From Eukaryota sp. GEM-RC1 (Eukaryota), in NCBI GenBank assembly GCA_040285855.1, contig JAUFOQ010000004.1, positions 1,054,001 to 1,118,000 on the forward strand: a DNA stretch of 64,000 nt, in the 5' to 3' direction. Shown here one piece after another: positions 1 through 64,000 of this stretch. Numbering within the stretch: position 1 is the stretch's first letter; every line of letters starts with the position of its first letter. The notes under the pieces were generated by a model. It searched no databases. It was not told the DNA's origin and saw only the letters and a program-made list of their open reading frames with translations. The position numbers were made by a program, and so were the translations under genes.

Positions 1-83
1 AGATTTCAGCCATGGTAGATTTTGAAATACCATTACGTGTCAGATATCAGTTAGGAATTTAGATAGTAATAGAAGTTTGAACA

Positions 84-1022
84 TTGCAGGTAAAATTAAA
101 CTTCTGTGGGAAACTAACGACCATGTTGAAGAATTGTTTAGAGATAGATATTATATTGATGTTCTCTTCCCACCGTCTTTTATTGAAAACAAAAGTGTTT
201 ATTGACCCTGGAAAAACAGATTTACTCTATTTTTGTTCAGAGAAAGTAAATAGGCCATTTCCCGAAAAAAAAGCACGAGAAAGAAGAGATAAAGAATACG
301 AGTGGCTAAGATTGACAGAGACAGAATGGTCCAGATGGTCAAGGGTTCATCAAAAGTTTAGAAGGGGAAAGAAAAAAGAATTCATTCTCCAAGATGGAAA
401 AACAGTTGAACAAGAAGAGTCAACATTATCCAAAGAAAATTCAAAGTCAACCGTGTATGAAACCTTCTATGACTATGTGGGTTCCAAACTTACAGTTATT
501 GAATCAACATTTGATTACCGCTGTTTGATGATATGGCGCATTCAAAAGTGCAAAGATACGTCCATATTCAAAAAACAGAAAGTAAGTTGTTGAAAAATAT
601 GACTGCAAAAGGATGGAATAAAGATGACTGTGTATTGATGTTTGGTGACAATGGTAATAAGAGGCAGAACCTAAAACACCTCCGATCAAGTAGAGGTGTT
701 GGTCGGAGAAAACTTCTTTAAGAGAAATGGTTACAATATTGTTCTTGTAGATGAGAGTTACACATCTTCAAAGTGTCCTACTTGTTGGAGACCAGTCAAA
801 GTGTTTATGGAAGTTGACAATCTAAGACCCAAAACACAAGAAGAGAAGCCTACGTTGAAGTTACATGCGTTGTTGAGATGTCAATCTGAGAAGTGCAGAG
901 AAGAATGTGATGACAAAGACAAAGTGTGGAATCGTAACAAGTTAGCATGTATCAACATCAAGACTATTGTGGAGCATCATTTGGAGCGGGGTCTAGGAGT
1001 TAGACCCAGTTATTTGTCATAG
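84..1022 (+). pseudogene. Fanzor/TnpB-family RNA-guided nuclease, frameshifted and degenerate; 5' part probably extends upstream of the window
   Basis: Three overlapping ORFs carry RuvC-I (VFIDPGKTDLLY), RuvC-II plus Zn finger (VLVDESYTSSKCPTC), a second Cys pair and RuvC-III (RCQSEKC...WNRNKLACINI), and a C-terminal RPSYLS. The expected RuvC-III Asp reads Asn. Confidence 0.85.
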
Positions 1023-1065
1023 TCATAGCCTTTATTTACTACAGTGAATCTGTAGCATTATTCAT
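989..1065 (+). ncRNA. Putative omegaRNA scaffold 3' region of the Fanzor locus
   Basis: Hairpin GGGTCTA-ggagt-TAGACCC (989-1007). Hairpin CTACAG-TGAAT-CTGTAG (1039-1055), whose loop TGAAT is complementary to ATTCA at 1060-1064 (pseudoknot). Confidence 0.5.
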
Positions 1066-1077
1066 CCGGTTGTTGAA

Positions 1078-1934
1078 ATGGATTCCCTAACCTGGATTGA
1101 ATGTGTTCAACCGCTAATCATGGGTATTGTTGACGGTGATGAAGATCTCTCTGCCTTTCTTAAGAAACATCTGCATCATACTCAAGAACTCGCTTTTCTC
1201 CCTCTTTTTCTTTGTCACAGACTTCCCTTCTTTCATTGTAATCGAAAACACTTTCTAGCAATCATTCTTGGTCTTCCTTATCACTATCGTGAAGGTGCGA
1301 CCTTCAGTTTTGCCACTCTTAAGTCCAAGTACAGAGGACTCATACGTTTTTAAAACGATCATTTAATCCATTATATTCAGATGTTCCGTTTGAACTTCGT
1401 GAGAAAATGAAGAAGTTCAACACTCAATCTGTTGATCATTTCCTATCACGAATATCTTATACTGACTCCTTTGGAAATCTATCCGTTGAGATCATATTTC
1501 GATGGTTTTTCCCTAACTTTGATGGTTCTACTCCACAACCCTCACTTGAAGAACTTACCGCAATTAATTATCTACTTAAAAGCATTAAGATGAGGACTGT
1601 ATTCAGTTTGCAAGTCCGTATTGATCGTTTTATTGGTGCTTTTATTTTGCTTTTGAAAGAACCGGTGAACAGAAAGGACGAAGTAGAGAATCAAACTACT
1701 GAAAGTGAACTGTTCAAAAGGTGGGAAGACCTTGTTAATGACCGTAACGGTAGCAGAGAATTGTTTTATGATCAAATTATTAATTTCTTGAATAAATTCG
1801 AGCATGCTATAGTGACCAGGACAGAAGCTTTTTGTTTTATGAAAGAGAGCTATGAATTACTTGTAGAGATTAGAGCTGGTTCAAGTACTTCTCATGGTTC
1901 AGCCACTGGTCTCAGCCAGAATGCTTCAGCTTAG
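1078..1934 (+). CDS. Hypothetical protein, probably one gene split by a frameshift (ORFs 1078-1353 and 1407-1934)
   Basis: Two adjacent same-strand ORFs; no recognised motif. Confidence 0.35.
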
Positions 1935-2381
1935 AACTTAATTTAATTGGTTTATGCTTGGAGCCGTACTGTTAACCAGCGACTGAATTAAAGATCAAAT
2001 TTATTCCACTCTCAGAATCGTCTTTGTTCCAGACACCAATCGTTTTTATTACTTTCTCTCTCTCTTGGTGACGTGACGAGATCCAATCACTCATATGATT
2101 CCAGACATCATTTTAAGAATCAGAAAAAGATCTCTGATATCCTAAGGACATCTATTAAGTGATGAGAGATATCTACTAGGTTTCTATAAAAGGATGATCC
2201 ATTCTACCTTTTACTTTTTAAAATTCATTGTGTAGCACTTCTAAAGAGTAATTCTCTAGAAGCTTTGTTTAATACGATATTTATTGGTCAGGGGTAATAA
2301 TTACGTTCGCGATTCAACACTTAACGGTGAATCAACACTAAAAGCTGGTTCAAGTAGACTAAAATGTTTGTAAAACCAATA

Positions 2382-2930
2382 CTACACTCTTCGAATTTCA
2401 ACATCGTCGTCTTGCTGGGTTTTAATAAATTGAATAATTTTGTTCAGATGACTCAATGAGAGACCATGATCAACAAAATTGGAGTTGTTTTTATAAACTG
2501 ACGGAAAATCATCCTCTGATGCGTTGAATTCTCCATCATTCATTTTAAACGAGGAAGGTGATGGATGATTTGAACCTAGAACGATCTTCAAAAAATAGTC
2601 AATTAGAGGCATATGGGAGTGATCGACGTTGACAAGAAACTTCTTCATCATAAAACTGATTCTAGGTTTCAAACAAAGGCTGCGAACAAACGAATCTAAG
2701 TCATCTGATTCAGAGGCAGAACGGTATGTCCGATGGTGGGGTTCGAACTGAAATCATGCCACATGAAGGACATGTCATTAGGGTCTATAGTATATGGGAT
2801 GTCGAAACCCATGTTAGATAAACAGGTTTTAGTTTCGTCGGTGTCATCGAAAAGGACTTCTAAGTGGTCGTCAGCATCAGAAAAAACTCTTAAAAAATGA
2901 AAAAAAAGTTCACATTTAAGTTGACGATAT
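2382..2930 (-). pseudogene. Decayed member of an unknown gene family, paralogous to 5832-6215
   Basis: Minus strand reads DADDHLEVLFDDTDETKTCLSNMGFDIP...HTVLPLNQMT*IRLFAAFV*, which resembles DNLELRFSTTNGPKTCLAYFGFEVP...YIVLTLTQIRMNWIRLLSAFV. Confidence 0.5.
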
Positions 2931-4041
2931 TCGGAAGTGAAAATCAGTCGAAAGTAACTGAAAGATGCAGATTTGGATCATTAGGATAACCCTCAATTCT
3001 AACGTCATTCTCATTAACTGAAATGCTAGGATTACTATTAAGTAGATGTTGTAGTTTTCCCATGTTTGCTGAGGCTGTGATATCAGAGATTTCTTCCATA
3101 AGACATGATCTAATTAGTAGTGATGATACTGTACTTTAGTTAGTGTCTGTTATTTATTTATTATTTTTGCAAATACAATACTTCACTGTATTGATCACAT
3201 ACTCTGATTTTTTACAACAAAACTCCCTATTATTAGGTTCAAAGTTTGAAGTTCACTTTCTTATATAAAGTTTTGTAGAAATACCCAGAATTGGCTACCA
3301 ATTTAAACACAGTTAGTGACATGATGGTCATTTTTTCTCAAGTTCTTGGCAGAAGCCGATCAAAACAATGATTAATTCGCCTTGAGTAAAACTGCACGAC
3401 ACAACAATTCTCAACGATTCTGTTTTGAATCGTTGTAATTGCGGATCAACTAACTTTTCAATCTGGTAGAAGTTGACAGTGTCAGGCAACACTTCAGGAT
3501 AAGCATCATGCAGTTCTTGTTCGTCCATTCTTACATGTTGATGTTAGGAACTAACCGTCCTTGGATCATCTAGAAACTTGGCGAAGAATTGCATCAACAG
3601 AAGCAATGTAATAGGTTGAAGGGAAAGACAAATCCTTCACTAACAAGTGTGGATTGAAGGAATCAATATCAAATACTCTTGTTTTATTCTTATTTTATAT
3701 AATTTTTGATGTTTCCATTTTTTTTAGCGAAAGTGTTTTAAAAGATCTGAAGAATAAACTGAATAATTAGAATCAAATTGACACTCATGGATTGACATTT
3801 GTTCAATTTGCATTTATTCGATGACGGCACTACTAGTATATGTATTGAGATGGACTGATACAGATTTTCGTTCCTTAGTACATCAACACATGTAGATAGT
3901 TGTATTCATTCTTCAAAAATGTAATCTAGAATATATTGAGGTCAATAGATTTTGGAAAAGCCCTGTCTATCGTGCCAAACGGGTGACAATCACCTAACAG
4001 TTACTAGATATTAGACAGAATTTTATATAATTACAGTACGA

Positions 4042-5206
4042 CAGGAATGTGTATCGATAAAATCTTATTGTTCGATAACGATATATCTAGTTATCGATAT
4101 CTTATCGACCCGACAATTCTGAAAGATATATTTATCGACTGTTTCCAACAATATTCCGATATATTGCGATAAATAAAGATAATTTTTGGAGACCGATTAG
4201 AACATTTTTTGGTTTCAGTGAGTGATTTCTCTGAAAAACGATTGTTTCAGTTACGTCACTTTCACTGGTCACGTGTCGGAATTAGTCTCACTGAAACTAA
4301 TTTCTAGTGAGAGTAATTGCTAATTTTTTCGCACTTGTACCAGTCTCACTAAATACACAAATCCATGACATCAATTTTTTGAAAAACCTTCTCTCTAATA
4401 CACTAGTAGGTTACCAATCTCTTTAACAATCAAACTCTGCCCTTGATACATCTGTGTTTCTTCACGATTTCTTGAAGATCAATGGTCAACTTATATCAAT
4501 GCCAAACTTTTCAGTTGGATCTGTAAGATGATCTGGGCCTTAAAGCTACAGATGAAGCTAGAACAAATAGTTTAGAGTGGTCAGAGGAATCAGATTTTCA
4601 AGTTGGTTCTTAAGTTGATCTTATCAGTAATAAAGTTCTTCTAACTATAAAACTTCATTCAATCAAATGTATTTTTGTTGCTTCTTTCTCGTTAAAAACA
4701 ACCAAAGTAGTACATATTTGGGAGGTCAAAATTGAAACTTTCATATCGGAATTTGTCTCACTGAGACTATTTTCTGATGGAACTATTTAAAGCAATCAGT
4801 ATATTTAACAATGTAGTGATGACTATTAAATGATGTTGGAGAAATTGTGTGCTGCTGCATAATTCCATCATGACCCATGAGTTGTCCAGCAAAGAACTTG
4901 AGGCAATAGGCCATGCCAAAGTTGCCAACTTCCACTTTATGCTAGCTTATTCTGCCCCCACCCCTCCAATAGCTGAGCACAGAGATACGCATGGGGCTTG
5001 GAAAATGTGTTAAGCACAGTAAACGTAGTTTGATTATTGCAGATATCTTTCATATTTATATTGTATATCATTCAATTAACGAAGATATATTTATCGATTC
5101 ATGGTGCAATAATCGATATATAAATAAGATATTTTCCCTGACAATATGTTTATCGAAGTTGCCTAATAAAAAGATAAATACAAGATATCGATAATACACA
5201 TTCCTG
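4042..5206. mobile_element. Non-autonomous hAT-type DNA transposon
   Basis: TIR begins CAGGAATGTGTAT; right end ATACACATTCCTG. Exact 8-bp TSD CAGTACGA at 4034-4041 and 5207-5214. Subterminal TATCGA(TA) repeats at both ends. Confidence 0.85.
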
Positions 5207-5831
5207 CAGTACGATTCATGACGTTTTCCCCTTCAGAACATTTAAACACTCAAAAAAAAGTACAACAAAGTTACTTTTCTAGGTGATAACATATCATTAG
5301 AAAGTAAAAACCGAGTTGATGGTCAAAACGTTTAATAACCGTTTTTATTTAAATAAACTCATCTGAGTTAAAGAAATAGGTGATACAGGAGGTGTGTTAT
5401 GTCTTCTGAAAGATCAGTTTAATCATAAATTATGTACATACTAGCATATTAAGGCAAAACTGGATATTCTACTGAAAAGTAATCAATCAAATTGTAGTTA
5501 ATGAAAGGAACGTTATTGATTTGATTGTTGATTGTTGAATCTTGCAGTGATTCAATTGTACATGCGTCAATCGATATCGATAGCTTTTCACGACCAATGG
5601 ATCAAAATTTGAGTATCATTTGAAGATTTGCTAAAACAATGGACACTGAAAAAATTAGACTTTGAGTTACTACATGTACAGTTGTTGTATGTACGCAATT
5701 GAATAATTCCAGATTAATTAACCTACGAAATCAAAAAATAAGTGAACCATTTGTCAACATCATCACATACTGTACAAGAATAGAAATTGAATCCATGAGC
5801 TGATTACATTCTAATTGCTTAGAATCAAAGA

Positions 5832-6215
5832 ATGTGTATTGTCCAACTAATGCTGAGAGCAATAATCGATCGTCAATCTAAATATCACGTCAACAACCTC
5901 CTCTTCGGACTTCGTTCTAATGCGGACAACTTAGAACTACGTTTCTCTACCACAAACGGTCCTAAAACTTGCCTGGCATACTTCGGTTTCGAAGTCCCAG
6001 ATACTGGGGTCCTAAATCTAGGTCATTTTTGTAGCAAGAATTCATTTCTATTATATACGAACTCTTCCATCAATTATATTGTTCTGACTTTGACTCAAAT
6101 TAGAATGAATTGGATTCGTTTGTTGTCAGCCTTTGTTTGTAGTCTAGTAGTGGAATCGCAACAAGATGGCTTGTTAGAACATGATGTTGTTCAAGTATTA
6201 GATGAAGGGTGGTGA
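5832..6215 (+). pseudogene. Fragment of an unknown gene family, paralogous to 2382-2930
   Basis: Shares KTCL..GF..P and IRL..AFV motifs with the minus-strand relic near 2.7 kb. Confidence 0.4.
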
Positions 6216-6734
6216 GAGAGTTGATGTTAGGTGTAGCAGTTAGTTGTATCTTTGTTAGCTGGCAGGTGAAACAGTTAAAACCATGTCAACAAATGTATTT
6301 AAACAAAAAGTTTTGTCAAAAACACATCATGTTCAGATTCGAGAAAAATAACAATATCTCATATATCTCTTTTTAATACGGATAATTCCTTTGACAACTG
6401 TTACTGATAATCAGTAAGGACCATCATTGTAACTGCATTTAGTGATACGCCCATCTTCAAACAGAATTCATAGATCTGGTGGTTGCGTTGAAGGTTCATC
6501 GTGAGGTGTCCAGTACAGATTTTGTTGGTAATTGACATGATTTAGAAACGTTATTGAATTCTATAGATCCCACTTAGTTAGTATAATAGTACTGCTACTG
6601 TACTAGGAGTAATTGAACAACTGTACAAGAATTTGAAAAGAACCTGTTTCAATTTATTTCGAAAATACAAAACTCAAAGAATACAGACATTAGTTCTGTA
6701 GACAAGTAACTAAAAAATACAAGAAAATACAAAA

Positions 6735-9700
6735 CTATCTACTTATTAGAGAATATTCAATCAAAAACACTTCTTCAATTGCCTGTGCAAAAACATTCAC
6801 ATTCATTTCAAAATTCAACTCGCTTTGTACGTTTTCAATTAAATTCTGGTTCAAACTGTCGAAATTATTAAAAATATTCAAAACTGCTTCAACATCTACA
6901 ACTAAAGGAGAAAATCCAACATTAGAAGGCTTCTTGTACGGTCTAAATTGTCTAGCATAAGAATTTGTTATACCAACAACAGGATCATGAAATAAATCAA
7001 AATTTTGGAAACATTGAGAATAGAATATTTGAAGCGCGCGTGTTATCCAAGTGAACAAAACCACTAATAGATCCATCTATATGAGCCATTACAATAGGAA
7101 ACTGTCTCGGCATCCCAGTCGACTTTCCTCTTTTGGGCACGTCATCATGATCGATTTTAAACCTGCACATTGACGTTGTTTTTGACCGTAGACAACAATC
7201 AGCCAATGGCTTCAATCGCTTTCCACCTAACCATTCTTGGGAAAACTCTAGTCCAAATACTGCTAAATTCCCTAGAATATCACTAGCGACCATTTGCAAG
7301 TCAAGTCCTTCTCTAGAAGAATCACAAGGAATACAGAACTCAGTGTTGCAGATACTAGAAAGAAAAAAAGAAGGAATCGTGAGATCTAGCTTCTACAGAC
7401 CTTGACGAGTCTCTCCATTGAACTAACTGGCAAGAATCATCAATATCACCAAAGAAAACAAAACTTTTGATTGCTGACAAATCAGTCACGTAATACCGAC
7501 AATCAAAAAACCCAATCGACTTCAATCGTCCATTCTGCAGTAAGTACTGAACAAACAGTCGCGCTCCTGCCATTGATATCAAATATCCAGGCTCCATGAT
7601 ATCTAAAGCTGCCACGTGGCCAGTTTCCTCTTTATCCCAGACAGTAACCAAACTAATACGTGATCCGAAACTTCCTTGTTGTTTTCCTTGTTGCTGAATC
7701 TGTTCCGCAGTTTCTGCTCTTAGTAAGACAATTCTACCTCTAACCCAATGCCATTCTCCCTTGATAAAGCCAGTTCCAATGCACAAGTGCTGTTTCCTGG
7801 GTCTTGGGGGTGGGATTGGACCCTCATCCACGTCACCAGTTGCCGGTCCCAGTCTGAGATCACCCACGACCATTGAGAGGATAGCTTCATCAGGTTTAAA
7901 GGGGTATCGATCGAGAAGGGAAAGAGTTTCGCCATCAATTAGATGGATTTCGTGATGACCGTCAACGAGTTCAACTGCGATTGCAAACGTGTTTGATTCT
8001 GGTAGGAATGCCACTTTGTTTGGGGTTTTAGTCAGTGGAAGTGTTCGTGAGAAGAGCTCTTGATTGAAGAGAGAACCTGTTGGGAAGGAGGTTAAGGATA
8101 GAGATTCTTCTGAGAAGAAACAAAATGAATGTGAGTTTAAAAAGGAAAGAGGTTTAAAACCGGTCACAAATGAGTTTGATAGCTTGATTGGGAAAGCTCG
8201 TGGTCTGGGAAGTGGGTAGAAAGGATTCGAACTAGAAGTAAGGATAATTACTGGTAATAGCGGTGGTGGTTGAGGAATGAAAACTCCAGAGTATGAGCCC
8301 ATTAAGTCATCAAATGGCGTGATCTGAGGAAAGTGATTACCGGTGATTGGCAAGGAGCTCAGGTCTGGTGACGTGCAGTGATTGAGGTTGAACGGAATGT
8401 GTTCTAAGAAGAAAGTTTGAGAATTTGATGAATAATGTAGCTTAAACAGTTTAAAAACTAGGGTTGAACATAGAACAACAAAATATGTAGAAGATTTTGG
8501 TCCTGAAAACAAAAATGTGGAAATAATAGGACTTTCTTTAACTGAATCAAAAGAATTAAAAATCGATTTGTTCGACAGTAAATTATTTGAATATTGAAAT
8601 ATTATTCCAAAAGGTGGGGAGGACTGGTTACAGTATGAAAGAATTACACCTGAACCATTTTGTCTTAGAAAAGATATTAGTATAGTATGGGCTGGGAGAG
8701 GTGGCACACCAAAGAACTGTGGCGGCACACCTGTTAGTGATACAATAGGAGACGTGCTGTTATCGTGATAACTTCCTATTAGAAACAATCCAGTTGTCGT
8801 GATTGAGAAAATGCTGACGTCATGTTTTGTAGTAACACAAAGAAACGTGTCTACCAAACAGGCTGATATAATTGTTTGAGAGAAATTAATTGTTTCAATT
8901 TTTAAATTTGGTGAAATTAAACGAATTTCATCAGTACATACTTGAACAACACTTTGAAAAGAAGTCATGGAACAAAAAACTGAAAAATTTGGATTAAGTA
9001 GAGGTGTTTTCTCTTCGGTAATGTTATCCTTATCCAACTTTAGAACAGAAGTTTCATTATTAACTCTTGACGTGACAACAATCAAATCTGATTGATTGAG
9101 ACGAATATGATACGAATAATCAACATTCTTCATAACTAATTCATACTTTTTTAAATTTAAATGATCATGAAGTACATATTTAGATAACAATGAAAAGTTT
9201 CCAAAATCTGCAAAACCAGAACAACAGATTGCAAACCATGGCAACCTCTCATTAATCAATGAAAAATGTTGAATGGCTCCTCCACGAGTAGGAATATGAG
9301 AAAGTCTTTCAAAGTCAACAGAAGTGACGTGTCCCATTTCAGTTTCCTCACTAGTATCAACGGAAATGGAAAGTAGTGGACAATCAGAATGAGTGGAACT
9401 AATAAACATCATTCCATCAGAATTGATTGACAAACGATTGGGAAACACAACAGGCGGTACAGGTCGCCTGTCAATCGCCAAAAGAGGCTGTACTGAAAGA
9501 TCAGAATCAATCAAAAAAAGCTTTCCATCACTAGTACATAAACAAGCTACATTAGGAAGAAAAACACTTCCCAAAGACGCCATAACACCTAGTCTTACAG
9601 TTTCTTCACCGTCAAGAGGAATCTTCTGGACTGTGACGTCAGAGACATAGACTAAACCATCAAGGGTAGTCCCAATAACTCCCCCAAGAACACATGGGCA

Positions 9701-10476
9701 AAGGTTAGTGATAGTATTAGGAAGTCCCTTTTGAGACCAAATAGGAATGAACTCTTGAGTAGAACAGATCACGTTGATTGCAGTGATTGAGAAGAGCTCA
9801 TCGGGTTCTTCAGGTGCTATTTCGCCAGGAAAACGCGGAATTACTTCATGAGTGACAACAAAGCAAGGTTGGATAAGATTGGGAAGAAACTGTATTTCCC
9901 TGCAAGTTGCACAAGTTGATTGGAGAGAGAAGTGAAATGAAGGGAAAGAGTACCTACGGCCAATGAGACCATAGCTGTTGTAAGAAGGAAGAACGTAATC
10001 GTCAGAAGAAAGGGGGACAATGGCAACGGTGTTGTCGAACAAAAGTAAAGCTATACATCGATGGTCTGGATCGACAGCTAGCTTTGGAGGTTGGTATGAA
10101 GCAGGAAGACAGGGGACGTCTTGAATTGAGTAAAGATGTTCAAATGAGTGTATTGAGATTGTGACAAGTTCAAACTGATCATTAACGCCTACTATAGAGA
10201 GCTTTGCTGATTCAAATAACAGAACAAGGGAATCAACAGCTCCATGAGGAAGTCGCAGAGACTGGATTGCAATGGGAGCTTGGGGTAGATGAAAGGATTT
10301 GATCAAGTCTAAACCGCTTCCTGATGAAGTGGAAAAGTCAAAGATGTCAAGATAACAACCACGACAACCAACAATGGTGTTTATTTTAGGAAAAGAGATG
10401 CAAAACAAGAATCTTGATAAACAGTGGGTTCTTGAAGTGGTAGTGTTGCATAAGTGTTGACAGTGGATTGAGTCAT
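6735..10476 (-). CDS. CPSF1: Cleavage and polyadenylation specificity factor 160 kDa subunit, split by several 1-nt frameshifts
   Basis: LFESAKLSIV...LVTISIHSFE, LAVDPDHRCIAL, CIGTGFIKGE..VRGRIVL, IGFFDCRYYVTDLSAIKSFVFFGDI and C-terminal ASDILGNL...GGKRL...F segments. ATG at 10476; ORFs 7355-10408, 6997-7299 and 6735-7076. Confidence 0.85.
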
Positions 10477-10749
10477 TTTATCCAAAGTCCTGGAGATCTG
10501 GTCTTTTTGGAAGAGGAGTGAAGTGTTATATTTTTACTCTTCTACACTAAACTAATTTTTTAATGTAATTTTTATTGAAATTAGTTGGCCAATAGAAGAT
10601 AAATATCGTACACAAGCATGAAGTTCATGTATGAACATCGTATGGATGGAATGAACGTCAAAGCTTTTGCTCAAAAACAATGATATATGATACTGCTCTA
10701 TTGGAAGTGGTCAAGTGATCTACATCAGTGCAAACCATTAACTTTAATC

Positions 10750-11180
10750 CATTAACAGCAGCTGAAAAGCTCAAACACTCCAAGTATGATTCTCAAGTAG
10801 AAGAATTAAATAGAAACTCATATTCCAAATTTGTGTTTCAACCTTTTGCTGTTTCTCTTTTTGGATCTATTAGTCCTGCTGGTGATCAATTTTTCAAGGA
10901 TTTTGAAGAATTGTGTAAAGAAAAGAAGCGTAAGTTTAGAATGGCTGAATGGAAAAACCGGATAGTGTTTTCCATATATCGGAATATGCCTTTCTATTTC
11001 TCTAGATTAATTGAGAAATAGTACAAGTTTGGTGTGAAGGTTAATGTTGATAAACGTAATCTTTTACCGGGTGGTGATGAAGTCGTTTGGATTTAATCTT
11101 AGTATTATTTGTTTGTTTTTACAATTTCATAGTTTGTAGGAAGGTTACCTTATTGGGTGCCGAATAAACATCTTTCTTTC
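10750..11180 (+). mobile_element. 5'-truncated non-LTR retrotransposon 3' end (RLE-type, CRE-like)
   Basis: AAEKLKHSKY...FQPFAVSLFG...WKNRIVFSIYR C-terminus. 3' end AATAAACA plus a TCTT tail. 12-bp flanking duplication TTAACTTTAATC (10738-10749 and 11181-11192). Near-identical to 35793-36342 and 24780-25950. Confidence 0.8.
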
Positions 11181-11248
11181 TTAACTTTAATCACATTAAC
11201 AGAAATTAATGAATTAGTAGATCTCAAAGAAATCCTGGAATTTTTCCA

Positions 11249-11479
11249 ATGTCAGACTCTACAAGCACTCCTTCTGATGAGGAATCTCCGCATCTAGGAT
11301 CCCCAGACCCCATAGACGAAGAGTTGTTCAATGACTTCGTCATGATTCGTAGTTCAGACGGTCATGAATTTGTTGTTCCCAAACACATAGCTGAAAAGTC
11401 AGCTGTTATTAAGAGAATGTTATCAACTGGAGGATTCCGCGAAGCTCAATCTATAATTTCTGTTCCAAAACCGAAATAA
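11249..11479 (+). CDS. Elongin C / Skp1-POZ family protein, N-terminal half only
   Basis: FVMIRSSDGHEFVVPKHIAEKSAVIKRMLSTGGFREAQ matches the elongin C N-terminus; no C-terminal half was found. Confidence 0.6.
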   Translation: MSDSTSTPSDEESPHLGSPDPIDEELFNDFVMIRSSDGHEFVVPKHIAEKSAVIKRMLSTGGFREAQSIISVPKPK

Positions 11480-11634
11480 TGTATATTTATTCAAAGAAGC
11501 AATCAATAAAAGCTGAGGTTAGATCCCAAAAATGATGGTGAATCAGGATATTAAAATGGTCGTATCAACATGAATCTTATGTCTAAAATAAGAAGAAGAA
11601 ATGCACAAACCCGCCCGACGCAAAAATCATCACT

Positions 11635-12684
11635 GGAGTACAGGATCTGAAACATACAAACTGAGGTTAGAAGAAACGGAAAAGGAAGAATCAGATATAG
11701 ATAAAGCTCTTTTAATCATTGGTAATCATAAACACGGACCAAGAGCAGTCATGATCATCATGAGAACCGAAGAAACTGAGACACACTTATAGTTATGCAA
11801 AAGCAGACATGAATTGAAGAAAAGTGCTTATGAAAAGTCAGATTTCTCATAATGCAAATCTATGTTATGTACTGTAGTAACCCTTCAAATCGATACAGCA
11901 ACCAAAAGCCAGAAATAGATGGATAAGACTGTAGATGCTAATAATAGTCTATACTCACATCATGCACACTTAATCATTTTTTGAACACACCAGCACATTC
12001 AGCGGGTTTTTGTTGACCTTTGCGGTTTTCTCGTAATTCGCAATCCTGCATTGTGATTATTTCTACTTATTAACAATTCAGTTTATGTCATGTAAATGAT
12101 TCTTGCTACTATTGTAGTAGCATCAGAAGCATAAACATCTTCGTTACAACTACTTTTTAGTGATAGCTGTAGTTTTGGTTAGTGTACATCGGTTCTTTTT
12201 TCGTTCAGGTTTTTACATGTAGGTTCATCCTTTCTTCTGTGGACTTGTATCGAACATCAAAAACACCGCAATTGTGGACATATTTGTAGGGGAACTATAC
12301 ACTTCAGTTCAACAAATCATTTCTATATATACGGGAGCTTTTCGACAGAACGAAAAAAACAACTGACAAGTATTTTGGAAAAGGGGCTGTATCTATACAC
12401 ATTTATTTAGGCGAATGCCGTAAACAGCAAACAATGTTGACACACTATACTGATACGGATGTTGAAAGAGTCTCCACAGGAGTACAGGGTCTGAAACATA
12501 CAAACTGAGGTTAGAAGAAATGGAAAAGGAAGAATCAGATATAGATAAAGCTCTTTTAATCATTGGTAATCATAAACACGGACCAAGAGCAGTCATGATC
12601 ATCATGAGAACCGAAGAAACTGTAACACACTAATAGTTATGCAAAAGCAGACATGAATTGAAGATAAGTCCTCTTGAAAAGTCA
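11635..12684. repeat. ~205-bp direct repeat pair (11635-11840 and 12479-12684)
   Basis: Near-identical GGAGTACAGG.TCTGAAACATACAAACTGAGG...GCAAAAGCAGACATGAATTGAAG...TGAAAAGTCA. Confidence 0.85.
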
Positions 12685-12713
12685 ATTCTCACTCAACCTC
12701 ATATTGCCCCAAA

Positions 12714-13001
12714 ATGAAGACTTCTCAAATTGATGCATTAGCAAAAACCCAGAAACAAATAGATGAGCGTATAGAAACTCTACAAAATATATGGAAATCG
12801 ATCCAATCATCTTGTTCAGCACTTGATCTTTCCTTTGAAGAAGCCAGGTCACAGTTTCAGCTGTTCCTTCTTGACATTGATGGTTATCAAGAAAATCTCA
12901 ACTCCCAGTGGGATGATTTCTGCTCATCAACAATTCAGTTTGTGCAGTCAGGATACCAAGATCTTTTAAAAGCTGTTGATTATATAGCGTCAGAAGAGTA
13001 G
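12714..13001 (+). CDS. Small hypothetical helical/coiled-coil protein
   Basis: 95-aa ATG ORF with amphipathic helical composition. Confidence 0.4.
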   Translation: MKTSQIDALAKTQKQIDERIETLQNIWKSIQSSCSALDLSFEEARSQFQLFLLDIDGYQENLNSQWDDFCSSTIQFVQSGYQDLLKAVDYIASEE

Positions 13002-13314
13002 TAATGATTTTTTCTTCTTCAACACTTCTGTACAGATTTCTATCGTTTTTGGTTAGTGTGTTTGATAGGAATGGTTTTCCTGCATTCATTCTTTTTCTAC
13101 ATTTCGTTTGTGGTTCTTCAAATCGGTGCTCTGTATGGCCAAAGAGTGGTTTTCCTCATTGGTATTTTTTTTGGATTCAAAACTGTTACTCGTAATTGAC
13201 TGGAATAAATTCTTTGTGTACATAAAAAACCCAGTAAAAAACCCAGACTGTATTTGTAGAATGTTGTAGAATTTTGCAGAATTCCGGCTAACTCTTCAAC
13301 TTACCTTACTTCTC

Positions 13315-14310
13315 ATGAACAGTAACGAATTTCTTGTTAATCTGCTAGCTGGGGCTACTACTGGCCTGTTTAGCGATACCATGATGTCTCCTATTGACAC
13401 TGTTCGTACCACTCTTGTTTCGCCTCATCATCGTAAAGGTAGATCGGCCTGGCAAATCGCTAAAGACATCTCTTGTACTCATGGAATTCAGGGCTTCTAC
13501 CAAGGAATCGGCCCTGTTTGCTTGTTGTCTCCGATTGCATCTGCAGTCTTTTTTGCCTCTCGACAGCATCTCAGTTCCAGCCTGATCCCATGGTGGGAAA
13601 ACAAAGGCGAAGAATTAAAGAAGAATCCTTCTCCAATAGTTGCCATACTCGGTGATCGAGTTTGCAAGAATGCTCCTGCTTTGGCATCGTCTTCATCTGG
13701 TATGATCGCTCAAACTCTTGGAAGTATGGTGTGGACTCCCATGGCAGTTCTTAGATATCGTCAGCAAACTGCTGCATCCAAGGGAATTCCCGTTCCCTCC
13801 ACCTTTGAACTTGCTGGACAGCTTGGTGTCAAGGGATTGTTCCGTGGATTTACTGCTGGTTTGGCAATGACCTTGCCATTCCAAAGTTTGTATTGGCCTG
13901 TTTATGACAAAACATTCAAGTCCATAGCGAAACTAATTGGCGAGGAAGATACCCCACGAAACAAAATGCCTGCGTGGACCATTATGTGTTCTAGTATTAC
14001 TGCCGGGTTCTTCACAAGTCTTCTCACATATCCTATAGGCACAGTCGCTGTCAATCAACAATTGAGCGATGTTCCCAAGTCTATGGTTGGAACCGCTATG
14101 GATTTGTATAAGAATGATGGAATTGCTAGTTTCTATCAAGGATTTGGTATCAAGTTTTTAGGCTCCATTCCTCGTTCTTTGATTACTATGTATTCAAACG
14201 AAAAGTTTAGAGAATTCTATAGTCAGGTTCTTACTCCTGGTGCATTTGATGAACTACCCAAGAAATTGGAACGTATTTCCAAGAATGCTGAAAAGAGATG
14301 TAAAAAATGA
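13315..14310 (+). CDS. Mitochondrial carrier family (SLC25) protein, divergent
   Basis: Tripartite structure: PIDTVRT...GIQGFYQG, PMAVLRYRQQ...GVKGLFRG, PIGTVAVNQQ...GIASFYQG. Confidence 0.9.
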   Translation: MNSNEFLVNLLAGATTGLFSDTMMSPIDTVRTTLVSPHHRKGRSAWQIAKDISCTHGIQGFYQGIGPVCLLSPIASAVFFASRQHLSSSLIPWWENKGEELKKNPSPIVAILGDRVCKNAPALASSSSGMIAQTLGSMVWTPMAVLRYRQQTAASKGIPVPSTFELAGQLGVKGLFRGFTAGLAMTLPFQSLYWPVYDKTFKSIAKLIGEEDTPRNKMPAWTIMCSSITAGFFTSLLTYPIGTVAVNQQLSDVPKSMVGTAMDLYKNDGIASFYQGFGIKFLGSIPRSLITMYSNEKFREFYSQVLTPGAFDELPKKLERISKNAEKRCKK

Positions 14311-14658
14311 GTTAGGATTGTGAATAAATACTGAAAGTGAAACAGCCTTCATGTTTGTGTTGAATACAGGACTTGCCCAATTAAATTTTGGGAGAAACAC
14401 TGAATTACATATTAACTTTAGCGCTACTGAACAGATAAATTGGAGTATTTGACAGCATCAGTTGTCACAGACGCATTCGAAGGTATATGGAACATTTATA
14501 GATGAAATCAAGATAAAATCATAATCAAGTACACAACACAACCACAAATTTCAATTTCGAATACAAAAGTAATTTGAGTATGTCACCTAAATCCTACATC
14601 ATCAATTCTGGAAAGAAAAATTGAATTAAATTTTTCCAACTTTTCCAGACCCAACTCC

Positions 14659-15603
14659 ATGAAGATTGCAACACATGATGGCAAGTTCCACGCCGATGAA
14701 TCATTCGCTGTCTTTCTTCTTACACAACTTCCATCTTTCGCTAAAGCTGAGATTATCAGAACTCGTGATTCTTCTATATATTCCCAATGCGACGCTGTCG
14801 TTGACGTAGGCGGTGTTTTTGATACTTCTACATGCCGATTCGACCATCACCAACTTGGCTTCACCGAAACCTTTCCCGGATTCTCAACCAAATTATCTTC
14901 TGCCGGACTCTGTTACCGTGAATTCGGTAAAACTATCATTCAGAACCGCTATTCCAATACGCTGTCAAACGACCATCTCATCCTTGTCCACACCAAGCTC
15001 TACAGAAGTTTTGTAGAAGCAATTGACGCCATTGACAATGGAATTGATCAGTACGACCTTCCACCAAACACTACCCCCAAATACTGCATCAACACTGACC
15101 TCTCCAAAAGAGTTGGTAATCTGAATGGATACTGGAACCAAACCGTTGATGTCAATGCTCAGTTTCACAAGGCAGTGAAGCTCGTGGGCGAGGAGTTTCT
15201 GGAAGCATTGGACTACCTAGTCAGTGCCCATCTACCAGCAAGATCTCTAGTCAAGGAAGCTTTTGACAATAGGTTCTCCGTTGATTCTAGCGGATCCATC
15301 ATTCTATTAAGCACGCCGTGTCCATGGAAAGAGATCCTACTTGAAATTGAAGGGAACGAAGACATTCTCTTCTGTATATTTGGTACTGAAGATGGTAAAT
15401 ACCGTGTTTGTACAGTACCACAGTCTTCTGGCAGCTTTGCTTTTAGAAAGGGCTTACTAGAAGAATGGCGTGGTCTACGAGGTGATGAGCTGGTTGCTGC
15501 TTGTAATGTAGAAGATGTTGATTTTGTACATAAGGCTGGGTTTATTGGAGGTGCTTTAAGTCTAGAAGGTGCTCTGAAAATGGCTAAGTTAAGTTTGGGG
15601 TAG
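14659..15603 (+). CDS. MYG1: MYG1 exonuclease (UPF0160)
   Basis: IATHDGKFHADE, VVDVGG, FDHHQ, LSSAGL, EAIDAIDNG, WRGLR, FVHKAGFIGG. Confidence 0.95.
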   Translation: MKIATHDGKFHADESFAVFLLTQLPSFAKAEIIRTRDSSIYSQCDAVVDVGGVFDTSTCRFDHHQLGFTETFPGFSTKLSSAGLCYREFGKTIIQNRYSNTLSNDHLILVHTKLYRSFVEAIDAIDNGIDQYDLPPNTTPKYCINTDLSKRVGNLNGYWNQTVDVNAQFHKAVKLVGEEFLEALDYLVSAHLPARSLVKEAFDNRFSVDSSGSIILLSTPCPWKEILLEIEGNEDILFCIFGTEDGKYRVCTVPQSSGSFAFRKGLLEEWRGLRGDELVAACNVEDVDFVHKAGFIGGALSLEGALKMAKLSLG

Positions 15604-15686
15604 AAGATACAAAAACGGTTTATAACCTGTTCTTAAAAATCCACAAACATAAACAAAAAAACTAATGCAATGAGTAAAGCAATAAA

Positions 15687-17780
15687 CTAATTTAAAAATT
15701 TCCGACAATTTACCGATTTACAGTGACATACAACTTTCGACTCATCGTCTTCTATTGGAAACTTATAATCATATGTTATTTCTTCACCAACAGAAATATC
15801 CCTAAATGCATAAATCACAACTTTCTTATCTCCATTACTAGCAATCACTTTTGCATAACAGTTAGGATCACAACTATGATTGATATACCGAGCAACAGAC
15901 CCTCGATACGTTGCATCAATCACATATTGATTGTCCAATCTAAATAGATAGGAATCACCCATCCCAGACCGATTATATATACTTTCTCTTATATCCGATA
16001 CCTTTGACCTTATAATCTCTCCAACATATTCACATACAGCTTCCTCCTTCTCTATTGGTTCTAGAGCATACAACCCCCATGCATGTATTGGAGACTTATC
16101 CAACTGTAGAAGCTTCGTCCTCTTCCCTAGAGATGCTCCTTTACTAGAGTAACCTCCAAGTCGATCTCTCATTTGTCTTCTAGTTGATCTACTTGAAGCA
16201 GAGGTTTCAGTGTCGAGAGCAGAGATTCGCTGTCTCATTCTAAGGAATTCTTCTTGTGTGGGAAGAGCAACACAGCGAGAAGTGTTTGTTAATAGCTCCT
16301 TAAAGGGTAGACATCTAGCAGAGCAACAGCATAGTGAAGGAGTGTATGGTTTGATTGTCCTGGATGCACGGGAATAGACCTTCATCACGCGATCGCCTTG
16401 AGCTCTACCCAAAATCAAGCAATCATCAAGGTCGTTTTCCCCAGCAATCACTGAGATTGGGTATCCATAAACATCAACTACTTGGGAAGGTTTCTTCGTC
16501 ACTAAACCATCGTTATCACCAACACCAAAGTTCAATACTGACACATCCTCCTCAACTAAATGGAACTCATCAGCTGGAATAAGTGCTTCAACTACTGGTG
16601 GAGGTGGTGGTGGAGGAGCTACTTCTTTAGGTTTCACCAAGAGTTTAAGCGATTCAGCCAGTTCATTGATTGGAATCAAGTTTCCGTTTTCAAAGAGCTC
16701 TACTCCGATTGAGAGCATTTCTGGAGTCATTGATGGAAAGAAGTGTGATAGAAGTTGAGTTGTGGGTATTGGTAGACCACCTAAACAACAAAGGAAGCGT
16801 TGATCAGAGGAAAAGTATGTAGACCAAGCTGAAACACCGCCTAAATCAGAAAGGGCAAAATCAATGAGCTCATTATTTAAATGTGATTGTACGGGAATCA
16901 ATGACTTCCGCAGACTTCTTCTAGGTGCTTTACGACTCTCTTTATGTTTCTTTGTCACTTTAGGCTTAACCTGAACTTCTTTCTTATACTCCTCTTCCAT
17001 GGCTTCTTCTTCTTTAATAGGAGGAGAAATCGGTAATGGTTCTTGAACAAATACTTGACTTTCAGGCAGAGGTTGCTGTTGAACATGAGTAATCTGAAGG
17101 AATTCCTCTTGTATTGGGGGTTGAGGTTCTGTTGGAGGAGCTGGAAGTTCTGTTGGAGGATCAATGGAAGGGGGATTGTGAGATGGAGTTAGAGTGGGAG
17201 GATCAGAATGAATTGGAGACGGAGCTTGAGAGGGGAAAATAGGTAGTTGAGCACCAGGAGGAACTTCTGTTGGTTTAGGTTGTGGTGGAGATACTGGAGG
17301 TGGAGCTAGAGGTTTAGGTGGTGATGGAGGTGGAGGAGGGGAAGCTGGAGGATCAGGTTTGACAGGGGATGGGAATGTTGTGACTGTAGTGAGTTTGGGA
17401 CTTCTGTGCATTTGTTGACCAGCTTTAACATATTTATCTATTAGACTTGAGGTATTCAGAGTAGGTGCAGTAGTTTGTACAACCGGTGGTGGAGCTGTGG
17501 GCTGTTTGGGAGGCTGTTGAGATGTCATTGGAGAAGTAGGGGGTTTCGGGGAAGACGTATAACTTGATTGAGGATGATTATTCGTCCTCGGAGCTACCAT
17601 TGACATTTGTGGCTGCATACAATAGTACTGATTATAAAATTGAGGTGCAAACTGGGGTTGAGTCACGTTTTGATGAAATGTCATGTGTGTGAGCGGGTGT
17701 GATGGAGGACGCATCTTGCTGAGAGGCTGATTTGACTCAAAAGGTGTAGTCCTTTTGAGAGAGTGCCTTCGTGAATGCAT
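15687..17780 (-). CDS. SET1: SET1-type histone H3K4 methyltransferase with Pro-rich N-terminus
   Basis: n-SET CSAR motif, KSPIHAWGLYALEPI, YLFRLD, ARYINHSCDPNC, EEITYDYKF and post-SET CHCKSVNCRKFLN. Confidence 0.92.
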   Translation of the reverse strand: MHSRRHSLKRTTPFESNQPLSKMRPPSHPLTHMTFHQNVTQPQFAPQFYNQYYCMQPQMSMVAPRTNNHPQSSYTSSPKPPTSPMTSQQPPKQPTAPPPVVQTTAPTLNTSSLIDKYVKAGQQMHRSPKLTTVTTFPSPVKPDPPASPPPPPSPPKPLAPPPVSPPQPKPTEVPPGAQLPIFPSQAPSPIHSDPPTLTPSHNPPSIDPPTELPAPPTEPQPPIQEEFLQITHVQQQPLPESQVFVQEPLPISPPIKEEEAMEEEYKKEVQVKPKVTKKHKESRKAPRRSLRKSLIPVQSHLNNELIDFALSDLGGVSAWSTYFSSDQRFLCCLGGLPIPTTQLLSHFFPSMTPEMLSIGVELFENGNLIPINELAESLKLLVKPKEVAPPPPPPPVVEALIPADEFHLVEEDVSVLNFGVGDNDGLVTKKPSQVVDVYGYPISVIAGENDLDDCLILGRAQGDRVMKVYSRASRTIKPYTPSLCCCSARCLPFKELLTNTSRCVALPTQEEFLRMRQRISALDTETSASSRSTRRQMRDRLGGYSSKGASLGKRTKLLQLDKSPIHAWGLYALEPIEKEEAVCEYVGEIIRSKVSDIRESIYNRSGMGDSYLFRLDNQYVIDATYRGSVARYINHSCDPNCYAKVIASNGDKKVVIYAFRDISVGEEITYDYKFPIEDDESKVVCHCKSVNCRKFLN

Positions 17781-17861
17781 TTCAGCACAATGACTAAGAG
17801 CGAACTATAACAAGAATTTTACAATAGAACTCCGTGAGACTTCCTCCAGTAACCTTTTCAG

Positions 17862-18705
17862 ATGCAACATGATGACAACATATGGATGTGTATCAACAGT
17901 ACTTTCTGTTCCTACAAGGTAAAAACTCTGACACAAACTTTCTGCCGACACAAGCTTAATGTCACCGGTCTTTGTACCCGATCTTCATGTGTTCTATCGA
18001 ATTCTCGATATGCCACCATTGTTGAACACAAAGGCCAATGCTATCTTTATTTAAAAACCATTGAGAGGGCTCATACTCCTCGTAACCTCTGGGAAAAAAT
18101 TCCACTCCCTTCGAATTACCAAGATGCATTAGAAATAATCGATGATAATCTTCAATATTGGCCTGACTGGATGATCAACAAAGTGAAGCAAAGATTCACG
18201 AAGATTGTCCAGTACATCATCAGAGTACGTAAAATGCACAAAAACGTTACCACACAACTAGTTGGAATTAAGAAGAAGGAAGAACGCCGAGAAAAAACCA
18301 GAGAACTCAAAGCTCTATCAGCTGCTCAACTTGAAAAGACCATATCACAGGAACTGTTGTCCAAGCTAAAATCTGGAGAATACTCGGATATCTACAACTT
18401 TCCACAGACTCAGTATGAAGATTTACTCGAGAACCAAGCCCTTTCTGATGCTGAATCGGATTTAGATATTGATGCTGATCAATTTGGAGAAGATTTTGAA
18501 GAAGCTTATAGCTCTTCAGATGATGATGATCTCCCCTGACGAACCTCCAGCTGATGCTCCCGTGTTTAAACTTGGTGGTGACGTGGAAGATTCTTCTGCT
18601 GGAACTAAGAGGAGGTCTAAGCCTCGACCTAAAATCAATAAACCACGGGTTGAGATTGAGTTTGAGGAGGAAGTCAGTGATGCTCCTGAATTGGCTGAGA
18701 ATTAG
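17862..18705 (+). CDS. MAK16: Ribosome biogenesis protein MAK16 (1-nt frameshift near 18535)
   Basis: MQHDDNIWMCINSTFCSYKVKT..FCRHKLNVTGLCTRSSC.LSNSRYAT, KTIERAHTP; the acidic tail ending RVEIEFEEE lies in the second frame. Confidence 0.95.
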
Positions 18706-19009
18706 TTTGTAGTTTGTTTGTTTTTTAGGATTTTTATAGCTCTTTTTTAAAATTAACGTTATTTTTCTTTAATTCACAGCTGTTGTGTGATTGTTGGCAC
18801 AAACACTAGTTAGAAGTACAAGAAAAGATCCACTGTACAGTCACTGTTCACTAGAGTCTGGAAAAATTGAATTGATTGCAAATGTGATTGGTATTTAACC
18901 AATACCAATTACAATGTCTCAAATTGAACCAATCAATACTTCAGTGTTGTATATTGGCACAATCAATATTTCAAAAAACGGATTTATGTGCGGAGAAAAC
19001 CCCTAATAA

Positions 19010-19200
19010 GAAAACAACAAATCAATAAAGACTATTAAAACAAATTATCAAACGAACTACCGAATTCCGAAAAGTAGTTGCCTCCAAACAACTTGGACAA
19101 AATGGAATCAACATATCTATACATAGACCTAAAAATCGAAAAAGCAAATTTACTCTTCCAGAGAATGTGAACAGTTATAACTGTTTCGAGATCACGTTCG
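19010..19200 (-). mobile_element. Degenerate non-LTR retrotransposon 3' relic
   Basis: Minus strand ILWKSKFAFSIFRSMYRYVDSILSKLF resembles the WKNRIVFSIYR C-terminus of the other copies and the relic at 49.8 kb. Confidence 0.45.
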
Positions 19201-19368
19201 ACAACAACCGACTATATAACAATTAAATACACGAAATTTTTACAAAACCGTACCAACTAATGTTAAGACAATTAAAGTCGCAACATTAGAAATTCAAAAT
19301 TAGTTAGAAAAAGCTCAAAAACGACGATTTCGGTCGTTTCAATTCTCGTAAACCAGCAGGGTTGCCCC

Positions 19369-21782
19369 TTACAGAGGCTTCCTTCCAGTGTTCAACAGCC
19401 AGGTCATAGTTCTTTTGACTCCTTTACCATGTTCATAACAAACACCCAGATTGACCAGCGCTTCCGTATTTCCCAATTCAGCTCCCTTTTGAAACCAGAG
19501 GGCTGCTTCAGTGTGGTTTTTCCTGGTTCCTTTTCCACGTTGATAACAAAGACCAAGTAAGTTCATGGCCACTGAGTTACCCAATTCAGCAGCTTCTCTA
19601 TAGAACTTTACTGCTTCCTTGTGGTTTTTTCGGACACCTTTCCCTTGCTCATAACAAAGACCTAGATTTTTAATAGCCATTGTACTACCCAAATTCTTAG
19701 CTTTCTCGAAGCAATCAACAGCCTGTGCAAGGTTTGCTTTCACTCCTTTCCATGCTTATAGCAAACTCCTAGTTGATTCATTGCAAAACAATCATTTAAA
19801 CCAGCAGCCTTTTGATAACACTGAAAGGCTTCCTCAATGTTCGTTGACACTCCTTTTCCACTTTCATAACACTGACCGAGCTGACTCATACCCAGAGCAC
19901 TACCTAACTCAGCAGCCTTTTGATAGGACTGGAAAGCTTCTAAGTAACTTTGGGGAACACCCCTTCCGGCTTCAAAACAAACACCAAGAAGACTCAAAGC
20001 CAGTATATTACCTAAAGCAGCAGCTTCCTTGAAACACTGAACGGCTTGAACGTAGTTTGTTGGGGTTCCGATTCCGTATTCATGACACCTGCCAAGATTA
20101 CAAATTGCTGAAGGATTTTCATATTCAGCAGCCTTTTTGTACCAAGAAAAAGCTTTTACAAGATCTTGTTTTACACCTCGATCAAGTTCAAAACACCTAC
20201 CGAGATTGTTCATAGCCATGGAATTTCTCAATTCAGCAGCCTTTTTGTACCAAGAAAAAGCTTCTACAAGAACTTGTTTTACACCTCGACCAAGTTCAAA
20301 ACACCTACCGAGATTGTTCATGGCAACAGAGTTTCCCATTTCAGCAGCCTTTTTGTACAAAGAAACAGCTTTCACCAGATCTTGTTTCACACCTCGACCA
20401 AGTTCAAAACACCGTCCAAGATTGTTTATAGCCATGGAATTTCCCAATTGAGCAGCCTTTTTGTACCAAGAGAAAGCCTTTAAAATATCAAATTCCACTC
20501 CCTGTCCATGTTCAAAACAAATGCCCAACGCAGTCATGGCTAAAACCTCCCCCAACGGAGCACGTTCCTCACACCAAGAGATAGTTAACTCTAAGAAGGT
20601 TCTAGCTTGTGAACTGCCTAAAGAATATGCTTCAAGAAACCAATACACCGCTTTTTTGACATCTTTTCCAACTACATTCCCATCATGGAAAAAATGACCT
20701 GCATTGATCATTTGATTGACATCAAGAACCGGATTCGGAGCTGATTCGTCACTTTCACATTCACAAAGCACTTCATCGTCTAATTCAGAATACTTGTAAA
20801 TAGGTATGAGTTCTTCTGTAATTAAAACATTCTTGAGCTCATTTAATAACTCTGTAACAGAAGGACGCTGATTAGGATCAACAGAGAGACATTTGTTGAT
20901 CAATGCAGATATTGATTGTGGAAAAGAATCTGGAAAATCAAGTAAATCACCGTTCATTTTTGATTGGACCATTTCTGCATAAGACATGTCCTGAAATGCT
21001 AATTGATTAACAAACATCTCGTAAAGCAACACCCCAAGACTATACACATCATAAGCTGGGCCATATTTCTTATCAAAGGCTTCCGGTGGAGTATACTTTG
21101 GAGTCATTTCAAGAGTGGAAGTGTAATGATGCATGGTATGTGCTGAACCGAAATCTGCAAGCTTAACCTTAGAATCCACAATAATGATATTTTGAGGTTT
21201 GATATCATGATGGACAATTCCTTTTGAATGTAAGAACTTCACAGCAGTGCAAATATCAATAGCTTGAGAAAGAGTTGTCGTAGAAAGTGAGGATGGTACT
21301 TCCAAATGACCAGAGCCAAGTTCCATAACGATTCCAATGTGCTTTTCAAGTCTCGTTATACCAAACACTCGAAGAACAAAGGGATGAGATAGGGATGCCA
21401 TGTGTGAGACTTCTTGTAAAAGTTTGTCTTCCTTGAAAGCGGCTCTACGTACTAGTTTGAGAGCAACAGATGTATCAGCCCACTCTGAACGATATACTGA
21501 ACCACTTAGTCCACTTCCCAATTCGGAAGCAATATCAAAGGTGATTTCTTCACGAGTGATTTCCGGCAAAACAGCAGGATTCTTAGAAAGAGTGTCCGCA
21601 GCGTCCCGTAAGGCATAAGAGGGAACCACATCGTTCATAACAGCAGTATTTCTGCAGATCGGACACTGTTTGTTATGCTCAAGCCATTGTGTTACACATA
21701 AAAGACAAAAGGAGTGACCACAGTGAAGTGTAGCAGCGTCTTTGAAAGTGTTGTTGCAGATTGTACACTCTAAATGCAGCAT
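19369..21782 (-). CDS. RING finger + Ser/Thr protein kinase + SEL1-like repeat protein (frameshift near 19745)
   Basis: CTIC..CGHSFCLLC..CPIC RING; GSGLSG, HHDIKPQN and DFG kinase motifs; more than 10 SEL1 repeats (AMNNLGRCFELGRGVKQD), with ~108-bp DNA-level tandem units at about 20120-20480. Confidence 0.9.
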
Positions 21783-22359
21783 TGTTAGTCAAGAGAGGGA
21801 AAAATTTAAATGTACATGATGAAACTATTAATATGTGATCGGAATTTTATCGACTCATGCAGTATGCTACCACGAATAGAGGTCAGGACTGAATACTTTT
21901 GAGGCAAATATTAAATATATGGTGTCCACACTTTGTCGGACATCTTCCAGTTAAAACAATTACGTTGTTAATTCAATTCTTCTTTGGTACCTTCTGCTAC
22001 AGTTCATGATACATAAGTATCAACTTCAACATACAAGTGTTAAGAGAGCCAGAACATTAGGAACAAGAGTGTCTTTGCGAAAGTTCAGGTTTTGGACTGG
22101 TAATGTTCATCAGGGAGTCTAGTTGCAACTTGGTACACCTGTACGTCTTGATAACGCCTGATAACAATCGGTTATTGCAATAGGTTTTGATGGTACAGTG
22201 TCATAGAATAGTATCAAATGTGACTTCTATGACGTCAGAACTTGTGAGAAATAAACAGCATAAGATAGATGAAGGTCTTGAGGGTACTCTTGGATACCTG
22301 AAATTTACTGATGTTCAAGTCCAATTTTAAAATTCGCACTTTTCTCGATCCCAAGACTC

Positions 22360-23590
22360 ATGAGACCATTGTCAAGCAACGATTCTTCATCACCCAGTCC
22401 CTCAAGTCGCTACTCTAATGGTGACCGCCGTCATCGCCGTAGTTCTCAAACTAGCTATACTGCACCCATGATAATTCCGTATAGTTATGGATTTGCTCGG
22501 CTCGTAAGTGGTCCAAAGTACTCGTACAATCAATCCTTCCTCGATGATCTCATTGCATATTGTGGGGAATCTTTTCGCAAGGTTATTCCTGAACACTACA
22601 CTCTCTCCGAAGCGACACCAACAGCCTATGTAAGTAGACTCCGGTTGTTGAGCTCCCATCTCAAACACTAATCCAGGAGCTCTCAGAACTTCTCTCAGAG
22701 GAAGAAATGGATTTACTTCTCAATGCGGATAGCTCTTCAGCCACTCGTCACATACGGGAAGTTGTTTGCAATCACTTTGTCCAGTTCAATCTTGTCACAA
22801 ACACATTTCATCTTTCCAAACAAGGAGAATTCGACTATAAGGGAAACCTAGAGCGAGCGTGTTTCCGTGAGCTATTGAAAAGCAGAAATTTTGCTGATAT
22901 TCTTCTTTTTGAGGGATATCGATTCCCTGAATATTTGGTGAAAGTGGTTATCGCAATCCCGTCTTTGGTCTCATGCTGATTCAGCTCAATTTGATGGACA
23001 AGCCAGATGTTGATCCCAATGCATTTCCTTCTGAACCCATTCCTCACTTCAAAAACGATAGCAGCGAGTACTACTAGTACTGCCAACAGATCTACAACCG
23101 TGCTCAGTACACGGCTGTATTGAGTGCAACGCATGACAGAAACTACTGGACCTTGTTACATTTCCTTCGATGCTTGGAATTCTACTTCATCGACGTCCAC
23201 TATCACGATCAACCTTACTACAGATTGTTGTACACCGTCTTTGATCAACTCATTGTCAGATGCAAGCACTATAAAAGGGGGCTGCTTACTGATGATCTTA
23301 CTCAATCAGAGATTCTTCAAAGAATCTATCCAAAAGAGACTTGTGACGAGATGCAGGTTCAGGTCAAGATATTTTTAAATGCTCTAATTCTGGCTTTCGT
23401 ACAATCGTCTTTTATGAAGGGATGTCACGATTTAATGAATCAGTGTAAACGTCATTATGACGATCTGTACTCGGAAACATACTACTTTAACCCAAAATTG
23501 TACCGACCTGGACGGTACGTCGGTGTAACAATCCTTAGGGACATCCTGACTGAGCTTAAAGACCGTTTTTTGGGAAATAATTCTCAGTAA
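22360..23590 (+). CDS. Hypothetical protein split into three or more ORFs
   Basis: Consecutive same-strand ORFs 22360-22671, 22707-22979 and 23120-23590; no recognised motif. Confidence 0.35.
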
Positions 23591-23798
23591 GATGTTGGAG
23601 TACGAATTGGTACATTAATTTTGTATATTTAATTTTTAGATTATAATACAGCAATTACTGCAGAAATTCTGCTCTTACTGTGGCTAATGTAGTCAAATGG
23701 GCAGGTTGATCCAAGTTATTTGCCAATGTAAAGAAGTTCAATGTGCAGTATGTTAGTTGGATTGAGTCTACGTTACAAAATCATTTTCTATTTTCCAA

Positions 23799-24593
23799 AT
23801 GCACTTTGTTGGCTTGATCAGTGGAGGCAAAGGTAGCTGTATCCTTTTCCGCTTTTCATAGACTCCATCTACAACGTTTACCAGTGCATTCAACAAGGCC
23901 ATGAACTTATATGTCTTGCTACACTTACATCCCCCCTCAAAGTCCAACTCTGGTGAAGACATTGAACTTGATTCCTACTCCTTTCAAACAGTAACCTGTA
24001 GAATGACTTCCGCTATTGCTGAATGTATTGGTGTACCCATTTTTCAACAGGAAATCTCAGGCTCATCTGTTTATACAGACATGCAATATCAGTATACAAA
24101 AGACGATGAAGTGGAGGATCTCTTTGCTCTATTATCCAAAGTTAAACAACAGTTCCCTTCAGTGCAAGGAGTGTCTGCTGGCGCTTTGTTCTCTGAGTAC
24201 CAACGTAACAGAGTTAACCATGTATGTGGAAGACTGGACATGGTGGGTCTTTACCCTATCTGGCAAACACCACAGTCACAACTAGTCAATGATATGATCG
24301 ATCTTGGGCTTGAAGCTGTGATTGTGAAAGTAGCGTCACTTGGTCTAAACCAGAAGCATTTAATGAAACATCTTGATGATGTTCTTCCTCATCTGTGTGA
24401 CTTGGAGTCGAAGTTTGGCATTAATGTTGCGGGAGAAGGGGGTGAGTTTGAGACCCTCTCCTTATTCTGTCCAGGGTTGTATAAAAGACGAATAGTAGTT
24501 GATGAGTATGAGGTTGTTGTCCATTCTGATGACTTTTCTGCCCCCGTTTGCTATGTAGTTATCAAGAAGTTTCACTTGGAGGATGTTTTATAA
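23799..24593 (+). CDS. DPH6: Diphthine--ammonia ligase (29-nt intron 23833-23861; one frameshift near 23925)
   Basis: Spliced start MHFVGLISGGKDS; ELDSYSFQTV, GALFSEYQRNRV, IVKVASLGL, GEGGEFET. Confidence 0.92.
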
Positions 24594-24779
24594 GTGGTAT
24601 TAGAGGTGCTTGATTCATTCTTTGGCATGTTTTAACTGTTTCATAAGACATATATTATTATATTTAATTGTTAAGAAAACTGCAGAATCCATTTTAAATA
24701 CTGTACATCGCACTATTTTCAAGTACAAGTGTACTCTTCTAACAGCAAAGTAGAAGAATATTTTTTCACTCTCCAGTAC

Positions 24780-25950
24780 TTTTTTATTCAGTACCCAATA
24801 AGGTAACCTTCCTACATAACTACTAGTATGAAATTGTAAAAACAAATAAATACTACTAAGATTCAATCCAAACGACTTCATCACCACCTGGTAAAAGATT
24901 ACATTTTTCAACATTAACCTTCACACCAAAGTGTACAATTTCTCAATTAATCGAGAGAAATAGACAGCCACATTCCGATATATGGAAAACACTATACGGT
25001 TTTTCCATTCAGCCATTCTACACTTACACTTCTTTTCTTTACACAGTTCTTCGAAATCCTTGAAAAATTGATCACCAGCAGGACTATTAGGTCCAAAAAG
25101 AAGAACAGCAAAAGGTTGAACCACAAATTTGGAATATTAGTTTTGATTTAATTCTTCAACTTAACAGTCATACTGAGAGTGTTTGAGCTTTTCTGCAGCT
25201 GTTAACGGATTAAAAGAAGAATCTAATATCCTACTAACACAAGATGTGTTAAAAACATCTACTGTAGTAAAATCCATTAATGATTGACTGGATTTAAGCC
25301 ACGGAGTATGGAGATCCCCTCTTTGTTGATCAGTATACTCATTTTCTGAAAGATGATTCAAAACTGGTTCAACCTTAGAGTGAAAACCACGTGCTTTAAA
25401 CATGGAATAAGAGGACGCACGTACCACATCATAAATTACTGCACGTAGATGAATAAAATAACGACAATTAATTAAATGCAAGAGCCACAACAACAAGTTT
25501 AATAGTTTAATAAATTTGCAGGCCAAATAGCCAAACGCAGACGCATATTGATCATCCAAGCTTCACCAGATAGATGTAATCCAAACACCTTAGGAATTTG
25601 AGAAATAAATCCAGAAGGTCCACTATTACAAAGGTCCGTTAAAAAAAGCAGCGAACTCGTGACTATTAGTTTTAGCCAAGCTAATACGATTATTAAAGTC
25701 CAAGAGCTCAAACTCCTTTGTCAATGTATTTTGCAGTTTACATACAGCAGATGGTAGAGATGAAATATTCTTTAAAGGAGTCTCCTTCAAATGAGCAGGG
25801 AACAAAGATTCCCACATTTCAGGAGACAAGGATGATACCAAATCTTTAGCAGATTGAATCCAATAACAATTACTGGAATTCAACAGATAAAGTAGAAGAA
25901 GTAGAAGAATATGATATAAACTAAATACCAACATATCCATTGTTTTAGGG
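24780..25950 (-). mobile_element. Longest copy of the RLE-type non-LTR retrotransposon 3' region (decayed)
   Basis: GFISQIPKVFGLHLS, zinc-knuckle remnant, SKVEP, RGDLHTPW..MDFTTVD (RLE PD..D-like), PFAVLLFG; 3' UTR shared with the other copies and ending AATAAA. Confidence 0.8.
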
Positions 25951-25961
25951 TCTGCTGCAAC

Positions 25962-26619
25962 CAGGGCTCCTCATAAATAAATATAAATTCTATTTATTTC
26001 TATTTATTTCTATTTATATTTATTTTTGAGACTTTTTGGCGATCATGCAAATAAAAGAAAATAAAACAAAATATAAATAAATATAAATAAAATGCTGCAA
26101 AGTAAACTTCATTGATCTGTATCGTGCAAGAGTTAATTTAGTACTCAAGGTTGTTGATTGACTTGAAACATGATGTGTGAACATAATCAAGCGCAGCCAA
26201 AAATGAAAGTTGAGACATTTTGCCTCAAACTTTGCCATTTCTATGTCGATCCTAACAGATGCAGTCGAGCCTTTACCTGTGTTCTAAGCCAATCCAACGA
26301 CTATAACCGGGAGTGAACGATTCTCATAGTCGTTCACGATGCTGATTATTGAACTAATGTTGAGAATCCACAGATGTCTATGGAATGACGACACAGTTAG
26401 AGCTCATATATGAAGCAGAAAATTCAACTAACCTACTTCGACAAGAAAGTGATGATCAAATGGATTGTGTATTCATCGAAAGTGACTCAGATTAGATGTA
26501 CTAATAAAATATTTTATTTTCATATGGATTTTATTGTGTTTTAATTATATTTATTTCACATTTATTTTTGACACTTTTGGATGTTCAAATTATTTTAAAT
26601 TATCTTATGAGAGGGCCTG
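25962..26619. mobile_element. Non-autonomous hAT-type element, family B copy 1
   Basis: Imperfect TIR CAGGGCTCCTCATAA / TTATGAGAGGGCCTG; 8-bp TSD GCTGCAAC at 25954-25961 and 26620-26627; homologous to 36432-37474. Confidence 0.9.
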
Positions 26620-27309
26620 GCTGCAACCGTTAATAATCTTGTTGACAAGATAACTGTTACAAAATACCCACACGCTGGATTATTACCACCTTTGAAGGTA
26701 CTGTTTAATCAAAATTTTGTTAGTTGACTACTACTACTGTGATATTCGTTTACGAACATCTCAAGAAGTACTTTGTTGATACTTGACAAGTAAGCTACTT
26801 TTACAAAGAGTTTTGCAACATTGATTATATTATTTATAGAGTCTGTCTGAATTGACAACTTACTGCACAACCTTGGCTAAAAACGTCATGTAACATCATG
26901 TGACAGAATCAATTTAGCTTAATGTAGTTTACAAAGATGACTTAAAAGCGTACAACATGGATATTGTAAAACACACTAAAATTTGATTTTATCTAAAATA
27001 CACTAAAACACAAAATGGAGTGTCTGACAAATACATTGTAATCGATATAAAAAAAGGCTCTGGTGTAGAAGATCATGGCTTAGTTCATCACTTCATAATG
27101 AGTAGTAGATGACCTCCATAACGCACATGTGGACAGGAAAGGAGAATGAAGAGGCGAAAGTGTGTAGAAAACTGTCCGTGACAATGGTAATCATCAACTA
27201 TCATTACCAATGATGCAATGAGGTTTCGAGGTCACCATTTTGCTTGGAAACAAGAATGAAAAACACTCAGTTCAATAGGAAACATCATACAAACAGTCTG
27301 TCATTTCCT

Positions 27310-30300
27310 ATGAGTCAAGCCTCTGGTTCAACCACTAGGTTAGCCGCCGAAGATTCCAAGGGTCGCCAATCATGGGTTCAACGTTTGCTCTTCGGGGTAG
27401 CATCTCTTCATGGTTCTGTGAAGAAACCTCATAATGTCTGGTCTTACGTGCTGTTATTTGTCCAGTTTATCCAAATACTGGGGTTCGTTCTCCGTGAGAC
27501 CGTGTTTCATGAAGTGTTTGATCTAGAACCTATCCTTACATACGCATCCTTCCCTTCTACAGCGCCTGGACAGCGCTGTCAGGTCCTGCTCTTCTGCTCT
27601 CGCTCTTTGCCGCTCTGATTTTGATTTCGATTCTTTTGATTGTAATTTGCACATGCCCCAACATCAATTCCCATGTCCTCCTCTCCCTTCGATCTTCTCT
27701 TGAGCTTCTTGTCACTGTTCTCTACATTCCCTTGTTTTCCTACTTCCTCTCTTTCGTTCCTTGTGGCCGATCTTTTGACCCTACTGGTATCACTTTCGAA
27801 GAAGGCGTCGCTGGAAACTGCTCCTCCTCTATGTCTCTCCTCTACAGATCTGTTGGTCTTCTTGGTGCTGTCATCTTGTTCTGTCTCGCTCTGCTATGGA
27901 CTGTTTACTACGACAACTCGCCCACATCTAAGAGATGCTTTGCTCGATCTCATAACCGTTTCTGCTTCTGGTATTTGATGTCCATCACCTACATTTTGGT
28001 TATCTTCTTCATCTTTCACAGTAGATTTTGGCTCTGTAGAGTTTCCTATCTCTTGGTTCCCCTCTTTCTCTCTTACAAACTCTACTTCTACGTCTCCTTC
28101 TACAAAAGAGCGGCAAATACTTTACACATGTCTATGTTAGGTATTTGGGTTGGCACTGCGATTGGATTTATCATCAACTCTTTGATCAAAATAGATTATT
28201 TTGAGGAAGATGTCTTTCACTCAATGGTATATTTTCCTTTGTTTGTTGTTTTTGGCGGAATTTGGTATTTAATCATGAGTATTCGTATCAAGAGAATCTT
28301 TACCAAAGTTTTCTCTATTAATGCAGAACTACTTGAAAACGGTTTAATTGTCGAAGGATCTCCAAGTGATGAAATTGACACCTATGATTTCTCTCCCCAT
28401 ATGTCCAAATTATTCAAAAATGTCTACTATTTTGACCTGCTATCACGTGCTCTTCAGCCTCTACCTTTGGGTAACCCTCTTGTTCTCACTGTTAAATCTC
28501 TGTATTCTTTCGGAGAACGTTGGTTTTCCGGTGATGTCATGTATTTATGTTTAAAATTGTTATTTGAAATTCATGTTCTTAAGGATCCTATTAGTGCAAC
28601 AGTAACTATAAGTACCATCAATACTCTGTATATTGACTGTAAACCTGACGAATCTATCATCATTTGGCGTGCAATTCAACAACTTGAAGCCCTCAGAAGA
28701 CAACAATCAACTGGTCATGACGTCGACACTTCCTCTTTTGTTCTGTTTCAGCGTCAACAAACTCATCTAGCTGAACTTCATCGTGATTGTCTTGATGGAT
28801 TATACGCTTTTTGGACTGTGCTTTCAAAACCTAAAGTTGACTTAACTTTACTACCTTCAATTCTAGGAATAGTTTCTAAAAGTAAACAAACAATTGTTTC
28901 CAGCTTTACTCAATTACTTCGTCAGCATGGAAATCAACAATCACTACTCACTTCTTATGCTGCTTATGTTAGAGAAGTTGAATGTGATGAAGAACGTGCT
29001 ATTGCTCTAGATGAACAAGCTGAGTTGCTTTCTGCTAGTGAAAGAAATTCAAGTCAAGGAGCCAGTTCATATGCTGGATCGTTTACTATTTCAAAATCTG
29101 GAAAGAAGAAGAAAACAAAAAGAAGTTCAAAGTTTAACCTCGACTCAATGACAACTTCTGGTGGTCAAGAATCTAAAAGGAGTGCCATTGTTGTCCTTCA
29201 ATTATCAGTAATTGTTGCTTTCATAATCATGACTCTCATTGCTGCTGCTTCTTTTCTTCTATCCGCTAATGTTCTGGCTTCTGCTTCAGATCGAATTGAC
29301 CAATTATATGAACTTTCCCATGTTCATTCTGTTTCTGAGTTGATTGGATTAACAGCTGGGCGTGTTTTTTTAAATTTGAATGGTCAAATCACTGAGAATT
29401 TCGCTAATGTCCTAATTAAAGAATCTGAGCATTTAACTTTCCATTTGAGAAGATTATCTTTAATCCACCCTTTAGATGACGATTACACTGAAATTCCATG
29501 TCCAAGATCCAATAACAGGTCAATCAAACCTCCTTCCAGTGACTTACAAACAGAGATGCGCTTACTACGATTCCCAGTCATTCTGGTCAATAACTTTGTC
29601 CCTCCTTTGGAAGAAGCTAGAGTGCTTTCTGCCTGGACATTGGGACTTGCACAAGCTTTATATAGTACCAGAGCTGGTACAATATTGGATTCTGGTACCT
29701 CTTTGACTTTTGAACATTTAACCAGTATTAGAGGAAGTTTGAATGGATTCTCTAACGCCCTTGACAATATCTATGAGTGGTTAGTTTCTGATTCTGACTC
29801 TTTTTTCAGTCTTTCATTCGCCATTCAAATTTTAATGAACATTTTAATTTCAGTTGTCATTTTAGTTATTGGTTTTGTACTGTTCGCTAAATCATTTTCC
29901 AAAATCATTGACCAACGAATTGCCATTTTGAACTTGTTTTTGTATATTCCACAAACGGAAATTCAAAAATTAATGAATGATCCAAAATTTGATTATATGA
30001 GGAAGAAAAAAAGTAAAGCCACGTCATCTTTTTCCGTGACTGCTTCTTCTGATGAAGATTCAGATACTGAAGTTTCTCGTAAACCCAAGTCATTAAAAGT
30101 GAATGAGGATGTTTTGTTTGAATTACAAGAGGCCAATTCCTCAGAAGAGAAAGACAAAAACACGTTCCAATTCCATTTCTAGTCAATATTTTAATTATTG
30201 CTTTAACGATTATCTGTCTTGCTATTGGAGGTGTATCAATTTTTCTCTTATTAAACATTACAAATAGCAACGATGAAGTTAATTCTCAATTCCATGTAGC

Positions 30301-32544
30301 ACTCGATGCAAGAAATACTGCTGCTGACGTGACCTTGATTGACCATGACGTGTCTGCTGCAATGCAGTTATTTACTGCTTTTGGTGACGATCAATTTCTC
30401 TTACAATATTTTGATTTAATTCATTCTGGGAGACGACAACGAGCTCTAACTAGTTTTCTTTCTCTAGAGTTGACTGAAGATCAGTTATTGTCCATTTCTC
30501 AGGTTGGTACTTATGCAAATGCGATTAGAAGGCTAGAATTCATTTCTGGACGGTTAATCTGCTCTGTTTTTGATGTTGATGAATCTCTGTGCTCAAGATT
30601 TAATGATTTTAATTATGACGCTCAATTAGAAACTAACTATTTCCGAGACAAATTAGAATATGACGATGTTTTCTGGTATTCTACTTTAGAACAAGACCTT
30701 GAGAGATCAGTGGACGATCGTTTGAATATAGCTAGGAATGCCCAATACAATTCACGGTTAGCTGCAGTTTTCCTCTCTCTATTGTTTACACTTGAAGGTA
30801 CTGCTATTGCCATTGTAGACTCTTTGTTTGATTCTATTAATGAGATTTATAATGGTGTTAGTTCCGAGTTCCTTTTTTTCTGGTCAGCTATTATAAGTAT
30901 CACAATCATTATTTTAATTATAAGTGTTATTTGAGTCTTGAATCGAAAACGTTTACGTGTAGCGGGATTCTTTTGTACATCTTTGTTGCATTATTTGTAG
31001 TTCTCATTGCATCATCTGTTTACTTCTCCACTACTGCAGAATCTGTCTTTGTTCATGATATTTCTCCACTTATTATTGAATCTCGACGAGTTTTTGACAT
31101 GGTTGTCGCTGTGGAGTGGCAATTTAACTTTCTACGAAGAAGATTTGATCAATTGACATTTTCAAATACCTTTGAACATTTTGTGTCAGCTCAGGAGTCG
31201 TACCAAAATTTACGTCAACATGTTGAATCATTTGACTCTAGCTTTGTCTCTCATCCAGCATTGATACAAGCTATTGATTCCATCAACCATCAATTGGATT
31301 TGATTGAGGATAGTTTAATGGAGTATATCCAGCGTGTACAAATCATTTCTAAATGGGCCACGTATCACCTTCCTGAATATGAGTTATCAACTTTAGTTAA
31401 TATTACTTGGGATATTGACCAATTACCATTAAATGAACGAAACACTTGGGTTTTGCCCCATGGATATAGTCTCAGCAATTCAGAAACAGATTTGTCAAAA
31501 GATGTCGAATATTTAAAAAATGCTTCCAGGGCTATCCTTACTTCTAAATATTTCTACTCATTAACTAGAGATGTAGTTGAATCCTTTGCAGAAATCCGTC
31601 GATCTACTACCATTACTTTACTTAATGTTGTTGACCCATTTGATACGAAACTTGTGAATAATTTAGAAATAACAGTATATTTGATTGTTGGTTTGCTTGT
31701 TTCTACTGTATTGTGCTGTTTCTTTATCGTGTTATCTGGACTTAAGCAAAAGTTAAAAGCTTCACATGTCAAGCAAAAGATTTCTTTTCCAGTCATGGTT
31801 AATTACACCAAACAGTATGTAGTTTCACTTTCAATTTTATTCATTGTTCTGTCAATGTTTTATTTTGGTTCTCTCATTGGTTTTACTCAACTTCGATCTT
31901 TACCCAGATTAATTCAAGATTATGGCACTAGATCAGCTCTAATCACGCGATCTACAAATGATGTTGTTTCTGCATTAATAGATTCAGAACAACAGGTTCA
32001 TTATTTAAACAATGCCAAAATTTCCCTTCATAGTCTCACACGACTTCACCACGCTTTGGTCGTAAATCATATTGATGATGATTTCAAACAAACAGAATTG
32101 CTTTTTGACAGTAAATTTATCAAGAACTCTAAAGCTATCACCTCTGTGGATGAGAATCATGGCCTTCACAGTTTTTTAATTAATTATATTAATTTCGCCG
32201 AATTGTTCGCCACTCAAGATATTTCAATAGATTATTCAAATTCTAGCCCGGATTTGGCAAATCTTTTGGTTCATTTTGATACTCTTTATGAAATGTCGTT
32301 GGAAGCTATCGATAACATTCACAGTTACTCTATTAAACAAATCGACTTCTTTTCCACTTATATTATGGTCGTTTTTATTGCTTTTATTGTAGTTCTCACA
32401 ACTTCTTATGTTTTCGTATTTCGTACAATGTTGAAAGATTTAAAAGAAGAAGAGGTTTTAACCTTGGAGTTCTTGGAAATGATTCCTGAAGGTATTATGT
32501 CTAAGATAAGTGGGATTCAAAGCTTCCTTGCCACGATTCAATGA
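27310..32544 (+). CDS. Very large polytopic membrane protein, TmcB/TmcC (tiny macrocysts)-like, with three frameshifts
   Basis: N-terminal multi-TM region, helical region (LYAFWTVL...SYAAYVREVECDEERA), repeated TM-loop-TM modules ending LNLFLYIPQTEI and LEFLEMIPEGI. ORFs 27244-27618, 27621-30182, 30329-30934 and 30931-32544. Confidence 0.7.
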
Positions 32545-32769
32545 TTGGATTGTAATAGATTTAATTTGTAAATAATATTTGGTGTTAAATAAATACCAAT
32601 AATAGTGTTGAAAAGTGTTTATGACATCCGCGTTGGAGACGACAAGTTTCTAATGATGACAGTACCTTGTTTTAAAATTTAAAATTAAATAAAAACGGGA
32701 TTTAAATGAATAGTTGCAACAAACATTGAGGAATTTGCCTCACTATTCCAGTACAATGTTCAAATTGGA

Positions 32770-33095
32770 TTTCAGAAAAAGCCAAACAGGATAAGTCTAA
32801 GAAACCAATGATGGCTCTAAAACATGTTGAATACGAATTTGTGCCCTTTTGCTGTTTCCAATTTATGGACGTTTAGAAGAAAGTGCATTGAATTTGTTAA
32901 ACAATTTCGGGAAAATAGTTAAAAATAGCATGAGCAAACGTTTTGATTATATGTTATGGTTGAATCGTATCGTTATTACTATTTTTAAAAGAATTCCCCT
33001 ACTCATCTCCAAAGCATTATTAGCTGTGAGTTCCCTTTATGAGGACAAAGCTGTTGTAAGATTTGATAGCGACGGGTGTTGTTTTAATGTTATCA
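32770..33095 (+). mobile_element. Non-LTR retrotransposon 3' relic, second subfamily
   Basis: EFVPF...IYGRLEESALNLL...WLNRIVITIFKRIP, the same RLE C-terminal pattern. Confidence 0.6.
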
Positions 33096-33408
33096 ATGTT
33101 TCAATTTCTGGAGGCATGTCAATTCAATCCATTAGATTGATGTCCGGAAATATTTTCGGTACACAAATAGGCAATGTACACAAAGGTTTCTCCTTAAAGT
33201 CTATGAACACACCTTATACTAACTGCACTGATAGTAACAATGTCTTATCTGATAAAACAAGTTGAACGATGATTGGAAAATGTTGAAAACCACTTCCCCG
33301 CTTCATTAACAATAATTTATGGTTTCTCATTTTCAAAAAGAATTTGTGTAGTTAATAATCTGGTTTTATAGAGTCTTACGTCTGCAAGTAGTTGGATAAA
33401 AATCATAG

Positions 33409-33463
33409 TTATCAATGACTTATTTAATGTTTAACTGTTAAACATTAAATAAGTCATTGATAA
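33409..33463. repeat. Perfect 27-bp inverted repeat with 1-nt spacer
   Basis: TTATCAATGACTTATTTAATGTTTAAC-T-GTTAAACATTAAATAAGTCATTGATAA. Confidence 0.95.
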
Positions 33464-33681
33464 ACTTTAACATTAGTTGTAGATATCACACATTATGCAA
33501 CAAGGACAAGATCAAGAATTAACAAAAAGAAGTCAGTAAGAGAACAACATTTTGTCGTTATTAATTTAGTCATAATCAGAGCAACTGTAGCATTACTGAA
33601 TCTCCTGTGACAGTACTCGTTTTCAGATATTTCAGTAAGTTAAGTAATGGAAGAATAGCAGAAGTCAATCAATTTCTTTCA

Positions 33682-34461
33682 ATGTCTCGTCGTCCTTTTT
33701 TTGGTGGAAACTGGAAGGTATTTTTCTCCATCATGCTCTCATTATTAGTGTAATGGAACTGTGGAAAGCGTCGAGAAGCATGTAGCAACTCTTAACAAAG
33801 CTACTCTCGATCCCAATGTTGATATCGTTGTTTGTCCCTCCTATCTTCACATCCACTATACCATGACTAAGATCAAAGATCAGATCAAGGTTGGTGCCCA
33901 AGATTGTTCATTGTACAGTTATGGAGCTTACACTGGAGCCATCAACTCTGAAATGTTGAAGGATTACGGTCTGAGTGGGTGATCGTCGGTCATTCTGAAC
34001 GCCGATCTTACTTTAACGAGACCAACGAAAGTGCAGCTGCCAAGGCTGCTAAAGCTATCGGAGACGGTCTCTCTGTTATCTTCTGCTTTGGTGAATCTTT
34101 GGAAGAGTTCAAGGCAGGAAAGACAAACGAAGTTGTTGAGCAACAACTCGCTCCTCTTTTCGAAAAACTTTCTGTCGAACAATGGGATAAGGTTGTCCTT
34201 GCATATGAGCCTGTCTACGCTATTGGAACTGGCTTAGTCTGTGATACCCAACAAGCTCAATCTACTCACTCTTTCATCAGACAGTTGGTAGGCAAAACTT
34301 CTTCTGATGTTGCAGGTAAAGTGCGTATCATTTATGGTGGATCAGTTAAAGCATCTAACGCTGTAGAACTAGCTTCTCAATCTGATATCGATGGTTTCCT
34401 TGTTGGTGGAGCATCGCTTAAACCTGAATTTGCTGACATCTGCAACTCCAAAAGAGCATAA
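33682..34461 (+). CDS. TPI1: Triosephosphate isomerase (31-nt intron 33718-33748; 1-nt frameshift near 33972)
   Basis: MSRRPFFGGNWK|CNG after splicing; GAYTG, VIVGHSERR, AYEPVYAIGTG, YGGSV, DGFLVGGASL. Confidence 0.97.
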
Positions 34462-35008
34462 GTTGTGATTTTGGTTTTGGAATAAACAATTTATAGCAAT
34501 GTTTCTCTTTCTGTTCAACTAAGATGCAATATTCTGTAGTAATGTAATGTAGTTCATTTGACCATGTTTTGACTCATAAAAAGCTAAAAGTTGAATTTTT
34601 AAATAAATATACAAATATGGTACATGTATAATTCAGAAATCACTACAAACTCAAATATTTTTATCAATTGAGCAACAAGCTAGCATGAACTCTTGAATCT
34701 TTCTTTCAAGAGTGTTGCCTAAAAAACTACAATGTTTTCACAAAAACCGCCTTCAACAAAAAAACGTGTGCAAACTCTTGTGCATTTAAGGCAACTAGTA
34801 TCCAAAATTAAAGCTCAAAGGACAGTAATTCAACTCAGTCTCGTATTCGATCAGAAAACAAAGATGAAAGAAATCTTGTTTCAAGAATAAACGGTCAGGA
34901 AATCAGGGAAAAAATCTCACAAACAAGAGTCCCGTCATCATTTAACAACCAACATTGAGCAAAGAAACTCCAAGAACAAAAGGACAACTCCTCAGTTTTG
35001 AATAATCT

Positions 35009-35704
35009 CTAATCACTCAAATCATACATGGAAATACTCAAATTCTGCCACGAGGACAAATATGAATCAAAGTCCAGGTTCTGAGTCCAATCAACCAGCT
35101 CCTCATCAGAAGAACTCTCCTGACAAGAACTAGGGGGTCTTTTGGATTGAGAGTAAAGCTTTTTCCTCCAGGCTAATCGTTTCTGTTTCTTGAGTTTCTT
35201 GACGTCCTGAACACGTTGGAGCTTAGACCAATGCCATTCAGGAACTTCCTTGGTAGTGCAGAGAGATGAGGGAAGAGTAAGTTGAGAGAACTCCGCTAGA
35301 TCCGCAACACAGCTTTCTCCTACTACTCTCCAAGGATTAAGTTCTTCGTCGTTTCTGTTGTACCATCCGGATTTATCAGCTGTACGAGCAGGAACTTTGG
35401 CTTGATCTGATCGCTGATAATCACGAGGTGCGAAAGAGTTGATATCCGCGATATTTCCATGTGTGTAGACTCGATATAATATGGTGGGAGGAAATGAGAA
35501 GCCAGAGAGGCGGAAACGGACATGACATTGCAAGCTACGATCAAGTATCTTTGCTTCGACGGGGTTGATAGCTCGTAGAATTTTTTGTGGATCATTGGAG
35601 TTAACTTTGCTCAAGAGGTCCTTGTAGAAAGCGAAGATTGTTCTATCGGAGAAGCTTTTCCAACAACGTTGAATGACATCAACCGCTGTGGCAGTGGATA
35701 TCAT
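35009..35704 (-). CDS. C11orf65/MFI-like IQ-motif protein
   Basis: VIQRCWK IQ motif, INPVEAKILD, HVRFRLSGFSFPPTILYRVYTH, FAPRDY, GWYNRN, WTQNLDFDSY. Confidence 0.75.
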   Translation of the reverse strand: MISTATAVDVIQRCWKSFSDRTIFAFYKDLLSKVNSNDPQKILRAINPVEAKILDRSLQCHVRFRLSGFSFPPTILYRVYTHGNIADINSFAPRDYQRSDQAKVPARTADKSGWYNRNDEELNPWRVVGESCVADLAEFSQLTLPSSLCTTKEVPEWHWSKLQRVQDVKKLKKQKRLAWRKKLYSQSKRPPSSCQESSSDEELVDWTQNLDFDSYLSSWQNLSISMYDLSD

Positions 35705-35792
35705 AGTGTTTTGCAGAGCGGCAAAACTTCTTTTGGAGTAAATTTTTCGATAAAAAGCACTGCTACATTGTAGATCATTCTATATATAGACT

Positions 35793-36342
35793 GTTTATTC
35801 GGCACCCAATAAGGTAACCTTCCTACAAACTATGAAGTTGTAAAAACAAACAAATAATACTAAGATTAAATCCAAACGACTTCATCACCACCCGGTAAAA
35901 GATTACGTTTATCAACATTAACCTTCACACCAAACTTGTACAATTTCTCAATTAATCTAGAGAAATAGAAAGGCATATTCCGATATATGGAAAACACTAC
36001 TATACGGTTTTTCCATTCAGCCATTCTAAACTTACGCTTCTTTTCTTTACACAATTCTTCGAAATCCTTGAAAAATTGATCACCAGCAGGACTAATAGAT
36101 CCAAAAAGAGAAACAGCAAAAGGTTGAAACACAAATTTGGAATATGAGTTTCTATTTAATTCTTCTACTTGAGAGTCATACTTGGAGTGTTTGAGCTTTT
36201 CAGCTGCTGTTAATGGACTAAAAGAAGAATCTTATATCCTACTAACACAAGATTTGTTACATACATCTACTGTAGTAAAATGCATTAATGATTGACTCGA
36301 TTTAAGCCACGGAGTATGTATATCCCCTCTTTTTTGATCAGT
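35793..36342 (-). mobile_element. 5'-truncated RLE-type non-LTR retrotransposon copy
   Basis: Nearly identical to 10750-11170 in reverse orientation, including the 3' UTR ...GGGTGCCGAATAAACA. Confidence 0.85.
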
Positions 36343-36431
36343 AAATTAATTTTCATAAAAGCCACTACTGTATTACCATCCATTGTAGTTGTAAAATACC
36401 AGTGATGTATGAAAAACAGCGTACCGTACAC

Positions 36432-37474
36432 AAGGGCTCCTCATAGTAAATATAATTTCTATTTATTTACATATATTTCTATTGAATGATTCAAATGGTC
36501 ATCTGGAAAAGGCTCAACAGCGATAGTGTTCAAATTATGCGGATGCTTTGCAGAAGCTTAATGAAAATCTATATTCTAAGTTTTCATTTGTTCCATTTTC
36601 AATTTCAATTTTTGGTAATATTGGTCCAGCCGGTTTAAAGTTTTTCAGAGATTTTAGTCTTTTATGTCGTTCTAATGGCAAGGTGTTTAAAAGTGCTGTA
36701 TGTATTAATCGAATTATGTTTGCTCTTTATAGAAGCATTCCCAAGTAATTAAGTTCCATTTATTCGAAGTTGCATAGGGACAATGTTGATGTGTAGAATT
36801 TAACTTCTTTCATTTTCTGAATTAGTATGTATTAATTTATTGTTGCAAATAAACTCTAACATATATTTCTATTTCTGTTTATTTTTGACACTTTTTCATG
36901 ATCATGCAAATAAAACAAACTAAAACAATATATATAATTATAATTAAAATGTCGGAAAGTAAACCCCATTGATCTATATAATACATCGGTTAATTTAGTG
37001 CTCAAGGTTGTTGATTGACTTGAAACATGATGTGTGAAATAGTCAAGCTCAGCCCAGAATCAAAGTCAAGTCATTTTTCCTCAAACTTTGCCATTTCAAT
37101 GTCGAACCTAACCGACACAGACGAGCCTTTACCTGTGTTCTAAGCCAATCCTACAACTATATCCAGCCATATGATCAGTGAACGATTCTCATGGTCGTCC
37201 ACGATGCTGAATATTGAACTAATGTTCAAGAACCACACGTGGTGGCGACACAGTCAGAGCACTTATACGAAGCAGTAAGTCAACTAACCTTTTTCGACAA
37301 GAAATGGATGATCAAATGGTTTGTGTAATCATCGATAGTGACCGAGAGAAACTGTACTAATAGAATATTTTGTTGTTATTTGGGTTTTATTTGGGTTTTA
37401 TTATATTTATTTCACATTTATTTTTGGCACTTTTGATATTCAAATTATTTTAAATTATCTTATGAGAGGGCCTG
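36432..37474. mobile_element. Non-autonomous hAT-type element, family B copy 2
   Basis: Ends AAGGGCTCCTCATA / TATGAGAGGGCCTG; 8-bp TSD CCGTACAC at 36424-36431 and 37475-37482. Confidence 0.9.
36484..36858 (+). mobile_element. 5'-truncated non-LTR retrotransposon (third subfamily) inside the family B element
   Basis: YSKFSFVPFSISIFGNIGPAG...NRIMFALYRSIP; ends AATAAACTCTA; 15-bp TSD ACATATATTTCTATT (36469-36483 and 36859-36873); absent from family B copy 1. Confidence 0.85.
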
Positions 37475-39687
37475 CCGTACACTACCCTAAATTATGGTAC
37501 GGTACGATACTCGGTTTCCGTAAAATACGGTAACTGTAAAAATACGGAAATAATTTACGTCGTATGTTCATGTTACTGTAGAGAATATTAAAAATTCTCA
37601 TTTTTCATGCTCCGTATGTCAAGACATCAGAGCAATACTGATCATTTTCATCAGTTCTGTAACAACTGATCCATTCTCTGATGTATAAGTACTTGAAAGA
37701 AGAGAATTGAGTAGGTCGGATACATGACAAGAGCTGAAATACTTAGAAGCTGGTACAACCTTAATGGTCTTAATAATCAAATAAACCTGCCAAGACAACT
37801 TCAAAAACCGAATTTTGTTGATCATCGTCATCGTTTGAAGTGACCATCTTCAAAACGTCAACTTTTTCTTCTCTACAATATAAGCTGTTGGACACTATTG
37901 AAACGGTTATCCATGTAGGTCATTCACAAGAATATTAACATATCTTTTCTGATTAGTGATGGATCATGGTTTTGATCCTTATTTGCTCTTAGTTTTTGTA
38001 GTTTCAAATGGAAAAATATTTTTCCGTATTTCGCGTATTCTCACTTCGTTTCAAACTGCCGTAAAATAGAGTAACTGTAAAACTACGGAAACTATTTACG
38101 GCAAAGTTCAAAAAGTAGCGTATTTACGTCTACTAGTTCTATAGATCACTGTAAAATACACAGGCAAAAAAAATATTACAATACATAATACAAAAAAGAC
38201 AGAAAACAGAAAACAATACAAATACCGAATACAAATGCAATACAGAACACTGTATTAAGTGTATTTTTTATCTTGTACTTACAAGTATTAACCTATGTGT
38301 ATTGAGTCCACTGACTGCAAAAGTTACTGATGTTCACGGTTTTCATCGTTCACAGTATGCATTCTTAGACTTCTTTTCATTTATCAACCCAATAGTCCTT
38401 TCCATTCCAAAATGCAACAAGTGTTCAAATGTTCATTTGATCCGCCGAAAAAACTGTCTGGGATGTATAGGATGTGACTTTGGACACTTCTTGTGTCATA
38501 CATTATTTGTTTATCGTCTTAATAAACCGCTTTTAAGTTCAAAGTTTATACTCATAGTCTGCAAAGACTACACATACATCTCCAAAACAGGATCAATCTG
38601 AGTGTCGTTTGATTCGTCTCATCAGGGTTTTGAATCATCAGCACCGACTATCAGTAGTGAAACTAGAGTGCAAAACTTCACATGGTTTTGTATTTTTCAA
38701 TTTTTAATCTTCATTCTTAAGCGTTTCTAAATGATTGTCATTTGACTTTGATCGGTGTTTCACTTTTTAGTCAGCTAGCATAATCCGTTGACGTACTGTA
38801 ATGGATAGATAGAAAATTGAGCAGCAAATTGTATTTCTGCAAGTTGTTTTTAAATAATACATGGTCACATTATACCAAACGATATTACAATTGATCTAGC
38901 ATATTTGCTGTCAAGTGTTTCTATCATGTATTTCAGTCATTTTAATCAATTAAAAAGATTTTAGGGCTGGTAGAACAATACAAAAAAAACAAATAGAAAT
39001 ACACTTTTCCAGAAAAAAATACAAAAAGTAATATAGAAAACATATGTAATACAAAAAAATACTGTATTTTGTATTTTACAACTATGATTTTTACAGCTCG
39101 ACACTAACACAGTTTAACATCGAATTAGTTCTTACCAAAACTTGATAAGATCGTCCGCAGATTTATTGTAGTTAAAATATCTCGTATATATGCCACGAAC
39201 ATTTGGTAATATACCCTCAGTTTTCTTCAGCCATGTCGAAAATCCACAATTAATTTTAGTTGTCCAATTTCATCATAAAAATATGTTGGTTTTCAGTACA
39301 GTGATGTCACAATTTGAGTTCTACAATAGTAGAGTAAATCAATTTTGCCCCCAGAATGATGGTGGTTCAAAATACTGCCAAACTTTCACCCCCTGTTCGC
39401 TAAGCCGTCGTCTTTTCTGCTCAACAGGTAAGCTAGGTAAAACCCATGTCATCAACATGCATTTTCCCTAAAAATAACTCGTCAAAATAGAATTCAATTG
39501 TTGACAGATCATCTTCTAGATTAGAAATACAATAACTCTGTGACAAAAGAAAAAGTTCTAGACTAAAATCCAACGTAAACAATAAGACTACACTCGTTTA
39601 TATGTTGATAACGAATAGATCGCCATCTGTTACCTGAAGAGCTATTGTCTCACAACTCTTCATTGATAAACTTGATGAGGTTTGCTT

Positions 39688-40221
39688 TTAACGTTTTGCT
39701 TTTGCTACAACTTCATCTTTTACTTTGTAAGCCTTCGATATGACTTGATCACCGTGTAACGTTGATACGATTCCAAAGAAGTTGGGAATTGATTTTTGAT
39801 GATACAAATGTGTTTGAACATCAATAACAGAGAAGTTAGTACTAGTATCTCTTGAATGAGTGTGGATCCATCCAACAATTTTTAATTTGTTCTTTTCCAA
39901 ATAATTCATTACGACCTCAAAATTAACCATACAAATACGTCTGGTTAGAGACATTTCTTTTGGAATTAGTAAATGTGTAATTACATCGTTTGACTGAGAA
40001 ACGAAATTTGACAGAGTACCAAATCGTCCAATGTCTCTATAAAAGCTGTCAGTAATTGATTCTAAAAAAGAAGGAATTAAAGACATGGGGATTATTCTTA
40101 CTGGTCGGGTAGGAGTTATTTCTAGAACATGGGCATTGCGAAATAGTGAAGCAAAGGGGTAAAAATTACAACTAGTTAATTTGGGTAGAGTTCCATTGAG
40201 ATAAATTGAAGAATTATTCAC
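39688..40221 (-). CDS. JAB1/MPN (JAMM) metalloprotease-domain protein, AMSH-like; possibly a pseudogene
   Basis: ITHLLIPK...VGWIHTHSRDTSTNFSVIDVQTH...FGIV, an HxH...S..D JAMM motif. Confidence 0.65.
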   Translation of the reverse strand: MNNSSIYLNGTLPKLTSCNFYPFASLFRNAHVLEITPTRPVRIIPMSLIPSFLESITDSFYRDIGRFGTLSNFVSQSNDVITHLLIPKEMSLTRRICMVNFEVVMNYLEKNKLKIVGWIHTHSRDTSTNFSVIDVQTHLYHQKSIPNFFGIVSTLHGDQVISKAYKVKDEVVAKAKR

Positions 40222-40527
40222 AGATTTGATTGATAGTGTGTAATTAATCAGATTTGCATTTGTAACAACGGCACGATGGTGTCTTCAATAACGTATCAAG
40301 TATAGCATGACTTAAGAAATTCGATGGTGTTCGTCTACAACCAAATGTCGATTTTTCCGTAAATTACCGTCACAAAATAGAGAACGAGTTGTCCACTACA
40401 GATGAAGATTATCAATTTTACCAAGATGTACATGTAACATTGTGTAAATACTATTTCCTATGTATTCAATAACCATAGATATCACAGTTATGACAACAAC
40501 TGTTGGAGAAGAGTAAAAATAATTGGC

Positions 40528-40590
40528 ATGAATTCAAGCTCTTTAACAATGAATTCAAGCTCTTTAACAATGAATTCAAGCTCTTTAACA
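40528..40590. repeat. 21-bp tandem repeat x3
   Basis: ATGAATTCAAGCTCTTTAACA three times, with no spacers. Confidence 0.95.
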
Positions 40591-40894
40591 TTGAAATCCA
40601 GTGAAAAAGCCACATACTTTAGTTTTTTTTTTTGGAAATGAACAGACATTAGTCAGTGGTGATTCTTACCATTCTTTGGGAAATCAGTAGTGTCATATTT
40701 GATGAACGTTCACTTACTGCGACGGCAGTCTTTAACAATGATATCATATCTCTGAAAATTTCTATTGATAACAGTAGCAATAGAAACACTCTATGATTGT
40801 GGAACAATTTGGTGATAATAAATTGCCTAAGTTGTTTTGTGTTGAGTAGTCACTTGGTCTTATCCAAAGTGACATTTAAGTACACCATTTGGAA

Positions 40895-42282
40895 CTTACT
40901 TGTTGATAACAATAACAGTGTGATAACATGTGATTGTGATAACATGTTATAACAAACATGAAATATCTTGTGATAACATTGGGTCTTTATAAAGCAAAAT
41001 TTTACCAAATATATTACATCCAATAAAAGGTTTGTAGAGGTATCGGTACATTGTGTCTCCTTTGTTAATATTGATGATGATCTTAATTTGAAATTGTAAA
41101 TAGAAGACGTTTTTTGTACCATTAATCGGTATTTGTGAAGGATCACTTGTTTACTATCGAAACTGAAGTTTTCACAACTAAGGGAGACTGATCACCAAGC
41201 AACACAAACAATATTACCCAATGATCAAAATAAATATTCATTTGGAATCTGTCTTGACGGATATTGCGCAAACAATCCCGAAGTCAGAAACTGAAGAAGA
41301 GTCCGATGCATCAATTGGGACTATTTGAAGAGATTGATGTTGAAAAGACAATTGATCACAAGTAAAATGTAGGTGCAGAACATTGGAGGAAAACAGAGTA
41401 CGGGCTTCAGTGATCACCCACTGATGAATTGCTAAATGTAGTTTTGTTTTTGTGTGTAGTTTTTGTGAATTTCTAAAAAAAAGTGCTTAATAGCAGTGTT
41501 GGTATTTCAATAACGGTTATAACGAATGCCCTTTGTTATAACACGTGATAGTATGTTATCACATTTTGTTATTGTGATTCTGTGATTCTCTGTGATCACA
41601 AATGGTAGTTGGTTGTTATCAACAAGTATTAGTACTGGGCGTTCAGATCGGATTTCATTTCAGATTTCGGATAGGATCGGATTCAGATCGGATTCAGATC
41701 CAGTGTAGCTGTTTTGTTCGGATTTAGATCGGATACGGATTTGATGGTTCGGATTCGGATCGGATCCGGATATCCGTTATCTAAAAGTAGTGATTGGGCA
41801 TAGAACAATGTTACGACTATTACCAATGCTATATTGTTAAACTAACAAGATCTGATGTGTTTATGTACATTCACATCTACTTTACTGCAACACTCCCCTA
41901 AAGACATTGTAATATGGCTGTAAAAGTTAAAAATGTAATACATTAATGCAAGTTATGTTCAAACACGAGTTTTTAGAAGGTGTTGGTGTTCTTCTGATCT
42001 TCTTTTCAACATTAAAACTGATGATTCAGGTATTCTGACGATTCTCAAATTTTTTGAAGTTTATTCAATTCAATAACATATTGAATATGATATTAGTGTT
42101 CTCATACAGTGAAGAAAGAACTAAGAAAAATCCCTTGTTCGGATTTCAGATCGGATTCAGATAATGGTAGTTCAGATCGGATCGGATTCGGATTGTAGCA
42201 GTTCGGATTGGATTGGATTCAGATGTGAGAAATTCAGATAGGATCGGATCAGATATCTGAACGCCCAGTGCTAACAAGTATG
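40895..42282. mobile_element. Non-autonomous hAT-type element with its right TIR interrupted
   Basis: TIR C(T/A)TACTTGTTGATAACAA; 8-bp TSD ATTTGGAA at 40887-40894 and 42283-42290; TGATAACA subterminal repeats. Confidence 0.85.
41630..42273. mobile_element. hAT-type MITE inserted into the right TIR of the 40895 element
   Basis: TIR TAG(T/C)ACTGGGCGTTCAGAT; 8-bp TSD ACAAGTAT at 41622-41629 and 42274-42281; TCGGAT/TCAGAT subterminal arrays. Confidence 0.9.
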
Positions 42283-42327
42283 ATTTGGAACATTGCAAAG
42301 CAATCAAAATCACACTGAATTCCGTAA

Positions 42328-43771
42328 ATGTCCTCGCTACATTTCAGTAAAGCAGGCCGAACTATACATGCTGCTCTTCATATAAATAGTAAGAATTCCC
42401 CCTCTTCAGCCCGTGGATCATCTAAGACTCCCAGTCCTTTTGTGAGCGATACCTATATTCAAAGATCTCGATCACATAAAGATGTCACTACTCCCATCAC
42501 TCCACGTAAAAGAATGACTCAATCACAGGGTTCTAGCTCCTTCCTCTGTTCTCCCAGACCTTCTGCTGAACGAAAGTCATCTGGTCCTGAAGTTGGTCAC
42601 TATAATCCCAGACACACGCTAGCTGAACCTTCTTCCCCTCGTTTCTCAATCCTACCTAGATTCGACAGACCTGATCTCAATCGGGAATGCCAATACTCCC
42701 ATAACGTTCCATCTCACAGTACAGACTCTACAAGCCCTCCTAAAACCTCTCCTTCTGCTTCTTTCCTTTCCCCTCCTCGTCCTTCTTCCGAACTGAAGTC
42801 ATCCAGAGTTTTTGACGGTTACTACGATTACTCTGATGAACCTATTTCTCCACGCACTAAAGGACCGCTTCCTTTTGATCGTCAAATGGATAGACCTCAA
42901 GTCGATGCTAAACCTTTGTCCTCTGCTCCTGACGCTGTCTACAATCCGTCATTAGAAGTCGTATCACCTCGTAGAGATAGATTCATTCCCTTCAACAGAC
43001 AATCTCCACGTAGACTTCACGAGAAGTCCAAAGAAATACCGATGCCTTATGACGTCAACTATGAGCCAACACAACCTCGAGTTCTAGTCCCCGCTTTCGA
43101 ACAGTATTCCCCCAGAGAAACCAAATCTCAAACATTTCTTGATAAGATCTATGATGGAGCTGACAAGGGCGATCAGTACGTTAGGAAGACTCCTAGAAGT
43201 GCTGATCTAAGAAGATCTAGCTCACGTGAGTCGATTGTCAGACATTCGTCATCATTGGAGATTCCTGAGACTAATTATGACGTGGAGAGAGGTGAGAGGG
43301 CAATCAGGAAGTCTAATAGCCGATTGATTCCTCTTGAGCTCCAATCACCACGTGATACCAATCCCACGCAGAAATCACATGCCCCTGATAAGTACTATGA
43401 TTACGAAGTTAGTTCACCACGATCTCCAACTAGAACTTCCGCTTTCTCTAAGTCTCCTCGGTTTGACGTTCCTTCTTTGAAGTTAATGGAGTTTAAGTAT
43501 GATCCCAAGTATGGAGCAGTTTCGCCCAGAGTAAAAGGACCTGGACTGGCTAGGCAGTTGTCAAGGGAGGATGTGTATAGGAAACAGAAAGTTCCATTGT
43601 TGGATGTGTCGTATGATTTGCCCCCACGTCACCTAGACCTGCCTTTATTGCTTTTGATTCTCAGCTGAGTAGAGATCAGGTAGCTCAAAAGCACACTGGT
43701 TCTGCCCTGACAAGTATTACTCTGTTAATGATTCATTAACGAGGAAGAAGAGTAGGCAGGCGATTATATAG
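42328..43771 (+). CDS. SHIPPO/ODF3-like Pro-Tyr repeat protein (probably cytoskeletal or flagellar); frameshift near 43622
   Basis: Repeats such as PEVGHYNP, PDAVYNP, YDVNY, PDKYYD and YDPKY, followed by SPR...F..Q..R. Confidence 0.55.
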
Positions 43772-44165
43772 GGGTAATTCGGAGTTAAATTGTGTATAAT
43801 GTGTAAAGTAGTTTTTTTGGAAATTAAATTTTGTACAATTGTTGTTGAGTGTACAGTCCACAATGTCATAAATGATTGAATTGTCAATGATTCAATCATT
43901 GAACTCAGTTCTGACATCTACAAGACACTCTCTGTAGACAACAGAGCGAAATTGACTATTTGCAATCATTTAATTGGCAATAACTGAATTGCCAATTCAA
44001 TTTTATTAAATTTGTTCGACACAACATAGAACAAACATTTCATGATAACTTCGATTCATATAGTACTTGTTGGAAGCACAGTTGTTTAAATGAGAAAAAG
44101 TGATATAGAGATATAAAAATTTATTAAACTAAACACATCAGAAATTCGTCACGTGTGTTAAAGGT

Positions 44166-44254
44166 TCAAAAATCAATCATGAGCCATCAGATCTTTCCCG
44201 TGTCATTGACATTGAAGGAAAGTCATCACATTGGCAATCAATCATGATTTTTGA
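44166..44254 (-). promoter_or_regulatory. Eukaryotic type-2 SECIS element in the TrxR 3' UTR
   Basis: Minus strand GCCA-AT-GTGAT-GACTTTCCT-TCAA-TGTC(AAT)GACA-C-GGGAAAGATC-TGA-TGGC: helix I, (G)UGA/GA core, helix II, unpaired AA and apical ministem, inside an outer TCAAAAATCA/TGATTTTTGA stem. Confidence 0.85.
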
Positions 44255-44266
44255 GGTAGAGGTCTG

Positions 44267-46323
44267 TTAACCTCAGCAGGATGAAACCTTCACGGCAGCA
44301 CCCTTAGGAGTAATTGTATTACAAATCTGTTCAGCTGCAGTAGGATGAATTCCAACAGTGGTATCCAACATCTTCTTAGTACCTTTAGCCTTAACAAATG
44401 AAGAGAATCCTTGAATCATCTCACCAGCACCACGGGGAGCTAACAAATGAATGCCAAGTACACGATCATCAAGTACATTTACAATAACCTTACAATGACA
44501 AATAAAAGAATCTGAGACAAAAGCCCAATAAGCAGGAGTCCAAGAAGAAGTGAAAACAGCAACCTTATCACCAAAGACTTCCTTAGCCTTAGCCTCCGAG
44601 AGACCAACAAAGGAGTATTCTCTGGGGGCAAGGAACATGCAAGAAGCAATGTTCTGATAGTCCATACGATCAGTTGATCCTCCGTATAATCGATCAAGTA
44701 AGAGCTTAGTAGATTGAGTGGCTACAGGAGTCAATTCAGGGATTCCGAAGACAACATCACCAACAGCGTAGATATTAGGAATAGTAGTTCGTTCATTAAC
44801 ACACTTAATCTTTCCATTCTTTTCAGGAACAATTCCCACCTTTTCCAAAGCAAGTTGATCAGTGTTGGGGGTACGACCTGCAGCGTAAACAACAGTATCA
44901 AAAATGCCAGACTTTTGACCTTTAGGAGTGTTGAAGGTCACGTGAAGGTCACCGTCCTTCTTCTCAATCTTTTCAATGGTAGTCTTCATCATAAAAACAA
45001 CTCCTAGTAGATTCTCCATGTCCTGGGAGATTTGGTCAGCAATATCATTATCGACCGTACGTAAGACCTTGCTTCTAACCGCGACCATTACAGTAGATCC
45101 TAATTCACACAAGAAACCAGCGGCTTCAAGTGCAATAAAACCAGCTCCAACAATCAAGGCACGTTTGGGTTGCTCCTTTAATCTAAAGAGCTCATCACTG
45201 GTAATCACGTGTTCAGCTCCATCAAACTTGGGCATTGTGGGTCTTCCTCCAACAGAAATAACAATTCTACGACCAGTAATGTTCTTGGGTGGATCGTTTG
45301 ACTCTGGGTTGTAGATTGCAACGGTATTAGCATCAACAAATGACCCTTTACCAAAGAAGAGATCAATTCCCATTTCAGGAAGGGAAGTTTCGTAGTTAGT
45401 ACTGGTATTGGTCACGTTGTTTTGAACGCTATCAACTAGCTTAGTCCAATCAAAAGTTGATTCAACTTCATGGCCATACTTGGAAGCAAACTCGCTGTGA
45501 AGAGTACGTTGAAGTCCAGCAGATTCATGGATCTGAATCTTGGGAATACAGCCACGGAGAGCACAGGTTCCTCCAACAGAGTAGTTAGGGTAGTACTCAA
45601 CGACGGCAACTTTGAGGTTGTATTTAGAAACAGCATACTTAGCACCAGCAACACCAGCGGAACCTCCACCAATGAAGATGAGGTCGTATTGGAGACCAGC
45701 AGCGGAACCTTTATCAAACGCAGGGTGAGAGCGGCTGAGAGGGACGGATCCGGATTCAACAGCTAGTTGACCATAGAGTCGGTTGAGGAGACGGTTGCGT
45801 TTAGATTGGACGATAGCTTTGATGAAAATGCAAAAGAACACAAAAGGCAAAGGCACCTTCGGCAAATGAAAAGATGGTCAGCATTCCAAGACAAACGACA
45901 GCAACGTAGGGATACTCAAGGAGAATGGCAGCAAGGGAGATGGCAGTGAACAGAGAACCAACAAAATAAGCTCGTCTTTTGGGAACGGTTGGACATGGGT
46001 TGGAAGGGAACATGTAGGACAAGATTTTGGACACCCATCCTAATGGGGAGAACATAGGACCGATCAAAAACCTGAAATGAGACTAGATAATGAGTACAAA
46101 CCTCAACACGAAATCACCAACAAGAGCATAAATCACATAAGAAACATATTCGTTTTCGAGGATAGAAGAAGTTCGCTAGCCAAGCCATACCCATAAAGGA
46201 AGTCAACATGGAACCAATTCTAGCTTCAGCAGATTCCATCTTCTTGGGGTAACGGATACCATGATAGAAAAAGGGCAAACGACGTTTTTTTCCTTCGAGT
46301 TCGCTATCCATGTTTACGTACAT
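44267..46323 (-). CDS. TXNRD: Selenocysteine-containing high-Mr thioredoxin reductase with an N-terminal DUF4395-like membrane domain (30-nt intron 46072-46101; apparent 1-nt insertions near 46160 and 45833)
   Basis: GGGSAG, GGTCALRGCIPK, GAGFIALE, HPTAAE; C-terminus TCA TCC TGC TGA GGT TAA = SSC-U-G-stop. The upstream part reads EARIGS...DFVLRFLIGPMFSPLG...PKRRAYFVG...EGAFAFCVLC after splicing and correction. Confidence 0.88.
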
Positions 46324-47600
46324 AGGAAGAAAATACGAAACACATCATTTTCACTTTCGGAAATTGGCAATTCATGATGACGTCACTCCGAGATCCTTCC
46401 AGACAATACATTTCTAGGTGTGAGCTGTGGTTATCAGCACGTCATCGCTAGTACTGCTTGGGTAGTCTTGTACCAGATTATGAATCATTATTTGGATGAG
46501 TGTAATAATCAAATGTTCAGTCTACCACTAGCAGTAGACTACAATTGAGAACATTCTAAGTACTTCAAGACGGAGTGTGACCGAGTGTAGAATTTTCTGA
46601 GCACAGAGTTGTTTTACATATCTTCGTTTTCATGATTCTTCTACACGCATTTCTTATAAGATTTAGAAGTCTTGACCCAACTCTGAACTTCCCAGCTGAA
46701 TTTATTCGTTTCTGCCAAGATCCTGAACAATACAGCTTGTTTTCTTTTTTATTACGGGAACCATGGAACACAATCTTCTTCTGAACTGGTTCCTCCAATT
46801 GATATTCTTGATTGTGTATTCTATCTTTACCATCGTTGTCTAGAGCAAGGTATCAACCGTTCAGCTTGTGATACTGTCCTTAGCGATTGTGTTAGACTTC
46901 TTGTGGAAGATCCTGCTATCTGTTTCTCTGATTCATCTCACAAATTCTGTCATCGGATTCTTCGCGGAGGCCCCTTCTCTCCACAAAGTATTTGGTCACT
47001 TTCTTTAACCTGGACCTTCTTCATTACAATGGTTGTAGTGTGCTTGTTCATATTTATCCTTCTTAAATTGCTTCAATGAATCTTTGAATTAATATGTGCA
47101 TCCGATTTTCTAATCTAGAAGCTCACTTATTATTTTTACAAGCACAATTCCAAAATATGGAAACATGTGCTACAGTACATGTAGTAAGAATTATAGTGCT
47201 CCTTGTTTCCCTTTCATATGGCAAAATTATTCCGTCCGTTCACTAGTGGGAGTGCAACACGTGTTTTTTTCCTGTTACTGAGCTCTACATCCTCCTAACT
47301 TACCATGTGAGACAAGGAACAAGACACAATAATAGCTGTATAATTTTGTCCTAATGGTGAGAGAGTTTGTTTTTGTAGATATTAATAATTTCAATTTATT
47401 GTTGTTCTTGCAAGATATTATTTAAGAAATGTACTACTTTTTTTTCTTTATTCATTCTTTTATAGAACAAAAACACTAAAATATACACAAATACTAGAAC
47501 TCAATATCATTAAAGCAACAATCATTGCCATTAAAACTCACATCAGCTTTTTCTTCATAAAAAACACTGAGAGCTAATAGAGCTACTACTACTAGTAGTA

Positions 47601-47815
47601 CACTGGTCACAATATTTTGTCTCAGTGGAAAATTAGTCTCAGTTCAAAATTTGTCTCACTGAGACTAATTTATGTTTTGCGTCCATTTCGACATTTTAGA
47701 GGCATATTTCGCTAGATGAAAATTAGTCTCAGTGAGACTAATTTATGAATAGACCATTTTGAAACTACTGTACGTTATGAATTAGTCTCACTGAGACTAA
47801 TTGTTGTGACCAGTG
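47601..47815. mobile_element. 215-bp MITE
   Basis: TIR CACTGGTCACAA / TTGTGACCAGTG; internal near-palindromes AATTAGTCTCA(G/C)TGAGACTAATT; related motifs at 4263-4300 and 4751-4770; no clear TSD. Confidence 0.75.
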
Positions 47816-47992
47816 CAGTATAATTGCAAGTTATGATTTTACTTCCTTGAGTGTTCGTCAAACCAGTTAATTGGATTATTCTCGTGGTTTATGTATGGAC
47901 TTATTTCCAAAAATATATTTTGAAAGAGCAAAATGTTTTTTGAGTGAGAACTTTCCACTACAACTTACACGAAGAACTAAAAAATTTGTACA

Positions 47993-60139: not shown

Positions 60140-60558
60140 TTAATCAAAAACTCTATCGCACCCGGGACAGTAATCCTCAACTCTAAATCCAAAGTACTCA
60201 AATACAAGTTCTGCTGGGGTGACAAGCGCTAACGGTGTCCTAAAACTACTTCGGTGAAAGAAACCAAGCATCGACCCATCCAAGCAATAGAACGGTGCAC
60301 CTGAATCTCCACTCGAATAGAAAATCGTTCCTATGGCAAAAGGCTGCTCTATAGAGTCCGGAGCTCTTATTAAATACTGGTTTCGAAACAATCGTGTTGG
60401 AGCTGATGAACAAACATGAAGTAGGTGTCCATCTGACTCAGTGAGACTGAGGTTGGACTCTGGACGAGCATCTCTAATCTTCGTAACAACTTGACCAAAA
60501 CAAAAGGCGCTTGCATGAGCAATTTTAAAAACAGTTTGATGGGATAAATCCAGATTGC
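60140..60558 (-). pseudogene. C-terminal half of a trypsin-like (Nal1/Ssy5-like) serine protease interrupted by a transposon
   Basis: Open frame SNLDLSHQTVFKIAHAS...SSGDSGAPFYCLDGSMLGFFH carrying the catalytic Ser motif GDSG. Confidence 0.8.
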
Positions 60559-60645
60559 TACTACTACTGTGAAATTTTTTTTAAGTGCATATGTGAGATT
60601 TTTCCAATTTCCTCTCAGAGTAATATCTCACAGCCCATTTTCTGC

Positions 60646-61709
60646 ATGACCTTATCTTTTGACCTTCTCTGCGATCCTGAAGTAGATCTCTTTACTCTTA
60701 CACATCATGCGAGTGAAGATACGAAAGTACGTGCTGTATGGACATATTTGTGGCTCGAAAAAACTCAAGCAGAGGTTTCTTCTTACTACGCGATCAATCA
60801 ATCTACTCTATCTCGATGGGTTAGACAAGCGTTTAAACCGAAAGAATCCCATCTTAGGGACATATCCATATTAGATGATCATGATAGAGACTTCATTCTG
60901 ACAACTCTTGAGGAAACACCGGAGCTATATCTTAGGGAAATCGTAGAATTGTTGCTTCATCAACGCCATAAAAGTGTTAGTGTCAGTACAATACATCGTT
61001 TCTTAATACACTCAGGATACTCTTGGAAGCGATGCCAAATATTAGTCAAGAGAGCCAAACGGAGCTTAATAGTCGCTTTCGAGAACAGACTTCTAATGAC
61101 TATTGGACCCATCCGACAACATCGTCTGCTGTTTGTTGATGAAATAACTTTCAGGGCTGGAGACTTTGAACGAACCAGTGTTTGGTCCCCTAAAGGAGCT
61201 CCAGTACATAAACTCATGTCTACTCAGGTTTCTCAACCGATCTCGGCTTGTGTTGCTATTGATATCAATGGATATGTTATGGCACATATCCAAGAAGGCC
61301 ACTTCAACCGATCTCAGTTCGTCTCATTTTTAACCTCTCTTATTTCTCATGGAATTCTTTATACTTTTGGTGGTCCACGAAGTTGTATTGTGTTGGACGG
61401 TTGTAATATCCACAACCATGACAATATCATACATGGTATGCGTAAAGCAGGAGTGGCATACCACATTCTTCCACCTTATTGCCCGGATTCTAATCCGATT
61501 GAAACCTTTTTTCAAAGTTTCGTAAAATTGTCCGTGCAAATAGAAGACAATACAGTGAGTTGCGTCCTATTGCGTATCTACACTTGATTCTGGAGTATTT
61601 TATGCGATTTAATTGTTCTGATATCTTTGACCATGGTGGTTGGAAAGAGAATCAAATCTATCAATCTCCATATTTGATTAAACCTCACCTTAACAAAAAT
61701 TTAGAATAA
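60646..61709 (+). CDS. DD34E transposase (IS630/Tc1); 1-nt frameshift in the T-run near 61510
   Basis: HTH (QAEVSSYYAINQSTLSRWV; PELYLREI..VSVSTIHRFL), LFVDE, VLDG, LPPYCPDSNPIE with 34 residues between D and E; the shifted frame stays open to TAA at 61709. Confidence 0.92.
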
Positions 61710-61724
61710 TAAAACTGTTGATAT

Positions 61725-62621
61725 TTATTGAAGTGGGTGTGAGTTCTCTACATTCAATGCCCCATTAAATTGAGTAACTAGAGCATGACACATTGCAGCC
61801 TTCTTAACTGATCTTTTTCTGGCTGTTCTCATTATGTCTGGAAGATCTTCAATGAGGTCCTCTACACCCTTTCTTCTTTTTCTCTCAACTGTTTCTAAAC
61901 GCCGAGCTAGCTCTTCAACCATAAATCCCATTTCAAAACCGTCTGTTTCGTCGTCGAGTGGCAGGTCAACTCGTCTAAAAAGGTGAGCTAGTTGGTTGGG
62001 TACAGTGTTCGCTTGAACGGTAGCATCCTTTAGAAACAACTCTGCCCAGGAATTCCAAGCACTTAGAGGAGCATTCAAAGTGTCGTTCAGCTCTTTAAGT
62101 TGTTCCACAGAAATCCTGCGACATTCCTCTTTCACGCTCGCCTTCTTGAAGGCAGTATAGTCAGCGGGGCTAACGTTTTCAGGTGAAACTCTGATGGAGA
62201 AAGCATGTAGTTTCTTTTTTTCGTTCGCAGTAGTTGACCAGCTCAACACCCATCCACTGATGGTATCTGCGGTTACCTTGGCAAATTCATAGGTTCTTCC
62301 ATATTCGAACATAAATTTCGGTTCTGCTTCAGGGTGTGCCATCAACTGCTGTTGCTGTACGAAAGAGTTATAGACGGAGATGAAGAGGTTTTGAAGGGTG
62401 GGAGGTGTAAGATCGCTAAGATCCCTGTAGTAAACATCAAGACTGTCTATGTCAATTTTATTCTTCTTTCGAGAAGAAAGACAAAAAAGGACACCTACAG
62501 AGACCTTAAAATAATCTTCTCTTGGAAGAAGACCTACAGCGCTGGATGTCGGAATTATAGACAGATCTAAACGCCGACGGACAGTGGGAGTTGTAGAAGG
62601 AGGAGAAGAAACAGAGGACAT
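61725..62621 (-). CDS. Unknown 298-aa protein inside the Tc1/IS630 element
   Basis: Intact ATG ORF starting 65 bp inside the right TIR and ending 15 bp from the transposase stop. Confidence 0.75.
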   Translation of the reverse strand: MSSVSSPPSTTPTVRRRLDLSIIPTSSAVGLLPREDYFKVSVGVLFCLSSRKKNKIDIDSLDVYYRDLSDLTPPTLQNLFISVYNSFVQQQQLMAHPEAEPKFMFEYGRTYEFAKVTADTISGWVLSWSTTANEKKKLHAFSIRVSPENVSPADYTAFKKASVKEECRRISVEQLKELNDTLNAPLSAWNSWAELFLKDATVQANTVPNQLAHLFRRVDLPLDDETDGFEMGFMVEELARRLETVERKRRKGVEDLIEDLPDIMRTARKRSVKKAAMCHALVTQFNGALNVENSHPLQ

Positions 62622-62688
62622 GGCTGTGAGAAAATTGTGTGAGAATGTTGTAAAATATGCATTTCAGATGAAATTCACAGTAGTAGTA

Positions 62689-63731
62689 CTAGTACCGACT
62701 ATTGTTCCATTAAATTCAACTCGACCAGTAGTTGCTTCGACTTTTTCCATAACCCCGGCCATCCTAAGTGTTTGTTACAGTAAGGAATACCAGGAAGCAA
62801 TTCCACTGCGGCCATGTCTATCCAAACAGGGACGTCATTAACTAAGACTTCTTTCTTGCACGAACTTGGGTGCAGATTCCCATGTGCGATAACATCTGCT
62901 GTTGTATCGAAAGCATGGTTACTCTGTGATGGTTGACAAATCTCAATAACACCATCCTGTGGAGCATTGTCTACTACATGTTTACAAGTAAGTACATAAG
63001 ACTGACCGGATGAGTCCTCAGCTACATATGACAATGAACCATGATAGGAAGAGCCACATAGACCAGTATCACTCCCAGTCATCAGAGGGCGAAATACAAC
63101 TCCGGTAAAGTATTTGTGACGTCGCGATTCTACGAGAAGTTCACTTCGTGGATCTTCAACCATTGCTATAGGATTCCATGGGAGATACAACAATGGAAAC
63201 CCATTGAACTCAGGCGGAAGGTGGCAATCCTCAATATAAGGTCTGAACCAGAGATCAATTACCAGAACTACTAGACAAGTGTTATTGAGACTGGAAATGG
63301 GGAATACTAGGATGGGTATGAGGATTCATACCAGCGATTGAATCAACCAATTTGCGTTGGAGTTCTGCTGCGGCCTCTGTAGCAGCTTTGTGATCGGAGT
63401 CTGTCTCTGTTAAAAATGTGGAAAAGAAAGCACGCATTCCCATTAAGTCATCGGTATCAATGGTTGCTTCAGAGGGATAAATGACTGGGGTTGAGTTGAA
63501 ATGGTCTGTGGATTGTTTCTCTTGACCAAAATGCATTATATATGGTTTGTTGTAGGGATAGTGCTCGTATGTGGTATTTAGACCTACATATCGGACTAGA
63601 TAAGCATTACCATCGATTAACTGACGGAACTCCAAGAGATCACGACATGCAATGTTGAATTCGTCTTGGTTTGTTGTTCCAAAGACATCATCAGCATCTC
63701 CAAAGTACGTTGTCGGATTGTAGTGGGGCAT
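62689..63731 (-). pseudogene. N-terminal part of the interrupted trypsin-like (Nal1/Ssy5-like) protease
   Basis: CLVVLV..HLPPEFNGFPL pro-region, GSL, YVLTCKHVV (catalytic His), EICQPS, IDMAAVE (catalytic Asp); contains frameshifts. Confidence 0.75.
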
Positions 63732-64000
63732 AAAAAGCAGTTCTGCGAATAACAGATATCTTCACCCTATGGACGATGGGATATCACTCAATTTTACCAT
63801 GCTGGCTGTTCAAGGAACCGTTGAAAAGCGTCTTTAGTTTCAATATGAGTGTGACTTCTAGTGAGCAATTAACTGAGGAAGTGACTAGGATCGGTATGCA
63901 AAAATTCCATTTCAATTTCAATTTTGACAAAATTTCGTTCCATATCGAATAAACTTGCATATTTTACCTGGTCAAACAGATCCGTTTTATGTAACCACTC

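Follow-up and report, generated by a model that had tools for sequence, protein, structure and literature searches.

A thioredoxin reductase with a predicted DUF4395 membrane anchor and a probable Cys–Sec tail in Eukaryota sp. GEM-RC1

Introduction

Large thioredoxin reductases (TrxRs) are, to our knowledge, known as soluble enzymes that occur alone or fused to glutaredoxin. In the stretch of DNA analysed here (64,000 nucleotides, referred to below as the window and used for all positions) a TrxR frame on the minus strand (44273–45877) has no ATG ahead of its FAD-binding motif, as an earlier note made from the letters of this DNA had remarked, and upstream of that motif lies hydrophobic coding sequence resembling DUF4395, a membrane domain family with a CxxC motif. 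The locus raises the question of whether the two are parts of one gene and, if they are, what a membrane dithiol could be doing at the front of such a reductase.

The membrane and reductase parts form one gene

The fused gene occupies 46323–44267, with all of its parts on the minus strand, and the product counted from the ATG at 46311 has about 670 residues. The features are as follows.

46162–46323, minus strand: gene start, N-terminal arm and helix 1 of DUF4395 (65% identity to residues 1–51 of P0001, see below)
46311, minus strand: ATG start codon, the alternative being an in-frame ATG at 46323
46160–46161, minus strand: break 1, CC where the orthologues imply a single C; probable assembly error
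46102–46160, minus strand: DUF4395 helix 2 (DFxxR motif) and the remainder of exon 1 (Pfam and P0001 alignment)
46072–46101, minus strand: intron of 30 nt, GT...AG, with an in-frame TAG (10-residue gap in both orthologues)
45834–46071, minus strand: DUF4395 core with the GPxFSP amphipathic helix, PKR motif and helices 3 and 4 (PF14340, E 2e-10; P0001-domain model)
45830–45842, minus strand: membrane CxxC (CVLC), split by break 2 (TTTT at 45835–45832); CVLC in P0001 and P0002
45689–45829, minus strand: basic amphipathic helix and linker, about 50 residues before the FAD-binding motif
44279–45688, minus strand: high-Mr TrxR core with FAD, NADPH and dimer domains and the His–Glu pair in IHPTAAE (Pfam Pyr_redox_2 and Pyr_redox_dim)
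45548–45565, minus strand: N-terminal redox centre CALRGC (from the sequence)
44267–44278, minus strand: Cys-TGA(probable Sec)-Gly-TAA tail, reading TGC TGA GGT TAA
44176–44238, minus strand: SECIS-like hairpin beginning 29 nt past the stop (Rfam SECIS_1 under cut-off, and inspection)

The best two matches to the TrxR part (56% identity) are P0001 (666 aa, from Eukaryota sp. TZLM1-RC) and P0002 (639 aa, from TZLM3-RCL), and both are intact single proteins with the same DUF4395–TrxR architecture (PF14340 together with TrxR domains). They align to three frames of the window in turn, the frame switching at the two 1-nt breaks: residues 1–51 of P0001, then residues 52–150 and then the rest match successive frames, and the 10 codons of the intron are absent. 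The earlier note had proposed such a single ORF, restored by removal of a 30-nt intron and two extra bases, and each element of that proposal was borne out. The alignment crosses both breaks, the intron runs from GT to AG at 46101–46072 and matches the 10-residue gap in both orthologues, and the extra bases, in CC at 46161–46160 and in TTTT at 45835–45832, lie where the orthologue alignment shifts frame. Introns of 29 and 31 nt are present in two other genes of the window. The identity of the membrane part was confirmed with Pfam, the piece 45804–46082 matching DUF4395 with E 2e-10 and 41.5 bits (44.5 was also scored) against a cut-off of 24.5, and the spacing from DUF4395 to the FAD-binding motif is 49–68 residues in all ten of the other fusions measured. 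The GTG start that had been given for a separate TrxR track does exist, at 45856, but the codon at 45865, where it had been placed, is TTG. A stand-alone TrxR initiated from either the GTG or the TTG was rejected since the orthologues run straight through, and read-through of the TAG instead of splicing was rejected since those 10 residues are absent from the orthologues. Judged from these alignments, the DUF4395–TrxR fusion is one real gene.

The two 1-nt breaks are most likely assembly errors, because other genes of the window, triosephosphate isomerase for example, are broken likewise. Among 39 window ORFs scanned with Pfam, a domain or repeat continues in another frame in three other genes, namely triosephosphate isomerase, CPSF160 and a Sel1 kinase. 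The triosephosphate isomerase gene (33680–34461, plus strand) contains an intron of 31 nt, and near 33970 its Pfam domain is interrupted by a frameshift of one base. It could be argued instead that the fusion is real in the relatives and that both 1-nt insertions are genuine here, the gene being dead or recoded, given that the two breaks lie within 330 nt and that both are insertions, whereas the breaks in triosephosphate isomerase and the Sel1 kinase, the clearest controls, resemble single-base losses in short runs. We consider this very unlikely, not only in view of the frameshift within the Pfam domain of triosephosphate isomerase. Both breaks in the fusion gene only lengthen short base runs, the membrane pieces are 65–66% identical to P0001 as against 55% for the reductase part, stops are confined to the intron, and synonymous codon use scores best in the expected frame in four out of four pieces.

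A divergent reductase with a probable Cys–Sec terminus

The TrxR core carries the N-terminal CxxxxC centre (CALRGC), the His–Glu pair and the FAD, NADPH and dimer domains, and its closest solved relatives are insect and mammalian TrxRs and flatworm thioredoxin glutathione reductase (TGR). With the high-Mr TrxRs (Drosophila 2NVK/3DGH, rat 1H6V, human TXNRD1) it shares these domains, the CxxxxC, the His–Glu pair and a C-terminal redox tail at about 40% identity. Those enzymes are soluble whereas the window protein is predicted to be membrane-anchored; it is also without the loop that other TrxRs have before GGTC, and it ends in SSCUG where they end in GCUG. Against TIGR01438 the window protein scores 372.8, P0001 396.3 and P0002 398.2, all below the cut-off of 475.85, which is passed by the fusions P0124, P0270 and P0141 and by the soluble paralogue P0066. 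By sequence, the TrxR core of the window is divergent. P0066 is an ordinary soluble TrxR also encoded by the TZLM3-RCL genome, so the fusion is a second enzyme in that organism.

The reading frame closes with Cys-TGA-Gly-TAA, and from its position and conservation the TGA is likely to be read as selenocysteine. In the protein records nine out of the ten other fusions end at the tail Cys (the tenth is partial), as would be expected if gene callers had stopped at UGA. The SECIS-like hairpin scores 21 bits (E 1.3) against Rfam SECIS_1, for which the cut-off is 35; read by eye, it consists of a GUGA/GA core, an AA bulge at a distance of 11 nt and an apical mini-stem, and its stability is no greater than that of shuffles (z −0.69). 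A home-made SECIS scan gave no match, the candidate hairpin included, and was therefore unusable as a control. Taken with the membrane part, these results support the earlier suggestion of a membrane-anchored TrxR with a Cys–Sec tail, the tail being probable.

Schistosoma TGR (PDB 2V6O, 2X8C, 22EY) resembles the window protein in having a high-Mr TrxR core, a C-terminal Cys–Sec tail and an extra N-terminal CxxC module directly before the FAD domain (PMC13138743). In TGR, according to the same source, FAD takes electrons from NADPH and passes them to the N-terminal dithiol, from which they reach the Cys–Sec tail of the other subunit; this tail then reduces thioredoxin or the fused CxxC module. 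The module here differs in being a four-helix integral membrane DUF4395 and not a soluble glutaredoxin; Pfam gave no match to a glutaredoxin or glutathione-binding domain in the window protein, the N-terminal part of which is DUF4395.

The CxxC is predicted to lie on the cytosolic side

When the P0001 domain was modelled from 112 sequences, the result reached a pLDDT of 95.9 (a first model from 5 sequences, with a pLDDT of 58.6, was discarded). It has four long helices, helix 2 is followed by an amphipathic helix, and a further helix after helix 4 begins with the CxxC. The CxxC is present in 148 out of 154 family sequences, the six exceptions ending or shifting frame at or before the motif. 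Both of its Cys columns are at least 99% conserved, and Cys occurs in no other alignment column in more than 17% of rows. Two further positions are near-invariant in the family, the glycine of CxGC (93%) and the phenylalanine of KRFA (96%), and the window clade departs at both; the fusion gene reads CVLC and KRRA at the motifs that the earlier note had given in their CxGC and KRFA forms. In 50 of the 148 members, none of them a TrxR fusion, the tail contains a second CxxC.

Basic residues are concentrated at the two ends of the domain and in loop 2, with few in the other loops: mean K+R is 6.45 for loop 2 and 2.16 for the C-terminus but 0.47 for loop 1 and 0.18 for loop 3. With four helices, the positive-inside rule would place the CxxC in the cytosol, and on the model both termini, the CxxC and the conserved residues R10, R49, K80 and E120 are predicted to be on the cytosolic side, where an enzyme that uses NADPH has to be located.

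This bears on the proposal in the earlier note that electrons are carried across the membrane. Such transfer, either by a CxxC moving from side to side as in CcdA or through quinone as in DsbB and VKOR, would reduce a lumenal or extracellular acceptor, and a four-helix membrane domain with a CxxC lends itself to the idea. DsbB, VKOR and CcdA/DsbD are likewise small helical membrane domains with catalytic cysteines and thioredoxin-fold partners, and look-alikes of the DUF4395 domain in the Atlas include VKOR (TM 0.46) and NrfD (TM 0.49), both weak and under the naming bar. However, no sequence match to DsbB, VKOR or CcdA/DsbD was found. DsbB and VKOR act on the periplasmic or lumenal side, whereas for DUF4395 the prediction is a cytosol-facing CxxC; and in place of the two mid-membrane cysteines, reachable from both sides, that characterize CcdA/DsbD, DUF4395 has as its only conserved cysteines a CxxC that follows helix 4, at the end predicted to be cytosolic. 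Cys is found in loop 1 in only 2% of rows and in loop 3 in 4%, and the conserved polar residues are on the cytosolic half of the domain. Because the CxxC is predicted on the same side as the reductase and there is no conserved cysteine outside, trans-membrane transfer is unsupported and we regard it as distinctly unlikely.

Comparison with solved structures gave the domain no name. No solved relative was found by sequence (best E 0.061), Foldseek with the domain model gave no match at E ≤ 0.001, and a wide search of PDB structures yielded nothing beyond four-helix bundles of a generic kind (best Z 9.2, rmsd 3.3, 95 aligned); DsbB, VKOR and CcdA were not among the 50 rows listed by that search, a result that does not exclude kinship with them.

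Distribution and origin of the fusion

Five of the best 120 matches to the TrxR part contain both PF14340 and TrxR domains, and a search with a DUF4395 profile (1168 proteins at E ≤ 0.001) added five further TrxR fusions. The named sources are Cantina marsupialis, Pygsuia biforma and Cyanophora paradoxa, in addition to metagenome records, and the architecture is thus found in other protists. We take Cantina to be a stramenopile, Pygsuia a breviate and Cyanophora a glaucophyte, and TZLM1-RC to belong to the same skoliomonad group as TZLM3-RCL. The latter is a skoliomonad metamonad (PMC11316075). The same DUF4395–TrxR junction was read by eye in genomic DNA with introns at locus L001. Two loci came out of 355 stretches in a metagenome scan. 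When long proteins with the P0001 domain were sought by shared words, P0001 and P0002 alone were retrieved among 193 candidates, the reach of the profile search being wider, and the viral contigs searched contained no match.

Fusion partners were scanned in 30 of the 48 proteins of at least 200 aa among 150 listed of the 1168 matches. TrxR was found in 5 of these, glutaredoxin in 14, a thioredoxin-like domain in 2 and DUF4395 alone in 4, while the non-redox partners were SLAC1 in 11 (7 of these also with glutaredoxin) and RGS in one. A redox role for DUF4395, as the earlier note had suggested, is supported by the 21 out of 30 that bear a TrxR, glutaredoxin or thioredoxin-like domain. Fusions of DUF4395 to glutaredoxin or to thioredoxin-like domains occur in other protists. 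Among the architectures seen are glutaredoxin–DUF4395–SLAC1–hemerythrin (P0186, P0201, P0221 and P0250), RGS–DUF4395 (P0237), CRAL/TRIO–glutaredoxin–DUF4395 (P0161) and thioredoxin-like–DUF4395 (P0191 and P0232).

When the reductase tree was built without glutathione reductase outgroups (36 rows, 17 left out) all nine fusions fell on one side of a branch with support 50; with these outgroups the window clade separates from the other fusions. The domain tree (127 of 153 rows) requires two changes for the fusions, and a single clade is not rejected (p-AU 0.51). As far as the sequences go, the trees allow a single origin of the fusion. No donor for a lateral transfer can be named from either the reductase or the domain tree, and with DUF4395 widespread in protist proteins and the fusion present in four distant eukaryote groups the lateral acquisition put forward earlier stays conjectural.

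In public databases the fusion proteins are entered as hypothetical, with precomputed assignments of both Pfam domains. In agreement with the earlier note, no description of the DUF4395–TrxR fusion was found in the literature searched, which left out most subscription journals. Searches on 'membrane-anchored thioredoxin reductase' and on protist TrxRs found nothing on it, DUF4395 itself has passing mentions in the literature searched, and the fusion is not mentioned in the main text of PMC11316075 or in five of six readable files of its supplement. The architecture is real and apparently undescribed.

DUF4395 in bacteria and a possible link to sulfur

Bacterial DUF4395 (PF14340), as in the actinomycete thioredoxin–DUF4395–cysA–sseC cluster of the Ms5788 locus, has the same four helices, the same R, KxFA, E and CxxC motifs and an adjacent dithiol donor, but it stands alone, in about 150–190 residues, and under a cysteine-sensing leader. 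The title of a 2014 paper already links PF14340 to sulfur metabolism. In one actinomycete class DUF4395 was present in 52 of the 81 genomes searched, a tally in which two unpublished genomes are counted; their loci did not enter the later analyses. At 28 of the 30 best-scoring actinomycete loci, with thioredoxin and rhodanese profiles built from 6 and 4 sequences of these same loci, a thioredoxin lay no more than 1.5 kb away in 26 cases and a tandem rhodanese in 27 cases, and DUF4395 lies between the anchored thioredoxin and the sulfurtransferase. In 23 of the 26 partner thioredoxins (L088–L116) a hydrophobic helix is followed by 3–7 K/R, which suggests that this ThiX-like protein has a cytosol-facing catalytic domain. 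This charge count adds to the case against trans-membrane transfer, although mycobacterial ThiX, contrary to the count, is predicted to be periplasmic (PMC7643837), which would favour it.

An ORF with at least three Cys lies upstream of DUF4395 at 20 of the 28 actinomycete loci, against 2 on the reverse strand. The Cys leader peptide described in mycobacteria is shared by actinomycetes more widely, lying about 60–220 nt upstream of DUF4395 (L088–L116) with a common KRRAVDLCR-like core and 2–4 Cys (8 in L105). The upstream ORFs match the cysteine-limitation attenuator of Ms5788: cysteine represses that gene, which precedes cysA2, by way of such a leader (10.1101/834739). From the gene order at L105 we infer that Ms5788 is the DUF4395 gene; the family is not named in that paper.

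Another bacterial subfamily (80 loci) has two CxxC motifs. There the thioredoxin and rhodanese profiles matched at none of the 80, and the 89 adjacent same-strand ORFs included only three dioxygenase–rhodaneses, two PALP enzymes and one TauE, and no thioredoxin. For Cys leaders this subfamily showed no enrichment, with 10 of 80 versus 7. Two unannotated families recur beside DUF4395 at these loci (L003–L082), one at 9 loci (L019:2213–3250) and the other at 6 (L065:3152–3931), and an LMWPc gene is convergent to DUF4395 at 8. Five plasmid copies were viewed. One is flanked by a GDCCVxC (seleno)protein and a thioredoxin-domain protein, and the other four are without such a neighbour. The Thiothrix plasmid operon (L118, 4690–7915) encodes the GDCCVxC (seleno)protein, DUF4395 and the thioredoxin-domain protein and also two cytochrome c peroxidases and the small subunit of an arsenate reductase (azurin). 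One plasmid copy sits among copper and heavy-metal genes.

A proposed electron relay

The reading towards which we lean is that of a membrane-anchored reductase which reduces its own cytosol-facing CxxC, this dithiol in turn probably acting on a sulfur compound. The four-helix DUF4395 would anchor a large-type TrxR at the cytosolic face of the membrane, electrons would run from NADPH through FAD, CALRGC and the predicted Cys–Sec tail to the membrane CxxC, and, with DUF4395 standing where the glutaredoxin of TGR stands, free thioredoxin would be dispensable. Once reduced, the CxxC would act on a substrate bound by the adjacent conserved Arg, Lys and Glu, the candidates at the membrane being a disulfide, a persulfide or thiosulfate-derived sulfur. 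Transfer of electrons from the Cys–Sec tail to the membrane CxxC seems to us reasonably likely, since DUF4395 takes the place of the TGR module and elsewhere is often fused to, or found beside, a thioredoxin-fold carrier. What would make a sulfur substrate probable is the position of actinomycete DUF4395 between an anchored thioredoxin and a sulfurtransferase, but taken by itself we hold this assignment only tentatively.

Some observations point away from the relay and from sulfur. The two-CxxC subfamily is without the partners (0/80), the second CxxC in 50 of 148 members would suit a four-cysteine metal site, the non-redox partners (SLAC1 in 11 of 30, RGS in 1 of 30) have to be accounted for, and the window clade departs at two near-invariant positions. 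The cysteines of DUF4395 might instead form a metal site (for Zn, an Fe–S cluster or a heavy metal) or a redox sensor, the domain mainly anchoring or regulating a TrxR that reduces soluble thioredoxins near the membrane. Besides the second CxxC, this would be in keeping with the regulatory look of the SLAC1 fusions (with their hemerythrin-like domains) and the RGS fusion, and with the plasmid copy among copper and heavy-metal genes. We nevertheless think it unlikely: the second CxxC is absent from all TrxR fusions, dithiol carriers are the commonest partners among the 30 proteins scanned, and in the model the CxxC sits at a helix start, which is where catalytic dithiols sit.

A self-reducing membrane CxxC is thus the reading we retain. 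An integral-membrane TrxR kept across distant protists would be a new architecture for a much-studied selenoenzyme. As the reductant is built in, NADPH turnover could be used to screen what DUF4395 reduces, which makes an orphan family testable, and the outcome would bear on the DUF4395 gene of those 52 of 81 actinomycete-class genomes and on the protist glutaredoxin–DUF4395–SLAC1 channels. A bolder version, which we put forward as possible but rather doubtful, is that the DUF4395 proteins are membrane thiol oxidoreductases of an unrecognized class, with a fold of their own, and that the protein is a self-contained NADPH-driven membrane selenoenzyme, old in eukaryotes, which reduces sulfur compounds at the membrane or passes electrons into it. 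If true, it would provide a function and a ready-made assay for the whole family, including the cysteine-regulated mycobacterial Ms5788.

Other features of the window

Upstream of the fusion gene lie genes for a type I phosphomannose isomerase (47993–49207, minus strand) and tRNA-Ala(AGC) (49328–49400, minus strand), with no evident link to it. The Sel1 kinase mentioned above (19372–21788, minus strand) combines a RING finger, a protein kinase and Sel1 repeats in one protein, with a frameshift near 19745. A very long TmcB-like membrane protein (Pfam TPR_TmcB) is spread over four overlapping frames at 27214–32544 (plus strand), and a mitochondrial carrier family protein with three repeats is encoded at 13270–14310 (plus strand), the closest relatives of this organism having extremely reduced mitochondria. 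Two probable mobile elements, both on the plus strand, are represented by a DDE_3 (IS630/Tc1-like) transposase at 60529–61587 and by a Cas12f1/TnpB-like zinc-ribbon match, under the cut-off, at 675–1019.
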